A DNA stretch of 64,000 nucleotides from Phycisphaerales bacterium (GTDB taxonomy: Bacteria > Planctomycetota > Phycisphaerae > Phycisphaerales > UBA1924), in assembly GCA_016741915.1 (NCBI GenBank), contig JACVCS010000005.1, positions 1,385 to 65,384 on the forward strand, written 5' to 3'. A model generated the notes under the pieces. The model worked only from the letters and a program-made list of their open reading frames with translations, did not search any database and was not told where the DNA came from. This document shows, in pieces, positions 1 to 64,000 of this stretch (the first letter of the stretch is position 1; every line of letters begins with the position of its first letter). The translations under genes were made by a program, and so were the position numbers.

Positions 1-114
1 GAGGAGATCGCCTTGCCGATGAGCTCGGGCGGTGGCGGCTGCGTGCCTTCGGGCGGTGCAACGCCCTCGGCGGGCCGGCGTGTGCGGTTGAATGAGTTAC
101 GGCCGCGGTTCATG
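1..114 (-). CDS. hypothetical protein, N-terminal part only (runs off left edge)
   Basis: ATG (revcomp of 112-114) lies 54 nt downstream of the TPR gene stop. The frame stays open to position 1 (MNRGRNSFNRTRRPAEGVAPPEGTQPPPPELIGKAIS...). No family recognised. Confidence 0.3.
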
Positions 115-167
115 AGCGTGAGCGTACCACGCCACGGCCCGGCGCTGCGGAAAGTTTGAAACGGGCT

Positions 168-488
168 TCAGCGGGCCTCGGCGAGGTCGACCTGCAGCGT
201 CGAAAGCTCGCCCAAAGCCTTGTGGTCACTGGCGCGGTGGGCCGCCTGGATCCCCGCCTGGACCGTCGCGCGGGCCCGATCAAGCTGCCCGGCGTGCTTT
301 TGCGCAACCGCCATGTGGTAGTACGCGTAGCAGTAGCTCGCGTCGGCCTCGATGCAGCGCTGGTAATACTCCACCGCGGCGGCGTAGTCACCCTGCTTGA
401 AGCACTCCTGCGCCATCGCATAGAGCACGAAGGTGTCCTTGGGGTCCATCGCCAGGAGCTTCTTCAACTTCTCAAGTCGCTCGGACAT
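168..488 (-). CDS. small TPR-repeat protein
   Basis: ORF 168..629 trimmed to the internal ATG at 486-488 (MSERLEKLKKLLAMDPKDTFVLYAMAQECFKQGDYAAAVEYYQRCIEADASYCYAYYHMAVAQKHAGQLDRA). It shows the typical 34-residue TPR pattern (W/Y-A-x-A...G-x-Y-x-x-A). The upstream ORF extension is Pro/Ser/Thr junk. Confidence 0.7.
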   Translation of the reverse strand: MSERLEKLKKLLAMDPKDTFVLYAMAQECFKQGDYAAAVEYYQRCIEADASYCYAYYHMAVAQKHAGQLDRARATVQAGIQAAHRASDHKALGELSTLQVDLAEAR

Positions 489-722
489 GACACAATGGTA
501 CATGCGATGGGCGGATCCGGGCGAGTGGAAAGCAATCACGATCGGGCGAGAAGGTGATGAAGTGGTGGGATGACATGCGGGCGCCGTGACGACCGCGATG
601 CCGGCAGTCTGGCGAGCCAATCGCGCCACGCCTCAGCCGACGTCGGCGTATCCTGAGAATCGAACGGGCCGCCCGCACCCGTCGTTCACCACCTTGGCGC
701 GGGCCTGAATCAGGAGCATCGC

Positions 723-1592
723 ATGTCGCACGGCGTGAAGGTTCTGGGTGTCTTGGGCGCGGGTCAGATGGGCGGCGGGATCGCACAGATCGCCGCCACC
801 AGCGGGATCCAGGTCAAGGTCTTCGACGCCTTCCCCGGCGCGATCGAAAAGTGTAAGGGCGTGCACAAGAAGAGCCTCGGCAAGTTCGTCGAGAAGGGCA
901 AGCTCGCGCAGAGCGACATGGACGCGGCCGTCGCCCGCATCAGCTTCACCGACAAGCTCGAAGGCCTGACGGGCTGCGACTGGATCGTCGAAGCGGTGGT
1001 GGAGGACGTGAAGGTGAAGAAGGACCTCTTCACCAAGCTCGCGGCGATGTACCCCGATCCGAACGTCGTCCTCGCCAGCAACACCAGCAGCATCAGCATC
1101 ACCGACATCGCCACCGCCTGCGGCAGCACCAGCGGGCGCGTTGTGGGGATGCACTTCTTTAATCCGGTGCCGCTGATGCAGTTGGTCGAGGTGATCCCGG
1201 CGATCCAGACCCTGCCCGCGGTGGTGGAGCGGACGGTGGCGCTGGCGAGCGCGATGGGCAAGACGCCGTTGAAGGCCAACGACCGCGCGGGGTTCATCAG
1301 CAACCGCGTGCTGATGCCGATGATCAACGAGGCGTTCTACGCGTGGATGGAGGGCGTCGCCGAGCCGCAGGCGATCGACGGGATCATGAAGTTGGGGTGC
1401 AACTTCCCGATGGGCCCGCTGACGCTGGCGGACTTCATCGGGCTGGACACCTGCGTGAACATCATGAACGTGCTGGCGGAAGGGCTGAACAACGACCGCT
1501 ACCGCGCCTGCCCGCTGCTGAAGCAGTTGGTCACGGCGGGGCGGATGGGCGTGAAGAGCGGCCGCGGGGTGTATGAGTATCCGGCGAAGTAG
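723..1592 (+). CDS. 3-hydroxyacyl-CoA / 3-hydroxybutyryl-CoA dehydrogenase (NAD-binding)
   Basis: 289 aa. N-terminal Rossmann motif VLGVLGAGQMGGGIAQ, followed by EAVVEDVKVKKDLF, SNTSSISIT, GMHFFNPVPLMQLVEVI and a C-terminal dimerisation domain (GPLTLADFIGLD). These are hallmarks of the Hbd/PaaH/FadB family. Confidence 0.9.
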   Translation: MSHGVKVLGVLGAGQMGGGIAQIAATSGIQVKVFDAFPGAIEKCKGVHKKSLGKFVEKGKLAQSDMDAAVARISFTDKLEGLTGCDWIVEAVVEDVKVKKDLFTKLAAMYPDPNVVLASNTSSISITDIATACGSTSGRVVGMHFFNPVPLMQLVEVIPAIQTLPAVVERTVALASAMGKTPLKANDRAGFISNRVLMPMINEAFYAWMEGVAEPQAIDGIMKLGCNFPMGPLTLADFIGLDTCVNIMNVLAEGLNNDRYRACPLLKQLVTAGRMGVKSGRGVYEYPAK

Positions 1593-1744
1593 GTTCCCCT
1601 CAGACCAACCCGACTCGGTCGGGATGCCTCACGACCTGCGGCACATGTATACACCGCAATGCACCGCGGGGGAATGTCGCACACATCCGGCTCGGCGGTG
1701 TCATGTGTAAACGTGCCCCCCTGCATTGACGGAGAACATGCTCC

Positions 1745-3763
1745 ATGCGTCTACCCGGCAGAAAGATCTGGCGTGCGTTCCCCGAGCTTGACGCCTTCGA
1801 CGACGCACGGGCGGCTCAGTACGTGCGTGCCGCCAGCAGGGCCTTCTGGCTCGTAAAGCTCCTGCGTGGAGCCGCGATGTTCCTCGGCGGCTTGGCTTGC
1901 TTCACGGCCATGGGTCTCGCCGGCGGCATGGTCATGAACACGATGGAAAGGTTCATCAAAGAGCCGATTCTGACACTGCTCGTGGGGCTGACGGCGGTCG
2001 TCGTCGGCGTGGTCAGCATGACCCTGCTCATGATCGTCCGCGATTTCTTCATGCGAAGGCGCGTCCGCAAGGTGATTGCATCGCGTGGCTCGTGCGTCAA
2101 GTGCGGTTACGTGCTCGTCGGGCTTCGCGTTCCCGACGATCTGAACCTCCGCTGCCCCGAATGCGGCACACTGACTGTGCTGAACCTCGAGCGCGACGAA
2201 ACGGCGCTCGACGCCGAGGGTGTGCACCGGCGATTCCTCAGTCGCTACGAGGGCGCAATGCCCGTGAAGTTCTGGACGCCGGGACGAAGACGGGCGGCGA
2301 CGATCACGGCCGTGATCTCGGTTGTTGGGCCGATTGTGCTCGCGCTCGGTTGGTGGGGGATCAACGAGTACCGCCAAGCACGCGATGCAGCACGAGCGAA
2401 GGCGTTGCTTGAGAGTACCTACTCATTCCAGCGTTACTACGACAGCCTTCTGTCGGAAAGTGAACGCGGCAAGACCAGCGAAAGCGCATTCGTCAAGTTG
2501 GACGAACTTTCAGACCTCATCACGAAGCGTGAGCGAATCATCGTTGAAGAGGCGCAGAGCGAGCCGGGTGTTGGGAGCGAAGCGTGGCCCGAGTACACGT
2601 TGCTCTGGGACGAATCGCAGTTCGATCCCGATACAAAGCTGAATGAAGACGATCAACTGCAACAGGTGAATCGACTGCGGCTTTCCGCCGGGAATGCCAA
2701 ACGGGTTGTCGACGCGATCCTGTACTCGACCGAGACGGATCAACTGGCAAACGAGCTGATCAACTCAACGAACTTCGCAGTTGACGCGTCGATGCCGACG
2801 GTTCCCTCGATGGATCTGCGGGGCATGAACATCAGCAGTGCACGCATGGTTTGTCGCTTCGCCGCAGGGGCGATGCGAACGGCCATCATTCGCGGCGATC
2901 GCGCACGGTTCATGCTGTGGTTGCGTGTGGCAGTCCGATGTGCCGAACTTTGCGACAGGTTCCCAACGCTTCTGACGTGGTTGAGCGCTTCGGCGTGCGA
3001 TGCCCAACTCAACGAGTTCATGCTCAAGGCCGGGATTTACGCCGCACCGAAAGAGTGGTTCGACGAGATCGCGCAGATTCTGGCCAGCGGCACAATGAAC
3101 CGCATGACCGACCGCGAGATGTTTCAGGGGGAGAGGATCTGGAGCGGCGAGGTGCTCTGCGGGTACTTCTCTCAACCGAAAGAGATCGCGTCGTTGATGC
3201 AAAGCAGCTCCTCATGGGGAATGCGTACCCCATTGCGCATGGGCTCGTTGGAAGAGAACCTGGCCTATCGGGACATGCTGGAATCTTGGTATCTGCAGTA
3301 CCTCACCGACGATCGATGGGACGTCACCAAACCGCAGACTCCGCTTCCGCCAACCGATCTCGTCTTCGGCCAGGGCTCCGCGAACATGGTGCCGAGGTTT
3401 GCTGCTGCGAAAGTCTGGGGGCGACTCAATCGCGATGTTGTACTGCTCGCTCTGGCGATCGAGCGCTACCGACGCGACGAAGGAAAGCTCCCTGTTTCGC
3501 TCGATGTCATCACGCCGAAGTACATCGACCGGCTGCCGCGTGATCCACTCACAGGCCGAGTCGCCTCGTACAAGCAACTGCCGAGCCAATCCGACAACGC
3601 ACAACCGGCGGAGTTTGTCATCTACCTGTGGGGCGACAATCAAGACGACCAAGGAAACTTCGACCTGTCAAAGCAGTTCCTCGGCCTCGAAGGCCTCAAC
3701 CTCACCCGATCCGGCTTCGATTACCGCCTATACCCCTACGTCACCCCGCTGTACATTCGATAG
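1745..3763 (+). CDS. paralogue 1 of 3: 3-TM membrane protein with cytoplasmic CxxC...CPxC zinc ribbon and large periplasmic domain ending in a GspG-like motif
   Basis: 672 aa. Conserved N-terminus MRLPGRKIWRAFPELDAFDD. Two TM helices, then RDFFMRRRVRKVI and CVKCGYVLVGLRVPDDLNLRCPECG (nt ~2093-2167). A third TM follows (ITAVISVVGPIVLALGWWGI). The ~465-aa C-terminal domain ends in LALAIERYRRDEGKLPVSLDVITPKYIDRLPRDPLTG...VIYLWGDNQDDQG. Confidence 0.8.
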   Translation: MRLPGRKIWRAFPELDAFDDARAAQYVRAASRAFWLVKLLRGAAMFLGGLACFTAMGLAGGMVMNTMERFIKEPILTLLVGLTAVVVGVVSMTLLMIVRDFFMRRRVRKVIASRGSCVKCGYVLVGLRVPDDLNLRCPECGTLTVLNLERDETALDAEGVHRRFLSRYEGAMPVKFWTPGRRRAATITAVISVVGPIVLALGWWGINEYRQARDAARAKALLESTYSFQRYYDSLLSESERGKTSESAFVKLDELSDLITKRERIIVEEAQSEPGVGSEAWPEYTLLWDESQFDPDTKLNEDDQLQQVNRLRLSAGNAKRVVDAILYSTETDQLANELINSTNFAVDASMPTVPSMDLRGMNISSARMVCRFAAGAMRTAIIRGDRARFMLWLRVAVRCAELCDRFPTLLTWLSASACDAQLNEFMLKAGIYAAPKEWFDEIAQILASGTMNRMTDREMFQGERIWSGEVLCGYFSQPKEIASLMQSSSSWGMRTPLRMGSLEENLAYRDMLESWYLQYLTDDRWDVTKPQTPLPPTDLVFGQGSANMVPRFAAAKVWGRLNRDVVLLALAIERYRRDEGKLPVSLDVITPKYIDRLPRDPLTGRVASYKQLPSQSDNAQPAEFVIYLWGDNQDDQGNFDLSKQFLGLEGLNLTRSGFDYRLYPYVTPLYIR

Positions 3764-3867
3764 ATCACACACAGACCAAGTGCATGCGTTGTTGTACAGA
3801 GAACTCGTTCAGGAGAATCACGCGTTGATGCCATCTCACAACGAATCGAGTTCGTAAACACCGAACC

Positions 3868-5886
3868 ATGCGTCTCCCCGGCACCAAAATCTGGCGAGCA
3901 TTCCCCGAGCTTGACCGCTTCAGCGATCAGCAGGGCAAAGCGTTCATCAAAGCCGCCACGAGCGCGTTCTGGCCCGTCCATCTGCTCCGCGGGGTGCTCT
4001 ACCTGGCACTCTCCGCGATTGCCACAGCCCTGGTCCTCGTCTCGGCGATGCTCACCGAATCGCTCATGAACGGCTCGTGGATCCCGTTTTCGGTTCGAAA
4101 CGTCATCACGATCTTCGTCGCGGTCTGCGTTGCGATTCCCGCATTCTCGCTGGGCTTCATCGTCCGCGATCTGCTCTTGCGGCGACGCGTCCGCACCGTC
4201 ATCCAAAGCCAGGGCGTGTGCAAGCATTGCGGCTACCTGCTGCTGGGCATGCGCGTGCCGAGCGATCTGAAACTCACGTGCCCCGAGTGCGGCGACGTCA
4301 CGACCGTCAACCCGGCCCTCGACACGCTCGCCCCTGATCCGGCCAGCGGCGAAGCACGATTTCAAGGCCGAAACGAACCCATCCTGCCGAGCTTTTTCTG
4401 GACCCGCTCGCGCCGACGCGTGTTCAACGTGCTCGCCCTCATCACCCTGCTCGGCCCACCCACCGGCTACGGCGTGTGGTGGCTCTATCGTGAGATCGAC
4501 CTGCGCATACAAGCCTCCCACGCGAAAGAGTTGCTCGCGACCACTGCGAACTTCCGTGCCTATTACCGCAGTATTGTCACGAAGTACGATCCCACGGCGC
4601 TCACGGGCGAAAGTGCGTACGACCGGGCCCAGAAGATATACGACCTGCTGAAGATCGCCGAGATGGTGGCGGTGTTGGAGGCTCCGGAGCAGCCGGGGCC
4701 CGAGCGTAAAGAGCGGTACATCGTCATGCATTTCATCTCGAACCCGCAAGACATGCCTCAATCGCTCTCACCCGAAGACCAACTCAGTCAGGATCTGTGT
4801 GTACGTGATACTGAACGCGTCATCGAGTTGCTCGATCTGAGCGAGATTCAGAGTTTGGCCCGGTCGTTCTCGACGATGAAAGGACGGCAACAGCCCTTTG
4901 ATGATCTTGACAGCGACGATTTCTTTGAGCCGTTTTACGGAAGCCGGAAGCAATCCAGTTCTGATCTTGGCGTGCTTCGACAGCTTGCCCACTTCGCTGC
5001 CGCGAAGATGCGTTTGGCCGCTGACCGCAGCGACCGCGAATCGTTTTGTACATGGCTCATTTTCGGTCTTCAGAACGCTCGGTTGAGCTGCGAACAACGA
5101 ACATTGTTTTCGAGCTCTGTCGGTGTGGCGATAGAACGGATGATGTTTGTTCAGATCAGCAGGGCACTCGGACGCGGTATGCCCAAACAGTGGCTTGGCG
5201 ACATTGCCGATATTCTTCGACGTTACGACGAGAACACCGTCTCGTTGACAGAAGTGTGCGAGGGTGAGCGTGTGCTCTCGCACGAAATGGTGTGCTTGTT
5301 CTGGTCTGATCCCCGAAACATAAAGGAGTACCCCTCGTTCAGATTGCGGAGTGCACTTTGGGGCGTGTCGGGTGAACGTTGCGGCCGCCTCACCGAGAAT
5401 CTCCGCGAGATCGACGATTACCACCGCTGGTTGCAGTCGGTCATCAACGAACGAGGCTTTCAGCGACCCTATCCGCCTTTCATCGAGTCCGGCGCAAATC
5501 TGCTCTTTGTGAATATGAGCATTGAGTCTTTCGAGTACCGCCTGCAGAACATCGAGTTCGAACTCTTCGACCGCCGTATCGTCCAGATCGCCATCGCTAT
5601 CGAACGCTTCCGCGCTCAGCACGGCCAACTGCCCGACACGCTCGAACAACTCGTCCCGGCTTTCATCAACGAGATCCCGAACGATCCGCTCAATCCTCGT
5701 CCGATCTCCTACGCGAAGGCCGACGCAAAGATCTCGCCCTGCGGCTTCGTCCTCTATCTCTGGGGTGACAATCAGGACAACCAAGGCACCCCCAACACCG
5801 GCGGCCAGACCCGTGGCCTCCGCGGCTTCACCAACCTCGCCCCCGGCACCGACTACATCCTATTTCCCGACCTCAACACACAGTAA
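3868..5886 (+). CDS. paralogue 2 of 3: 3-TM Zn-ribbon membrane protein
   Basis: 672 aa. MRLPGTKIWRAFPELDRFSD, VRDLLLRRRVRTVI, CKHCGYLLLGMRVPSDLKLTCPECG (nt ~4219-4293). C-terminus IAIAIERFRAQHGQLPDTLEQLVPAFINEIPNDPLNPRPISY...VLYLWGDNQDNQG. Same architecture as 1745..3763. Confidence 0.8.
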   Translation: MRLPGTKIWRAFPELDRFSDQQGKAFIKAATSAFWPVHLLRGVLYLALSAIATALVLVSAMLTESLMNGSWIPFSVRNVITIFVAVCVAIPAFSLGFIVRDLLLRRRVRTVIQSQGVCKHCGYLLLGMRVPSDLKLTCPECGDVTTVNPALDTLAPDPASGEARFQGRNEPILPSFFWTRSRRRVFNVLALITLLGPPTGYGVWWLYREIDLRIQASHAKELLATTANFRAYYRSIVTKYDPTALTGESAYDRAQKIYDLLKIAEMVAVLEAPEQPGPERKERYIVMHFISNPQDMPQSLSPEDQLSQDLCVRDTERVIELLDLSEIQSLARSFSTMKGRQQPFDDLDSDDFFEPFYGSRKQSSSDLGVLRQLAHFAAAKMRLAADRSDRESFCTWLIFGLQNARLSCEQRTLFSSSVGVAIERMMFVQISRALGRGMPKQWLGDIADILRRYDENTVSLTEVCEGERVLSHEMVCLFWSDPRNIKEYPSFRLRSALWGVSGERCGRLTENLREIDDYHRWLQSVINERGFQRPYPPFIESGANLLFVNMSIESFEYRLQNIEFELFDRRIVQIAIAIERFRAQHGQLPDTLEQLVPAFINEIPNDPLNPRPISYAKADAKISPCGFVLYLWGDNQDNQGTPNTGGQTRGLRGFTNLAPGTDYILFPDLNTQ

Positions 5887-6028
5887 GGCTGCGTGCCTAC
5901 GAATCACATCACGTGTAATGGCAATACCAGATCACGCACGCCCGGTTGTCACCTCGCAGCGCGAAAAGTAAAGCACCACTCGAACAACCGCATCCACTTC
6001 GATGCTTCGTCGGTAGACTCTCGACCGC

Positions 6029-8005
6029 ATGCGTATCCCCTTCACCAAAGTCTGGCGTGCTTTCCCCGAGCTCGACCGATTCGACGACGACCGCTGCAAG
6101 CGATTCGTCAAACGCGCCTCGCAGGCCTTCTGGCTTGTCAAGCTCTTCCGCTTTCTCATGCACCTTCTCGGCATCGCCATCGGTGGCGTCGTTGTCGGGT
6201 TCGTCCTTCAAGCGGCCTTCGTTCTCGCCGACGATTGGCGTCTCCGCTCGCCAAGCCGCGAGATCTTCGTCGCCGCCGCCGCGTCCGTCACCGGCCTGCT
6301 CGCCTTCGTCACGCTGCTCAGCGTCCGCAACCGCTTCCTCCGCAAACGCATCCGCACCATCATCAACCCCCGCGGCACCTGCCTCTCCTGCGGCTACTCC
6401 CTCCTGGGTCTCCCCGTCCCCGACTCCCTCAAACTCCCCTGCCCCGAATGCGGCTTCACCTGCGAAGTCGATCCCTCCCTCGGCGAACTCAGCAGCGACC
6501 CAGCAGGCCGGGCGACATTCACACCCCGGTCCGATCTGATCGCTCAGCGTGTGTTCTGGACGCCCAAGCGGCGGCGTGTGGCAACCTGGTCGGCCGTGGC
6601 GCTGGTCGTGCTCACCGGCGCGGGCGTTGGACTTTCGCTCTGGATCAAGGAACGACGGATCAACGCGGATATCGCGCAGGCGCGGGCGGACTTGCCCATT
6701 CGACCTAGCCTGCAAGACATTTACAACCGAAGTCTGCCCGCCGACCGCCAGGTCGGTGAGACTCGCATGATTGATCAGCTTGTCGCGATGTCGAAGCTGA
6801 TCGCGGATGCCGAGGCCGCGGTACTGCAGTCTGAGACGCCGGTGAAGAACGACATAGGCAACAAGGTTGATGATTTCGGATACGACGCGTTGGATCCGGT
6901 CGAGAACGAGCGGAGCGTTCTCTTGTTGGATGAGTCGAGGCAGCAGGATGCTCGGAAGGAAGTGGGTTGGCGCGCGGAGAACGCCAACCGTGTCCTCGCG
7001 ATCTTGCAACGCACGCAGTTCAAGGTCATCGCGGCTTCGTGTGCAGCTGGGCTGAACTGGGCGGTTGAATATCCCGAGGATGAGACTGAGCGGCTTGGTT
7101 TCGGCCGACTTTCAAACGTAAGGACACAAGTCCTTTCGTGGATTGCCAACGCTAACCAGCGTCTCGCGTGGGAGCGCAACGAGGCGGAGGCTTTTCAGAT
7201 CTGGTGTCGATTCGTCAGAGAGTTGACGAAGTTTTCCGCTCAGAACCTCGGTACCTTGGATCGTCGTATCGCGTTCGCTGTCCCCGCTCATCAAATCACC
7301 CTGCACATGCGGATGCTCGAGAGCCATGTCGAAGCACCGTGGCTCGACATCATCGCGGAGTTCTGGCAACCGCTGGACAACCTCCAGGTCAGCGTGTTTA
7401 TCGAGGGGCAGCACACCGTGCTCCGCCACCACATCGCGAGCTTCTTCGCGAACAAGGAGAGGCTCAAGCAGGGTGTGTTCGGAAGCTCAAGACCCATCGG
7501 AACGTACACGCAGAATCTGACAACCGCCAAGCATCTCTATGAATCGGCTATCGCTGCCTCTCAAGTGCCAGCGTGGACCCGAAGTCCCCTAGACAGCAAA
7601 GCACAATCCGAAAGCTACGCGATCATCGCTCTTCACGCTCCAAGTATGCTGAATGAAGTGAAATCTTTCGAACTTCACGAGCAATCCCGCCAAACCATCC
7701 TCACCATGATCGCCCTCGAACGCCACCGTCTCGCCCACGGCCAGTACCCCGACCAACTCGCCGACCTGCCCAAAGACGCCCTCGCCAACCTCCCCGTCGA
7801 TCTCGCCACAGGCCTCCCCGCGGCTTACCGCCGAATCGACCCGAAGCTCGACCCGAAACACCGCGGCTACCTCCTCTACCTGCTCGGGCCCGATCGCGAG
7901 GACAACGCCGGCAACGACTACATGCCCGACACGTTCCTGTACGCGATCCCTAAGAACAGCATCCCAAAGGGCTCCGACATCGTGCTGAACGGCCGCCCGT
8001 GGTAG
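6029..8005 (+). CDS. paralogue 3 of 3: 3-TM Zn-ribbon membrane protein
   Basis: 658 aa. MRIPFTKVWRAFPELDRFDD, VRNRFLRKRIRTII, CLSCGYSLLGLPVPDSLKLPCPECG (nt ~6379-6454). C-terminus MIALERHRLAHGQYPDQLADLPKDALANLPVDLATGLPAAYRR...YLLYLLGPDREDNAG. Confidence 0.8.
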   Translation: MRIPFTKVWRAFPELDRFDDDRCKRFVKRASQAFWLVKLFRFLMHLLGIAIGGVVVGFVLQAAFVLADDWRLRSPSREIFVAAAASVTGLLAFVTLLSVRNRFLRKRIRTIINPRGTCLSCGYSLLGLPVPDSLKLPCPECGFTCEVDPSLGELSSDPAGRATFTPRSDLIAQRVFWTPKRRRVATWSAVALVVLTGAGVGLSLWIKERRINADIAQARADLPIRPSLQDIYNRSLPADRQVGETRMIDQLVAMSKLIADAEAAVLQSETPVKNDIGNKVDDFGYDALDPVENERSVLLLDESRQQDARKEVGWRAENANRVLAILQRTQFKVIAASCAAGLNWAVEYPEDETERLGFGRLSNVRTQVLSWIANANQRLAWERNEAEAFQIWCRFVRELTKFSAQNLGTLDRRIAFAVPAHQITLHMRMLESHVEAPWLDIIAEFWQPLDNLQVSVFIEGQHTVLRHHIASFFANKERLKQGVFGSSRPIGTYTQNLTTAKHLYESAIAASQVPAWTRSPLDSKAQSESYAIIALHAPSMLNEVKSFELHEQSRQTILTMIALERHRLAHGQYPDQLADLPKDALANLPVDLATGLPAAYRRIDPKLDPKHRGYLLYLLGPDREDNAGNDYMPDTFLYAIPKNSIPKGSDIVLNGRPW

Positions 8006-8041
8006 TCAAAAAACCAGCCAGAAAAGCCACAAAAATCACCC

Positions 8042-8070
8042 TTGCCCACCCGATCGGCTTCTGGTAGAAT
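8042..8070 (+). promoter_or_regulatory. candidate sigma70-type promoter for the RRM RNA-binding protein gene
   Basis: TTGCCC (8042-8047), a 17-nt spacer, then TAGAAT (8065-8070) with TGg immediately upstream of the -10. It sits in the 215-nt intergenic region and implies a leader of about 145 nt before GTG 8221. Confidence 0.4.
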
Positions 8071-8220
8071 TTCGATGCGAGAAGTCTCTCGCGGGCCGGG
8101 CTGTTGATTTCTTGACGAGCGTTCGCCAAAGCCCCGGCCACCCTCCGCGCAGCCATGCAGCCCGAGGTGGCTGTCGTCGGAGTCACGCATTTTCACGCTG
8201 ATTCGGGCGAGGGTTTGATC

Positions 8221-8631
8221 GTGAACATTTACGTCGGCAATCTCCCCTTCAGCACCACCGAACAGGATCTCCAGCAAGTCTTCGGCCAGCACGGCACCGT
8301 CTCCGGCGCGTCGATCATCATCGACCGCGAGACCGGACGCAGCCGCGGCTTCGGCTTCGTCGAAATGCCCAACGACGAAGAGGCCCGTAAGGCCATCGAC
8401 GCACTCAACCAAGCCGACATGGGCGGCCGCGCCCTCGTCGTCAACGAAGCCCGTCCCAAGGAGCCCCGCTCCGGTGGCGGTGGTGGCTTCGGCGGCGGCG
8501 GTGGTGGTCGCGGTGGCTTCGGTGGTGGTGGTGGCGGTCGCGGTGGCTTCGGTGGCGGCCGTGGCGGCGGCGGCGGTCGCGGTGGCGATCGTGGGTACGA
8601 CCGCGGCGGCGATCGCGGCGGCAGCTGGTAA
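8221..8631 (+). CDS. RRM-type RNA-binding protein with Gly/Arg-rich (RGG) tail
   Basis: The ORF was trimmed to GTG 8221, which gives the canonical N-terminus (M)NIYVGNLPF (RNP2). RNP1 is RGFGFVEM. The tail GGGGGFGGGGGGRGGFGGGGGGRGGFGGGRGGGGGRGGDRGYDRGGDRGG is encoded by GGY-rich tandem DNA at ~8465-8625. Confidence 0.85.
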   Translation: MNIYVGNLPFSTTEQDLQQVFGQHGTVSGASIIIDRETGRSRGFGFVEMPNDEEARKAIDALNQADMGGRALVVNEARPKEPRSGGGGGFGGGGGGRGGFGGGGGGRGGFGGGRGGGGGRGGDRGYDRGGDRGGSW

Positions 8632-8797
8632 TCACCCGCCCCGCACGCACGGTCTTCAACCGATCCGAAATCTCAACCACGGCCCTCGGGTTCTCCCCCG
8701 GGGGCCGTGTGCTTTTCAGCGCAGCCCTCCCGCGCCCCACAGTCGCTCTCCACGCATTCGCCATCCACGCCGCGCCCGAATCGCGTACGCTGCGGGC

Positions 8798-9523
8798 ATG
8801 TTCAAGATCGTCCGAACCGACTTCTCGTGTGCCGTCGAACTCGCGCCGGGTCAGCTCATGCCCATCCGCCAGGTCTTCGGCATCGGTCAGAACTACGCCC
8901 GTCACGCGAAGGAAATGGGCTCAACCCCGCCCGAGCGCCCCGTGGTCTTCGCAAAGAACGTCTGCAGCGTGATCCCCTCGGGCGAAGCGATCCGCGTGCC
9001 GACGATCTGTGAGGACCGCGAGCAGGTCGATTACGAGGGCGAGCTGGCCATCGTCATCGGCCCGCGCCCGGTGCGTGACATCCCGAAAGAACGTGCCCTT
9101 GACGCGGTGCTGGGCTTCGCCGCCGCCAACGACGTCTCCGCACGCTGGTGGCAGAAGACCGGCTCGGGCGGTCAGTTCTGCCGCGGCAAAGGCTTCGACA
9201 CCTTCTGCCCGCTCTCCGATGTCACCCCGACCGCCGACGTCGGCGACCCGTCAAAGCTCATCCTCCGCACCCGCCTCAACGGGCTGCTCATGCAGGAATC
9301 CGAAACCAGCGACATGATCTTCGACGTCCCCATGCTCGTCAGCGAACTCAGCCGCGGCACCACCCTCGCCCCGGGCACCATCATCCTCACGGGCACACCC
9401 AGCGGTGTCGGCACCGCCCGCACGCCTGCGATCTACCTCAAGCACGGCGACATCGTCGAAGTCGAAATCACCCGCCTGAGCACCCTCCGCAGCCCCGTGG
9501 TCTTTGAATCGCACGCCACCTGA
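8798..9523 (+). CDS. fumarylacetoacetate hydrolase (FAH) family protein
   Basis: ORF 8474..9523 was trimmed to ATG 8798, because the upstream part is the out-of-frame shadow of the Gly-rich tail. Motifs: FGIGQNYARHAKEMG, VVFAKN, DYEGELAIVIG, the FAH-type metal-ligand context (E-x-E...D), and TGTPSGVG near the C-terminus. Confidence 0.85.
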   Translation: MFKIVRTDFSCAVELAPGQLMPIRQVFGIGQNYARHAKEMGSTPPERPVVFAKNVCSVIPSGEAIRVPTICEDREQVDYEGELAIVIGPRPVRDIPKERALDAVLGFAAANDVSARWWQKTGSGGQFCRGKGFDTFCPLSDVTPTADVGDPSKLILRTRLNGLLMQESETSDMIFDVPMLVSELSRGTTLAPGTIILTGTPSGVGTARTPAIYLKHGDIVEVEITRLSTLRSPVVFESHAT

Positions 9524-9532
9524 GCCCAACGG

Positions 9533-10420
9533 ATGCCCGCCTCAACGTCCAAACGCTGGATCCTCATCAGCGGCGCATCCACAGGCATCGGGCGCGCGAT
9601 GACGCTCGATCTGCTGGCGCAGGGTTATCACGTGATGGCCGGCGTGCGAAAAGCCGCCGACGCCGACGAACTCCGCCGCCTCGCCTCGGCTCAATCCCCT
9701 CAGCACGGACGCACGCTCGAAACGATGATCCTCGACGTGACGAAGGCCGAGGACATCCAACGCGCCAAGGCCTGGTGCGACACCCTCGCGGCGCAAGGCG
9801 ATTCACTCTGGTCCGTGATCAACAACGCCGGTATCGTCGTGGTCAGCCCCGCAGAGTTCATCCCCATCGACGAACTGCGCAAGCAGATGGACGTGAACTT
9901 CATCGGCGCGGTGGCCCTCACGCAAGCCGCGCTCAGTGCCCTTCGCAGCTCGGGCGGACGGGTCGTCAACATCAGCTCAATCTCCGGGCGACTCTCCCTT
10001 CCCTTCACCTGGCCCTATTCCGCCAGCAAGTACGCCATGGAAGCCTGGAGCGACGGCCTGCGCATGGAACTCCGCCCGCTCGGCGTCGACGTCGTCCTCA
10101 TCGAGCCTGGCTCAATCCAAACGCCCATCTGGGAAAAATCCCTCCGCACCAACCGCGACCTCTTCGACCGCCTGCCAGAAACCGCCCGCACGCTCTACGG
10201 CACCGAACTCAACGCCCTCCAATCCCGCATCGAACAAACCAACCGCGGCGCCGACGTCTCCATCGTCTGCAAAGCCGTGCGCAAGGCCCTCAGCGCCCGC
10301 TCACCCCGCACACGCACGCTTGTCGGCACAGACGCAAAGATCCTCATCTGGTTCAAGCGCCTGCTCCCCGACCGCTGGTTCGACGCCTTCATCCGCAAAG
10401 GCCTGACCAGTTCCGAGTGA
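9533..10420 (+). CDS. short-chain dehydrogenase/reductase (SDR)
   Basis: WILISGASTGIGRAM (TGxxxGxG cofactor motif), NNAG, and the catalytic YSASKYAMEAW (YxxxK). Confidence 0.9.
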   Translation: MPASTSKRWILISGASTGIGRAMTLDLLAQGYHVMAGVRKAADADELRRLASAQSPQHGRTLETMILDVTKAEDIQRAKAWCDTLAAQGDSLWSVINNAGIVVVSPAEFIPIDELRKQMDVNFIGAVALTQAALSALRSSGGRVVNISSISGRLSLPFTWPYSASKYAMEAWSDGLRMELRPLGVDVVLIEPGSIQTPIWEKSLRTNRDLFDRLPETARTLYGTELNALQSRIEQTNRGADVSIVCKAVRKALSARSPRTRTLVGTDAKILIWFKRLLPDRWFDAFIRKGLTSSE

Positions 10421-10596
10421 TCGGCGTTTGATGCCTTGGGTGGCACGGCTCTCCAGAGCCGTGCACGGGGGATGAACATGTAACCACAGCGAAAATCCAC
10501 GGGTACTTCCGCTCGGCCTCTTTCAGCGACCCGGCCTCTCGCGCCCGCCACACCCTCTATCATTCGATCACCGCTCAATCAGCGTGCGGCACACCC

Positions 10597-11088
10597 ATGT
10601 CCAAAGGCGGCAAAAAGAACGATCAGCACGAACGCGTCATCGACAACCGACGCGCCAGCTTTGAATACCACATCGGCGAAACCGTCGAATGCGGCATCGC
10701 CCTGCACGGGCCCGAGGTCAAAAGCGTCCGCGCGGGGCAGGTCTCCATCGCCGAGGGGTTCGTCCGCGCCGAGCCGACGGGCAAGGACACCTTCGAACTC
10801 TTCCTGCACGGGGTGAACATCGCCGAGTACGGGCCCGCGGGCGCCAACCGCGACAAGCCCACACGAACACGCAAGCTCCTCGCCCACAAGCGCGAGATCG
10901 TCCGCCTCTGGAAGGCCAGCCAGGTCAAGGGCAACACCCTCATCCCGCTGCAGATCTACTTCAAAAACGGCTACGCCAAGTGCCTCGTGGGCGTGGGCAC
11001 GGGCAAGCAGCAGCACGACAAGCGACAGACGATCAAAGAGCGCGAGTCGAAACGCGAGATCGCCCGCGCCATCAGCAAGCGCGTCTGA
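10597..11088 (+). CDS. smpB: SsrA-binding protein SmpB
   Basis: 163 aa. VIDNRRASFEYHIGETVECGIALHGPEVKSVRAGQVSIAEGFV, TRKLLAHKREI, IPLQIYFKNGYAKCLVGVGTGKQQHDKR. Canonical SmpB. Confidence 0.95.
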   Translation: MSKGGKKNDQHERVIDNRRASFEYHIGETVECGIALHGPEVKSVRAGQVSIAEGFVRAEPTGKDTFELFLHGVNIAEYGPAGANRDKPTRTRKLLAHKREIVRLWKASQVKGNTLIPLQIYFKNGYAKCLVGVGTGKQQHDKRQTIKERESKREIARAISKRV

Positions 11089-11620
11089 TCACTTCACGCC
11101 AACCCGTTCAGAACCCCGCACATCCACGGTCGGTTCATTCACGCGGCCCGCTTGCGACGCTTCGTGGTGCCGCTCTTCTTCGCACCACTACGCCGAGTAC
11201 GCGTGGGCTTGCCCGTGCCGCTCGCCGATGCGTTACTGAACCCCACGATCGAGAAACTCATCGAAAAAGCCCCGCCCGCCCGCGTGCCGTTCCGCGACGC
11301 CTTACGGGCCTTCGTACCGACCGACCGCGCCACCGACGTACTGGTGGTCTGCCACGATGTCATAGTCCACGGCGTTGCCAGAATCCTCGGCGTGCGCATG
11401 ACCATTCCCTCCGCGAAGAACCCGCCGACCAAACTTCGGGCACAGCCGCCCGCACGCCGATCGACGACATCTTCACTTCGGCCAGATCACCATTCAGGAT
11501 CAGACCCCAAACCCCCCTCAACCAATCCCCCGGCACCCAACCCGCGCACCCGTCAACCCATCACGCCCGCGCCGCCTCGCACCAAACTTCTCGGACCCAG
11601 CCAATCGGACCTAGCCATGG

Positions 11621-11650
11621 AAAAAGGCCCGTAGGCAAAGCCCGGGCCTT
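11621..11650 (-). terminator. rho-independent terminator downstream of atpC
   Basis: On the minus strand: AGGCCCG, loop ggctttgccta, CGGGCCT, then TTTTTCC. The stem arms on the plus strand are 11625-11631 and 11643-11649, and the A-run is 11621-11625. It lies about 60 nt after the atpC stop. Confidence 0.7.
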
Positions 11651-11709
11651 TCAAGAAGTCGTTTCGTTCTCGCTCGCGAACGCTGAGCCCAGAGCACGCA
11701 GAATCGAAA

Positions 11710-12147
11710 TCAGATGCCCTTGCCCGAACGCGCCATCCGCACCGCGACGCGGGCCCGCTCGACGCGTTTCTGACGACGCGTCCGCTCGTTCTGATCGGTC
11801 GTCGCTGCGGCGGCGTTCTGCTCAGCCTTGGTCAACTCGCTCTGCGCCTCGCCCTCGGTGAGCGTCTCGGCCGCTGTCGCGCCGGAGGTCAGGATCGTCA
11901 GCTTGTCGCCGACCATGTGGGCGAAGCCTTCCTCGACCAGGTACTGCCGGCTGCCACCCTCGCCCTTGCTCGAGTCGGCGACATCCACCCGCAGCGGTCC
12001 GATGCCGAGCTTCACAACCATCGGCGCCCGCCCAGGCAGCACACCCAACTGCCCATCGTGCGCCGGCAGAATCACCTGCGACGCCGCAATGTTCAGCAGC
12101 TTGCCCTGAGGAGTGGTCAACGTGAACTGAAAGCTCTTCCCGGCCAT
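11710..12147 (-). CDS. atpC: F0F1 ATP synthase epsilon subunit
   Basis: ORF trimmed to ATG 12145-12147. MAGKSFQFTLTTPQGKLLNIAASQVILPAHDGQLGVLPGRAPMVVKLGIGPLRV...GFAHMVGDKLTILTSGA, followed by a helical C-terminus. Typical epsilon fold signature. Confidence 0.85.
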   Translation of the reverse strand: MAGKSFQFTLTTPQGKLLNIAASQVILPAHDGQLGVLPGRAPMVVKLGIGPLRVDVADSSKGEGGSRQYLVEEGFAHMVGDKLTILTSGATAAETLTEGEAQSELTKAEQNAAAATTDQNERTRRQKRVERARVAVRMARSGKGI

Positions 12148-12284
12148 CGCGGATCTCCAGCCATCCGACCGAGATCCGAACGGGTCGCGGACTGAACACG
12201 CCCACGCCGTCCGTCGATCGGGAGCCAAGCATAGCCCGATCGACCCCGCACGTCCGCCGATTGTTTCCGCATACGCTCCAGCCC

Positions 12285-13358
12285 ATGCCGTCGCTTTGCC
12301 GGGGCACACTCGTCATTCTGGGCCTGCTGGCGCTGCTCGTCGGCGCGGTGATCCTCCGCCTTCTCGTCGGCCCTTCCCTAAGCAGTTTCACCCCCGAAAC
12401 CGCCGAGCAAGTCCTGCACATCCGCTGGCACCGCGCGATGATCGCGCTGGTGGTGGGGGCGTGCCTCGGTGCCGCGGGCGTGGTGCTGCAATCACTCCTC
12501 CGCAACCCCCTCGCCTCGCCCGATGTCCTGGGCCCGAGCTCCGGCGCGTCGTTCGCCGTCATGCTCGCAACCTTCGTCTCCTCCAAGTACATGCTCGACG
12601 CCTCAACCACCGCAAGCAGCAGCATCGCCCCCGGCTTCGGCGGGCTCATCTGGCAAGCCGGCCCCGCCATGATCGGCGCCACCCTCGCCCTCGCACTCGT
12701 TTACGCCCTCAGCCAACGCCGCGGCCGCGTCGACAGCGACGGGCTCATCATCGTCGGCGTCATCGTCAGCGTCGTCTGCGGTGCCGGCGTGGTCTTCATC
12801 CAACACCTCATCAACGCCTCCGCAATCTCAGGCCGAACTCTGACCCTGCTCGTCGGTTCAATCTCCGACGACACGCCCGCGGCCTTCGTCCACGCCGCCG
12901 GCGTTGTCGCCCTCGTCACCATCACACTCATCGCCCTCACCCTCGGCCGCTCGATGGACGCCGCCAACCTCAGCGACGACGAGGCCTATTCCGTCGGCGT
13001 CAGACTCCCCTTCCTCCGCTTCGCCTTGTTCATCAGCGCCGGGCTCCTCACCGCCGCCGCCGTCGTCCTCGCTGGGCCCATCGGCTTCGTCGGCCTCATC
13101 TGCCCTCACCTCGTCCGCCTGATGATCGGCCCCTCCGGCTCCCTTTCCGCACGCCTCACCCTCGAACCCTTCCTCGGCCGCGCCGGTGTGCTTCTCATCG
13201 CAAGCACCCTCTGCGGCTCAACGCTCCTCATCCTCGCCGACACCGGCGTCCGCGCCATCGACCTCGGCTCCGGACGAATGCCCGTCGGCGTGCTCACAGC
13301 ACTCCTCGGCGGACCGTCCCTCATCGTCCTCCTCCGCCGATCTCGCCGATCCGACTGA
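12285..13358 (+). CDS. FecCD/BtuC-family ABC transporter permease (iron-chelate / cobalamin type)
   Basis: The ORF track start 12261 is TTG, so I used ATG 12285 (MPSLCRGTLVILGLLALL). The protein has about 9-10 TM helices. Family motifs: LLRNPLASPDVLGPSSGAS and RMPVGVLTALLGGPSLIVLL. No cognate ATPase or binding-protein gene is adjacent. Confidence 0.8.
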   Translation: MPSLCRGTLVILGLLALLVGAVILRLLVGPSLSSFTPETAEQVLHIRWHRAMIALVVGACLGAAGVVLQSLLRNPLASPDVLGPSSGASFAVMLATFVSSKYMLDASTTASSSIAPGFGGLIWQAGPAMIGATLALALVYALSQRRGRVDSDGLIIVGVIVSVVCGAGVVFIQHLINASAISGRTLTLLVGSISDDTPAAFVHAAGVVALVTITLIALTLGRSMDAANLSDDEAYSVGVRLPFLRFALFISAGLLTAAAVVLAGPIGFVGLICPHLVRLMIGPSGSLSARLTLEPFLGRAGVLLIASTLCGSTLLILADTGVRAIDLGSGRMPVGVLTALLGGPSLIVLLRRSRRSD

Positions 13359-13418
13359 ATCTCCACCACCGCCACCCCCGCAACAATCGCCTTCGCACAC
13401 ACCAACCGGACATCCATC

Positions 13419-13757
13419 ATGGCCAAAGCCTACTTCGTCCCCGTCCTGCTCGTGATCATCGGCCTCGGCTGGCTCCTCGGCGCATCCGGGATCCTCCCCG
13501 AGGGCGTCAACTGGCTCTGGGTCGGCCTGCTCGCCCTCGCTGGCGGCGCCATCATCGCCGGCGGCTGGAACCGCCTCAGCGCCGTCGTCGGCCCCATGCT
13601 CCTCCTCGGTGCCGCACTCTCCACCCTCCGCCAGATGGGCCACCTTCAACCGAAACACGAAACGCCCATCCTCGTCATCGCCGCGGGCCTGCTGCTGATC
13701 TACATCCGCGCCGCCGACATCCGCATGCCCTCGTGGTACGTGCCGCCGAAGAAGTAA
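13419..13757 (+). CDS. small integral membrane protein (4 predicted TM helices)
   Basis: 112 aa and hydrophobic throughout (VPVLLVIIGLGWLLG, WLWVGLLALAGGAIIAGGW, VVGPMLLLGAAL, ILVIAAGLLLIYI). It starts 61 nt after the permease stop. Confidence 0.55.
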   Translation: MAKAYFVPVLLVIIGLGWLLGASGILPEGVNWLWVGLLALAGGAIIAGGWNRLSAVVGPMLLLGAALSTLRQMGHLQPKHETPILVIAAGLLLIYIRAADIRMPSWYVPPKK

Positions 13758-13775
13758 CCGAAAACCCTTCCCCGC

Positions 13776-14603
13776 TCACCGCTTCATCCGGCTGTGCAGC
13801 GCCTCACGCCAGCGATTCTTCAGATCCTTCAGCGCTTTCGTCGCCGCTTGTGTCACCGCCCCGCTCTGCGCTTCGTGTTTGCTCGCACCCCGGCCCCACG
13901 CGTTGCTGACCTTCTTCACGCTCGCCGAAGCACCCGACGACACCAGACACGCTCCCGTCCGCACGTCGATCAGCGCCGCCCCAACCACCGCCTCGCCAAT
14001 ATCCGATTGGTCCGGGATCACACCAAGACTCAACAACCCAACCAACGGCACAGTCCCGCCCTCACGTAGCCTCCCGTTGATCGAGTAGATCAACAGCAAG
14101 TCCGCGCCAGCCCGCCGCGCACTCTCACGCAGCAAGCCCAACGACGGCTTCTCCGAAGTCTCAACCAACGGCAGTTCCGAAACGCTCTTCACCATCTCCA
14201 TCTCCGCCATCGTCTCCATCAGCGTCTGATCAAACTCGAACGGCGTCGACTGCACCATCAATCCGCCGCCATAGTCCGAACGCCGCAGGCACACCGTCAT
14301 CACCACCGCCGGCAGTCTCGTCGGCGGCATAATCGCCGCCATCGCCCCGTTTGATGTCCCGCTCGCGACCGTCATCGCCGGCCCGCTGGGCTTCGCACTC
14401 TCTGCGCCCTCCCGCGTTGGGCCATCGCTCGATCGACCCACCGCCACCTCACCGCCCGGGCAGCTCATCGCAAGCTGCAACGCGTCCGAGCTCGCCACGA
14501 TCTCGTTTATCGCCAGTTCGTTGATATGCCCCGTGCCGCAGCCGCTCAGCACGAGCATCGACCCGCACGAAACGCCCAGCAGACCGCGCACGAAGACCTT
14601 CAT
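13776..14603 (-). CDS. putative lipoprotein
   Basis: 275 aa. Signal peptide plus lipobox MKVFVRGLLGVSCGSMLVLSG|C. High GC3 throughout. No family recognised. Confidence 0.65.
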   Translation of the reverse strand: MKVFVRGLLGVSCGSMLVLSGCGTGHINELAINEIVASSDALQLAMSCPGGEVAVGRSSDGPTREGAESAKPSGPAMTVASGTSNGAMAAIMPPTRLPAVVMTVCLRRSDYGGGLMVQSTPFEFDQTLMETMAEMEMVKSVSELPLVETSEKPSLGLLRESARRAGADLLLIYSINGRLREGGTVPLVGLLSLGVIPDQSDIGEAVVGAALIDVRTGACLVSSGASASVKKVSNAWGRGASKHEAQSGAVTQAATKALKDLKNRWREALHSRMKR

Positions 14604-14793
14604 GGTTCGCTCCTGTTCAAAATCACCCAGTTCGTGCCGAAGCGATCAAGCCCGCACACGCACGCACGCGACAGGCTTAATCAATCATCAAACCCCGGCG
14701 GCGGGTTCAGCGCGAAGACGCCGACGTTGGTTCATCGAAACTCAAAAAAAATCTCCGCGCACCCAGACCTCAGACCATCGGTTGCTTCAACGT

Positions 14794-17700
14794 TCACACG
14801 TTGAAGTACTTCGCCTCCGGATGGTGCACCACGATCGCGCTGGTGCTCTGCTCCGGATCGATCTGCCAGTTGTCCGTCAGTTCACAGCCGATCCGCGACG
14901 GGTCCAGCAGCCTGAAAAGCTTCTCCTGGTCGCTCATATCCGGGCACGCCGGGTAGCCGAAGCTGTACCGACTCCCCCGGTACTTCTGCGTGAACAGCTC
15001 GCGCACCCGCGGCGAGTCCTCATTGCCGATCCCCATCTCCTGCCGGATTCGCTTGTGCCAGAACTCCGCCAGCGCCTCCGCCGTCTCCACGCCCATCCCG
15101 TGCAGATACAGATACTCGCTGTACTGATTGCTCTTGTACAGCTCCTGCGCCGCCTCGCTGGCCTTCTTGCCCACGGTGACGCAGTGCATCGCGATCACAT
15201 CAACCCCGCCGCTGCTGACATCACGGAAGTAATCGCTGATGCACAGCTTCTTGCGTGAGCTCTGCCGCGGGAACGTGAACCGCTCCAGCACGCGCCGGTG
15301 CGAGATATCCGCGCCCACCGTCACCGCGCCCGCCCGCTCACGCTCCGTCAGCGACTCATGGTCCCAGATGATCAGGTCGTTCCCGTCGCTGTTGCACGCG
15401 AAATACCCGTACACAACCGCCGGCACCAGAATCCGCTCCTTCGCGCACCGTTCCTTCAACCGACTGAAAATCGGCCCAACCGTGTCCTCAAGTTGGTGCT
15501 CAAACTCCTCGTCGCTCATCGCACCCTGCTTGAACTGCCACTGCCCGCGGTACAACGCCACCTTGTTGATGAACGGGTACACCTGCTGCAGATCGATATC
15601 CGTCACCACCTTCGACCCAAAGAACGGCGCCCGCGGCACATCCACACCCGTCCGCACGTCCGACTTCTCGATCACTGTCGCGGTCGCCCCGCCCTTGCCC
15701 GCTTCAAAGGCCTCCATCCGCTTGCCGCTTTCCGCACGCGACCGCGCGACGACCTCTTCCGCCGCCGTGCGCTTGTTCAGCCGCTCGCTGATCTCCTCTT
15801 CGAGCGTCTTCAGATCGCCGTTGACAAGATGATCCATCGTCCGCAGACCCTCGAAGGCGTCCTTGCCGTAGTACACCGGACCCTTATAGACCGACCGCAG
15901 GTGCCCCTCGCAGTAATGCCGAGTCAGCGCCGCCCCGCCCAGCAGCACCGGCACATCGATCCCCTGCGTGTTCAGTTCGTGCAGGTTCTCTTCCATCACG
16001 TTGACGCTCTTGACCAGCAGCCCGCTCATCCCCACCGCGTCGGCCTTCGTCTCCTTCCACGCCTTGACGATCTCAGCGATGGTCTGCTTGATCCCGATGT
16101 TGTACACCGTGTACCCGTTGTTGCTCAGGATGATGTCCACCAGGTTCTTGCCGATGTCGTGCACGTCGCCCTTCACCGTCGCCAGCACGATCTTCCCCTT
16201 CGTGCTCCCCTCGACCTTCTCCATGTACTGCTGCAGGTGCGCAACCGCCATCTTCATCACCTCGGCGCTCTGCAGCACGAACGGCAACTGCATCTCGCCG
16301 CTGCCGAACAGATCGCCCACGACCTTCATCCCCGCCAGCAGGTGATCGTTGATGATCTCCAAGGGCGAGTACTTCTCGCGTGCCTGCTCCAGCGTCGCGA
16401 CCAGCCCCTCCTTCTCGCCATCGATGATGTGCTGTTGCAGCCTTTCTTCGAGCGAAAGCAGCTTCGCTTCCTTCTTCGTCGAAGCCGCCGCCCCCGCGTC
16501 CTTGAAGAGGTCCACAAACCGCGCCAGCGGATCGAACGCCTTGTCGGTAATCCCCGCGGGCAAACCCGTCCCGCCCGCCGAGACATCGCGCCGATCGTAA
16601 ATCAGATCCAGCGCCGCCTCCCACTGCGCCGGCTCGATCTTGTTCTTCGGCAGGATCTTGCTGAAGTGCAGAATCGCGCTCGTCAGCCCCGCCTCACGCA
16701 ACTCGTGCAGGAACACGCTGTTCAATACCACCCGCGCCAGCGGCTTGAGCCCGAAGCTCACGTTGCTCAGCCCCACCGTCGTCTGACACTCCGGCATCGC
16801 CCGCGCAATCCGCCGAACACCCTCGATCGTCTCGAGCCCGCTCCGCCGATCGCTCGCCATCCCCGTGCTGATCGGCAGCACCAGCGGGTCGAACATCAAG
16901 TCCTCCGCCTTCAGCCCGTGTACTTTCGTCGCGCGATCAAAGGCCCGCTGCGCGATCGACAGCTTGCGCTCCGCCGTCCGCGCCATGCTCGCTTCTTTGT
17001 CCTCGTCGATCGACCCGATCACCAGCCCCGCGCCATACACCTTCGCCAGCCTGCAGATCTGATCGAACTTGTGCTCGCCGTCCTCAAAGTTCGCCGAGTT
17101 GATGATGCACTTGCCCGGCGCGTGCTTCAGCCCCGCCTCCAGCGTCCCCGCCTGCGTGCTGTCCAGCATCAGCGGCACATCAACCTGCCTCACCACACGC
17201 TTGACAATCTCCGCCATGTCCCGCGCGTTGTCACGCCCCGCGTAGTCCACGTTCAAATCCAGCACGTGCGCCGAATCGTGCCGAACCTGCTCCCGCGCCA
17301 GGCTCACGATCCCGTCGAAGTCCTCGGCTTCCAAAAGCTGCTTGAACTTCTTGCTCCCCGACGCGTTCATCCGCTCGCCGATGATCAACAGGGAGTTGTC
17401 CTGGCGATAGTCCTGCGCCGAGTACAGGCTCGTCACCGCCGGCGCGGGCGCAACCTTGTCGCTCCGCGTCGAGAGCTTCGCGAACATCCCGCGCGATTCC
17501 ATCGACTCACGCAGCAGCGCGATGTGTGCAGGCGTCGTCCCGCAGCACCCGCCCACCAGCGTCACCCCGTCCTGCTCTACAAACTTCAGCATCGCCTCGA
17601 CATAAGGCCCCGGCTGCAACGGATACTCCGTCCGCCCCTCAACCAGCACGGGCAACCCCGCGTTGGGCAGACAGCTCACCAGCCCGCGCGCTCCGCTCGC

Positions 17701-18450
17701 GCTCGTCTTCGCGCCCCAGTGCTTCCCCAGATAGTGGATATGGTCCGCCATCTCCGCCGGGCCCGTGGCGCAGTTCAGCCCCAGCGACATCACCGGGTAC
17801 TGCGCAATCACCGCCGCCGCCGCCTCGATCGAAGAGCCCACGAGCATCGTCCCCGTCGTCTCGATGGTCACGCTGACCATGATCGGGATGTCGTCGGTGG
17901 TCTTCTTCGCCTCGCTGAGCGCTTCAAGAATCGCGTTGATCCCGCACTTGATCTGCAGAATGTCCTGGCACGTCTCCAGCAGCAGCGCATCCACCCCGCC
18001 GGCGATCAACCCCCGCGCCTGCTCGCGATAGCTGTCCAGCAGTTCATCCCACGTCGTGTTCCCCAGCGTGATGAGCTTCGTCCCCGGGCCCATGCTGCCG
18101 ATGACAAACCGCGGGCGATCGACACTGGCGTACTTCGCGCACGCCTCGCGCGCCACCTTCGCCGCCAGCACGTTCAGCTCGTACGTCGAGTCCGTCAGCC
18201 CGAACTCACCCAGCACGAGCTTGTTCGCCCCGAAGCTGTCCGTCTCCACCGCGTCCGCACCCGCCGCCAAGTACGCCTCGTGAATCTCGCGGATCACATC
18301 CGGGCGCGTCCGCACCAAGATATCCGTGCAGTTCTCACACCCGCAGTAATCCGTCTCCACCGACAGATTCCGACTGAAAATCTGCGTCCCCATCCCCCCG
18401 TCCAGAAGGATCGGCCGCCGCTGCGCCACATCAAAGAACCGGCTCGCCAT
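14794..18450 (-). CDS. metH: cobalamin-dependent methionine synthase
   Basis: 1218 aa with the full five-module architecture. Modules: Hcy-binding (GGCCGTTP), pterin-binding, B12-cap and B12-binding (ATVKGDVHDIGKN, the DxHxxG motif), and the AdoMet activation domain (GYPACPD). Confidence 0.97.
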   Translation of the reverse strand: MASRFFDVAQRRPILLDGGMGTQIFSRNLSVETDYCGCENCTDILVRTRPDVIREIHEAYLAAGADAVETDSFGANKLVLGEFGLTDSTYELNVLAAKVAREACAKYASVDRPRFVIGSMGPGTKLITLGNTTWDELLDSYREQARGLIAGGVDALLLETCQDILQIKCGINAILEALSEAKKTTDDIPIMVSVTIETTGTMLVGSSIEAAAAVIAQYPVMSLGLNCATGPAEMADHIHYLGKHWGAKTSASGARGLVSCLPNAGLPVLVEGRTEYPLQPGPYVEAMLKFVEQDGVTLVGGCCGTTPAHIALLRESMESRGMFAKLSTRSDKVAPAPAVTSLYSAQDYRQDNSLLIIGERMNASGSKKFKQLLEAEDFDGIVSLAREQVRHDSAHVLDLNVDYAGRDNARDMAEIVKRVVRQVDVPLMLDSTQAGTLEAGLKHAPGKCIINSANFEDGEHKFDQICRLAKVYGAGLVIGSIDEDKEASMARTAERKLSIAQRAFDRATKVHGLKAEDLMFDPLVLPISTGMASDRRSGLETIEGVRRIARAMPECQTTVGLSNVSFGLKPLARVVLNSVFLHELREAGLTSAILHFSKILPKNKIEPAQWEAALDLIYDRRDVSAGGTGLPAGITDKAFDPLARFVDLFKDAGAAASTKKEAKLLSLEERLQQHIIDGEKEGLVATLEQAREKYSPLEIINDHLLAGMKVVGDLFGSGEMQLPFVLQSAEVMKMAVAHLQQYMEKVEGSTKGKIVLATVKGDVHDIGKNLVDIILSNNGYTVYNIGIKQTIAEIVKAWKETKADAVGMSGLLVKSVNVMEENLHELNTQGIDVPVLLGGAALTRHYCEGHLRSVYKGPVYYGKDAFEGLRTMDHLVNGDLKTLEEEISERLNKRTAAEEVVARSRAESGKRMEAFEAGKGGATATVIEKSDVRTGVDVPRAPFFGSKVVTDIDLQQVYPFINKVALYRGQWQFKQGAMSDEEFEHQLEDTVGPIFSRLKERCAKERILVPAVVYGYFACNSDGNDLIIWDHESLTERERAGAVTVGADISHRRVLERFTFPRQSSRKKLCISDYFRDVSSGGVDVIAMHCVTVGKKASEAAQELYKSNQYSEYLYLHGMGVETAEALAEFWHKRIRQEMGIGNEDSPRVRELFTQKYRGSRYSFGYPACPDMSDQEKLFRLLDPSRIGCELTDNWQIDPEQSTSAIVVHHPEAKYFNV

Positions 18451-18610
18451 ACAAGTACATCCTCAACCACGCCCCGCCCACGCCCGCCCGCTTTGAAGCC
18501 ACCGTTGTTTACTGAACTCACATTCATCCATCAATCCGGATGAATGGATGAAAAGTATACCCCGCTCAGGGATTCACCGCCACATACCCCAGATTCACGC
18601 CGTGAACCGT

Positions 18611-19621
18611 TTACTCCCGGCCCTTGGCAGGCTGGGAAAAGACCCGATCGATCGCCCCCTCAAGCACCTCCGCCAAGATCCTTTGCCCCGGACCCGACGG
18701 GTGGGCGTCGTCCCGCAGAATCGGGGGGGTGTCGGCGTAATGCTTCTGAAAGACCGGCGCCGACTCGATCACCTCAACCCCGAGCGACTTCAGCCGTTCG
18801 ACGATCTTCGCGTGCCCGATCAAGGGCTTGCCCTCGACCTCCGTCCGGCGGAGGTGCATGACGACCACCAGCGGGATCTTTTCCTCGCGGAGGCGCGTGA
18901 CCAGAGCCGAGAGGGAATCGAGCGATCGATTGCCGCGTTCGGCGGGGGGGTTGGTGTCGTCCTCCGACGGGCCTGAAGGGCCGAAGACCTTTTCAATCGC
19001 GCGGGGCAGGTAGTTCTGCACCGCCTCCTGAAGGGCCAGGATCGGTCGCGACGTCGGCTGCTCGTGCGTAAGCGGACCGAACGTTGGTTCGTCGCCGTAG
19101 TCGATGGAGTTCAGCACCAGCACCGCGCCGTCGGCCTCGAAACTCCCGAACTTCTCCAGGTACCCCAGCACATTTCGCGGGCCCCACGAGCCCTGCGCGA
19201 TGTTCAAAAGCCGCGTGGGCCGCCCGAACTTCAGCGTCAGTTTCGGTTCGAGCAGCGTGGTGGCGAGTTCGCTGTTGGAGGTCGGCGAGCCGCCGTTGAC
19301 GATGCTGTCGCCCAGGATCAGCAAACGCAGCTCGCGCGGGTCGGTTTTCCTGGGCTCGACCTCCGCGGAGCGCATGCTGTAACGGTTATAGAAGATTTCG
19401 TGTCCGAACCGGTGGTACGTCCCGGGCTTGATGGCGTACTCGAACTTGTCGTCGGTGAAGTAGATCGGGGGATCACCCAAGCCCACGAATGCGCGCAAAA
19501 TCAGTTCCGCCGAGATGGTCAGGGTCAGACCGATCAGGGCCAGAATGACAAGAACCCGGCGCGTGCGCCGGGCTCTTGGCTTGGCTTGAACGTTCGAGGG
19601 TGCGTCCGATGCGGTTGGCAC
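18611..19621 (-). CDS. SGNH/GDSL-family hydrolase with N-terminal membrane anchor
   Basis: Block I is LLILGDSIVNGG. The TM anchor is VLVILALIGLTLTISAELIL. The longest ORF (start 19804) would overlap rpmE by 95 nt, so I chose in-frame GTG 19619-19621. The start remains uncertain. Confidence 0.6.
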   Translation of the reverse strand: MPTASDAPSNVQAKPRARRTRRVLVILALIGLTLTISAELILRAFVGLGDPPIYFTDDKFEYAIKPGTYHRFGHEIFYNRYSMRSAEVEPRKTDPRELRLLILGDSIVNGGSPTSNSELATTLLEPKLTLKFGRPTRLLNIAQGSWGPRNVLGYLEKFGSFEADGAVLVLNSIDYGDEPTFGPLTHEQPTSRPILALQEAVQNYLPRAIEKVFGPSGPSEDDTNPPAERGNRSLDSLSALVTRLREEKIPLVVVMHLRRTEVEGKPLIGHAKIVERLKSLGVEVIESAPVFQKHYADTPPILRDDAHPSGPGQRILAEVLEGAIDRVFSQPAKGRE

Positions 19622-19709
19622 GGGCAGATCACCTCGTCCGGCCTTCCGCCGCGAACCAAAGCGGTCCGCGGGCGAGGCACGGGATAATCGAAGCGGAGCC
19701 TTCGCCCGA

Positions 19710-19955
19710 TCAGGCGGAGGGGGCTTCCTTCTTCGTTTCCTTCTTGGCGAAGTAGTTGCCCTGGAACTTCTTCTGGAACTTCTCGACCCGACCCGCGGAG
19801 TCAACGAAGGCCTGCTTGCCCGTGAAAAACGGGTGCGAGCCCGACCAGACTTCCACGTGGATCTCGGGGACGGTGGCGCCGACGGTCATGACGACTTGGC
19901 CGTTGTGATAGACCTTGCAGTCGTTGTAGTACTTGGGATGGGTCTTGGTCTTCAT
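19710..19955 (-). CDS. rpmE: 50S ribosomal protein L31 (Cys-poor, non-zinc type)
   Basis: Trimmed to ATG 19953-19955. MKTKTHPKYYNDCKVYHNGQVVMTVGATVPEIHVEVWSGSHPFFTGKQAFVDSAGRVEKFQKKF. It has the HPFFTG core but lacks the CxxC pairs of zinc-binding L31. Confidence 0.9.
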   Translation of the reverse strand: MKTKTHPKYYNDCKVYHNGQVVMTVGATVPEIHVEVWSGSHPFFTGKQAFVDSAGRVEKFQKKFQGNYFAKKETKKEAPSA

Positions 19956-20067
19956 TGGATCGTCTCCGCAAAAATCTTGGGGGAGAGGATGATAGCGCGG
20001 ACCCGAACAGAGGCAATGCCCTCGTCGGGATCGCGCTCGAAGCATTTGGTTGGTCTATGGTTGGTGT

Positions 20068-20598
20068 ATGAGCACTGTTCGCATTGTGGAATCGCCGATC
20101 GGTCACATCCGCCTCGAAGCCACTTCGCACGGGCTGACCGGATTGCGCTTTGTCGACGGTGACGTGTCGGCCGCGGTTGGACACAGCGGCGACGACGCCG
20201 CCCGGTCGGTGCTCGATCAGGCCGAGCGTGAACTCCGCGCGTACTTCGCCGGGGAGTTGAAGCGGTTCACGGTTGCGGTTGCCCCCGAGGGCACGGAGTT
20301 CCAGCGACGCGTTTGGATACTGCTGCAAACCATCGGATTCGGCGAGACCCGCAGCTACATCGATCTTGCCCGCTCGCTCGACCTGCCCGGCGGCTCGCGG
20401 GCGGTGGGGGGTGCGAATGGCGCGAACCCAATCCCGATCATCATTCCCTGTCACCGCGTTGTGGCGGCCGACGGCACGCTCGGCGGCTTCAGCGCCGGGC
20501 TTGATCGCAAACGCTGGCTGCTGCGGCACGAGGGTGCTGGCGGTGAAGTGAGCTTGTTCGCGGCGGGCGCGGAAACCGCCTCGACCATCGTTCGCTGA
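20068..20598 (+). CDS. ogt: methylated-DNA--protein-cysteine methyltransferase
   Basis: Trimmed to the second ATG (MSTVRIVESPIGHIRL). Active site IPIIIPCHRVVAADG (PCHR motif), followed by GGFSAGLDRKRWLLRHEG. Confidence 0.9.
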   Translation: MSTVRIVESPIGHIRLEATSHGLTGLRFVDGDVSAAVGHSGDDAARSVLDQAERELRAYFAGELKRFTVAVAPEGTEFQRRVWILLQTIGFGETRSYIDLARSLDLPGGSRAVGGANGANPIPIIIPCHRVVAADGTLGGFSAGLDRKRWLLRHEGAGGEVSLFAAGAETASTIVR

Positions 20599-20690
20599 TT
20601 CGCGGCGTTGCGCAGAAAAAAAGCCGCCGCCGACAAGTTCGTCGACGGCGGCTCCTGAAGTCGCTCTGCGATATCGATTGAGTTCGTACA

Positions 20691-22682
20691 TCAAGGCGTG
20701 TTCAACGCGCGTTCGAGACGTTCGAGCCGGGCTTTCAGTTCGGCGTTCTGTGCGTCACGCTTCTTGAGTTCTTCCTCAAAGCGAACGCGATCGGCTTCAC
20801 GCTGGAGTTGCTGCTGCTTGATCGCCTGGATCGCCACCGCGGTCAGGCGTGAGTAATCCATGCCCGTGACCTTGCCCTCGGCGTCGAAGAAGACCACTTC
20901 GGGGAAGACCTTGGCGACGTCTTCAGCAACGAAGCCGATGTCGTGCTCGCGACCGGGGCGGTCCTTGGCGAAGTCGGGGTTCCAATCGAAGGAAACACCT
21001 TCGAGCTTCAAGAGCTTGTCGAGCGCGTCGGTCATCGGCGCGACGTTGTGCTTGAAGCGGCCCGACGAAGGGACGGCGACGTTGTTCGCCACCACGTTGC
21101 CCGCGACGGTGAGACGCTGGCTGGGCGAGGTGGTGCCGATGCCGACATTGCCGTTGGCGTCGATGAGCATCCGCGAAGCATTCGCGGTACGGTCCACGAT
21201 CTGAAAACTCGCGTTCAGGGGGTTGCCCGGCCCGTTGTTGGTGGACGAAGATTGGATTGACCACGTGCGTGCCGGCACGTTGCCGCCAATCTCGGGGCCG
21301 CCGGTCATGGCGATCTGGGTGTCGGAGTTGCTCCGAACATCCAGGTTGAAGCCCGGCAGGTTTGTGCCCATCCCGACGAAGCCGCTCGGGGTCACGATGA
21401 ATCGCGACGCGTTCGACGTTGCGTCGAAGAGCTCGAAAGCACCGGAAGAGTAGTTGTTGAAGCCGTTGGAACGGAGCAGCCAGTTCCGTCCCTGGGAGGA
21501 GGAGTTCTCGAGCGAAACGACCGTTCCAAAGTTGCTCGGGCTGCCAAATCGGATCTGGTTCTCGTTCTCGGTGAGTTGCACGTGGAGCTTGGCGGTGGGG
21601 GAGGTGGTGCCGATCCCGACGTTCCCCGCGGTATAACTGATGGAGGAGTTTGAGCCGCCGACCCAGGGGCTGAAGGCGCCGGTGATGTTCGCGGGGACGC
21701 CCAGAACGCCGGTCCACGGGACGCTGCCTGCGGAGGTGGCGTTGTTGGCCGAGAGGGCGGTGAATGCGGTCACCGCGGACTGGGCCAGGCGTGCCTGCGG
21801 GACGGCGTTGATGGCTTGACGGGGTGAAAGCGTGACGAAACCGGAGCCGGGGGGAGACTCGACCTCGATGTTCAGCCACAGGGCCTGATCGGATTGGATC
21901 GCAGAGCCGAAGTCGAGCGTGGTGGTGATCACACCGTCGGTGATGTTGGTGAAGTTGCGGGTGATCGGCGGGGCGAGATCGGACGCGGAGGCGGCGAATG
22001 TCGGGTAGCCGCAGAGCGTGAAGCGAACGTTCGCGGGCCCAGTCACCGGCACACCGGCGCTCACGAGCTTGCCTTGATAGGTGAAGGCGTTTGAGACTTG
22101 CTGCGCGGGGGGCTGGTTGAAGGTGATTGACCAGCGAGAGATGCTGCCGGGTGCGGAGTTGTTCCCGTCGTCAGAAATGTAGAGCTTCCAACTGCCGTTC
22201 GGGTCTTTCCCGATGAGCGGGGTGAGCGATGTTTCGTACGGCGCGGGCGGCGCGGGGGAGGGAAGGCTGGCGGCCGCGTTGGAGGAGCAGGCGTAAACGC
22301 CCGAGACGACGTTTGTGCTGAAGGTCGGGAGCGTGGCGGTCCCATCGGGGATAAAGGTCAGGACGTTTGCGAAGGCAACGCCGGTTCCGTTGGTGTTGGC
22401 GATGAGGCTGATCTTTTCTCCGGTTGGCGAGACGAGCAGCACGTTGACATCGCCGAAGAATCCGTGGGTCACGCCTTCGAGTTTAACGCTGATGTACTCG
22501 ATACTCGATGGCGCGCCGGTTACGTTGATCGTGTTGGGGTATGGGAAGCCGCTGCCGAAGACGGGGATCGAAACCCCGCCGGTGCTGGTGTAGGTTTGGG
22601 CGAGCGTTGAAGCCGTGAACAGGCCCACACCCGCGGCGACCGCGAGCGAAGAGAGGAAACGAACAGAACGGGTGATACTCAT
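20691..22682 (-). CDS. secreted fibre-like protein A: P-domain-like N-terminus, FTYQG module, beta-rich middle, S74-like autoprocessing C-terminus, coiled coil
   Basis: 663 aa. Signal peptide LAVAAGVGLFTASTLAQ. P-domain-like region (VLLVSPTGEKISL...NGSWKLYISDDGNNSAPGSISRWSITF). FTYQGKL...ALWLNIEVESPPGSGFVTLSPRQ. GNVGIGTTSP repeats. The C-terminus SSGRFKHNVAP...LEGVSFDW...IGFVAEDVAKVFPEVV...DYSRLTAVAIQAIKQQQ matches the peptidase S74 / intramolecular chaperone pattern. Confidence 0.8.
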   Translation of the reverse strand: MSITRSVRFLSSLAVAAGVGLFTASTLAQTYTSTGGVSIPVFGSGFPYPNTINVTGAPSSIEYISVKLEGVTHGFFGDVNVLLVSPTGEKISLIANTNGTGVAFANVLTFIPDGTATLPTFSTNVVSGVYACSSNAAASLPSPAPPAPYETSLTPLIGKDPNGSWKLYISDDGNNSAPGSISRWSITFNQPPAQQVSNAFTYQGKLVSAGVPVTGPANVRFTLCGYPTFAASASDLAPPITRNFTNITDGVITTTLDFGSAIQSDQALWLNIEVESPPGSGFVTLSPRQAINAVPQARLAQSAVTAFTALSANNATSAGSVPWTGVLGVPANITGAFSPWVGGSNSSISYTAGNVGIGTTSPTAKLHVQLTENENQIRFGSPSNFGTVVSLENSSSQGRNWLLRSNGFNNYSSGAFELFDATSNASRFIVTPSGFVGMGTNLPGFNLDVRSNSDTQIAMTGGPEIGGNVPARTWSIQSSSTNNGPGNPLNASFQIVDRTANASRMLIDANGNVGIGTTSPSQRLTVAGNVVANNVAVPSSGRFKHNVAPMTDALDKLLKLEGVSFDWNPDFAKDRPGREHDIGFVAEDVAKVFPEVVFFDAEGKVTGMDYSRLTAVAIQAIKQQQLQREADRVRFEEELKKRDAQNAELKARLERLERALNTP
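20811..21168. repeat. near-identical ~358-bp tract shared with 26681..27038 (3' ends of fibre genes A and D)
   Basis: Hand alignment at an offset of 5870 nt shows about 7 mismatches. Similarity drops sharply on both sides. Confidence 0.85.
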
Positions 22683-22769
22683 GACAGATTCCTCAGCATT
22701 GTGAGTGACGTTGGGTCAACGGATCGGCTCGGGTGATCGTCGGCGTGTCGGCCGAACGGGTTGATCTGC

Positions 22770-24590
22770 TTATCTGCTTTCGCTGGTGATTTTCTGCAGG
22801 GCCGCCTCGAGCGCTTCAAGGCGGGCCTTGAGCTGTGCATTATCGGCATCTCGTTTGGTGAGTTCGGCCTTGAGCATTTCGAGCTGACGGTCCTTCTCTT
22901 GACGCAGGTCACGCAGGGCTTCGACCATCAGGGCGGTGGTGGCACGTTCGGTGACGAAGCGGGTGCCGGTGGCGTCGGTGCTGACCCAATCTGGGAAGAC
23001 GCGAGCGACTTCGTCGGCCATGAGGCCGAACTGTGTGCCGGGCAGGGCTTGCCCGCTGGCGACGCGATCGTCGTTGTAGAGGAAGGAGTAGCCGCGGAGG
23101 CTCATGAGTTTGTCGAGAGTTCCCGTGAGCGGTGCGATGTCGTGCTTGGCGCGGGGATCAGAGAGGACACCCCATGACCCGCCACCGGGCTTCAGGGCCT
23201 GGCCGTCGGACTGGAAGCGGAAGCGTTCGAAGAGGCCGCCGCCGGTGGAGGTGGTGCAGATTCGGAAGGAGTCTGTGCCGGTGGTACTGTTGTTATCGCC
23301 GATGATCAGACGCAGCTCGGTCGAGTCGGCGGCGACGTTCACCCTCTGAAAGTACATGGCGTCGGTGTTCTCCGCGTTGCTGCCCTGGTCCGCGATGGGG
23401 CCGAAGTTCAGGCGCCCGCTGTTCGCTGAGGTGTTGATCTGGACATTGCCGGTCACGGTGAGTCGCTCGGGCGGGGCCGCACCGGAGGTGTCCCCGATGT
23501 TGACGTTGCCGTTCGCGTTGAGCAGGAGGTTCCAGGCGGAGTTGTAGAAGCCGATGTTGTCGTTGTCGCGCATGCCAACGAATGCTCGGTCGGTTGGGTT
23601 GGTGACGGGAGAAGCGAACCAGATGCCGGGCGAGCCGCCGCTGGTTCCGGACTCTCCGCGAACGCGGATGCGTCCGGGTGCGAGTTGCAACGCGGTGTTG
23701 GCGGTGTTGGCGAAAGCGGCGACACCGGCGGCGGCGTCGACGGACGAGGCCGGAGTGACATAGGTACGGAACCAGTAGTTGAAACCGCTCCCAGCGCGGG
23801 AACCGGCCGCACCGGGGATCGAGTTTGCTGCTTCTTGGATGACGATGTTGCCTGAGAAATCGAAGGTGTAAGGTGTGCCGGCCTGGACGAGGATGTTCGG
23901 AACGACGAGATCGCGTTGAAGTGGGGAAAAGTTGTTGCCGGGCAACAGGGCGGTGAAGGTGCTGATGAGGGGGCCGTTGGTTCCAACACCGATGTACACG
24001 CGCACGGTGAGCGTCTGCGGTGTCTGGCTGAGGGCGGAGCAGACGCGGAGTTGCAGTCGGGTGAGCTTGCCTGAGACGGACGGTGTCCAAGATTGCCACG
24101 CGGGTGAGATGGCACCCACGTTGAAAACGATCTGACCTGCAACGTCCTGCGCTTGATCGAGCGATTCGGGCCCTCCTCGCGTTATGGCGATTCCGGCGAG
24201 CCCTTGCGCGAGCGGCGCGGGTGTGAGGGCCTGGCGGGGTGAGAGGGTTGTGAAGGACCCCGCGCCGGCGGGTGTGCGGACACTGATTTCAACCCAACGA
24301 GGCTGACCATCATCAAAGGCGGCGCCGAAATCCAGAGGAACGGTGAAGAGGCCGTTGGTGACGGTGACGTTGGTGAGGTTGACGGCAGGGGCGATGGGCG
24401 ATCCACCGGTGAGCGTGGAGAAGAGCTCGGCGCGCAGGTCGATAACACCGGTGATCGGCGCGCTCGACGAAGAGAGAGAACCCTGGTAGGTGAAGGCGGT
24501 AGTGGATTGAGCGGCCGCAAACGGAACAAAGAGCAGCGCGGCGCAGAGACTGATGACAAGACCGCGAAGCGTACTGAAAGACATCGACAT
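22770..24590 (-). CDS. secreted fibre-like protein B: no P-domain, FTYQG module, type-2 middle, S74-like C-terminus (type 2)
   Basis: Trimmed to ATG 24588-24590 (MSMSFSTLRGLVISLCAALLFVPFAAAQ). The mature N-terminus goes directly into TAFTYQGSL...RWVEISVRTPAGAGSFTTLSPRQ. C-terminus SDPRAKHDIAPLTGTLDKLMSLRGYSFLYN...FGLMADEVARVFPDWV, followed by a coiled coil. Confidence 0.75.
   Translation of the reverse strand: MSMSFSTLRGLVISLCAALLFVPFAAAQSTTAFTYQGSLSSSSAPITGVIDLRAELFSTLTGGSPIAPAVNLTNVTVTNGLFTVPLDFGAAFDDGQPRWVEISVRTPAGAGSFTTLSPRQALTPAPLAQGLAGIAITRGGPESLDQAQDVAGQIVFNVGAISPAWQSWTPSVSGKLTRLQLRVCSALSQTPQTLTVRVYIGVGTNGPLISTFTALLPGNNFSPLQRDLVVPNILVQAGTPYTFDFSGNIVIQEAANSIPGAAGSRAGSGFNYWFRTYVTPASSVDAAAGVAAFANTANTALQLAPGRIRVRGESGTSGGSPGIWFASPVTNPTDRAFVGMRDNDNIGFYNSAWNLLLNANGNVNIGDTSGAAPPERLTVTGNVQINTSANSGRLNFGPIADQGSNAENTDAMYFQRVNVAADSTELRLIIGDNNSTTGTDSFRICTTSTGGGLFERFRFQSDGQALKPGGGSWGVLSDPRAKHDIAPLTGTLDKLMSLRGYSFLYNDDRVASGQALPGTQFGLMADEVARVFPDWVSTDATGTRFVTERATTALMVEALRDLRQEKDRQLEMLKAELTKRDADNAQLKARLEALEAALQKITSESR
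22905..23228. repeat. near-identical ~324-bp tract shared with 24763..25086 (3' ends of fibre genes B and C)
   Basis: Hand alignment at an offset of 1858 nt shows about a dozen mismatches. The tract encodes the type-2 S74-like domain. Confidence 0.85.
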
Positions 24591-24627
24591 ATCTGTGATC
24601 TCCGAGAGCAATCGTTCGTTTGAGTGT

Positions 24628-26496
24628 TTACTTGGGTTGATCAGCGCGTTCACGAGCGAGTTGGTTGATGAGCGACTTGAGCTGAGCCACTTCGGCTTTC
24701 AAGGCCTCGACTTCACGACGATCGGCGCTGGCCTGGGCCGCGACTTCGTCCTTTTCTCTCCGCAGATCACGCAGGGCCTCGACCATCAGGGCGGTGGTGG
24801 CGCGCTCGGTGACGAAGCGGGTGCCGGTGGCGTCGGTGGAGACCCAATCTGGGAAGACGCGGGCGACTTCGTCGGCCATGAGGCCGAACTGCGTGCCGGG
24901 CAGGGCTTGCCCGCTGGCGACGCGATCGTCGTTGTAGAGGAAGGAGTAGCCGCGGAGGCTCATGAGTTTGTCGAGAGTTCCCGTGAGCGGTGCGATGTCG
25001 TGCTTGGCGCGGGGATCGGAGAGGGCGGCCCATGATCCGCCGCCGGGCTTCAGGGCCTGGCCGTCGGACTGGAAGCGGAAGCGTTCGGTGAGGATGCCGC
25101 TGACGGAAGTGGTGCAGATGCGGAGCGAGTCGAGGTCGTTCGGGCCGCTGTTATCACCGATGACCAGGCGCAGCTCGGTCAAGTCGGTGCCGGCGTTGAT
25201 GCGGGAGAAGTAGACGGCGTCGGTGTTCTCGGCGCCGCTGCCTTCATCGCCGACGGTGCCGAAGGCGAGCTTGCTCGGCACGGAGGTGGTGCTGGTATTG
25301 AGCTGGGCATTGCCCGTGATGGTGAGACGCTCTGGGGGCGCAACACCCGAACCGTCACCGATGGCGATGTTGCCGTTGGCGTTTGCACGCAGGCGCCAGT
25401 CGCCGTTGATGAAGAAGCCGACGTTGTTATCGTCGCGCATTCCGACGAAGGCACGATCGGTCGGGTTGAACGCGGGCGACGCGAACCAGATTCCGGGCGA
25501 GTTGCTGGTCGTGCCGGTATCACCGCGGATGCGTTGACGGCCGGCGGCGAGCTGTGTGGCAGTGCTCGCGGTGAGGGCCAGGGTGGCGATCTGGGCGGTG
25601 CGTGCTTGCGGCACCGGGGTGATCGGCTGACGTGGACTGAGTGTGACGAAGCCCGAGCCGGGGGGCGACTCAACCTCGATGTTGAGCCAGAGTGCCTGGT
25701 CGGTATCGATGGCGGAGGCGAAGTCGAGGGTGGTGGTCACTCTGCCGGAAGAAATCGCGGTGAAAGATCTGGTGATCGCTGGAGCGATGTCGGAGATGTT
25801 TAACGGACGGCTCGGGTCGTTGCAGAGTGTGAAGCGAACGTTGGCATTGCCGTTGATCGGAACTCCAGATGCGGTGAGCACACCCTGATAGGTGAATGCG
25901 GTGGTGACGGTCTGTGGCGGGGCTTGGTCGAAGCTGATCGCCCAACCGCCGTCGAAGGTCCCGTCGTCTCCACTAGGGAAGTCGTCCAACACGTACAGAC
26001 TCCAAGTTCCGTTGGCGTTGGTGCCCAGGAGGGGGGAAAGCGAAGTCAGGTAAGGACCGGCCGGGGCTGGCGCGGGCAGGCTACTCGGCACGGAGTAGAC
26101 GGAACAGGCATAGACCCCGGAGACGACCGGGGCGGTGAATCCTGGAAGCGTCTGTGTGGCGTCGGATGCAAAGATCAAGTTTGCGTTCGAGGCATCGCCG
26201 GAGCCGTTGGTGTTTGCCATGAGCAGAATCTTCTGACCGGCGGGCGAAACCAGCAGCACGTTGACGTCGTTCGCCCACGTGTGGCTGAAGTTTTTCAGTT
26301 GCACCGTGACGTAACTGATCGAGGCGGGCCCGCCGGTGACGTTGATGGTGCTCGGGTAGATCAAGCCAACACCGTTGCTGGATGATGAAGGGAAAGCGAT
26401 GGGTGCTGGATTGCTAAACGTTTGCGCGCAAACCGAAAGCGGTGTGAGCAAAGCCGCGGTAAGCGTGCAGGCGAGAAAGTGGAAACGGGTATTCAT
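24628..26496 (-). CDS. secreted fibre-like protein C: P-domain-like N-terminus, type-2 middle, S74-like C-terminus (type 2)
   Basis: Trimmed to ATG 26494-26496 (MNTRFHFLACTLTAALLTPLSVCAQ). P-domain-like VLLVSPAGQKILL...NGTWSLYVLDDFPSGDDGTFDGGWAISF. ALWLNIEVESPPGSGFVTLSPRQ. The C-terminal ~110 aa are nearly identical to protein B. Confidence 0.8.
   Translation of the reverse strand: MNTRFHFLACTLTAALLTPLSVCAQTFSNPAPIAFPSSSSNGVGLIYPSTINVTGGPASISYVTVQLKNFSHTWANDVNVLLVSPAGQKILLMANTNGSGDASNANLIFASDATQTLPGFTAPVVSGVYACSVYSVPSSLPAPAPAGPYLTSLSPLLGTNANGTWSLYVLDDFPSGDDGTFDGGWAISFDQAPPQTVTTAFTYQGVLTASGVPINGNANVRFTLCNDPSRPLNISDIAPAITRSFTAISSGRVTTTLDFASAIDTDQALWLNIEVESPPGSGFVTLSPRQPITPVPQARTAQIATLALTASTATQLAAGRQRIRGDTGTTSNSPGIWFASPAFNPTDRAFVGMRDDNNVGFFINGDWRLRANANGNIAIGDGSGVAPPERLTITGNAQLNTSTTSVPSKLAFGTVGDEGSGAENTDAVYFSRINAGTDLTELRLVIGDNSGPNDLDSLRICTTSVSGILTERFRFQSDGQALKPGGGSWAALSDPRAKHDIAPLTGTLDKLMSLRGYSFLYNDDRVASGQALPGTQFGLMADEVARVFPDWVSTDATGTRFVTERATTALMVEALRDLRREKDEVAAQASADRREVEALKAEVAQLKSLINQLARERADQPK
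24763..25086. repeat. partner copy of 22905..23228
   Basis: See 22905..23228. Confidence 0.85.
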
Positions 26497-26563
26497 GTTC
26501 GAACTCCTGTGAGGGGATGGCAATCCGGTGGGTGGGGAAATGATGTCGATGCGCGTACACGCG

Positions 26564-28519
26564 TTACCGTAGCGTTGGACGCGGCTCCTTGAGCAACTGT
26601 TCAAGCCGGTCGAGTCGGGCCTTCAGCTCGGTGTTCTCCGCGTCGCGTTTGGCCAGTTCGCTCTCGAACTTTGCCTGCTGCTGCTTGATCGCCTGGATCG
26701 CCACCGCGGTCAGGCGTGAGTAATCCATGCCCGTGACCTTGCCCTCGGCGTCGTAGAAGACCACCTCGGGGAATACCTTGGCGACTTCTTCAGCAACGAA
26801 GCCGATGTCGTGCTCGCGACCGGGGCGGTCCTTGGCGAAGTCGGGGTTCCAATCGAAGGAAACACCTTCGAGCTTCAAGAGCTTGTCGAGCGCGTCGGTT
26901 ATCGGCGCGACGTTGTGCTTGAAGCGGCCCGACGAAGGGACGGCGACGTTGTTCGCCAGCACGTTGCCCGCGACGGTGAGACGCTGGCTGGGCGAGGTGG
27001 TGCCGATGCCAACATTGCCGTTGGCGTCGATGAGCATTCGCGCAGCCCCGGCGGAGCGGTCGACGATCTGGAACGAGCCGTTGAGTTGGCTTCCCGGGGG
27101 CGAGTTCGTCGATGAGGATTGGATCGACCAGGTGCGAGCGGCGGCGTTGCCGCCAGTTGCCGGGCCGCCGGTGAGTGCGATCTGCGTGTCGGAGTTGGTA
27201 ACGAGGTGCAGCGGGAAGGTCGGCGTGATCGTTCCGAGGCCGATGTTTCCGTTGGGCAGGAAGGTCATGCGGACGGCGGCGGAGGTTCCGTCGCGGATCA
27301 AGAACGCACCGGCGAGTTCGGTGTTGCTGGGACCGGTCGAAACCAACTGCCAGGTGCGTCCGTCGATGGCACCGTTTCGAATCGCAAGCCAAGTGCCAAA
27401 GCCGGAGCCGCTGTCGAAGAGGACCTGATCGAAGGTGATTCCCGAAAAGACGTGGAGGTTCGCAGAGGGCGATGGGGTACCGATGCCGACGCGCCCGAGG
27501 CTATAACTGATCTGGTTTGTGCCGGCGTCCCATGGGCTGAAGGCGTTGCTGACGTTTGCGGGCACGCCGGTGATTCCCGTCCATGGGACCGAGTTGGCGG
27601 TTACGGCCGAAGTCGCCGTCGTGGCGATGCGTGCCTGCGGCGCGGGAGTCAGAGGCTGGCGGGGTGAAAGGGTGACGAACCCCGAGCCCGGGGGGCTTTC
27701 GACTTCGATCTGCAGCCACTGAGCGCGGTCGGTCTTCAACTGACGCCCGATGTCGACGCTGGCACTGAAGAGGCCGTTCTGCACCGCGACGGCGTTGACG
27801 GTGCTGATGTTCCCTATGCGCAGAGCTTCGGAAGTCGAGGTTGGGTTTTCCCACACGGAGAATCGGAAGTTCGCGGTGGAACTGCTCGGAGCGTTCTCGA
27901 GCTTGCCTTGGTAGGTGAACGCGTTGGACTGAGAAGTTGCCGCCGGCAAGAACTCGATCGACCAACCGCCGGTGATAACCAACGGATCTGCCGGTGCGAA
28001 CGAATCGGACACGAATAGCTGCCAGTTTCCGTTGGCCTGAGTGCCCGTCAATGATGAAAGCGTGGCGTTGTACGGACCGCCCGGTGCCGGTGACGGGGCT
28101 GAGAAGTTGACGGAGGAGGTGGTGAGATAAACCCCGGAAACAAAGTTCGTGGAGGTTGTTGCGGGGGCTGTCGTTGCCTCAGCGAAAAACGTGGCGGTGG
28201 TGTTGACGGCATCGCCGCTGCCGAAGTTTCCGTTCAGGAGCGCGATCGCCTGTCCACCCGGGCTGACGAGAACGATGCGAATATCAGAGCACCAGGTGTG
28301 GTTGATCCCGTTGATGGTCACCGCGACGCGTTGAACCGTGTTGCCCGCCAATGCCCCGCTGGGCACGGTGATCACACTTGGGTAGAGATTTGCGGTGGTT
28401 TCGTTGAGCGGCACGCTCAACGGGGTCGCGTTGGAAAATGTCTGCGCACGCGCGGACGATTGCGCCAGGACAAGCACGCTCGATGCGGCGATGATCGGCA
28501 GGAGAAGACGCTTCAGCAT
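26564..28519 (-). CDS. secreted fibre-like protein D: P-domain-like N-terminus, type-1 middle, S74-like C-terminus (type 1)
   Basis: Trimmed to ATG 28517-28519 (MLKRLLLPIIAASSVLVLAQSSARAQ). IVLVSPGGQAIAL...NGNWQLFVSDSFAPADPLVITGGWSIEF. AQWLQIEVESPPGSGFVTLSPRQ. The C-terminal ~120 aa are nearly identical to protein A. Confidence 0.8.
   Translation of the reverse strand: MLKRLLLPIIAASSVLVLAQSSARAQTFSNATPLSVPLNETTANLYPSVITVPSGALAGNTVQRVAVTINGINHTWCSDIRIVLVSPGGQAIALLNGNFGSGDAVNTTATFFAEATTAPATTSTNFVSGVYLTTSSVNFSAPSPAPGGPYNATLSSLTGTQANGNWQLFVSDSFAPADPLVITGGWSIEFLPAATSQSNAFTYQGKLENAPSSSTANFRFSVWENPTSTSEALRIGNISTVNAVAVQNGLFSASVDIGRQLKTDRAQWLQIEVESPPGSGFVTLSPRQPLTPAPQARIATTATSAVTANSVPWTGITGVPANVSNAFSPWDAGTNQISYSLGRVGIGTPSPSANLHVFSGITFDQVLFDSGSGFGTWLAIRNGAIDGRTWQLVSTGPSNTELAGAFLIRDGTSAAVRMTFLPNGNIGLGTITPTFPLHLVTNSDTQIALTGGPATGGNAAARTWSIQSSSTNSPPGSQLNGSFQIVDRSAGAARMLIDANGNVGIGTTSPSQRLTVAGNVLANNVAVPSSGRFKHNVAPITDALDKLLKLEGVSFDWNPDFAKDRPGREHDIGFVAEEVAKVFPEVVFYDAEGKVTGMDYSRLTAVAIQAIKQQQAKFESELAKRDAENTELKARLDRLEQLLKEPRPTLR
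26681..27038. repeat. partner copy of 20811..21168
   Basis: See 20811..21168. Confidence 0.85.
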
Positions 28520-28618
28520 GATCAAACTCCAGTTTTGAGACGAAGTACACACGGCAGACAGCATGGCAGAAACCGGCTTTCGCGACGCGGGGGTTGCGAT
28601 TCAGGCATTCGGCAAGAG

Positions 28619-30208
28619 TCATCGCCCTCCAATGAGCGTGAAGGAAAACGCCGAGTCGATCTGAGCGCCGCCGCCGTTCGCGCAGCGAACGTCGACGAGC
28701 CCGGAGCCGTCGGGATTCAACGCGCCGCTGGTGGTGGTGACGATGACATTGGAGCTGATGGCGTTGCCGGTAAATGTCGGGAAGTCGCTGAACCCGTTCG
28801 GGCCTGTCCACTGAATCCGGTACAAACCGACACCGGTCCGGCTGACGGTGAAGCCCGATCCGCCGGTGACGGTGCCCAGGGCGCTCACCGAGCCGCGCGT
28901 GATGCGGAGCGTCTCACCCGCGCCCACTGCGGAGTACTGGCTGGTGTTCCCGAAGCGGATGTTGCCGCGGACATCAAGGCGGGCCTGCGGCGTGGTGTTG
29001 CCGATGGCGACGTTGCCGACTTCGTCGATGCGCATCAGTTCGCTGTAGCTGGAGCCGAGAGAAGATTCGACGCCGAAGCGAAGTGCGTTGCCGTTGCTCC
29101 AGATGATTGAACCGGGAGAACCGGCGCCTTGCAGGCTGGCGTAAAGGAAGTTGGTGCCGTTGGTCAGGCCGATGGTGGGAAGGTTTGAAAGCGACGAAGG
29201 CGAAGCGACCTGCAGCGACATCGATGGTTTCAGCACGCCGATGCCCACGCGCGAGGGGGTGCTGACCGACGCGGCGCCGCCGACGGTTTGGAGCTGCGAG
29301 CTCCACCCGCCGGAAACCACCGGCGGGACGGTCAGCGGCTGCCGCGGTGTGAGCTTGACAAAACCGGAGCCGGCGGGAGATTCAATCTCGACCTCGAGCC
29401 ACAGGGCGCGGTCGCCCGGGAGTGACTTGCCGAAGTCGACGTTCGCTGTGAAGACCCCTTGGTTCACAGGAATGGCGGAAACGGAGAGCGGCCCCAGCAG
29501 GCGCATCGCGCTGTTGCTGTTCGATGCCGACTGCCAGACCGAGAAGCGGGCGTTGATCGGGCCCGTCACGCCCGGGTTGAGCTTGCCCTGGTACGTGAAG
29601 GCGGTGGGAGTCGGCGTGGGGTCATCAAAGAACTCCAGTTCCCACCCGCCGGTGATGCTCAACGGGTCCGCGGCGGAGAATGAATCGGCAACATAGAGGC
29701 TCCAGAATCCGTTGCTGGCGACGCCGCTCAACGCGGCAAGCGTGCCTGTATACGGCCCGGCGGGCGCGGGCGCGATGAACGTGGAGATTCCATTCGGGTT
29801 CGGCACGTACGCACCCGAAGGCAGGTTGCTCCCGGGTTCAGGAATGGCCGCAGGTGCCTCGGCGAAGAATGTGACGGTGGCGTTGTTTGCATCGCCCGCA
29901 CCCGTGTTGTTTGCCAGCAGTTGGATCGGAGCGCCCACCGGCGGCACCAGCAGAATCTGTGCGTCGGCGAGCCACGTGTGGTTGAACCCCTTGATCGTCA
30001 CGGCGACCCGACGCACGACATTGCCGCTGACTCCGTTGAGCGGCACGTTGATCACGCTGGGGTAGAGCGAAGGGTAGTTTGTGCCGGGCGGACAGGTGAT
30101 CGCGCCGGTGTTGGAAAAGACCTGCGCGTGCGACGATGTTGCGAGCCCGAGGCACGAGGTCACGCAGGCGATGAACGAAGCACAGAAGGTGGCGAGCGGG
30201 TCTCTCAT
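28619..30208 (-). CDS. secreted fibre-like protein E: P-domain-like N-terminus, FTYQG module, distinct C-terminus without S74 domain
   Basis: 529 aa. Signal peptide CVTSCLGLATSSHAQ. ILLVPPVGAPIQL...NGFWSLYVADSFSAADPLSITGGWELEF. FTYQGKL...ALWLEVEIESPAGSGFVKLTPRQ. It ends in a different beta-rich domain (...GLYRIQWTGPNGFSDFPTFTGNAI...SFTLIGGR). Confidence 0.8.
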   Translation of the reverse strand: MRDPLATFCASFIACVTSCLGLATSSHAQVFSNTGAITCPPGTNYPSLYPSVINVPLNGVSGNVVRRVAVTIKGFNHTWLADAQILLVPPVGAPIQLLANNTGAGDANNATVTFFAEAPAAIPEPGSNLPSGAYVPNPNGISTFIAPAPAGPYTGTLAALSGVASNGFWSLYVADSFSAADPLSITGGWELEFFDDPTPTPTAFTYQGKLNPGVTGPINARFSVWQSASNSNSAMRLLGPLSVSAIPVNQGVFTANVDFGKSLPGDRALWLEVEIESPAGSGFVKLTPRQPLTVPPVVSGGWSSQLQTVGGAASVSTPSRVGIGVLKPSMSLQVASPSSLSNLPTIGLTNGTNFLYASLQGAGSPGSIIWSNGNALRFGVESSLGSSYSELMRIDEVGNVAIGNTTPQARLDVRGNIRFGNTSQYSAVGAGETLRITRGSVSALGTVTGGSGFTVSRTGVGLYRIQWTGPNGFSDFPTFTGNAISSNVIVTTTSGALNPDGSGLVDVRCANGGGAQIDSAFSFTLIGGR

Positions 30209-30253
30209 GGTCTTCTCCCTCTGCGGGCGTGATTGGTCGTCTTGAACGGCGGA

Positions 30254-31585
30254 TCAGCGGGGTGATGCGGGCGTGTTTGGGCGGGGTGATTCGTCGGTGG
30301 CGTGTGCAAGCACGGCGCGGGCGGGCACTTGTGCGCCGCACTCGGGGCAGAGCTGTGAAGTCAGGCCCGTCAGGTCGTAGCGGCAGTTGGTGCAGAGGTT
30401 TTCGGCGAAGAAGCGGGCCTTGAGCGAAGGGCGGCTGCCGATGCTGTAGAGCGGAAACAGGAAGAGCGTTAGGGCCGCCAAGAGGAACATCACCGGCGCC
30501 GGACCGAAGAAGAGCGACGTGCCCACGGTGATGTCGAAGGCGAGATCGATGCCCACGCCCGAGAGTGTCCAGCCCGACAGGCGGCGAAGATCGAGCTTGA
30601 GGATGCGCCAACCGATGAACGCCCAGACGAGCGCCCGCTCGGCCAGCAGCACCGCCCAGGATTCGTAGAGTCGATCGGCCTTGCCGTCGGTTGCGTTCAT
30701 CACCAGCCACGCGACGTACAGCAGGCCGATCCCAACCACCGCGCGGGCGATGGCGATGGAGACCGCTGAGCCGCGCGACAACGGCTCGGGCGTGCCCACG
30801 CGGTAGCGGAACGCGAGGATGAAGAAGACGTACGTGATCGGCTTGACGAGCAGCAGCAGCGGCAACGCAACCCCCACACCGAGGTTGTCGAAGGCCGGGC
30901 CGCACGCCAGGAACACGGTGGTCATAGCTCGAGAGTCCAGACCGGGAAACGAACGAACGAGGAACCAACGCCGCGCCGGTCCTTCGCCAACGCGAGCCCG
31001 AGCGGCGCGGGTTGAGCCGAGCGAAGCGCGGGGGGACAGATCACGGAACCGAGGCTCGGTGGGCACACCAGCGGTGGAAGGACCGCCTTCAGAGCATACC
31101 ACATCGCGGCCCGAAATCCGGGGCAATGTGCACCAACCCGTCTCTTCGTCGCGCGGTGTGTGTGAAGCTGGGCTGATTGACCCGCTCGATGGCACGAGCG
31201 ATCGCGCATACGTTCGGCGAATGACGATCCCACCTCCATCGACCAAGGGGAAGCCCTCGTTTCTGGACACCCAGTCGTCCGTGGTGGCGAGGCACTGCCG
31301 CTTCGTGACGGCCCGGAGCGCCGCGTTGACGAACTTTCCTTCGGCGGGGAGATCCCACGCCTCGGTGTCGAGCCTCGCGCGCACCCACACGCCGGGCCCG
31401 AGGATGTCGTTGTCGGTGCGCCAGCGCAGCAGGTGGAACCACACGCTGGGCCCGCGGCGGTCGATCAGCGCACTCGGCGATGACCGCGCCACGATGCCGC
31501 ACATCGTGCACGTGGTGTGCGGCCAAGGCTCGACGGGCTCCGCGCGCCACGGATCGGGCGCGGCGGGCGGATTCCGCGGCGGCAT
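30254..31585 (-). CDS. polytopic membrane protein with C-terminal CxxC...CPECG zinc ribbon, possibly with a soluble N-terminal domain
   Basis: The secure part is 30254..30925 (ATG 30923-30925). It reads MTTVFLACGPAF..., has 5-6 TM helices, and ends in CTNCRYDLTGLTSQLCPECGAQV (nt ~30333-30394). The same frame is open and has high GC3 upstream to ATG 31583-31585 (MPPRNPP...CTMCGIV...WFHLLRWRTDNDILGPGVWVRARL...GFPLVDGGGIVIRR), so one 443-aa protein is plausible. The stop lies 46 nt before fibre gene E. Confidence 0.55.
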   Translation of the reverse strand: MPPRNPPAAPDPWRAEPVEPWPHTTCTMCGIVARSSPSALIDRRGPSVWFHLLRWRTDNDILGPGVWVRARLDTEAWDLPAEGKFVNAALRAVTKRQCLATTDDWVSRNEGFPLVDGGGIVIRRTYARSLVPSSGSISPASHTPRDEETGWCTLPRISGRDVVCSEGGPSTAGVPTEPRFRDLSPRASLGSTRAARARVGEGPARRWFLVRSFPGLDSRAMTTVFLACGPAFDNLGVGVALPLLLLVKPITYVFFILAFRYRVGTPEPLSRGSAVSIAIARAVVGIGLLYVAWLVMNATDGKADRLYESWAVLLAERALVWAFIGWRILKLDLRRLSGWTLSGVGIDLAFDITVGTSLFFGPAPVMFLLAALTLFLFPLYSIGSRPSLKARFFAENLCTNCRYDLTGLTSQLCPECGAQVPARAVLAHATDESPRPNTPASPR

Positions 31586-31693
31586 CGGGCTCCGATCGAC
31601 GAGGGTTTGCGCAAGGGCCCTGCGGCGTGCGCGGGGCACGGCGTGCGAGTCTGCCGGCCCGCGGTGAACGTGTGCAGACCGGGCACGGCGTGT

Positions 31694-31972
31694 TCAGTGC
31701 GTGAAGTTCGCGTGCGGGCCGGCGGCGGCGGCGGCGGAGCGGTCGATGATCGGGCCGTCGACGTTGTTGGCGGCGATCTCGATGCCAGGCGTGTTGGCGG
31801 CGTTGACGGCGGTGCGCAGCCCGATCTCGGCGAGGGCTTTTTGGGTCGAAGCCGCCGGCCCCAGCGGCGGAGACAACGGCCCGGCCAGGGCGGTGCTCTG
31901 AACCATCACCGCGGCGAGGATCAGCGCCGCCGCGGCGCACGCGGTGCGCACGGTGGCACGGCGGAGGCTCAC
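31694..31972 (-). CDS. small secreted protein, possibly a truncated N-terminal fragment of a larger surface protein
   Basis: GTG 31970-31972. Signal peptide (M)SLRRATVRTACAAAALILAAVMVQSTALA|GPLSPPLGPAASTQKALAEIGLRTAVNAANTPG... Third-codon positions are almost all G/C. It stops after about 60 mature residues. Confidence 0.4.
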   Translation of the reverse strand: MSLRRATVRTACAAAALILAAVMVQSTALAGPLSPPLGPAASTQKALAEIGLRTAVNAANTPGIEIAANNVDGPIIDRSAAAAAGPHANFTH

Positions 31973-32259
31973 CGCACCGGAACGCGGCGAGGGCTCGGCG
32001 GGGTTCGTCGGATGCTTGCGGTTCAGCGTCGAACGGTCGGTGCGGGTGCTCGTGCCGAGAATCGACCACGCACAAGCGGAACTGGCCACTGGGCACGGGC
32101 GGCCCTCCAGCGGCCGTGCCCCGATCGGCACGGCGGCGGCCCGCACGCCGGCGCTCGCGCGGCGGAGGGTCGACAAAGCACCGCCCGCGCCGGCGTACGC
32201 GGGGCGCACGCGGCCGAACCGAACGCACGCCCACGCCAGCGCCGCACAGGTCCACACGA

Positions 32260-32574
32260 ACGCAACGCACGTGCAGACCACCGTCAGAAAAGTCTGGGCC
32301 AACGTCAGAAAAGTCTTGACGAATGTGAGGAAAGTCCTGACGAACGTGAGAAAAGTCTTGGCAAACGTGAGAAAAGTCTTGGCAAACGCCAGAAAAGTTC
32401 ACACCAACGCCACGTTCCATCACACCAACGCCGCATTCCATCACAGGAACGGAGCATTCCTTCAGACAAACGCGACGTTCGATCACACAAACGCGACGTT
32501 CCATCACACCAACGCGGCATTCCATCACACCAACGCGGCATTTCTTCAGGCCTACGCAGCGTTTGGTTCGGCGA
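32260..32574 (+). repeat. tandem array of 15 head-to-tail 21-bp units in two subfamilies (plus ~2 degenerate units from ~32218)
   Basis: The units read from the sequence are as follows. One unit ACGCAACGCACGTGCAGACCA. Six A-type units (consensus ACGTGAGAAAAGTCTTGGCAA, 32281-32406). Seven B-type units (consensus ACGCGACGTTCCATCACACCA, 32407-32553). One decayed unit (32554-32574). The period is exactly 21 bp throughout. Confidence 0.9.
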
Positions 32575-32731
32575 TTAACGCGCGGGCATTGATTTCGACG
32601 TGTAAAGACCACTTTTATTGGGCGAGAGCCCGGGCGAAACTGCCCTCTGAATCGACTTCAATCGTACGATTCTGCTTGCTGCTTGCATTCGGCTGAAACA
32701 TGAAATCAGCACACCGCTCCTCTGTCGGGTT

Positions 32732-35617
32732 TCACTCCGGCGGCGAATGAAATGCTGAGCCGGGATCGAGCTTCGGCAGCTCACTTCGTGCCCAACTGAT
32801 CGCCGAGTTGGCGAAAATCTCTATTTGGTCTTGAGGCGTCTGGATGGGATCGCACTGCGCCAAGCACTTGATCAACTCTGTGCGATCAAACAGACGCTGA
32901 GCGAAACGCTCATCGACCGTTCCTTGCCATACGGAAGTGGAACGGGAGAAGAACTGTATGTTCGATTCCTCTTCTTCATCGATATCGCTCATCCGTCCAT
33001 TCACGATGAATGACGCCAGAATCAATCTGCCTGTCTTCGGTTGGAGTTTCGTAAATGCGAGAATCGAACGGGCGACACCCGGCCACCCTTCGAACGGCTC
33101 GGCGTTCGGAAGTCCGGCTCGGATCCGATCAAGGCCCCAAGACAGGTGGTAAAGATCCCACGGGCGGTGTGGATTCACGGCATGCACAAGCTTCTGCCAT
33201 CCGTGCTCGTTGCCGAAGTTGGCAACGAGAGCTTGTTCAAGCAGCTGTCGAGTGGAACCGTGAGCAACGATACCTTCAGTTGAACCCTTTTCGTGAACGT
33301 GCTCGGCCCGCAACCAGTCGGTGATTTCATCGGCAACAGAGAGGTTCCTTGGAAGGAACTCCAGGAGAAGCGGCTCGAGGACTTTGCGAACTTCAACGGG
33401 ATGGATCTGACCTTCATGAATAACTGTCTGAACATGATTGATCTTGCTGAAGTGATCTCCAACGCTCCATCCCGATTTTGGTAGATCCGCAAGAGCTCGG
33501 ATGTAGGCGGGGAGCAACTCTCGCCATGTTGACCGGATCTTGGCCTGCCCAAACTGGCTCGCAGCAAACTCGAACCGAGAATCGGCCAGTCGAAATGGAA
33601 AGGAAAAACGATCAGACTCAGGCCATGCGGCAATTTCGCCTAACAGCAACTGATCGCTCTCGTCTTTATCGACGGGTGACTGGCTCAAGAATCTTGGCCA
33701 GTAATCTCGAATCCGGGTGCTTGCGAAACCCTGAGGCCAGACCGACCACCAGTGACGATCATACTGAGATACCTGGACGTAGTGGGGGATGAGATAGTGG
33801 GCAAGGCTGCGTACAGCGATCGCCCGATCAACCGGGAGTTTTGCCGCGGTCGCCTCAACTTGCATGGTGCTCTCTTTGGATGGGCTGTGTTGCTCGCCGC
33901 TGGCGCGTCGAGCTTCGCTTCTCAGCCCGCTGAGCTCTCGGTCAAAAATGGCGAAGAACCCCGGCTCGCACTCACGCAGCACAATCGCCGCCAAGGCGTG
34001 ATCGAAATCGATCTCGCCGGGGAGAGTGGTCCACAGTTCGATGACCCGTCGTAGAACAGACTTCAACATTCGAGGTGTTGTAGCCAACACCAGAATCGCT
34101 TCCCATGGTTCCAGCAATCGTTGCGGCGGAGGTGCGAGTACGACCCCTGTGTGCGCTCGGTACTGAGGCGGTACCATCAGTTCGCGATGTGTCCGATCAG
34201 CGGTGTCGATCACAGGTCGGGGGAAGCCGTTCAGGCATGCGCCGCGGACCGTGCTGATGACGTGCCAAGCGCACTGGACTTCTATTCGCGGCATCCGCTC
34301 AACGTATCGTGCAATCTTGCTGTGGTCGAACCGAGAAGTCAGCGAAGTGTCGGCCATCACCAACGAAACGTAGGGACAGCGGTCGAGCAGATGGAGCAAC
34401 GCCCTCACCGGCCCCAGTTTGCCTTCATCGACGGGGTTTGCATCGGTTGTGGCGTCGCCGTCAATGCCACCAAAGCGTTCGAAATCCTCGATCCAGAGTA
34501 CGAAACGCAGCCCGGTGGCTCCGGCAATGCTCGCGAACTTGTCCAGAACATGCTTCGGCTCGGTCTTTCGCGCCATCAAGCCCGCGATCATGTCTGTCCA
34601 CGTCGCCGAGCGTTGAACACTGCTCACGTAATCGTTCGCGATCCCGGTGATGGCCAAGGTATCAACGTGACGTGACAGCTCCGTCGCGAGCGAGTCAAGA
34701 ATCCCGTGCAATGCCGCCTCAGCCGAAGCGAAAGGCCAAAGCGACACGGTGACGACCCGGATATGCGGTTTGGTCCGCAGTTCATGAATGACCAAGTTTC
34801 GGATCGAAGACTTGCCCGATCCTCGTTGCCCAATGAGGGTCGTGGTTTCGCCTTTTTCGTTCTCTGCAAGCCGAGCTGCGATCCGCTTTGCGATGGGGGT
34901 ATGACGGAATGCGTCGTTGATCGGCGTGCGGATCTCGTCGTCCGTCTCGATCCAAGCCCTGACCTTGTCAAACGTGCTGAGATCGTTGACGTACGACCGA
35001 GCCTGTGGAATCGCAGGGGAACGGCCAACAAAGCCGTGACGACGCTGCCATAACCACGTCCAGAGCGCGTTGGCGAACGAAGCGTCGTCGATTCCATCCA
35101 ACCAGTCCCGAAACCACCTTCGCCGTATCGTCCACCGAAAGCTCGCGAAGATGACGAACACCATTGCGATGAGCAGAAATACTCTCTGCGCGTTGTTGGC
35201 ATTGCTCCAAAACTGATTCAGTCCATACACAATGTCGTTTAGATCAGAACGAACCCGCCACGACTCGGGAAAAAAGAAGACCAGAACGAGTCCCATGGCT
35301 GAAGAAACCCAGACAGGCGGATAGAGAGGAAGGTACCGTAGACCAATCACCCCTTCGAGTGGGCGAAGGCCCATGATCAACCAGTAAGCCGGAATCGACG
35401 CGAGAACAAGCCAGAATATGACTGCGTGTTCCCGCCTAGCGAGCCAATCCGAAGCAGGCTCGCAGTACTGCTGCAGGGCTTCACCCGCAAGCATCATCGT
35501 CAGTGCCGCGATGAGCGCGTAGATACTGATCACGCACCAACGAGCGAGTGAGTGCACCAGCAACTGGGGTATGGAGTTCGGACCTACCGGCGTCATTGGC
35601 GATACTCTGGTAAACAT
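32732..35617 (-). CDS. membrane-anchored KAP-like P-loop NTPase (4 N-terminal TM helices)
   Basis: ORF 32732..35734 with the start set at ATG 35615-35617 (35594-35596 is an alternative). TM helices: VISIYALIAALTMMLAG, VIFWLVLASIPAYWLIMGL, YPPVWVSSAMGLVLVFFF, VFLLIAMVFVIFASF. Then DAFRHTPIAKRIAARL, Walker A LIGQRGSGKSS and Walker B RFVLWIEDFERF. The C-terminal region of about 550 aa is helical. Hand-counted samples give about 47-53% G+C. Confidence 0.75.
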   Translation of the reverse strand: MFTRVSPMTPVGPNSIPQLLVHSLARWCVISIYALIAALTMMLAGEALQQYCEPASDWLARREHAVIFWLVLASIPAYWLIMGLRPLEGVIGLRYLPLYPPVWVSSAMGLVLVFFFPESWRVRSDLNDIVYGLNQFWSNANNAQRVFLLIAMVFVIFASFRWTIRRRWFRDWLDGIDDASFANALWTWLWQRRHGFVGRSPAIPQARSYVNDLSTFDKVRAWIETDDEIRTPINDAFRHTPIAKRIAARLAENEKGETTTLIGQRGSGKSSIRNLVIHELRTKPHIRVVTVSLWPFASAEAALHGILDSLATELSRHVDTLAITGIANDYVSSVQRSATWTDMIAGLMARKTEPKHVLDKFASIAGATGLRFVLWIEDFERFGGIDGDATTDANPVDEGKLGPVRALLHLLDRCPYVSLVMADTSLTSRFDHSKIARYVERMPRIEVQCAWHVISTVRGACLNGFPRPVIDTADRTHRELMVPPQYRAHTGVVLAPPPQRLLEPWEAILVLATTPRMLKSVLRRVIELWTTLPGEIDFDHALAAIVLRECEPGFFAIFDRELSGLRSEARRASGEQHSPSKESTMQVEATAAKLPVDRAIAVRSLAHYLIPHYVQVSQYDRHWWSVWPQGFASTRIRDYWPRFLSQSPVDKDESDQLLLGEIAAWPESDRFSFPFRLADSRFEFAASQFGQAKIRSTWRELLPAYIRALADLPKSGWSVGDHFSKINHVQTVIHEGQIHPVEVRKVLEPLLLEFLPRNLSVADEITDWLRAEHVHEKGSTEGIVAHGSTRQLLEQALVANFGNEHGWQKLVHAVNPHRPWDLYHLSWGLDRIRAGLPNAEPFEGWPGVARSILAFTKLQPKTGRLILASFIVNGRMSDIDEEEESNIQFFSRSTSVWQGTVDERFAQRLFDRTELIKCLAQCDPIQTPQDQIEIFANSAISWARSELPKLDPGSAFHSPPE

Positions 35618-36050
35618 GACCCCTCTGACTTGGCAGTGTACTCCGATCAACGACCGAGTGAACAGCGGTACAGTTGTCGGGCTCTCAAGATAAAGACACC
35701 CCGATATCGATTTCAACGCGGGAACCTTCCACAATACCCCGCCAGACTACGTGTGTGTGTCGATATCATCCGTTCGGACGCGCAATAAACTCCTGGCTCC
35801 CCCTGCTCATGGGTGGCATCTTTCAGAATCTTGCGCGCCGCAAGCGGCAGATCCGGCGTTCTTCGCCGGATTCTCCGCGGGTGTGGCGTCCATTCTCGCA
35901 CATGTCACAATCATCAATAAAAAAATCACGTCCAACTCAAGTGTGATGACGACTCTTCCGAACTCATCTTGACTCCCGCGCGTTGTTGCGTGGGGTCAAC
36001 ATCACATGGCCCGGGCCTTCCGTTTCGCCTCGGGCTTCGGAGGTCTTATT

Positions 36051-36749
36051 ATGTCCACCCTGCCCGACAAACGCGAGGAACTTATCACTTGGTGCCAGGC
36101 CCACGCTCCCGTCTGGGAGAGCAACCCCGCCTCCATCGGCCTGACCGTCGCCCAGGCCAACGCCTTTATCGACCTGACCGAAGAGGCCCAAACCGCGCTT
36201 TTGAACCAGGAAAAGGCCAAGCAAGCCGCACTGAGCGCCACCAACTCGGCGCAGGAGACCATCGGCGATCTGCGCTCCATGGCCGGGGAGTTTTTGCGCA
36301 CCATCCGCGCTTTCGCCGCCACGACCAACAACCCGCAGGTCTTCATCAACGCCCAGATCCCGCCCACCGCCGCCCCCTCGCCCGTCGGGCCCCCCGGCAC
36401 CCCCGACAACTTCAAAATCGCCCTCGACACGCAAGGGGCTATCACCTTACGTTGGAAATGCCAGAACCCGGGCGCGGCCAGCGGCACTTCGTACATCGTC
36501 CGCCGCCGGTTCGGTTCCAGCGGCGAGTTCCTCTTCGTCGGCGTGGCGAACAAAAAGACCTTCACCGATTCGACGATCTCCGGCAACGTCTCGCAGGTGC
36601 AGTACACCGTGCAGGCCGTGCGCTCGGACCAGAGCGGCCCGCTGAGCCAGACCGTCGTGGTCCGCTTCGGCTCGGGCGGCGCCGGCGGCGGGCAGATCCT
36701 CAGCGTCACCAGCGGCGAGCCCGGCGACAACGTCAAGCTCGCGGCGTGA
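36051..36749 (+). CDS. hypothetical protein with C-terminal fibronectin type III-like domain
   Basis: Start set at ATG 36051 (MSTLPDKREELITW). The N-terminal ~120 aa are helical. After PPGTPDNF comes IALDTQGAITLRWKCQNPGAASGTSYIVRRRF...FTDSTISGNVSQVQYTVQAVRSDQSGPLS (FN3 W/Y/L pattern). No signal peptide. Confidence 0.6.
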   Translation: MSTLPDKREELITWCQAHAPVWESNPASIGLTVAQANAFIDLTEEAQTALLNQEKAKQAALSATNSAQETIGDLRSMAGEFLRTIRAFAATTNNPQVFINAQIPPTAAPSPVGPPGTPDNFKIALDTQGAITLRWKCQNPGAASGTSYIVRRRFGSSGEFLFVGVANKKTFTDSTISGNVSQVQYTVQAVRSDQSGPLSQTVVVRFGSGGAGGGQILSVTSGEPGDNVKLAA

Positions 36750-36845
36750 GACGGGAAGGGCCGAGGGTTCAGGGCCGAGGGCCGAGTGGGTGTATTCAAC
36801 GCCCGGTTGCCCGGCGGCCACGGACGCATGAAGCATCACCGCACC

Positions 36846-36876
36846 AAGCCCCGGTCATCACCGGGGCTTTTTGTTT
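36846..36876 (+). terminator. rho-independent terminator after the FN3 gene
   Basis: AAGCCCCGG (36846-54), loop tcatca, CCGGGGCTT (36861-69), then TTTTGTTT. Confidence 0.7.
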
Positions 36877-36944
36877 CCGGCCAGCGGCGGGGGTGCGTGC
36901 GTCGGTGATGAACCGTTGTTGACGGTTTGTTATACTGCCGATCT

Positions 36945-38156
36945 ATGGAAGCGAAGCAGAGTTCCAACGACCCCACCCCGCTGCTCGACGCGCTCGTCAC
37001 CGACGACGACCTGCAGCGCTTGGAAGACCGGCTCGGCGCCTTCAACGTCTTTGAGGCCCTCGGCGTTGTCCGCGCCGAGGTTCGGCACAGCAATTTTCTG
37101 GCGTGGCTGCTCGACCCGATGGAATCGCACGGCCGCGGCGATCTGTTCCTTAAGGCCGTGCTCATGGACATGCTCAAGAACGCACCGGCGGACCTGCGCC
37201 CGCTCTCGGCGGCCCACCTCGACGGGGCCGACCTTGACAGCGCCGAAGTCCGCCGCGAGTGGCGGCGCATCGACCTCTTGGTTATCTGCAAGGAACAGAA
37301 CTTTGCGGTGATCATCGAGAACAAGGTCGACAGCGGCGAGCACTCCAGCCAGCTCGAACGCTACGAGCAGATCGCCCGCACCGAGCTGCCGGGCATGCGG
37401 CATTTTTTCGTCTTTTTGACCCCCGACGGCGACGCGGCCAGCGACAAGGACTGGGTGGCGTACTCGTACGCGCAGCTCCACGGCGTGCTCCGCCGCGTGC
37501 GCGACCACGCCGAGCAATCTTTCGGACCAGATGTGAAGATCTTCCTGGATCATTACCTCTCGCTTGTGAGCAACCACATGATGAACGACGAAGAGATCGA
37601 CGAGCTGTGCAGGCGTATCTACAAGCGTCACCAGGAAGCGATCGACCTTGTTGTCGAACGCGCGATGGGCGAAAGCCCGATCCAGGCGGCCTTGCATGAT
37701 CTGGTGGCGGCCCAGAGCGATCGTTGGGTGATTACCAAACGCAACAAAACTGAGGTGCGGTTCGTGCCAAAGCCGTGGTACGACGTACTTCCCCCGGTGC
37801 GTGAGGCGTACAAGGATCACCGCAGCGGCTGGATCGCCTGCTACCTCTGGTGCAAGGACGGGTACCTGGAGTTCTCGGTGTGGATCCTGAAAACATCGAA
37901 CCCCGAGGTGCAGGAACGCGTGGCGAAGCGCCTGTTGCAATCGCCCGACGAGTTCGGGTTCGCCCTCAAACGCCGCAGGCAGATCGTCGGCACTCAGGCG
38001 TTGCAGCTTGTCAGCAAAGCCATCGACGACTGGGGCGAGCACGGCGAGCCGGACGAGGACTCGGTGATCGAAAAGACCAAACGCGAGCTCGACGCGCTCT
38101 GGTCACGCGTGCCGGCGGTGACGGAGGCGATTCGGAGTGTTCTGGCCACTGGCTGA
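36945..38156 (+). CDS. PD-(D/E)XK nuclease superfamily protein
   Basis: Start ATG 36945 (MEAKQSSND). N-terminal FNVFEALGVVRAEVRHSNFLAWLLDP...HGRGDLFLKAVL, then the core RIDLLVICKEQNFAVIIENKVDSGEHSSQLERY (D...E-x-K). This pattern is typical of the 'PD-(D/E)XK nuclease family protein' group (PDDEXK-type Pfam families). Confidence 0.75.
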   Translation: MEAKQSSNDPTPLLDALVTDDDLQRLEDRLGAFNVFEALGVVRAEVRHSNFLAWLLDPMESHGRGDLFLKAVLMDMLKNAPADLRPLSAAHLDGADLDSAEVRREWRRIDLLVICKEQNFAVIIENKVDSGEHSSQLERYEQIARTELPGMRHFFVFLTPDGDAASDKDWVAYSYAQLHGVLRRVRDHAEQSFGPDVKIFLDHYLSLVSNHMMNDEEIDELCRRIYKRHQEAIDLVVERAMGESPIQAALHDLVAAQSDRWVITKRNKTEVRFVPKPWYDVLPPVREAYKDHRSGWIACYLWCKDGYLEFSVWILKTSNPEVQERVAKRLLQSPDEFGFALKRRRQIVGTQALQLVSKAIDDWGEHGEPDEDSVIEKTKRELDALWSRVPAVTEAIRSVLATG

Positions 38157-38195
38157 ACGCCCGCTCGGCGCGAATGAACGAAGCACAACGAAAAG

Positions 38196-38225
38196 AGCCC
38201 CGGGCTGACCCGGGGCTTCTTTCTT
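38196..38225 (+). terminator. hairpin terminator between the convergent nuclease gene and atpD
   Basis: AGCCCCGG, loop gctgac, CCGGGGCT, then TCTTTCTT. The A-run upstream (38191-38194) could serve the minus-strand atpD as well. Confidence 0.6.
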
Positions 38226-38287
38226 GCGATCGTTGTTTGCGGCTTTGGTGCTTTGCCCTTTGCTGTTTTCAGGGCGAAGCCCGCCAC

Positions 38288-41171
<2,884 letters not shown>

Positions 41172-41258
41172 GCGGTTGATCTTTCGAACAGCGTTTCCCA
41201 GGGTTCCTGATCCAACCCATCTTCACAGCCAAACCGCCGCCGCACGGAGGAACGCCTC

Positions 41259-42407
41259 ATGCCCGCACTGACTTCACCCGCCCGCACGATGAACCGCGTG
41301 GCGTTGTTGTCCATCGCCCTGTCACTTGTTCTGGCCGCCGGCACCTCGGCCCAAACCGTCCCCCCCAGCGCGCCGACCAAGCCCTCCGAGCCGCTGACCA
41401 AGCTGCCCACGCCACCTTCGCCGCCCTCGGCACCAAAGGACCCGCAGAATCCGAAGGGCGAAGGATTCAACACCGCGGTGATCGAACCCGGTGCCGAGCC
41501 GCGCCGCGTCGTGAAGTTCCAAACCAAGCCGGGCGTCGCCGGCCGTTGGAAGCTCTCGCAGAGCGCGAAGATCACCCAGATCGTCCCCGCGATGCCGCCG
41601 ACAGAGAACCCGGAGATGACCGTTTCGATCTTCGCCGAGGGCATCCCCGCCGACCGCAACGGCGACCAGACCCTGATGCTCAGCTTCGACAACGCGCAGA
41701 TGAGCAAGAACGACCAGCTCGACGCGCAGGCGAAGATGCTCACCGAGGCACTGCTCCGCTCGGTCAACGGCTTGAAGGCCGAGATGGTCAGCGTCGAATC
41801 CGGGCGCGTGCGCCGAACCCGCATGCTCAACCCCGAGAAGGCCGGCGGCATGGGCGCCAGCATGGTGGGGGGGCTGGAGGAAATCCTCACCCAGTTCAGC
41901 GCTCGCTTCCCCGAGGTACCCGTGGGCGTCGGCTCAAAGTGGTTCGTCGTCGGTGAGAGCGTCACCGCGCTCGCAGTGGTCAAGACCGACATCATGGCCG
42001 AGTACGAGCTGACCAAACTCACCGACGATTCCGCGACGCTCAAGGTCAAAATCGAGGGCTTCGCACCCGCACAAGACCTGCCCGGTCAGCCCGGCCCCGA
42101 CGGCAAGCCCGCCCGAATCGAAAGCCAAACCATCTCCGCCACCGGCGAGCTCGAAGTCAGTTTCTCCCGCGCGCTCGCAACCCGCGGCCAGATCGAAGAA
42201 ACCCTCGACCTCGCCATGACCAGCGCCGGCCAGTCGATCGTTCAGCGCGTCGTCACCACACGCAAGCTCGACCAAGCCCCCGAACCCGCCCCCGTTCCAG
42301 CCCCGGCCACACCCGCGACCACCGCCGCGCCCTCAAGCCCACCATCTCAGCCAACACAGCCGCCGCAGCCAAGCACCAAGCCCGAGAACCCACCCCAGCA
42401 GCCCTGA
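41259..42407 (+). CDS. secreted hypothetical protein with Pro-rich termini
   Basis: ATG 41259 is preceded by GGAGG (41247-51). Signal peptide [21 protein letters not shown]. Pro-rich stretches occur at both ends ([21 protein letters not shown]; [10 protein letters not shown]...[15 protein letters not shown]). Confidence 0.65.
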
Positions 42408-42560
42408 CCGGCTCAAGAAGGGCCCCCGACCCGCACCGCAGCCCAACCCAACCGTTTCGCTTCCAAGCATGACAACGCCAATCCGCAAGCGAATCGCGAC
42501 AGTGACACAAGCCCGCCACGGGGTTGACCGATGCCGGACCCCGGCTATTCTTGTTCGTCC

Positions 42561-42633
42561 GGGTAGGTAGCTCAGTTGGTAGAGCACCGCATTGAAAATG
42601 CGGGTGTCGCCGGTTCAAGTCCGGCCCTGCCCA
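42561..42633 (+). tRNA. tRNA-Phe (GAA)
   Basis: Cloverleaf folded by hand. Acceptor GGGTAGG pairs with CCTGCCC. D-arm is GCTCAGTTGGTAGAGC. The anticodon loop is tTGAAAa, giving GAA. T-arm is GCCGG-TTCAAGT-CCGGC. The discriminator is A. No CCA is encoded. Confidence 0.9.
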
Positions 42634-43861
42634 CTTGGCCCGATTCTCTGGTAACGCACTCGGGCGCATCGACCCGCAAACCCCGCTGGAAACGCGGGGT
42701 TTTGCTTTTTGCAGGTTCTTCGGTGCCCTTCGATTCGCCCCCATGCCGCGGCGTATTTCCCGTCACGCCGCCCGTGGCGCGGGTCCAATCGGCATCGGTG
42801 ACTTGCAGGTAATGCCCCGCCGCGATCGCCTTCGTGTTGCCGATCCACGCACAAACCGTGTGCAGCGGGAACGTCGCCGCCAGTTCGGTTTGCCGACTTG
42901 CCCGCAGGTTGTGCCACGTCCGATCCCACGGCGTCAGCCCCGCTCGCTTGATGATCCGCCGGAAATGCGGATTCAGGTTTGCGCCTTCCCGATACCGCCC
43001 GATCACAAACACCGCGCCTTCGGGTGCGGCATCAAACACCGCTTGCAGGTGCTCTCGAATCTCAGGGAACAGCGGGATGATCCGCTCCCCCTTGCCTTCG
43101 TGGTGTTCGGTCTTGGGGCTTCGCACCGTCAGCCGGTTGTGTTCCCAATCCACGTCCGACCACCGCAGGGCAAGGGCTTCGCTCGGAACGCGCAGCCCGC
43201 CGAACCGGGACAATGCAATCAACAGCCGCCATTCGGCATCGGGTGCCGCATCGATCACCTTGGCGATCGACTCCCGCGACACGAACACCGCGCGGGCGTG
43301 GTTCACTTGCGCACCCGCCTTCAACTCCGCGAACGGGTTGGCGCTCGCCATGCCGCGACGCATCGCCCAGCGCCACACTTGACGGGCGTACAGAACCGTC
43401 CGGCTGATCGTCGCGGGCGCATACCCCGCGTTGATGAGACTCGCCCGCCATTCGTCCGCGTCGGCTTCCCCGATCGTCGCCACATTGCGGGCTTCAGTGA
43501 AGTGTTCCACCAGCGCCGCCTCAACTTGTTTCATCCGTATCAACGTGGCGGGCTTCACATTCACGCCAGCGAAGAACGCCGCGAGAAGCGTGCCGACGGT
43601 CGAGTCGGTGCGGGCGCGTGCGGGCACCAGCCCGATCCGGGCCAACTTCGCGTGCAGGTCATCGGGAACGGTGCGGACCCATTCACCCGTGGCGGGTGAG
43701 AGAAGCCCGGACACCGACGCGCCTGCCAGGTTCTCGATATGGCCCTTGATCGCGTCGGCTTGCTTCGGCTGAAGCTTGCCGATGCGGATGGTGCGGCGCT
43801 TGCCGCCGAACGCCATCTCAACCCGGAACCGTCCGCCGCCGTCGTGGATGAGGCTCGCCAT
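42572..43861 (-). CDS. tyrosine-type site-specific integrase
   Basis: 429 aa. SAM-like N-domain. Catalytic region RFGGLRVPSEALALRWSDVD...HNLRASRQTELA...VCAWIGNTKAIAAGHYL (R...HxxR...H...Y). The last ~20 codons (GLEPATPAFSMRCSTN) are the antisense of tRNA-Phe. Confidence 0.9.
   Translation of the reverse strand: MASLIHDGGGRFRVEMAFGGKRRTIRIGKLQPKQADAIKGHIENLAGASVSGLLSPATGEWVRTVPDDLHAKLARIGLVPARARTDSTVGTLLAAFFAGVNVKPATLIRMKQVEAALVEHFTEARNVATIGEADADEWRASLINAGYAPATISRTVLYARQVWRWAMRRGMASANPFAELKAGAQVNHARAVFVSRESIAKVIDAAPDAEWRLLIALSRFGGLRVPSEALALRWSDVDWEHNRLTVRSPKTEHHEGKGERIIPLFPEIREHLQAVFDAAPEGAVFVIGRYREGANLNPHFRRIIKRAGLTPWDRTWHNLRASRQTELAATFPLHTVCAWIGNTKAIAAGHYLQVTDADWTRATGGVTGNTPRHGGESKGTEEPAKSKTPRFQRGLRVDAPECVTRESGQVGRAGLEPATPAFSMRCSTN
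42614..42630 (+). repeat. attL core (inside tRNA-Phe T-arm/acceptor)
   Basis: TTCAAGTCCGGCCCTGC, identical to 51807-51823. Confidence 0.85.
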
Positions 43862-43864
43862 GCG

Positions 43865-44560
43865 TCACGCTCCCCCGCGCTTGGGCGCGGTCTTCGTGGT
43901 GGTGCGGGTCTTCTGTTCCGCGGGCACGAGCCGAAGTTTCAAATCAAGAGCCTTCGCCAGCTTCACCGTCGATTCGACGCTGAGGGCCGATTGCTCATTT
44001 GCGAATCTGCTGAGAGCGCCCTGATCGAGCCCGGTGAGAAGCGAGATCTGGTATCGCGACAGCCGCGAGGACATCATCGCCTTTCGGAGTTGCTTGAGGA
44101 TATCGGCCATGAAGTAATCGTACAGAGTTACTTGCTCGCTGTCAAGCAATGCAGCAAGGTGCGGGCGATCGGTGGATAAGTCGTCGAGTTCTCGCGCCCT
44201 GACCGATTCGGGAATCCACTGATGATCTTCGCCGAGTGGTGGTTCTTCGCGGGTCGTTGGGAACCGTCCCCGAGGGAAACGCCACTTGACTACCGGACCG
44301 TCGGAGAACTGATGGAGTGCCAGCGCCGCCGCCGGCCAGTGGGGGGCGATTAGATCAGTGGCTTCGCGAACACCCGCTGCGAAGCCTCGCCGAAAGGCTT
44401 GCTCGGGCCGCACGTCGATGGTGCGGGCCTTCTTCGCGGCGCGTCGACGTCGCCAGCCATAGATCACGTGAACCACCGAGTCGGGTGGGCTTGTCGTCGC
44501 CCCCTCGCCGGAGGTTGGCGCTGCGGGCACGGTGTTCGGTGTTTGGTTTCCTTCTTTCAC
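43865..44560 (-). CDS. XRE-family helix-turn-helix regulator (start uncertain)
   Basis: C-terminal HTH: LRKAMMSSRLSRYQISLLTGLDQGALSRFANEQSALSVESTVKLAKAL. Its stop is 3 nt from the integrase start. Possible starts are GTG 44560, GTG 44476 or ATG 44110 (the last gives an 81-aa HTH-only version). The longest ORF start (44695) lies in the AT-rich repeat region and overlaps the primase gene. Confidence 0.55.
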   Translation of the reverse strand: MKEGNQTPNTVPAAPTSGEGATTSPPDSVVHVIYGWRRRRAAKKARTIDVRPEQAFRRGFAAGVREATDLIAPHWPAAALALHQFSDGPVVKWRFPRGRFPTTREEPPLGEDHQWIPESVRARELDDLSTDRPHLAALLDSEQVTLYDYFMADILKQLRKAMMSSRLSRYQISLLTGLDQGALSRFANEQSALSVESTVKLAKALDLKLRLVPAEQKTRTTTKTAPKRGGA

Positions 44561-44684
44561 TTCTTTCCACCCCCCTCGCGCGGACGCGAGCAAAGAAAAA
44601 CAGAGACTTGTGAGGGGGGGGAGGGAAAGAAGGAAAGAAGTTGAAAAGTGTGTGTTTTCTCTCTTGTTTTCTGCAAAACTTCTT

Positions 44685-46898
44685 TCACGCCGCACCCCCT
44701 TCTTTCACACGGGCCAGTCGATAAACGATCCCCTCCCGACCCCCGGTCGGAACCTTTTCGGGTATCACGTCTCCGCGCTGGGCCAGCGTGTCAATGACCG
44801 AGCCAAACGCCTTCGCATCGAGCTTCGTTGCCCGAAGAAGATCACTGTGCCCCATCGACCGCCCCGGCGCTTCTCGGAGCCGACGAATCACACGCCGCAC
44901 CAGTTCATCGAAGGGGGACTCCGCCGCATGGCTGGCGGCCATGAACAGCGTCCGCCGGGCCTGATGCTTCGCGAAGGCACCCGCCCACCGAATCGCCTCA
45001 GCGCCGATCGACGGGTCTTTGTGGTTCTCACTGATCGCGTAGACCAGCGCCAACTTTCGAGCTTGCTGGTAGACCCGCGCCCACACGGCTAGGGCAATCT
45101 GATCGCCGGCGATCTCGGCCCGTTCATACTCCGCTTCCGCGTCCTTCTTTATTTCTTCCGAGAGGCTATCGCCTTCGGGTGTGATCTCGATCATGCGGGG
45201 GCTGGGGTGTGTCTCTGCCATGTTGCCCGCGCCGGGTTTGAGTTCGGCCCAGAACCGTGCGACTTCCAGCACTCGCTCCGGGATTTCGCGGATAGTTGGT
45301 TTTTGCCCCGCGCCGCGGCGGCCAGCCTCCACGATCGTGAACCGCGCGACAAGTCCGCCGGTGAGTTGCTTCACCGTCAGGGCGCTGTAGAAGTTTGCGG
45401 GCGTTGCCGTACCGAGCAGGTTGAGACAGGGCTGATCGATGCTGAGCCGGTCTTGCCGCCCCGCCTTCAAGCGCAGATTGAAACGTCGATCGGCGTTGCT
45501 GTAGAGCTGGAGCAGCGCTTTCGACAAGCTCTCATATCGGCCGTCCTTCGATTTCGCCACCGAAGTGAGCAGCGTGTCGATTTCGTCGAGCTGAATCAGC
45601 AGGTTCGGCGTGCTGTAAAGCGCGTCCTCCAAACCCTCACCCGACGCGATGCCATCCGCAAGGGATCGACTCATGTTCACCGCGTCGAGAATCATCGAGT
45701 TCGTCTTCCGCGGCGCGTCTTTGCCCGTGCCGGAGTTGGCCAAGGCCAGCGTGTAGAAGTTCGGTCGGTTGTCCAAGGCATCGCGAACCTTGCGCCCCGC
45801 GAGCGTTGCGAGCAGCGCGAGGGCACCCGCAAACGCGAGCGGACGATTCGGGTACGGCGCGCTCGCGAGTGTGTACGCCATCACGTCGCCGATGAACCCG
45901 GGGACGTTGAACAGTTCGGCGGGCATGTGCCCCGGGTCTTCGTCGTCGAAGCAGCGCGCATCGGTCGGCGTCGAGGTCTTCGCATCGAGATAGCTGAGGT
46001 CGACGCCGTAGGTATCGACGATCCGCTCGGCCTTCTCGCGCGGGTACTTCGCCCCGCCGTCCAGGCCGGATCGGATCGTCGCGAACGCCTCGGCGTCGCC
46101 CAGACCACACTGGCGGGCCGCGGCCATCAGCGCCCGCTCGGCGTCCGACCGCTCGATCTCGTGCGGAATGAGCTGCCCGATCTTGAACGCCGCGGTATTC
46201 AGCCGGTGGTTCCGCCCGCCCTCGGCGGTGCTGGCAACGTCGCTGCACTCGGCCTCGAGAACCCGAGCCCCGTAGACCGTCGTAGAGCCCGCAGGAGCCA
46301 TCGGAGCCGCGAGGGGTGCCGAGGGTGCCCCCGAACCCTTCGCGGGCTTGGCCTGCCAGCCGCACGCGGTCGCGAGGGCTTCCAGATTGACCCGCAGGTG
46401 TTCCGGGTCGATCGGTGCCGGGTCGCCGGGCCATTCGTTCACCGTTGAACCGTCCGGGGCCATCCAGACGATCCGCTCGCCGGTGGGGTGGACCGAGCCG
46501 GGGGCGACGGTCTGGCACCCGGTGGACCGCAGTTCGAGGATCATCGACCCGTCGGGCGCGAGAAACTTCCGCGTTGGCGCGGGCGAGGTGAGGCGGTAGA
46601 GGCGGTGCGAGCGCGGAGCGCCGGCACGTCCGAACGTGGCGGGCGTGGGGGGGAGAAAGTCATCGGCCAGGCGGCGGGCGTCGTCGCTGTCCAGGTCGAT
46701 ATCGATCACCCAGCCGGAAGGCTCGCCCAGCAGGGTGCCGATGTTGGCGGATTCATCGATGAACGCCCCGGCGAGTTGATCGCCCGTGAGTCTGAGCGTT
46801 TGCCAGCCCGCGATCGCTGGGGCTTTCGCCCGTGGTGGGATCGGGAGAACCCGGAGCCCGCCCTCGGTGAGCTGGCGCGCATGGTCGAGGATCGTCAC
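44685..46898 (-). CDS. bifunctional primase-polymerase (Prim-Pol N-domain) fused to a DUF3987-like helicase/NTPase region
   Basis: 737 aa, GTG start. N-terminus GLRVLPIPPRAKAPAIAGWQ...GWVIDIDLDSDD...RSHRLYRL...ELRSTGCQTVAPGSVHPTG (bifunctional DNA primase/polymerase pattern). The large C-terminal domain is typical of island replicases. Confidence 0.8.
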   Translation of the reverse strand: MTILDHARQLTEGGLRVLPIPPRAKAPAIAGWQTLRLTGDQLAGAFIDESANIGTLLGEPSGWVIDIDLDSDDARRLADDFLPPTPATFGRAGAPRSHRLYRLTSPAPTRKFLAPDGSMILELRSTGCQTVAPGSVHPTGERIVWMAPDGSTVNEWPGDPAPIDPEHLRVNLEALATACGWQAKPAKGSGAPSAPLAAPMAPAGSTTVYGARVLEAECSDVASTAEGGRNHRLNTAAFKIGQLIPHEIERSDAERALMAAARQCGLGDAEAFATIRSGLDGGAKYPREKAERIVDTYGVDLSYLDAKTSTPTDARCFDDEDPGHMPAELFNVPGFIGDVMAYTLASAPYPNRPLAFAGALALLATLAGRKVRDALDNRPNFYTLALANSGTGKDAPRKTNSMILDAVNMSRSLADGIASGEGLEDALYSTPNLLIQLDEIDTLLTSVAKSKDGRYESLSKALLQLYSNADRRFNLRLKAGRQDRLSIDQPCLNLLGTATPANFYSALTVKQLTGGLVARFTIVEAGRRGAGQKPTIREIPERVLEVARFWAELKPGAGNMAETHPSPRMIEITPEGDSLSEEIKKDAEAEYERAEIAGDQIALAVWARVYQQARKLALVYAISENHKDPSIGAEAIRWAGAFAKHQARRTLFMAASHAAESPFDELVRRVIRRLREAPGRSMGHSDLLRATKLDAKAFGSVIDTLAQRGDVIPEKVPTGGREGIVYRLARVKEGGAA

Positions 46899-46988
46899 GC
46901 GACACCCCCGCCGATGGTCGCCCGCGTAACATTGCCCGACGATTCACAACCTGCCCGCTGTTCCGCCCCCGCGGCCATCGGGCTTTCT

Positions 46989-47228
46989 TCAAGCCGTCGC
47001 CCTTCCGTCATCGCTGCCCCCCTTCATGAATGCCCGGAGTGATTCGACGCACACCAGCCGTGCGCGTCCGACCGTTCGCGAACGAATCGCGCCGGTCCTG
47101 ATGAGCTTGTCGATCGTCCTCGGCGAGAGCCCCAGCGCCCGCGCCGCTTCATCGGGCCGAACCGCGATCGGTTCGAGCTTCGCGGGCGTTGGCGTCTTCT
47201 CCGCGTTGGCGGGCCAGTTCTCCATCAT
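46989..47228 (-). CDS. excisionase-like / MerR-type HTH DNA-binding protein
   Basis: 79 aa. IAVRPDEAARALGLSPRTIDKLIRTGAIRSRTVGRARLVCVESLRAFM (HTH_17/Xis-like). Confidence 0.65.
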   Translation of the reverse strand: MMENWPANAEKTPTPAKLEPIAVRPDEAARALGLSPRTIDKLIRTGAIRSRTVGRARLVCVESLRAFMKGGSDDGRATA

Positions 47229-47455
47229 GCCGCACCCCCGGCGCTGGGGGCGTTGGTCGCGTTTTCCTTGGCGCGGGCGTCGAGAGCCGCCTCAACGTCT
47301 GCGGGCTTCGCGAGCCATCGACGCGAAGCGCGGAGGCAAGGGATACGGCGCGCCCGCGCTTCATCGAGGAGCCATCGCGCCGGTAGACGCAAACGCTTCG
47401 CCACTTCGCGAATCGGTATGTACGTGTCGTCAATCGCACCCATGCCCATGAGCAT
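47225..47455 (-). CDS. second excisionase-like HTH protein
   Basis: 76 aa. YIPIREVAKRLRLPARWLLDEARARRIPCLRASRRWLAKPADVEAAL. Overlaps the next gene by 4 nt. Confidence 0.6.
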   Translation of the reverse strand: MLMGMGAIDDTYIPIREVAKRLRLPARWLLDEARARRIPCLRASRRWLAKPADVEAALDARAKENATNAPSAGGAA

Positions 47456-47485
47456 CGGCGCTGATGTGAGGCTTGTGAAGCCCGT

Positions 47486-48373
47486 TCACTCGCGTGCTGC
47501 TGAGGTGCTGCCGTGCTGCTGAGATGCTGCCAAGTTTCTCAACGCCAAGGCGATGCGTTGTCGGTCGATAAACGGGCCGCGTTCCGTCGCGTCGGCCATG
47601 CGGGTGATTTCTTCGGGCGTGTACCGCCGATTGCGGGATGAGTGTCCCCGTTCGTGCGTCTTCATGCCCGCCGCCTTGCGGATTCGCCGGAACGTGTCGA
47701 AGGTCATCTCCCGACCCAGCGCCGCGAGGATGCGTGAATCGCCGCGAATCTGCTCCGAGGTCAAACCAACGTCCGCCGATGCCGATCGGTGAGAAGTCAT
47801 CGCCGCATCACTCGCCGCCGCGAACGCCTCGGCGTGGTGCTTCCAGTCTTCGGCGCTTTGTGCGAGCTGCCCAACGATCGGCCCCGATTCAATCGGCGAG
47901 CGTTCGAGCGGGTGCGTGGTTATCCAGCCGTGCCAGAGTTTGCGTGCCGCGCGCACGCGCCGCACCGCCCAGACTCCATCGTCAAGGTGAATCGGTTTCA
48001 CCGTCACGTCGCCCGATACGTCCAGGCTGGTTTGCACTTCAACCGCTATCGCCTCGGCGCGGGCGAAGGTGTCGGCGAGTTCTTCGTCGATGCCCACCAT
48101 CCGCTCGATTGTCTGCTTCGCCTTCGCGGGCCTCTTCGCGAGCCGCCTCCAGGCTTCAAGCCATGCCGCCGCGTCGGTCCTCAGCCCGGAGGATTCGCCC
48201 CGCCAGAGGTCAACGTAGGGGACGATCCACTCACCATCGGGATCGAGTTCGGGGCGCGCCGCGTCGATCTCTTCGCGCCAGTCGTCGCGAAGGACCGCGA
48301 GACTGTGGGCGAGCTGGTCGAGAAGGTCGGCGAGTTCGGGCGCGAGTTCGCCCGGTGATCGAAGGGGTTTCAT
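47486..48373 (-). CDS. hypothetical protein of the integrative element
   Basis: ORF trimmed to ATG 48371-48373 (MKPLRSPGELAPELADLLDQL...). Acidic and helical. No family recognised. Confidence 0.5.
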   Translation of the reverse strand: MKPLRSPGELAPELADLLDQLAHSLAVLRDDWREEIDAARPELDPDGEWIVPYVDLWRGESSGLRTDAAAWLEAWRRLAKRPAKAKQTIERMVGIDEELADTFARAEAIAVEVQTSLDVSGDVTVKPIHLDDGVWAVRRVRAARKLWHGWITTHPLERSPIESGPIVGQLAQSAEDWKHHAEAFAAASDAAMTSHRSASADVGLTSEQIRGDSRILAALGREMTFDTFRRIRKAAGMKTHERGHSSRNRRYTPEEITRMADATERGPFIDRQRIALALRNLAASQQHGSTSAARE

Positions 48374-48684
48374 TGCCGTGCCTCGGCGTTGCCGGGCGGG
48401 CGGGGGGTTGACGCGAGGCACGCGCCCACCCCGCCACCCCTTGCCCCACCCGCCGGCCAGCGTGTGGGGACACCCAACGCCCGGAGCATAGCGAGTTGAT
48501 GGGTCGGGTGGAGTCGGTGCCCTATCGCGACTGTTCCCAATGCACCACCGCCGCCAAACACCCGAGGAAGGACCCGCCCGAGTTCTGTGGGTCCTTCCCG
48601 GGGGTCTTCGTTTGCTGCGTGCATTGGGAACAGTCAAACTATTCGACCGACTACACCCCAAACCGGGGAACCCGCTTCGAGCAT

Positions 48685-48724
48685 GAAAAAAGCAGGGGCG
48701 GAAGGCTCTAAAGCCCGCCGCCCC
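48685..48724 (-). terminator. rho-independent terminator after the tape-measure gene
   Basis: Minus strand: GGGGCGG, a 16-nt loop, CCGCCCC, tgc, TTTTTT. The stem arms on the plus strand are 48695-48701 and 48718-48724, and the A-run is 48685-48690. Confidence 0.65.
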
Positions 48725-48778
48725 GCGTCCCCACCCCTGAGCCCGTCGCCATCCTTGGCGGGCCTCAGCCGTTCACGA

Positions 48779-50719
48779 TCATGGACCGATGCCGTCTTCA
48801 CTCTGCCCGGTGTTGCGCTTGATTTCGCGAAGTTCGGCGTAGATCTTCTCGGCGCGGTCGCTGATCCTCTCGATCGCGCCCACCGACCCGCCGCCCATGA
48901 GGGCCGCGTCGCCCGCGAAGAACGTGCCTCGTGGGCTGATCGCCGATGTTGCCGCTTCAAGGACCGCGGGGATATCCGCCGCCATCTGTTGGAGCTTCGC
49001 CGCGTACTCGCTGAGCCCCGGGCCGAAGTCCATGCCGTCGCCCTTGACCGTCCAGCCATCGGAGGGGAACGCGCCCTCGGCGACGGCGCGAAGGGCCGCG
49101 TCAAACTCCGCGAGCCCGTTGTCGGCGAGCCGGTTCGACGCCACCCGTGAGGCGCTGTCGGCGATCGCTTTCTCGAGCGCGTCCGCCGCTCGCTGTACCC
49201 CGGCGTCGATGCCCGAGCTGATCGTCGCGTCGATCTTCGTGAGTGAATCTCGCATCGCCTGATTTTCGAGCTTCGTGCGTTCGTCGATCGCCTTCCCCAG
49301 CCCTTGGGCGTTGGCATCGAGCCCGATCACCGCTTTTCGGAGGTCAACGCCGAAGGCCTTTTTGTCTTCGCCCCAGATGTTCGGCACGTCGATCAATCCG
49401 AAAAGGCTCTGGTCTTCGCCGAAGAGGTTGCCCGACACCGCTTCGTCGAGCCGCTTGCCAAGATACCCGCTGATGCTCGCGTCGCTGGTGCCGACCGCAA
49501 CTTCCGTACGGATTGATTCGAGGCCCTTGCGGATTTCGCCGAACGCACGCTCAAACGCGAGGGCGACACCCGCCGCCGCGATCTCGGCCGCGCCTTGCCA
49601 ATCGCTGTTCTTCAGCGCGTCGAGGATCGCCTTGAATGTCTTCTCGGCGTCGTCGCCCAGGGCGCGGAAGGCTTTGGCGCCCCGCTCGGCGAGGTCTTCA
49701 ATGTTCGTCGTGAGCCCGATGGTTGCGGCTGTGATGCCCCCGAGGGCGGTGGCGATCATCCCCAAGGGCGAGCCCATCACCGCGAAGAGCGCCCCACCGA
49801 CGGACACCAGCCCCGCCATCGCGACCCCCGCCGCCGTGAGCGCCGCACCGACCGCCGCCGCGCCGCCGGCGATGAGGGCCAGGTCCTTCACCGCGCGGGG
49901 GTTGTCGGCGAGAAACTTCGAGAACGCACCGACGACCGACGACACCGCGTCGAGGGCCTTGACCATGGCCGGCGCGAGCGCCGCACCCGCCGCGTTCGCC
50001 GCCCCGCGTAGGGCGTCCTGCACTTCGTCGAGCTTGTCGCCCAGTTCGTCGGCGAGCTTCACCGCGTCGTCGCTGAGGACGATGCCGAGGGCCTTGGCGC
50101 GTGCGGCGAAGTCGTCGAGCCCGCGCGAGCCGCGCGCGAGCATCGGGATGATCTTGGTCCCCGACTTGCCGAAGACGGCCATCGCCGCGGTGGATCGCTG
50201 GGCCGGGTCGTCGATCGAGGCGAGGGCGTCGGCGATCGAGCGGAAGGCCGCATCGGGTGCCATGCCGACCAGGGCGTCGGTGCTGATGCCCAGCCGGGCG
50301 AGGGCGTCCGCCGCTGATACTGAGTCTTCGTCGGCGCGGGTGATGGTCTTCGAGAGGTTGCGGAGCGCCGCTTCGAGGTCTTCGGCGCTCGCCCCCGATT
50401 GGCGGGCCGCGAAGAGAAGCGCTTGCAGGGCTTCGACCCCCACCCCGGTACGGGCGCTCAGGTCGGCAACTTCGCTGCCCGCCTTGGCGAAGGCAACACC
50501 CGCGCCACCGAGCCCGCCAAGGATCGCGGTACCCACCCCGGCGAAGCTGATCCCCAGCGCGTTCACCGTGCCGGCGAAGTCGGAGAGCCGCTTGCTCATC
50601 GCATTCAGCCCCGCCCGCACGTTGTCCTTCAAGCCGATTTCGACAACCGCCTTACCCGCTCTGATCGCCGATGCGTTCGACACGATGCACCCCCATGTAT
50701 TCGGCCCCGAGGATCGCAC
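48779..50719 (-). CDS. phage tail tape measure protein (TP901-type core)
   Basis: 646 aa. GTG start at 50719, or GTG 50683. Core region LSARTGVGVEALQALLFAARQSGASAEDLEAALRNLSKTI...ALARLGISTDALVG...AVFGKSGTKIIPML. Long Ala/Gly-rich helical and TM-like segments follow (AGGAAAVGAALTAAGVAMAGLVSVGGALFAVMG). Confidence 0.8.
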   Translation of the reverse strand: MRSSGPNTWGCIVSNASAIRAGKAVVEIGLKDNVRAGLNAMSKRLSDFAGTVNALGISFAGVGTAILGGLGGAGVAFAKAGSEVADLSARTGVGVEALQALLFAARQSGASAEDLEAALRNLSKTITRADEDSVSAADALARLGISTDALVGMAPDAAFRSIADALASIDDPAQRSTAAMAVFGKSGTKIIPMLARGSRGLDDFAARAKALGIVLSDDAVKLADELGDKLDEVQDALRGAANAAGAALAPAMVKALDAVSSVVGAFSKFLADNPRAVKDLALIAGGAAAVGAALTAAGVAMAGLVSVGGALFAVMGSPLGMIATALGGITAATIGLTTNIEDLAERGAKAFRALGDDAEKTFKAILDALKNSDWQGAAEIAAAGVALAFERAFGEIRKGLESIRTEVAVGTSDASISGYLGKRLDEAVSGNLFGEDQSLFGLIDVPNIWGEDKKAFGVDLRKAVIGLDANAQGLGKAIDERTKLENQAMRDSLTKIDATISSGIDAGVQRAADALEKAIADSASRVASNRLADNGLAEFDAALRAVAEGAFPSDGWTVKGDGMDFGPGLSEYAAKLQQMAADIPAVLEAATSAISPRGTFFAGDAALMGGGSVGAIERISDRAEKIYAELREIKRNTGQSEDGIGP

Positions 50720-50811
50720 GCGCCCCCGCGCGTTGGTTGACGATCACCGAGGCCAGTGTAAACCAACGCCGAGCCGCTGGGCTGGGCGCTGGGTCTGTGT
50801 GCTGTCGTCGA

Positions 50812-51234
50812 TCACTTCGAGAACGTGCCCCGCCAGGCGCGGAGTTCGCTGCTTCGCGCTTCGATGGTGGTTTTTTCACCGCTGCGCAAGGTGATCGCGA
50901 TGCTCAAGCTGTCGGGGTGCGGGTAACGCTTGCGATTGATGGGGAGGTCCGGATTGATGGGGGTACCGAACCACTCGATCACGCCCTCCCAACATTTGCG
51001 ATCTTCCCCGATCGTGTGGAACATCGCCGCCATGCCGCTGCGGAGGTTCTTGATCTCGGTCGGTTCATAGCTGATCCGGTTCCAGTCCAGAGCCGCCGCT
51101 GGGGCCGATGCCGCCCCGCCGGGCTTGGCTGGCGATGCGGGGGCCTTGCGGGTGCCCGGAGGCTTGCGGTCGCGCCGTGCGGGCTTGGCGGGCTTGCTTG
51201 TGCGTGAACGATCCTGCGAACGGAGTGATACCAT
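50812..51234 (-). CDS. hypothetical protein (in the position of a tail assembly chaperone)
   Basis: 140 aa, ATG 51232-34. Basic Pro/Lys-rich N-terminus followed by a globular C-terminus. It lies immediately upstream of the tape-measure gene. Confidence 0.45.
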   Translation of the reverse strand: MVSLRSQDRSRTSKPAKPARRDRKPPGTRKAPASPAKPGGAASAPAAALDWNRISYEPTEIKNLRSGMAAMFHTIGEDRKCWEGVIEWFGTPINPDLPINRKRYPHPDSLSIAITLRSGEKTTIEARSSELRAWRGTFSK

Positions 51235-51306
51235 CGGTCGATTCCTGATGCTGGCTGCCTCAGAACGCCGCCCGCGTCGCCAGCAAGGGCGCGGGCGGCG
51301 GTACTT

Positions 51307-51624
51307 TCAGCGTGATCGCGAACCACAAACGGCCAGTGTGTACTTCGGACGGTCGTCCTTATGCCAACCGGTGAAGAGTGCGGCACCGACGATGCGAGAG
51401 TCTGATTTGCAGAGGCGCTCCATCAACGAATCCAGCGACCCGCCGCGGAGGTTGATCGGCGCTGGGCTGAGCCGATGCGTGGGTGTACTCAAGAGCCTTG
51501 CCAGTCGCCCCGCATCTTCGTGGCTGTACGTCACGAGCAAGAACTTCGCTGGCTTTCCAGAGAGATCACCCGGAAGAAGCGTGGGCTCTCCGCGATGCAC
51601 CAGAATGTGCTGCTCCAACTTCAT
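51307..51624 (-). CDS. hypothetical protein (in the position of a tail assembly chaperone)
   Basis: Trimmed to ATG 51622-24 (MKLEQHILVHRGEPTLLPGDLSGKPAKFLLVTYSHEDAGRLARLL...). It is the first gene inside attR. Confidence 0.45.
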   Translation of the reverse strand: MKLEQHILVHRGEPTLLPGDLSGKPAKFLLVTYSHEDAGRLARLLSTPTHRLSPAPINLRGGSLDSLMERLCKSDSRIVGAALFTGWHKDDRPKYTLAVCGSRSR

Positions 51625-51806
51625 CGCGCCCTCCCTTCCTCGAAGTTGCCGACCAGGGAGAGAACCGCCCGCCGGATCGCCGGGGGAAGGGCGGCCCATG
51701 CCGCCATCACCCGCGCGAGGTCCGGGTCGATCGGTGCCCCGATCCCGTCACTTTTCACGTCAGCCGGCGCGAGACTTGCGGTATTTCCCGTGTTTGACGG
51801 GGCGTA

Positions 51807-51823
51807 TTCAAGTCCGGCCCTGC
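51807..51823 (+). repeat. attR core (displaced copy of the tRNA-Phe 3' end)
   Basis: TTCAAGTCCGGCCCTGC. There is no tRNA 5' half upstream of it. Confidence 0.85.
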
Positions 51824-52193
51824 TCATTGGTCGATTTTCTACAGCATCACACAGAACCCCAACCCCCACGAAATCCGCAGGATTGTGGGGGTTTTGTGTT
51901 TTGGGGTGGTGTGCGTTGGTGCCGACCGTGTGCGTGCACGTTTCCGGATGTGTTGCCGGAGGCGTTCGTACAAATGTGGCCGCCGCGTTTAACCTGCCGG
52001 GCTGGCTGTTCAACGTTCAGGCCCCCGCAGAGTTCCACCAACCTCCGCTCCATCCTCGGTCGTCACCGATCATCTCGCGACCGATCGCCACCCGCGAAGC
52101 GCATCGACAAAGTTCCGCCTTTCCGGGTGTGGACCAACTCTTCACTTACGACGACGGTGGGCTCTCCGTGACCGCAATGACACTCCACCAAAC

Positions 52194-53546
52194 TCACACC
52201 ACCAGCCCAACAGGCTTGAACGTGTGCGAGGGCAAGACGTCCTTCAAGGCGGTGTTGCCCAGGTGCACGCTCACCAGTTCGCCCAGCACGTCGCGGAAGT
52301 CCGTTGTGTTCAGAAGGTCGCGGCGTTGGTGCAGTTGGTCGGGCTTCAGGCCGGGCCAGGTGCCCGCGACTTTGCGTGCCTTCCCCGCGCTCTCGGCCGC
52401 CTTGTTCGCACGCTGCACCGCGCCGCCCATCAGGAACATGCAGTTGCCCCAGCCGTGGTCGGTGCCCTGCGTGCCGTTCTCTGCGGCGGTTCTGCCAAAG
52501 TCCGTCAGCGTGACCACGACGGTGTCGTCCATCCGATCACCCAGATCACGCGCAAAGGCATCCATCGCCCCGGCGAGCTCGCCCGCAAGATTGCCCAACG
52601 CACCAACCGCATTGCCCTGATACGCGTGGGTATCGAACCCGTTGATATCAACCTCCGCGACCTCAAGACCCACGTCCGCTTTGATCAGCCGGGCGACCTG
52701 CGCGAGTTTCTTCGCAAGGCCCGTGTTGGGATACGTCGCGGCGGGTTCATACTTCTCCTGCGCCATGGCGCGGAGCTGTTTCATACCGTCGAGCGTGGCC
52801 GTGGCCGATTGATTCAACAGGTCGCGTGCGTCCACCGCGTCTTTCGCTCTCTTGTCAGGCCCGCAGCAGTACGCGTGCTCCAGCGCCGCGGTCACCGCGT
52901 CCTGCGAGGCCTTGCCGCTGGGGATCGAAAGGTCGTCCAGACCCCGCACCGCAAACGCCTGCGCACGCCCGTGCAGAATCCGCGGCAGGCTGTCGCCGAT
53001 GCTCACCGCCCGCAGAGGCCCGTGCCCGCTGCTGGTCAATAGGTGACGGTTCAGCCACCCGTCGGAGTTCAGCGTGTTGCCGATGATGCCCGTCTCCCAC
53101 GTGTCCTGCTCTTCAAAGTGCGACCGTGTGTTCTTGTCATACCCAACCGCGTGGGCCGCGACGGCCAGCCCCGAGCGGAAGTGCGGCATCAACTCCTTCA
53201 TGCGCGGGTTGAGCCCGAAGAACCCATCCAGATCGATCGCGGTGTTGTCGCCAGCGCCGGGCTTGGGGATCGCGATCGACCGGCGCAGGTCGTAGTACGC
53301 CGAATCACCGAACGGCACGACGAGGTTGAGCCCGTCGGCGCCGCCGCGAAGGAAGATCACCACCAGGACCTTGCCCTTCTTCACCGACTGCGGCGGCGGC
53401 GGGACACTCCCCGGTGCCGGCGTGCCATCAGCCATCAGCAGCCCCGATCCACTCGCCGCCCGCGCGAGTGCAAGCGTCGGCGCGACGCCTAAGTACACCG
53501 CTACAGCGCCGGAAGCCTTCAGGAAGTATCGTCGGGTCAGGTGCAT
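52194..53546 (-). CDS. DUF1501 domain protein (sulfatase-like fold, Tat signal)
   Basis: 450 aa. Twin-arginine leader MHLTRRYFLKASGAVAVYLG. Motifs LRGGADGLN, TLTDFGRT and GTDHGWGN are typical of DUF1501. Confidence 0.85.
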   Translation of the reverse strand: MHLTRRYFLKASGAVAVYLGVAPTLALARAASGSGLLMADGTPAPGSVPPPPQSVKKGKVLVVIFLRGGADGLNLVVPFGDSAYYDLRRSIAIPKPGAGDNTAIDLDGFFGLNPRMKELMPHFRSGLAVAAHAVGYDKNTRSHFEEQDTWETGIIGNTLNSDGWLNRHLLTSSGHGPLRAVSIGDSLPRILHGRAQAFAVRGLDDLSIPSGKASQDAVTAALEHAYCCGPDKRAKDAVDARDLLNQSATATLDGMKQLRAMAQEKYEPAATYPNTGLAKKLAQVARLIKADVGLEVAEVDINGFDTHAYQGNAVGALGNLAGELAGAMDAFARDLGDRMDDTVVVTLTDFGRTAAENGTQGTDHGWGNCMFLMGGAVQRANKAAESAGKARKVAGTWPGLKPDQLHQRRDLLNTTDFRDVLGELVSVHLGNTALKDVLPSHTFKPVGLVV

Positions 53547-53754
53547 GGGGTTGCTCCAGATGATGCGAAACTCAACGTCAGCGGGGCGATCGAAGTGGGG
53601 GTCGGCGGCGGTGGCGGTGGCAGGATTAGGGGATCAGGGGGTTGAGGGCAAATGCGTGTCAACCGTTCACAATCAATCGTCGTCACGTTCAGGTCATTTC
53701 AGGCACAAACGATTTTCTGTTCTCATTCAGCAGATACCTATTGGCTCGAAAAAT

Positions 53755-56700
53755 TCATCGCAGGTTCGCCTCGGGCATGCTCGCAACCATCGCCGCGGCC
53801 TCTCGCGCCCGATCAAGGGCGTTGCCCTTCACCGTCGCCAAAACGCGCTTCACCGCGTCGTTGGAACGCTCGCTCAACAGCGAGCCCGTCAGCCGCATCG
53901 CAAGCAGGTCGATCAGCAACTGCTCACGCTCGGGCTGCAGTGCCGCGTTGCCGCTGCGCAGCGACTCCGGAACGATCGACGCGAGCAACGCTGATTGCTC
54001 GCGTGCGAGTTTCAGCCGCTGGATCATCGCGTTGCTGTCCGCCCACGGCGCGTCCTCGAGCGCGTACCCGTCCGGCGTCGGGCAATCAAAGATCCCCGCC
54101 TTGCAACGCCGAAGGAACCCCGCCACCGGCTCAGCCCGAACCTGCTCGTGCGTTCGCTGCAAACGCAGGGCAAAGTCCAGCGGGTGGGCCAATCGCGGCG
54201 CGCCCAGCAGGTCGAGCAGCGGATGCTGCGCAATCGCCCGCACGCACGCGCCCAGGTCCCCGCCGCTGGTTTGGAAGACCAGCGCCACATCCTCAATCAT
54301 CCGCGGGTCGGCCGGCGACTGCGCGTAATGCTCGCACAACTGCCGCGCGATGAAGCGTGACGTTTGCGGGTGCCGCGCCAGCATCTCCAACGCCATCAGC
54401 GCCCGATCGAACCGCGCCGCCGGTTCCGCGGCTTCAAACCGCACGCCGAAGACCCGCTGGGCTTTCTCGTCGTTCATCCGCGGATCGAAGCGGAACTCGT
54501 ACGTCCGAACGTCCTTGTCGTTGCGGGCTTCGCTCTCACCCTGCCTCGCCGCGATCCAACCCGTGATCAGCCGGGCCATCGCTGTCACGTCGCTCTGCGT
54601 GTAACCAGCCTTCACCCCCAGCGTGTGCAGCTCCATCACCTCGCGTGCATAGTTCTCGTTCAGCCGCCCCTTGTAGCTGTTCTGCTGATCGAGGTACAGC
54701 ATCATCGCGGGGCTGGTGGCGCTGCTGATCAGCAGATCGCCCAGCGGAGCATTCCCCAGCCGGTTGAACCGCTCAAACTCCGCCCACTTGCGGTCGGGCT
54801 CAACCTTGCGTGACCACGTCGTAAAGTGGTTCTGCACCCAGTTTACCAGCCGCGCCCGCACCGGCGTGCGTGTCAGACTCGTCAACGTCACCACCCGCGC
54901 CGCCACGTCCTGCTCACGCCGATGCAGCACGAACTTCGCCACCGCGGCGCTCAGCGCCGGCTCAGGCTCAACGAACCCATCGTCCGTGCTCTCCGCACTT
55001 CCAATCGACGATCCGCCAAGCTCACGCTCCAGCCACGCCTGCTCACCCAAACTCAGGATCCCCGCCATCGTCGCGTCATCAGGCCCGAAGGCGAACCGCT
55101 CCGCCATCGCCGCCGCCCGCGCGAATCGGCTCCCGCCCCGCGGCATCTCACCAGTCACCGTCACCGTGCGTGACTCGGTCGTCACCGTCACCGCCGGGCC
55201 TTTCTCGCCGCGATTGGCCGAGATTTTGGCGCTCAGCTCGTGCGTACCAACACTCAACCCCCGCATGGGTGCGGGCAGATAGATCAACCCGGGTTTGCCG
55301 GCCACGCTCGAAACGATCCCCGTCGGTTTCCCATCGATCAACAGTTCGGCGCTGCTGATCTCCAGCCCATGACCCGCGAACGCCCGGACCACCAACGCGT
55401 CCGCTTCAAACGACACATGCGACGAACTGCCGATCGGTGTCGGCGGCGGCGGATACACAACCTCGCTCACCACCAGCTTCGCACGTGTCCCACCGCTGCC
55501 CGAACCCTTCGCACGATCTTCCGAGTCGCTCGCAACCGGCTCGAGCCACAAACTCTCAAAGTACATCCCCGCTTCGCTCGTCGTGGCTTCATACCCCGTC
55601 TGGTCATACCGCAGCGTCAGCGTCTTCGCCCCGGGCGTCAGCGTCACCGTCCCCAGTTCCACCATCGACAGCGACGACCGCAGCGCACCCGCACCAACCT
55701 CTTTCGCCTCGCCGCCCGCGCCCTGCGCCGCCAGCAGCTTCACCGTCGGCAAGCCCTTGCTCGCATTCCCGCGCGCTTCGAGCGTCACCCGGTACGTTCC
55801 CGCCATCGCCCCCGGCAGCCTCAGCACATAATCCACCCCGCCCGGCAGCGCACACCGTCTGAACTGCGGCGCATCACCCTGCAGCCGCGATCGTTCCTTC
55901 AGCGAAGCGCTCCACGCCGGGTCGTGCATCGTGTACCGCACCGCACGCGCCCGACCTCGCGTCGTCTCTTCGCTGACCGCCCCGAAATCGGGCCCCGCCA
56001 GATCCGTCGGCAGCACCAGCCGCTGCGTCGCGCTCCGCGCCGTCAAGCCGTTGTGCGCCACCGACTCCAACCACACCCGGTTCTCACCCGGTTTCAACCA
56101 CGACGGATCGAGCTTAAACCGCACCGTCGCGGCGTACTGCGACGAAACCTCCACCCCGTTGACCATCAAGCGAACCAGCGGCGCCCGCGTTCGATCCGCC
56201 GCATCCCACGCGCACACACCCTCGATCGTCACCACGCCCGTGACTTCCTGCCGATCAAAAATACTCGTCAGCGCCACCCGGCTTGGGCGCCAAGCCGTTC
56301 CCGAAAGATCATCCGCTTGAAGCAGCAACGGGTCCATCGCCGATAGCGGCTGCGTCGCGGGATCAACCTTCTCCCCCGCGTTCTTCGCGCCGGGGCCGGT
56401 CATCATCATCGCCTCACCCTCGCCCTGCATCGTCGCGCCCGCCATCATCTCCCCGCCGCCCGCCATCATCTCACCCTCGCCGCCGCCCTTCGCCGAAGCC
56501 ACCCGCGTGCCGAGCGCCACATCGCTCACCCGCGCGATCTCGATGGTCTCCAGCCGAAGGTTGCGATCACCCAGGTTCCCCGCGCCGAAGTCATTCTCAA
56601 ACCGCGCCGAGAGCGTCCGCGTCCCCGCCTCCAGCATCACCGGCACGCCCACCACCACCCGGTGCCAGTCGTTCATCACCAGTTGCCCGCTCGTCACAGG

Positions 56701-58191
56701 CTGGTTCGCGCCATCCACCACGAGCGCAACCGTCGGATACACCCCGCCCGCCCAATCACCCGCGGCCGTCACGATCATCTGGTACAGCCCGGTGCTCGGC
56801 ACCTCAATCCGTACCCCCAACGTCGGGTCCGCGCTGTTGTTGATCACCACCCGCCCCATGCGCCCGCCGAAAGCCCGCTGATCGGCCCCCGTCACAACCT
56901 TCCCACGGTTGAACCGTTCGGGGCGATACTCCTCCTTCAGGTCCGCCGCGGGAATCGAGAAAAACGTCCCCGCGCGTCCGGGAGGAAGTTCAACGGTCAT
57001 CTGCGAGCCCATCGTCGTAGCCGCGCCGGACGGAGCCGCCGCACCTCGAGCACCGGTCCCTCCCGCCCGCTCGTCGTTCTCACGCTTGCCGCCCAACTCT
57101 CCGGGCGAGGCCAGCTCCGCCGTGCTGGGTCTCGGGATGATCCGAACGCGCGTCGACGGGCCACGAACACCCTGCGGATTCAACGAACTCACCGGCCCCT
57201 GCGCTGGCATCGCCACGGGCGTCAGCGTCAGAACCCCCGATGCATCGGGCGACATATCCCCAGCCGAGAGTTCAAAGCTCGCCGTGCGGGTCGGGCCCTG
57301 CGAGAGATCGGTCAGCGACGTGGACTCCACCAACCGCCCAACACCCGACGCGCCGAGGATCTCGAGCTTCACAACCCCGTTCGGCGACGCCGGGTTGTCG
57401 GTCCAACTCACCCCGACCGTGAGCGCCGACTGCCGAGCCGCCAGCACCGGGTCGATCGGCTTCGTTCGCGATGGCTTATCCCCCGCCTCCGACGCGGGCA
57501 ATCTCGGTGCATCGCCCCCTCCAGCCAACGCACCGGGCCAGATCACCGCGCCATCCAACGGCGCCACGATCCGCGGCGTGCTCAGCTCGCTCCACGCACC
57601 ACTCCGCGCAGGCACCACCGTCACACGCTGCACCGCCCCGCCCACACGCAACTCCGCCGTCCCCGGGCGAAGCGCAAGCACCCGCACAAACCCGACCTCA
57701 TACCCAGGGATCACCTCCGCCGGTCGAACCACCGCCAGCACGTTCACATCGCTCACCGAACTGGCAATCACCACCGGCGCGGGCTCATCCGCCAACCGTG
57801 CCTTCCCCTCACGCACCGTCTTTGACTTGTCTTCATTCGCGCCGCCACCCGTCGAATCATCGCTCTCGCTCGCCGCCGCCGCCGGTGCCAACTTCACCGC
57901 CCCGGGCGCAAGGAACGCCAGCATGTGCGTTCGTCCCGCCTCAACCACCGTCGTTGCGACCTCAAACCGAACACCCAGTCCATCTCGCGATTCGTCAGGA
58001 TTTTTCCGCTCAGGCTTCCTCGCCGGCTTCGCCTCAGCGGGCGCGCCGACCGAGCCGCCGCCACCGCGCGGCTCCGCCTCAGGCTTGCCCGCGTTCTGCG
58101 CAAGCACGCCCCCGTGCAACAGCCCGGCGCCAACAAACAAAGCGGCCATCAACCGACGAGTCGAGAGATTCCGTGCGAAGGGGCTGCTCAT
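53755..58191 (-). CDS. giant secreted protein with C-terminal DUF1800 domain
   Basis: 1478 aa. Signal peptide RRLMAALFVGAGLLHGGVLAQ. The C-terminal ~480 aa carry DUF1800 hallmarks (FVLHRRE..., HFTTW, NENYAREVMELHTLGVKAGYTQSDVTAMARLITGW). The N-terminal ~1000 aa form beta-rich extra domains and include a Met/Gly-rich insert. Confidence 0.85.
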   Translation of the reverse strand: MSSPFARNLSTRRLMAALFVGAGLLHGGVLAQNAGKPEAEPRGGGGSVGAPAEAKPARKPERKNPDESRDGLGVRFEVATTVVEAGRTHMLAFLAPGAVKLAPAAAASESDDSTGGGANEDKSKTVREGKARLADEPAPVVIASSVSDVNVLAVVRPAEVIPGYEVGFVRVLALRPGTAELRVGGAVQRVTVVPARSGAWSELSTPRIVAPLDGAVIWPGALAGGGDAPRLPASEAGDKPSRTKPIDPVLAARQSALTVGVSWTDNPASPNGVVKLEILGASGVGRLVESTSLTDLSQGPTRTASFELSAGDMSPDASGVLTLTPVAMPAQGPVSSLNPQGVRGPSTRVRIIPRPSTAELASPGELGGKRENDERAGGTGARGAAAPSGAATTMGSQMTVELPPGRAGTFFSIPAADLKEEYRPERFNRGKVVTGADQRAFGGRMGRVVINNSADPTLGVRIEVPSTGLYQMIVTAAGDWAGGVYPTVALVVDGANQPVTSGQLVMNDWHRVVVGVPVMLEAGTRTLSARFENDFGAGNLGDRNLRLETIEIARVSDVALGTRVASAKGGGEGEMMAGGGEMMAGATMQGEGEAMMMTGPGAKNAGEKVDPATQPLSAMDPLLLQADDLSGTAWRPSRVALTSIFDRQEVTGVVTIEGVCAWDAADRTRAPLVRLMVNGVEVSSQYAATVRFKLDPSWLKPGENRVWLESVAHNGLTARSATQRLVLPTDLAGPDFGAVSEETTRGRARAVRYTMHDPAWSASLKERSRLQGDAPQFRRCALPGGVDYVLRLPGAMAGTYRVTLEARGNASKGLPTVKLLAAQGAGGEAKEVGAGALRSSLSMVELGTVTLTPGAKTLTLRYDQTGYEATTSEAGMYFESLWLEPVASDSEDRAKGSGSGGTRAKLVVSEVVYPPPPTPIGSSSHVSFEADALVVRAFAGHGLEISSAELLIDGKPTGIVSSVAGKPGLIYLPAPMRGLSVGTHELSAKISANRGEKGPAVTVTTESRTVTVTGEMPRGGSRFARAAAMAERFAFGPDDATMAGILSLGEQAWLERELGGSSIGSAESTDDGFVEPEPALSAAVAKFVLHRREQDVAARVVTLTSLTRTPVRARLVNWVQNHFTTWSRKVEPDRKWAEFERFNRLGNAPLGDLLISSATSPAMMLYLDQQNSYKGRLNENYAREVMELHTLGVKAGYTQSDVTAMARLITGWIAARQGESEARNDKDVRTYEFRFDPRMNDEKAQRVFGVRFEAAEPAARFDRALMALEMLARHPQTSRFIARQLCEHYAQSPADPRMIEDVALVFQTSGGDLGACVRAIAQHPLLDLLGAPRLAHPLDFALRLQRTHEQVRAEPVAGFLRRCKAGIFDCPTPDGYALEDAPWADSNAMIQRLKLAREQSALLASIVPESLRSGNAALQPEREQLLIDLLAMRLTGSLLSERSNDAVKRVLATVKGNALDRAREAAAMVASMPEANLR

Positions 58192-58533
58192 GGTCTTCGT
58201 CCCGCTCCGAATGCCTGCTCACAACTTCGTGCCCGACGAGTCTCGTCGATCAGCACCCATCGGCCCGCTCGATCCTCCCCACACCCTCCCACCCTCCGCA
58301 CCGCATTGATCGTCTGACTGATCCCTTTCAGTGTACCGACAAGACCCCGCACGGGTTCACCCGTACGAGCAACATGCTCGCAGAATCGTCCACTTCAAAG
58401 CCTGATCACCAGTGAAACCCAACGCAGTTTGCGTGTACCCTCTCACCCATTCCTACCCACATCAACCGGTCGGCAGCCGATCGGGTCCGCACCGCTCCTC
58501 CGCCCGTTCTTGCTCCTCGAAAGGCCATCGTTC

Positions 58534-59115
58534 ATGCAATCCGTTGCCGTTTTCTGTGGTTCCTCCGCCGGCTCCGATCCGCGCTTCGCCGATGCCGCCC
58601 GTCTCGTCGGTGCCCACCTCGCCCGCACAAACCGCACGCTCATCTACGGCGGCGGCTCCGTCGGTCTCATGGGTCTCTGCGCCGATGCCGCCCTCGCCGC
58701 CGGCGGCAAAGTCATCGGCGTCATCCCCCGCGCGATGGTCGAAGCCGAACGGGGGCACAAAGGCCTCACCGAACTGCACATCGTCGACACCATGCACCAA
58801 CGCAAGGCCCTCATGGCCGACCGCGCCACCGCCTTCGTCGCCCTCCCCGGTGGCTTCGGCACCTTTGACGAACTCTTCGAAATCGTCACCTGGGCCCAGC
58901 TCGGCTACCACCCCAAGCCCATCGGCCTGCTCAACGTCGCGGGCTTTTACTCTCCGCTGGTCGATTTCCTCGACCGCGTGGTCGAAGCGGGATTCATTCA
59001 GCCGCGCTTCCGCGCGATGGTCAACATCGACGAGCACTTCGACCGTTTGCTCGAAATCATGGCACGCTATCAACCGCCCACCGGCGCCGGCTTCGCCCGC
59101 CCCAGCGAACGCTGA
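58534..59115 (+). CDS. LOG-family protein (TIGR00730; cytokinin riboside 5'-monophosphate phosphoribohydrolase-like)
   Basis: Trimmed to ATG 58534. MQSVAVFCGSS, IYGGGSVGLMG, and PGGFGTFDELFE (the PGGxGTxxE motif). Confidence 0.9.
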   Translation: MQSVAVFCGSSAGSDPRFADAARLVGAHLARTNRTLIYGGGSVGLMGLCADAALAAGGKVIGVIPRAMVEAERGHKGLTELHIVDTMHQRKALMADRATAFVALPGGFGTFDELFEIVTWAQLGYHPKPIGLLNVAGFYSPLVDFLDRVVEAGFIQPRFRAMVNIDEHFDRLLEIMARYQPPTGAGFARPSER

Positions 59116-59120
59116 AACGC

Positions 59121-60419
59121 TTACCGCTGCGTCCAGTTCCGCCGGTAGACCAGCCGAACGTCTTCACCCACCACGCGCCGATGCACAACCCGCCAGCGCC
59201 CGGGCGCATCCAACTTCGCGCCACCCTCATCAATCCGCGCCCGCGCCGCAAGACCTTCCATCTTCTCCCAATCAACCCCGGCCGCATCACCCCGCGCCGC
59301 CTTCGCCGCCCCGCCGATGTACACGTGGCACTCATCCACGACGTCTTGCGCAAAGGCCGAGCCCAAAAGCGAAGGACCCGCTTCGATCATCGCCACGTGC
59401 ACATCCATCGACCCACGCAGCAAACGCAGCACACCCGAAAGATCCGCCCGACCACGCGTCCCTTCCACGGACGGATACGCCACCGCGCGGACGCGAAGCC
59501 CGCTCAGCCGAGCATCTCGTTCAGATTCCCCTTCACGCTCCCGTTCGCGAGCAACGACGCCCTCCTCCCCAAACACCACAACCTCACCCTCGCTCGCGCT
59601 CGAGATCAGATTCAGCATCCCCCGCTGACCCGCCAGCCCCGCCTTCATCGCCTGCAAAACCTCCAGCCGCGGATCGATCACCACCCGGTGCAGCGCCCGC
59701 CTCGCCCGCACCCCGCGCACGTTCAGCGACGGATCATCCATGAGTACCGTCCCCGCACCCGTGATCACCGCCCCGCACCGCGCCCGCAGCCGATGCACCA
59801 GCAGCCGCGACTTTTCCCCGCTGATCCACCGCGGCTCATCCGCCCCCGTCACCAGCCGCCCCCGCTCATCCTGCGCCCATTTGGCGATCGTCCAAGGCCG
59901 CTCGCTCACCAGGCCGCGCACGAACGGCTCGCTCACCTCCACCGCCGCCGTGCTCGCGTCACTGAACACCACCTCGATGCCTGCCGCTCGCAGCCGCTCC
60001 GAACCGCCGCTGGCGACCGGGTTCGGATCGCGCCGCGCAATCACGCACCGCGCGATCCCCGCCTCAACCAACGCCCCCGCGCACGGCGGCTGCTTCCCAT
60101 GGTGATTACACGGCTCAAGCGTCACATACGCGGTCGAACCCCGCAGCCGCCCATACACACCCTCCGCCCGCGCACGCGCAATCGCATCCGCCTCCGCGTG
60201 CAGCCCCCCAAACCGCCGATGATGCCCAAACGCAATCACCCGCTCAATCCAAGGCCCCTTCCCCGGCGCAACGAACACCGCGCCCACCTGCGGGTTCGGC
60301 TCAACGTACCCCGCCCCGCGCACCGCAAGCTTCGCCGCAAGATCGAGCGCCCCGCGCACCTCATCGCCGCACCCGCCGAGCGCACCCGCCGACCAACCTC
60401 TCGCGCCCGCCTCGTTCAT
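59121..60419 (-). CDS. ribD: bifunctional riboflavin biosynthesis protein RibD (deaminase/reductase)
   Basis: Deaminase zinc site HAEADAI...TLEPCNHHGKQPPC. The reductase C-terminal domain contains an unusually long insertion (432 aa in total). Confidence 0.9.
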   Translation of the reverse strand: MNEAGARGWSAGALGGCGDEVRGALDLAAKLAVRGAGYVEPNPQVGAVFVAPGKGPWIERVIAFGHHRRFGGLHAEADAIARARAEGVYGRLRGSTAYVTLEPCNHHGKQPPCAGALVEAGIARCVIARRDPNPVASGGSERLRAAGIEVVFSDASTAAVEVSEPFVRGLVSERPWTIAKWAQDERGRLVTGADEPRWISGEKSRLLVHRLRARCGAVITGAGTVLMDDPSLNVRGVRARRALHRVVIDPRLEVLQAMKAGLAGQRGMLNLISSASEGEVVVFGEEGVVAREREREGESERDARLSGLRVRAVAYPSVEGTRGRADLSGVLRLLRGSMDVHVAMIEAGPSLLGSAFAQDVVDECHVYIGGAAKAARGDAAGVDWEKMEGLAARARIDEGGAKLDAPGRWRVVHRRVVGEDVRLVYRRNWTQR

Positions 60420-60422
60420 CGC

Positions 60423-61445
60423 TCACGCCTCGGCCTTCTCAAGCTCAAACCACCCCTTGCCGTTCGGGTTCACCGTGAACAAGCAATGCCCCGCCTCGTG
60501 ATCCAAGCACAACACCCACCCCGACCGCGCCGCCTCCGCCAGAAACCACCCCCGGCTCACCGAGCTCACAAACGGCTCAACGTCGTACGCCAGCGAATAC
60601 GCCTGCCCCACGTGCCACGCCGTGGGCATCACGTCGGGCGTAAAGACCACGCTCCGCCCCTTTGCATCAACAAACCGCACCGCCTGCTGCCCGAACGTAT
60701 GCCCCGGCACCTGGAACACAAACACCCCGGGCATCACCTCCGTCTCACGCAACGCCTGCGGGATCATCGGCTCATCACCCTTCCGCACGATCGACCCCGG
60801 CGCAAACGCCGGCGGCGAATCCACCAGCACCGCCATCTCCTCCATCGGCAGTAGATGATCCGCAAAGTACGTCCGCGTCATCACGCTCCGCGCCGCCTCG
60901 GGCTCCACCGCGTCCAGCCACTCGCGCCGCTGCACAAACAGCCTCGCGTTCGCGAACGTCCGCTTCACGCCCGCATCCGCCCGCGCCGCGCCAAAGCTCG
61001 ACGAAGGCCCGCGCCAGTCCGCCGTCTCCCCCGCCTCGCACACCCGCGTCAGCCCGCCCGCATGGTCAAAGTGCAGGTGCGTCACGCACACCCCGCTGAT
61101 GTCCTTCGCGTCACAGTTCACCTCGCGCAGCGCATCGATGATCGACCGCTCACTGAGCGCAAAGATCTCGCGGTTCTTCGCGTCCAGCTTGTTCCCCGTC
61201 CCCGTCTCGATCAGCACAAGCTTCGGCGCGTGCGGGTGCTTCTTCATCATCTCCCCCGGCACATCATCCAACCGCTCCAAAAGCAAGCAGTTGTGCTGCA
61301 CCGTGATCCGCCCCTTCTCATCCACCGGCGCGCTGCGCGACCACACCACCCGCGGGATCAGCCCGAACATCGAGCCGCCGTCAAGCCGAAACTCCCCCGC
61401 ACGCAGCAGCGTAAACCGGTACCGCACCATCGAAGAACTCTCCAT
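60423..61445 (-). CDS. MBL-fold metallo-hydrolase
   Basis: Start ATG 61443-45 (MESSSMVRYRF). HxHxDH motif VCVTHLHFDHAGG. A downstream His (VFQVPGHTFGQ). Confidence 0.85.
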   Translation of the reverse strand: MESSSMVRYRFTLLRAGEFRLDGGSMFGLIPRVVWSRSAPVDEKGRITVQHNCLLLERLDDVPGEMMKKHPHAPKLVLIETGTGNKLDAKNREIFALSERSIIDALREVNCDAKDISGVCVTHLHFDHAGGLTRVCEAGETADWRGPSSSFGAARADAGVKRTFANARLFVQRREWLDAVEPEAARSVMTRTYFADHLLPMEEMAVLVDSPPAFAPGSIVRKGDEPMIPQALRETEVMPGVFVFQVPGHTFGQQAVRFVDAKGRSVVFTPDVMPTAWHVGQAYSLAYDVEPFVSSVSRGWFLAEAARSGWVLCLDHEAGHCLFTVNPNGKGWFELEKAEA

Positions 61446-61496
61446 ATGCACCCTCTGGCTTCCTCTTCATGTGCCATGTGGCCCTGTGGCCCTGTG

Positions 61497-62744
61497 CTAT
61501 TTGTTTTTTTCCGCCCAAGCAGGCTCCCCCGTCACCTTCGCGATCCAAAGCTGCGAGCTCGCCTTGCTCTCACCTTCAACCTTCGCCCCGCGCTGGCTCG
61601 TCCACATCATCAGCTTCCCCCCACGATCAAAGACCGGCAGCCCGTCAAACCCCGCCGCGTCCGTCACCCGCGCCCGGGGCCAGTCCTTCACCTTCACCGT
61701 CTCCGCGTCCAGCTTCGTCACGTCCTGCGCGATCTTGATCGCGAAGACCTCATAGTTCCCGTGCGAAACCGCGCTCGTCGCGTACACCACATACCCGCCC
61801 GACGGATGAAAGTACGGGCACCAGCTCACCACGCCTTCGTCCGCGGTGATCTGCGTCTCCCGCGCAAGCCCGATCGGCACGCTCTTGTCCCCGCCGTCCC
61901 CAAACGCCACCTCACCCAGAAACACCTGCAAGTTGTTGTCACCCTTCCGATCCGACCTGTACACAATCACCGGCACTTTCGGAAACTCCGGATGAAAAAA
62001 CGGCCCGCCGTCATACCCGCGCGCCGTCACGATCGCCGTGTGCTTCCCCGTCTTCGTATCAAAGATCCACAGGTTCGGATCGTTGTTCGACGGGTCCACG
62101 TGCGTGTACAGATAAAACCGCCCGTCCGCGGAGAACGAACCCTCCGCGTCATACCCCGGGCGCTCAAACATCTTCACCGCCGCGGGCATCGGCACCTTCT
62201 CGCCGCCGCGTGAAACGCCCTCGGGCATCTCAACCGAAACGACTTCCGTCTCAGGCGGGAACTGCCACGAGTACCGCTGGCGATCCTTGCTATACCCGGG
62301 CGTATCCGTCGAAGTGGGGGGGACGATCGTCGAACCGAAGACCACCCGCATCGGGTTCGTCGGATCAATCCACCCGCACGTATTCGCCGAGCCCGGCGAC
62401 GACAGCAGCACAGGCTCCTCAATCCCCGTCACCATACCATCAGTCGTCCCACCCTCCCGCTTCAACCTCGCGGCATACATCGCATAGTTGCCGCTCGGCG
62501 CCTCCCCCGCCCTCGGCCGCTCAATCGCCTGGAACACAATCCACTCCGGCGGGTCCTGATGATCAAAGTACGCCTCCCCCGCCTTCAAAAACCGCTTCTC
62601 ATCCGTGAGCTGCACATGCCCACTGAGAAAAGGCCCCTCCGCATTCACGCCCTCGCCCGTCGGCCGCCCAACCGCCCCAAACCCCGAAACGAGCAACAAC
62701 CCGCCAACCAACGCCAACGCCGCCGAGCGATTCGTCGTCCTCAT
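61497..62744 (-). CDS. TolB-like / PD40 beta-propeller periplasmic protein
   Basis: Start ATG 62742-44 (MRTTNRSAALALVGGLLLVSG). Repeated propeller blades: SFSADGRFYLYT, GGPFFHPEFP, YFHPSGGYVVYAT, PVFDRGGKLMMWTSQR. Confidence 0.7.
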   Translation of the reverse strand: MRTTNRSAALALVGGLLLVSGFGAVGRPTGEGVNAEGPFLSGHVQLTDEKRFLKAGEAYFDHQDPPEWIVFQAIERPRAGEAPSGNYAMYAARLKREGGTTDGMVTGIEEPVLLSSPGSANTCGWIDPTNPMRVVFGSTIVPPTSTDTPGYSKDRQRYSWQFPPETEVVSVEMPEGVSRGGEKVPMPAAVKMFERPGYDAEGSFSADGRFYLYTHVDPSNNDPNLWIFDTKTGKHTAIVTARGYDGGPFFHPEFPKVPVIVYRSDRKGDNNLQVFLGEVAFGDGGDKSVPIGLARETQITADEGVVSWCPYFHPSGGYVVYATSAVSHGNYEVFAIKIAQDVTKLDAETVKVKDWPRARVTDAAGFDGLPVFDRGGKLMMWTSQRGAKVEGESKASSQLWIAKVTGEPAWAEKNK

Positions 62745-62939
62745 GATCAAAGCCTAGGACCCGTACAGTGCACCGATTTTCGGTGGCGCGGCTCAGCCTT
62801 TTCCTTGTCTGCTGATTTCGCCTCCCTTAGCGCCTTCGCGTCTTCGTGCAAACCAAGCCGCACTCGCGTGAATTGAAAGTGCCCACATGCGAGCGAACAC
62901 GATCGAGCGACCCGGATCAATCTGTCGCATCAGCCATCG

Positions 62940-63593
62940 CTATCGTCTGATGTTTCTCGAACTCCATTCCATAATCGTTCCGCTCCAGAGCGGTATGCCT
63001 CGAAAATCCTCTCCATCTTTCGGCTCAATGGGTCGGGTGTCCTTCAACGCCGTCGCCGCAAGTGAGAACCGAAACGAGTACCACGACTTGACAAACTCGC
63101 GCTCAGTCTCGGTCGGATTTGCCGCAAGCCCGTAACCAGCGGTCAATCGCTCGTCCCAACCCGCGGCCCGGAAAGATCGATTCTCGCCACGATCAATCCC
63201 CACCGTTACCCCCATGCCTCCTCCAGGCACCAGATGGAACCAACCTTCACCTCTGAAGATGTGCTCGTTCTCAACGCATCGCCTGAGGAAATCCTCAACT
63301 GACTCCTCCAACTCGCCGGTCAGATAAACGCGTCCATCCTTCGGAAGATCCCAGTCTGGCGAGTACAAAACGCGTCCATCATCCCAAACCGCAAAGATCA
63401 CACCATTCCTGGGATGCTTTGGTCTCCATTCATCTTCTGCACGCCACACACACAGCTTCAGCTTCGGTTCGCCGACGGTAACCCCGGCGCGCCGCGGCTC
63501 CGGCTGTGATCGGGCACAGCCGCTGAAAAACGCCCCAACTGACAACACGCCCGCCACAACACCCACAATCGCCGTTCGACGCTTCATTCGCAT
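62940..63593 (-). CDS. putative lipoprotein
   Basis: Trimmed to ATG 63591-93. MRMKRRTAIVGVVAGVLSVGAFFSG|C lipobox. No family recognised. Confidence 0.6.
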   Translation of the reverse strand: MRMKRRTAIVGVVAGVLSVGAFFSGCARSQPEPRRAGVTVGEPKLKLCVWRAEDEWRPKHPRNGVIFAVWDDGRVLYSPDWDLPKDGRVYLTGELEESVEDFLRRCVENEHIFRGEGWFHLVPGGGMGVTVGIDRGENRSFRAAGWDERLTAGYGLAANPTETEREFVKSWYSFRFSLAATALKDTRPIEPKDGEDFRGIPLWSGTIMEWSSRNIRR

Positions 63594-63703
63594 TCCCCTG
63601 ATGCAGCAGTGAAAACTCGTCGCGTCCGTACATCTGAATGTGGCGAAGTCTCTCGCCCAGGTCTTCGCCTTCCTTCGCGCCTTCGCGTCTTCGTGCAAAG
63701 ACC

Positions 63704-64000
63704 TTACCCGCCGCTCTTCACCGCCCGCACCGCCAGGAACAACGGAATCTCCCGCCGCGCCCGGTTCTCCTCATCCGCCCGCGGCCCGGGCTGACTCACC
63801 CGCATCGCCGGCCATTCCTCCAGCGCATCGATCATCAACCCCGCCGCACTCAACAGCCGCACATACGTCTGCAACGGACGATGGAACGTCCACGTGATGA
63901 CGTCCGGCGCCGAGCCCGGGTGCATCTGCACCGCCTTCTGCCCCAGCGACAGGTACCCATCAATCCGCCGATACTGCTTGTGCTTCTCGCTATCAAAGTG
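63704..64000 (-). CDS. SAM-dependent methyltransferase, C-terminal part (gene continues beyond the right edge)
   Basis: The frame is open to the window edge (HFDSEKHKQYRRIDGYLSLGQKAVQMHPG...TWTFHRPLQTYVRLLSAAGLMIDALEEW). FHRPL..Y...L...G is the usual C-terminal block of class I methyltransferases. Confidence 0.6.
   Translation of the reverse strand, partial: HFDSEKHKQYRRIDGYLSLGQKAVQMHPGSAPDVITWTFHRPLQTYVRLLSAAGLMIDALEEWPAMRVSQPGPRADEENRARREIPLFLAVRAVKSGG

What the first reader, a model, noticed from the sequence alone, without database searches (positions are those of the whole stretch)
42561..51823. 9.2-kb integrative element in tRNA-Phe with clear att repeats and a satellite-like (PICI/SaPI-type) gene set
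The 3' part of tRNA-Phe (TTCAAGTCCGGCCCTGC, 42614-42630) is repeated perfectly at 51807-51823, and flanking similarity decays over about 20 more nt. Between the repeats every gene is on the minus strand. In order they are two small genes, a tape-measure gene, a terminator, a hypothetical gene, two excisionase-like HTH genes, a Prim-Pol/DUF3987 replicase, an AT-rich repeat region, an XRE regulator and an integrase. At 9.2 kb, with no capsid, portal, terminase or lysis genes, it cannot be an autonomous phage. The combination of int, regulator, xis-like genes and primase-replicase followed by an iteron-like region resembles phage-inducible chromosomal islands, which have scarcely been described outside Firmicutes and Gammaproteobacteria. 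It could equally be a decayed prophage.
Basis: partly seen in the sequence, partly recalled or inferred. Interest (0 to 1): 0.6.

Follow-up and report, generated by a model that had tools for sequence, protein, structure and literature searches.

The report
Tape-measure-carrying satellite-like island in Phycisphaerales
A 9.2-kb mobile island in the tRNA-Phe gene of a wastewater Phycisphaerales bacterium carries its own integration and replication genes but only one virus-particle gene, a tail tape measure, so it is most likely a parasite of a tailed phage, the first such candidate in the Planctomycetota.

Summary
tRNA-Phe (42561-42634) and a 17-nt repeat of its 3' end (42614-42630 = 51807-51823; none expected by chance) bracket nine co-directional genes. 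These are a tyrosine integrase, an XRE regulator, a PrimPol-helicase with six GAAAGAAG iterons, two excisionase-like HTH genes, an HTH protein, a real tape-measure protein (TMP) and two small genes.

It is not a decayed prophage:
- Three further variants in other metagenomes keep the same gene order while swapping modules.
- One copy is 95-99% identical in its backbone, yet the host there has flanking genes only about 88% identical (int dS 0.10, dN/dS 0.03, against host dS 0.6).
- A 92% sister strain has an intact tRNA-Phe, with homology ending exactly at the island edge.

Both PrimPol (with its origin) and TMP have their nearest outside relatives in one widespread Planctomycetota siphophage lineage, the likely helper. 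The integrase gene spans attP. Only the excised circle encodes full-length Int, which is translationally coupled to the TMP operon.

Best reading (0.55): a phage satellite that supplies its own TMP, as Vibrio PLEs do. Helper dependence is untested. It is a new variant of a known kind and of moderate interest.

The parts
42561..42634 (+). tRNA-Phe(GAA), intact; its 3' end is the integration target and forms attL
   Evidence: ARAGORN; Rfam tRNA 73 bits. The sequence is identical to the uninterrupted tRNA-Phe of sister contigs L012/L013.
42614..42633 (.). attL core: 17 nt exact (42614-42630), 20 nt with one mismatch to attR
   Evidence: Homology with the island-free sister contig L012 stops at 42633.
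42635..42760 (+). Island-side arm (P') with a hairpin plus T-run that terminates the regenerated tRNA
   Evidence: Terminator-like site at 42678-42702; sequence.
42572..43861 (-). Tyrosine integrase, integrated-state form of 429 aa. Catalytic R224, H317-x-x-R320, W339 and Y351 are present. The last ~20 codons are antisense tRNA.
   Evidence: PF00589 and phrog_1; motif positions; dN/dS 0.03 against the L005 copy.
43865..44560 (-). 231-aa regulator with a C-terminal XRE-type HTH_3 domain and an N-terminal domain of unknown function
   Evidence: HTH_3 1.3e-4. The start was set from L005's gene call and from the GC3 drop upstream. It differs by 1 nt in 696 from L005.
44545..44710 (.). Probable origin of replication: six GAAAGAAG iterons (2 direct, 2 inverted, 2 direct) around an AT-rich spacer, overlapping the PrimPol stop codon
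   Evidence: The DNA is similar (71-77%, E 3e-11) to the stretch just after the PrimPol stop in many phages of the related lineage. The motif is 33-fold enriched there across 82 loci.
44685..46898 (-). Bifunctional primase-polymerase (AEP) fused to a DUF3987-type helicase: the replicase
   Evidence: PF09250 3e-16 and phrog_3022 1e-61. The invariant D66/D68/D70, H137, S389-G392-K393 and D438-E439 of the family are kept. It is 94% identical to the L005 copy, dN/dS 0.35.
46989..47228 (-). HTH_17 protein A (79 aa), excisionase/AlpA-like
   Evidence: PF12728 3e-9; phrog_66. Conserved at 46-68% in the variants.
47225..47455 (-). HTH_17 protein B (76 aa), excisionase-like
   Evidence: phrog_1840 excisionase 1.2e-8. 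Conserved at 63-68% in the variants.
47486..48373 (-). 295-aa protein with a unique N-terminal part and a C-terminal HTH-like DNA-binding module. This position is exchangeable: L005 has a non-homologous 244-aa gene here.
   Evidence: One full-length homologue (57%, in L101) and about 29 matches to residues ~205-280 only. No Pfam, PHROG or PADLOC hit.
48374..48680 (.). Conserved non-coding control region. It holds a ~70-nt near-invariant block before the start codon and a 146-nt dyad (48510-48655) with 15-nt arms CTGTTCCCAATGCAC/GTGCATTGGGAACAG. Function unknown; it could be an operator, a pac-like site or an RNA.
   Evidence: Alignment of three variants; fold -80.6 kcal/mol, z -7.6; inverted repeat I1.
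48685..48737 (-). Intrinsic terminator after the TMP gene
   Evidence: Hairpin plus U-run, -32.9 kcal/mol; conserved in L101.
48779..50719 (-). Tail tape-measure protein (634-646 aa) with a hydrophobic segment at residues 280-338
   Evidence: PHROG TMP families down to 2e-30; PF10145 weak. It is 35-38% identical to TMPs sitting in complete siphophage tail modules, L017 and L018. Variant alleles are 71% (L101) and 35.5% (L005) identical. Hydrophobic run.
50812..51234 (-). 140-aa protein: a disordered basic tail with the invariant KPAKPARxDRKPPGTRKAP motif, plus a small beta-barrel
   Evidence: Alignment A3; AF2 model with pLDDT ~88 in the barrel. No significant PDB or BFVD match and no tail-chaperone fold.
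51307..51624 (-). 105-aa alpha/beta protein. Its ATG overlaps the stop of the integrase 3' exon-like segment (ATGA).
51621..51806 (-). 3' end of the integrase gene as it exists in the excised circle (about 62 codons), severed from int by integration
   Evidence: An in-silico circle gives a 477-aa Int. The peptide GAPxDPDLARVMAAWAxLPPAIRRAVLxL and the ATGA overlap are conserved in L102.
51807..51826 (.). attR core (17 nt exact, then TCA in place of the tRNA's CCA)
   Evidence: The island copy in runs X1-X4 matches up to 51828 and then joins a different flank.
51827..52193 (.). Non-coding right flank. Its first ~100 nt resemble the island's own P' arm (tRNA end plus terminator). It may be the ghost of an older related element, or host tRNA-downstream DNA.
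   Evidence: Alignment better than 300/300 shuffles; terminator-like site at 51874-51889. No homology to relatives' DNA beyond the DUF1501 stop.

Best explanation
The island is an active integrative, self-replicating element that most likely lives as a satellite of a tailed phage. Shown steps and inferred steps are marked.

1. Integration (shown). A tyrosine integrase inserted a ~9.2-kb circle into the 3' end (T-arm side) of tRNA-Phe. The island regenerates the tRNA and leaves the displaced 3' fragment at the far end.
2. Split integrase gene (shown). attP lies inside the integrase gene, as in phage Mx8. The integrated copy encodes a 429-aa Int with a junk tail. Only the excised circle encodes the 477-aa Int, whose stop overlaps the start of the first gene of the TMP operon.
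3. Excision (inferred). One or both HTH_17 proteins act as the excisionase or activator. Closing the ring makes all genes one co-directional circuit, so the small-gene/TMP operon can be read through from int only after excision.
4. Replication. The homology is shown; the function is inferred. The PrimPol-helicase fires the iteron origin next to its own stop codon. This replicon type is shared with a widespread Planctomycetota siphophage lineage.
5. Spread (inferred). The island has no capsid, portal, terminase or lysis genes, so it relies on a helper, probably of that same lineage, whose TMPs are its own TMP's closest outside relatives. It inserts its own TMP into the helper's tails, as Vibrio PLEs do, and is packaged and transduced.
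For: att ends and target.

Island-free sister: L012 and L013 are 92% and 88% identical over the left flank. Both have an intact tRNA-Phe, and homology ends exactly at 42633.

Recent horizontal movement:
- The copy in runs X1-X4/L005 is 97% identical over int-XRE-PrimPol (about 95% in PrimPol alone) and about 99% at the right end.
- It sits in tRNA-Phe next to the same upstream gene, which is only about 88% identical there and has matching read depth.
- It joins a different right flank.
- int dS is 0.098, against host DUF1501 dS of about 0.6.

Functional genes: int dN/dS is 0.03, the catalytic residues are intact, and the family-invariant PrimPol motifs are kept.

A family, not debris:
- L005/L006 and L101-L103 keep the order small-small-TMP-HTH protein-HTH-HTH-replicase.
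- TMP alleles are 71% and 35.5% identical.
- One variant has a swapped replicase (AAA_25).
- One variant abuts a different tRNA 3' end.

Phage ancestry and candidate helper:
- 80 of 80 genome loci with PrimPol relatives are prophages of one lineage (serine recombinase, AAA_24, DUF669, DEAD helicase, PrimPol, ParB-MTase, GpA terminase, portal, capsid). Many are in Phycisphaerales MAGs, and none has the island layout.
- The origin DNA after the PrimPol gene is conserved between the island and these phages.
- The nearest non-island TMPs lie in complete tail modules of phages whose terminase and portal are 64-67% identical to that lineage.

Split integrase and coupling.

Precedents: PLE satellites replace the helper's TMP, TAC and hub, and putative tmp genes occur in other satellites (PMC12987554). 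EPIP satellites carry a TMP (PMC12822802). Mx8 and SSV integrases extend across attP (PMC4383910).
Against:
- No small terminase, capsid-redirecting gene or recognisable pac/cos site was found.
- The two small genes next to the TMP are not tail-assembly chaperones by sequence or predicted fold.
- No close relative of the PrimPol or TMP occurs in IMG/VR viral contigs. Only two distant hits occur in JGI metagenome contigs, so there is no sign of encapsidation and the family is rare.
- No circular junction was seen. The runs are held only as contigs, and the one 'goes back' joint is better read as a related variant's arm.
- All genes are co-directional, unlike the divergent repressor/activator switch of PICIs.
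- The right flank of the window is not syntenic with any relative, so a clean attB reconstruction is missing and a contig-assembly join at attR cannot be excluded.
Confidence: 0.55

Rival explanations
1. It is a mobile anti-phage island rather than a satellite. The element integrates and replicates as described. Its TMP homologue, with the two small proteins, acts as a decoy that enters or blocks the tail assembly of infecting phages of the related lineage. This protects the host population. The element spreads by some other route, such as generalised transduction or vesicles.
For: - The TMP is the only structural gene, and it evolves fast with whole-allele swaps (35-71% identity between otherwise related islands; dN/dS 0.41), as expected for a protein in conflict with phages.
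- Tail-assembly interference is a known defence strategy of PICIs and PLE11 (PMC11364771, PMC12987554).
- No packaging function was found on the island.
Against: - There are no PADLOC hits apart from a marginal one.
- Defence and satellite lifestyles are not exclusive.
- A pure defence cassette does not need its own phage-type replicon and excision-coupled operon.
- The near-identical copy in an ~88% divergent host calls for an efficient transfer route.
Confidence: 0.17
2. It is an integrative mobilisable or AICE-like element. It excises, replicates with its PrimPol replicon, and moves by conjugation or an unknown DNA-transfer system. The TMP gene is an inherited passenger from a phage ancestor.
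For: - int + xis + PrimPol-type Rep at a tRNA in about 9 kb is also the layout of actinomycete AICEs (own knowledge).
- There are no viral-contig relatives.
- Most tRNA islands that are not prophages have an unexplained means of mobility (PMC4383910).
Against: - No relaxase, FtsK/TraB-like translocase, coupling protein or oriT-like feature was found among the nine genes.
- A passenger gene would not be retained, swapped for distant alleles and kept in the same operon position in four variants.
- The replicon and the TMP both trace to one phage lineage.
Confidence: 0.1
3. It is a decayed prophage remnant: an immobile leftover of a larger phage, kept only because deletion has not yet removed it.
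For: - Both the PrimPol and the TMP are phage genes.
- The island lacks everything else a phage needs.
- The right flank may contain the ghost of another element.
Against: - There are no pseudogenes, and int dN/dS is 0.03.
- The same nine-gene layout is conserved in variants down to 35-70% protein identity.
- A 95-99% identical backbone copy sits in a host whose chromosomal genes show dS ~0.6.
- Islands integrate in two different tRNAs.
- The related phages use a serine recombinase, not this tyrosine integrase.
Confidence: 0.05

Closest known systems
[quoted passage not shown]
   Same: A small integrated element with its own replicase and origin and no capsid genes of its own. It encodes a tape-measure protein distantly related to the helper's (PLE 20%; here 35-38% to the candidate helper lineage). 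PLE shows experimentally that a satellite TMP replaces the phage TMP in chimeric tails.
   Different: - There is no sequence relationship.
- PLEs use a large serine recombinase and a RepA_N initiator.
- They also carry a tail-assembly chaperone, a baseplate hub, a capsid scaffold (TcaP) and many anti-ICP1 genes, at about 18 kb.
- They parasitise a lytic myophage.
- Here the element is 9.2 kb, has a tyrosine integrase at a tRNA and an AEP PrimPol-helicase, has no demonstrable chaperone or hub, and the candidate helper is a temperate siphophage lineage.
- Nothing has been tested experimentally.
PICIs / SaPIs (Fillol-Salom et al. 2018; SatelliteFinder, de Sousa et al. 2023; own knowledge and PMC11364771)
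   Same: The size class. An integrase at one end, AlpA/excisionase-like HTH_17 genes directly upstream of a primase-replicase, and an iteron origin next to the replicase gene. No lysis genes and almost no structural genes.
   Different: - None of terS, ppi, cpm or rpp was found.
- There is no divergent Stl-type repressor, and all genes are on one strand.
- A tail gene is present.
- The integrase gene spans attP.
- The host phylum is Planctomycetota.
EPIPs of Mycolicibacterium aichiense (bioRxiv 2025, PMC12822802)
   Same: A satellite class noted for carrying a tape-measure protein. Its particles have altered tail lengths.
   Different: EPIPs were isolated as particles. They have a serine integrase, a small terminase, head-to-tail adaptor and stopper proteins and scaffold/capsid-like genes. 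None of these is present here.
Myxophage Mx8 integrase IntP/IntX, and SSV-type integrases (Tojo et al. 1996, cited in PMC4383910)
   Same: attP lies inside the integrase coding sequence, so integration into a tRNA gene replaces the C-terminal end of Int with another tail.
   Different: Mx8 is a complete phage. Here the severed 3' segment is in addition translationally coupled (ATGA) to the next operon, so the ring closes a single co-directional gene circuit. The functional consequence is untested.
Tycheposons and VEIMEs of marine bacteria (Hackl et al. 2023; Eppley et al. 2022; own knowledge, mentioned in PMC12822802)
   Same: Tyrosine-recombinase elements at tRNA genes with PICI-like primase/helicase replication modules and few or no structural genes, thought to ride in phage particles.
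   Different: They come from different hosts and have different integrase clades. A TMP module is not known as a defining part. No homology was tested here.

Membership tests
tRNA-targeting tyrosine-integrase genomic island (Islander definition) | An intact tDNA at one end, a displaced 3' tDNA fragment at the other, and an integrase gene inside or overlapping | tested here: met
   The crossover lies in the T-arm/acceptor 3' region.
tRNA-targeting tyrosine-integrase genomic island (Islander definition) | A related genome with the uninterrupted target lacking the island | tested here: met
   In L012/L013, tRNA-Phe is intact, homology ends at 42633 and ftsY follows. The right flank is not syntenic, so only the left junction is matched. 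Runs X1-X4 give an empty-site-like contig whose flank resembles the occupied right flank there.
Phage satellite (general) | Lacks the genes for an autonomous virion and lysis | tested here: met
   There are nine genes. None matches a capsid, portal, terminase, tail tube, baseplate or lysis family in Pfam or PHROGs.
Phage satellite (general) | Induced by, packaged by and transferred with a specific helper phage | not testable with these tools
   This needs induction/transduction experiments or virome reads.
Phage satellite (general) | Own replicon (initiator plus origin) active after excision | tested here: inconclusive
   The PrimPol-helicase motifs are intact and the iteron cluster is homologous to that of the related phages. 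Activity was not tested.
PICI / SaPI | A packaging/interference module (terS, ppi, cpm, rpp or a capsid-size redirection gene) | tested here: not met
   No such family was hit. The unknown genes (295, 140 and 105 aa) have no matches or informative folds.
PICI / SaPI | A master repressor (Stl) or alpA switch divergently arranged from the int side | tested here: not met
   All genes are on the minus strand. The HTH_17 alpA-like genes do lie upstream of the replicase, so there is a partial resemblance only.
PLE | Homology to PLE core genes (large serine recombinase, RepA_N initiator, TcaP); restricted to Vibrio/ICP1 | tested here: not met
   The integrase is a tyrosine recombinase and the replicase is an AEP PrimPol. 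The host is a Phycisphaerales bacterium.
PLE | Satellite-encoded TMP with a tail-assembly chaperone and hub that replace the helper's | tested here: inconclusive
   A TMP is present and homologous to phage TMPs. No chaperone or hub is detectable by sequence or fold. Incorporation into tails was not tested.
cf-PICI | Own capsid, portal, protease, terminase and head-tail connectors | tested here: not met
   None is present.
P4-like satellite | psu, delta, sid, the cnr/epsilon set and a P4 alpha-type primase | tested here: not met
   Pfam and PHROG scans of the nine genes returned none of these. The only parallel is a primase-helicase fusion of a different family.
Defective prophage remnant | Pseudogenes, lineage-specific debris and no conserved architecture elsewhere | tested here: not met
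   The frames are intact, int dN/dS is 0.03, four variants share the layout and there is evidence of horizontal transfer.

The most novel reading that the evidence does not exclude
This is the first phage-satellite family of the Planctomycetota. It is a minimal 9-kb 'gene ring' whose integrase gene is cut by integration. Only the excised circle restores full-length Int and places the small-gene/TMP operon under read-through and translational coupling from int. Excision itself would then switch on production of a private tape measure, which replaces the helper siphophage's TMP in hijacked tails.
Probability: 0.3. Interest if true: 0.7.

Novelty: new variant of a known kind. Interest (0 to 1): 0.5.

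Why it matters
Phage satellites are well documented mainly in Firmicutes and Proteobacteria. My two literature searches found no paper describing one in Planctomycetota.

Satellite manipulation of phage tails through a private tape measure was shown experimentally only in 2025-2026, for Vibrio PLEs. This island suggests the same trick evolved independently in a very small element of a distant phylum. It also names a candidate helper lineage, a widespread Planctomycetota siphophage with a PrimPol replicon.

The split-integrase ring gives a simple, testable model of excision-coupled gene expression. The element is compact (nine genes) and its modules are swappable. That makes it a tractable object for asking which minimal gene set suffices to parasitise a tailed phage.

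The value is tempered. Nothing is shown experimentally, the hosts are uncultured, and other unchecked notes of this scan suggest TMP-carrying satellite-like islands are common in Proteobacteria.

Tried and rejected
- **Exact empty-site junction.** Relatives with ~87% identical DUF1501 (L007-L011, L015) have other neighbours (SpoIIE or phosphomutase) and no tRNA. The sister of the left flank (L012) continues into ftsY-nusB-ribH. A left+right empty site therefore does not exist in the data.
- **Circular junction.** Runs X1-X4 are held only as contigs. No attP joint appeared. The single 'goes back 9131' joint has its sides outside both cores. I read it as the arm of a related variant.
- **IMG/VR.** There are no close relatives of the PrimPol or TMP. 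The 15-nt arm of the conserved dyad gave 68 single hits, which BLAST showed to be unrelated, so they are chance.
- **JGI metagenome contigs.** Only two distant N-terminal PrimPol hits.
- **Small genes as tail-assembly chaperones.** No similarity to the genes upstream of the TMP in phages L017/L018. The predicted folds (a beta-barrel; an alpha/beta fold like TTHA0547) do not match chaperone structures.
- **Defence function.** PADLOC gave only marginal hits.
- **Rfam.** Only the tRNA.
- **cos/pac similarity between island non-coding DNA and the phage loci.** None, apart from the origin region.
- **Composition.** Neither GC nor GC skew marks the island.

Full report
**1. Observation**

The window has one tRNA gene, tRNA-Phe(GAA), at 42561-42634. 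The 17-mer TTCAAGTCCGGCCCTGC from its T-arm/acceptor 3' side occurs exactly twice, at 42614-42630 and 51807-51823. None is expected by chance. Read with the flanks, the identity is 20 nt with one mismatch: CTGCCCA in the tRNA and CTGCTCA at the far end. The next ~100 nt of both flanks are more alike than 300 of 300 shuffles.

Between the repeats, the GC3-supported frames are all on the minus strand:
- int, 42572-43861
- an XRE-type regulator, 43865-44560
- a PrimPol-helicase, 44685-46898
- two HTH_17 genes, 46989-47228 and 47225-47455
- a 295-aa gene, 47486-48373
- a tape-measure gene, 48779-50719
- two small genes, 50812-51234 and 51307-51624

The flanking genes are chromosomal: sucC and a secreted hypothetical on the left, and DUF1501/DUF1800 on the right. 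The runs that hold the sequence are activated-sludge metagenomes.

**2. It is a real element that moved recently, not debris**

The left-flank protein clusters with a Logan variant. Its contigs L012 and L013 are 92% and 88% identical to the window from 38934 (L012) and 40951 (L013) up to 42633, that is, exactly to the end of the tRNA. They then continue into ftsY-nusB-ribH with no island.

The PrimPol clusters with a protein on contigs L005/L006. Those contigs carry the same element:
- int is 99.4% identical, XRE 99.6% and PrimPol 94% at protein level.
- The right end is about 99% identical at DNA level.
- The centre is replaced. The TMP is only 35.5% identical, a non-homologous 244-aa gene stands in place of the 295-aa gene, and there are an extra antisense HTH gene and a MarR-like gene.

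Laying the contigs of runs X1-X4 on the window gives four results:
- This copy also sits in tRNA-Phe behind the same upstream gene.
- That upstream gene and DUF1501 are only about 87-88% identical to the window there.
- The depths of flank and island match (about 11-13).
- The island's right end joins a different flank after 51828. That flank resembles the sequence following an unoccupied tRNA-Phe on another contig of run X3.

Synonymous divergence of int between the two copies is 0.098 with dN/dS 0.03. Host DUF1501 has dS about 0.6 against relatives of that identity class. The last 340 codons of PrimPol plus the whole XRE gene differ by a single base. This points to ongoing recombination among circulating islands.

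Contigs L101-L103, from other metagenomes, add further variants at about 75% DNA identity with the same order: small gene 35%, small gene 41%, TMP 71%, 295-aa homologue 53%, and HTH_17 genes 68% each. After these comes either the MarR-like gene, or, in L101, an HTH_17-AAA_25 replicase instead of PrimPol. The right end of L102 abuts the 3' end of a different tRNA, TCAAGTCCTGTTGCGACCA.

A nine-gene layout that survives this much divergence and module exchange is a functional element family.

**3. Where the parts come from**

The PrimPol's nearest relatives outside the family (34-54% identity) were surveyed in three contigs and 80 genome loci. The loci long enough to judge show one conserved temperate-phage layout, and a few short contigs carried no marker. 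That layout is serine recombinase, AAA_24, DUF669, (RusA), DEAD helicase, PrimPol, ParB-methyltransferase, GpA-type terminase, portal and capsid. It occurs in Phycisphaerales, Pirellulales and other Planctomycetota, including cultured strains. None has a TMP beside the PrimPol, and none has this tyrosine integrase.

The 160 nt after the island's PrimPol stop hold six GAAAGAAG copies, two direct, two inverted and two direct, around an AT-rich spacer. These are six of only seven copies in 64 kb. This non-coding stretch is 71-77% identical (E 3e-11) to the stretch after the PrimPol stop in many of those phages, although the proteins are only about 40% identical. The core motif is 33 times denser there than elsewhere across 82 loci. 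I read this as the cognate iteron origin, shared by the island and the phages.

The TMP's nearest non-island relatives (35-38% over the N-terminal 60%) are tape measures inside complete tail modules (L017, L018). L017's terminase and portal are 64-67% identical to those of the PrimPol phages. The replicon and the only structural gene therefore point to the same phage lineage. That lineage infects the host's order and is the obvious helper candidate.

**4. The integrase gene spans attP**

The int frame has no stop before 42572, so its last codons are antisense tRNA. Joining the island's ends in silico gives a 477-aa Int. Its last ~62 codons lie at the island's right end, 51621-51806. That segment is conserved as protein in L102 (GAPxDPDLARVMAAWAxLPPAIRRAVLxL), although L102 uses another tRNA. 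In both elements its TGA overlaps the ATG of the first small gene, as ATGA.

Integration therefore truncates Int, as in Mx8 IntP/IntX (PMC4383910). It also cuts the small-gene/TMP operon off from int. In the circle, all genes form one co-directional ring. That excision thereby switches on the TMP operon is my inference.

**5. What stays unknown**

- The 295-aa protein has one full-length homologue and a C-terminal HTH shared with about 29 otherwise unrelated proteins.
- The 140-aa protein has an invariant basic motif (KPAKPARxDRKPPGTRKAP) and a small beta-barrel.
- The 105-aa protein is alpha/beta, with TTHA0547 as its best match at TM 0.55.
- Neither small protein resembles tail-assembly chaperones.
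- A ~300-nt non-coding region between the TMP terminator and the 295-aa gene is conserved in all variants, even in front of the non-homologous L005 gene. It holds a 146-nt dyad (-80.6 kcal/mol, z -7.6) with sequence-conserved 15-nt arms. It could be an operator, a packaging site or an RNA. I found no counterpart in the phage loci or IMG/VR.

**6. Interpretation**

Known satellites combine int, an AlpA/Xis-type regulator, a primase-replicase with an adjacent origin, and some means of exploiting helper virions. Until recently none was known to carry a TMP. PLEs are now shown to replace ICP1's TMP, chaperone and hub in chimeric tails. Putative tmp genes were also noted in other putative satellites (PMC12987554), and EPIPs of Mycolicibacterium carry one (PMC12822802).

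The island works like these elements. It fails the membership tests for PICI (no packaging/interference genes, no divergent switch), PLE, cf-PICI and P4.

I put the satellite reading at 0.55. Weighing against it:
- no helper, packaging gene or packaging site
- no encapsidation evidence
- no chaperone

The rivals are a mobile tail-interference defence island (0.17), a conjugation-type integrative element (0.10) and a dead remnant (0.05).

**7. Caveats**

- The window's right flank is not syntenic with any relative.
- Its first ~100 nt look like the island's own integrase-side arm. It may be the ghost of an older tandem element followed by a rearrangement. Alternatively, the metagenome contig may be misjoined at attR.
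- Other notes of this scan list several TMP-carrying satellite-like islands in Proteobacteria. I did not check them. They lower the surprise but are not evidence.

**8. Verdict**

The element is a new variant of a known kind, of moderate interest (0.5).

Noticed in passing
L001-L004, L019-L098 (PrimPol at about 10001-12200 in most loci): One conserved temperate siphophage lineage is widespread in Planctomycetota, in Phycisphaerales, Pirellulales and cultured Stieleria, Novipirellula, Rubripirellula and Aporhodopirellula. Several genomes carry 2-3 copies. Its layout is serine recombinase, AAA_24, DUF669, RusA, DEAD helicase, PrimPol-helicase, ParB-methyltransferase, GpA terminase, portal and capsid. 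In about half of the loci a GAAAGAA-type iteron cluster lies right after the PrimPol stop.
   Followed up: partly
window 48510-48655 (also L101 2712-2860, L005 2921-3070): A 146-nt dyad/hairpin (-80.6 kcal/mol, z -7.6) with sequence-conserved 15-nt arms CTGTTCCCAATGCAC / GTGCATTGGGAACAG and an inner GGGACCC/GGGTCC stem. It is conserved in all island variants. L005 has an extra partial copy. Function unknown.
   Followed up: partly
window 48374-48450: A ~70-nt block just before the start codon of the 295-aa gene is almost invariant in three variants that are otherwise about 75% identical. It is conserved even in L005, where the downstream gene is not homologous. It folds into a GC-rich hairpin (-50.4 kcal/mol).
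   Followed up: partly
window 51824-52193: A 370-nt non-coding right flank with no homology in relatives. Its first ~100 nt mimic the island's own integrase-side arm (tRNA end plus terminator). A minor contig in run X1 joins a similar arm to a variant int 3' end. It may be the ghost of an older tandem island and the site of a rearrangement that brought DUF1501 next to tRNA-Phe.
   Followed up: partly
L101 4140-5363: In one island variant the second HTH_17 gene is fused to an AAA_25 (RepA/DnaB-like) ATPase of 407 aa. This replaces the MarR-like gene and presumably the PrimPol of its sisters L102/L103. It is a replicase-module swap in an otherwise syntenic element.
   Followed up: no
L016 3108-15400 (Planctomycetota MAG, GCA_038748615.1): A 758-aa TMP homologue (30% identity) lies in a stretch that begins right after a truncated comM (Mg-chelatase-like) gene. 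The stretch also holds a DnaB_C/AAA_25 helicase, a winged-helix protein and an HNH protein. No capsid, portal or terminase hit lies within 10 kb. It may be another tape-measure-carrying island with a different backbone and target.
   Followed up: partly
window 50812-51234; L005 107-517; L102 547-1005: The 140-aa protein keeps an invariant basic, proline-rich motif (KPAKPARxDRKPPGTRKAP) in a predicted disordered tail, while its folded domain has diverged to 41% identity. It looks like a conserved docking or nucleic-acid-binding peptide.
   Followed up: partly
window 44685-45700 vs L005: The last ~340 codons of PrimPol plus the whole XRE gene differ by one base between the window and L005. The first 400 PrimPol codons carry 105 differences and int carries 24. 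This marks a sharp recombination boundary inside the replicase gene.
   Followed up: yes
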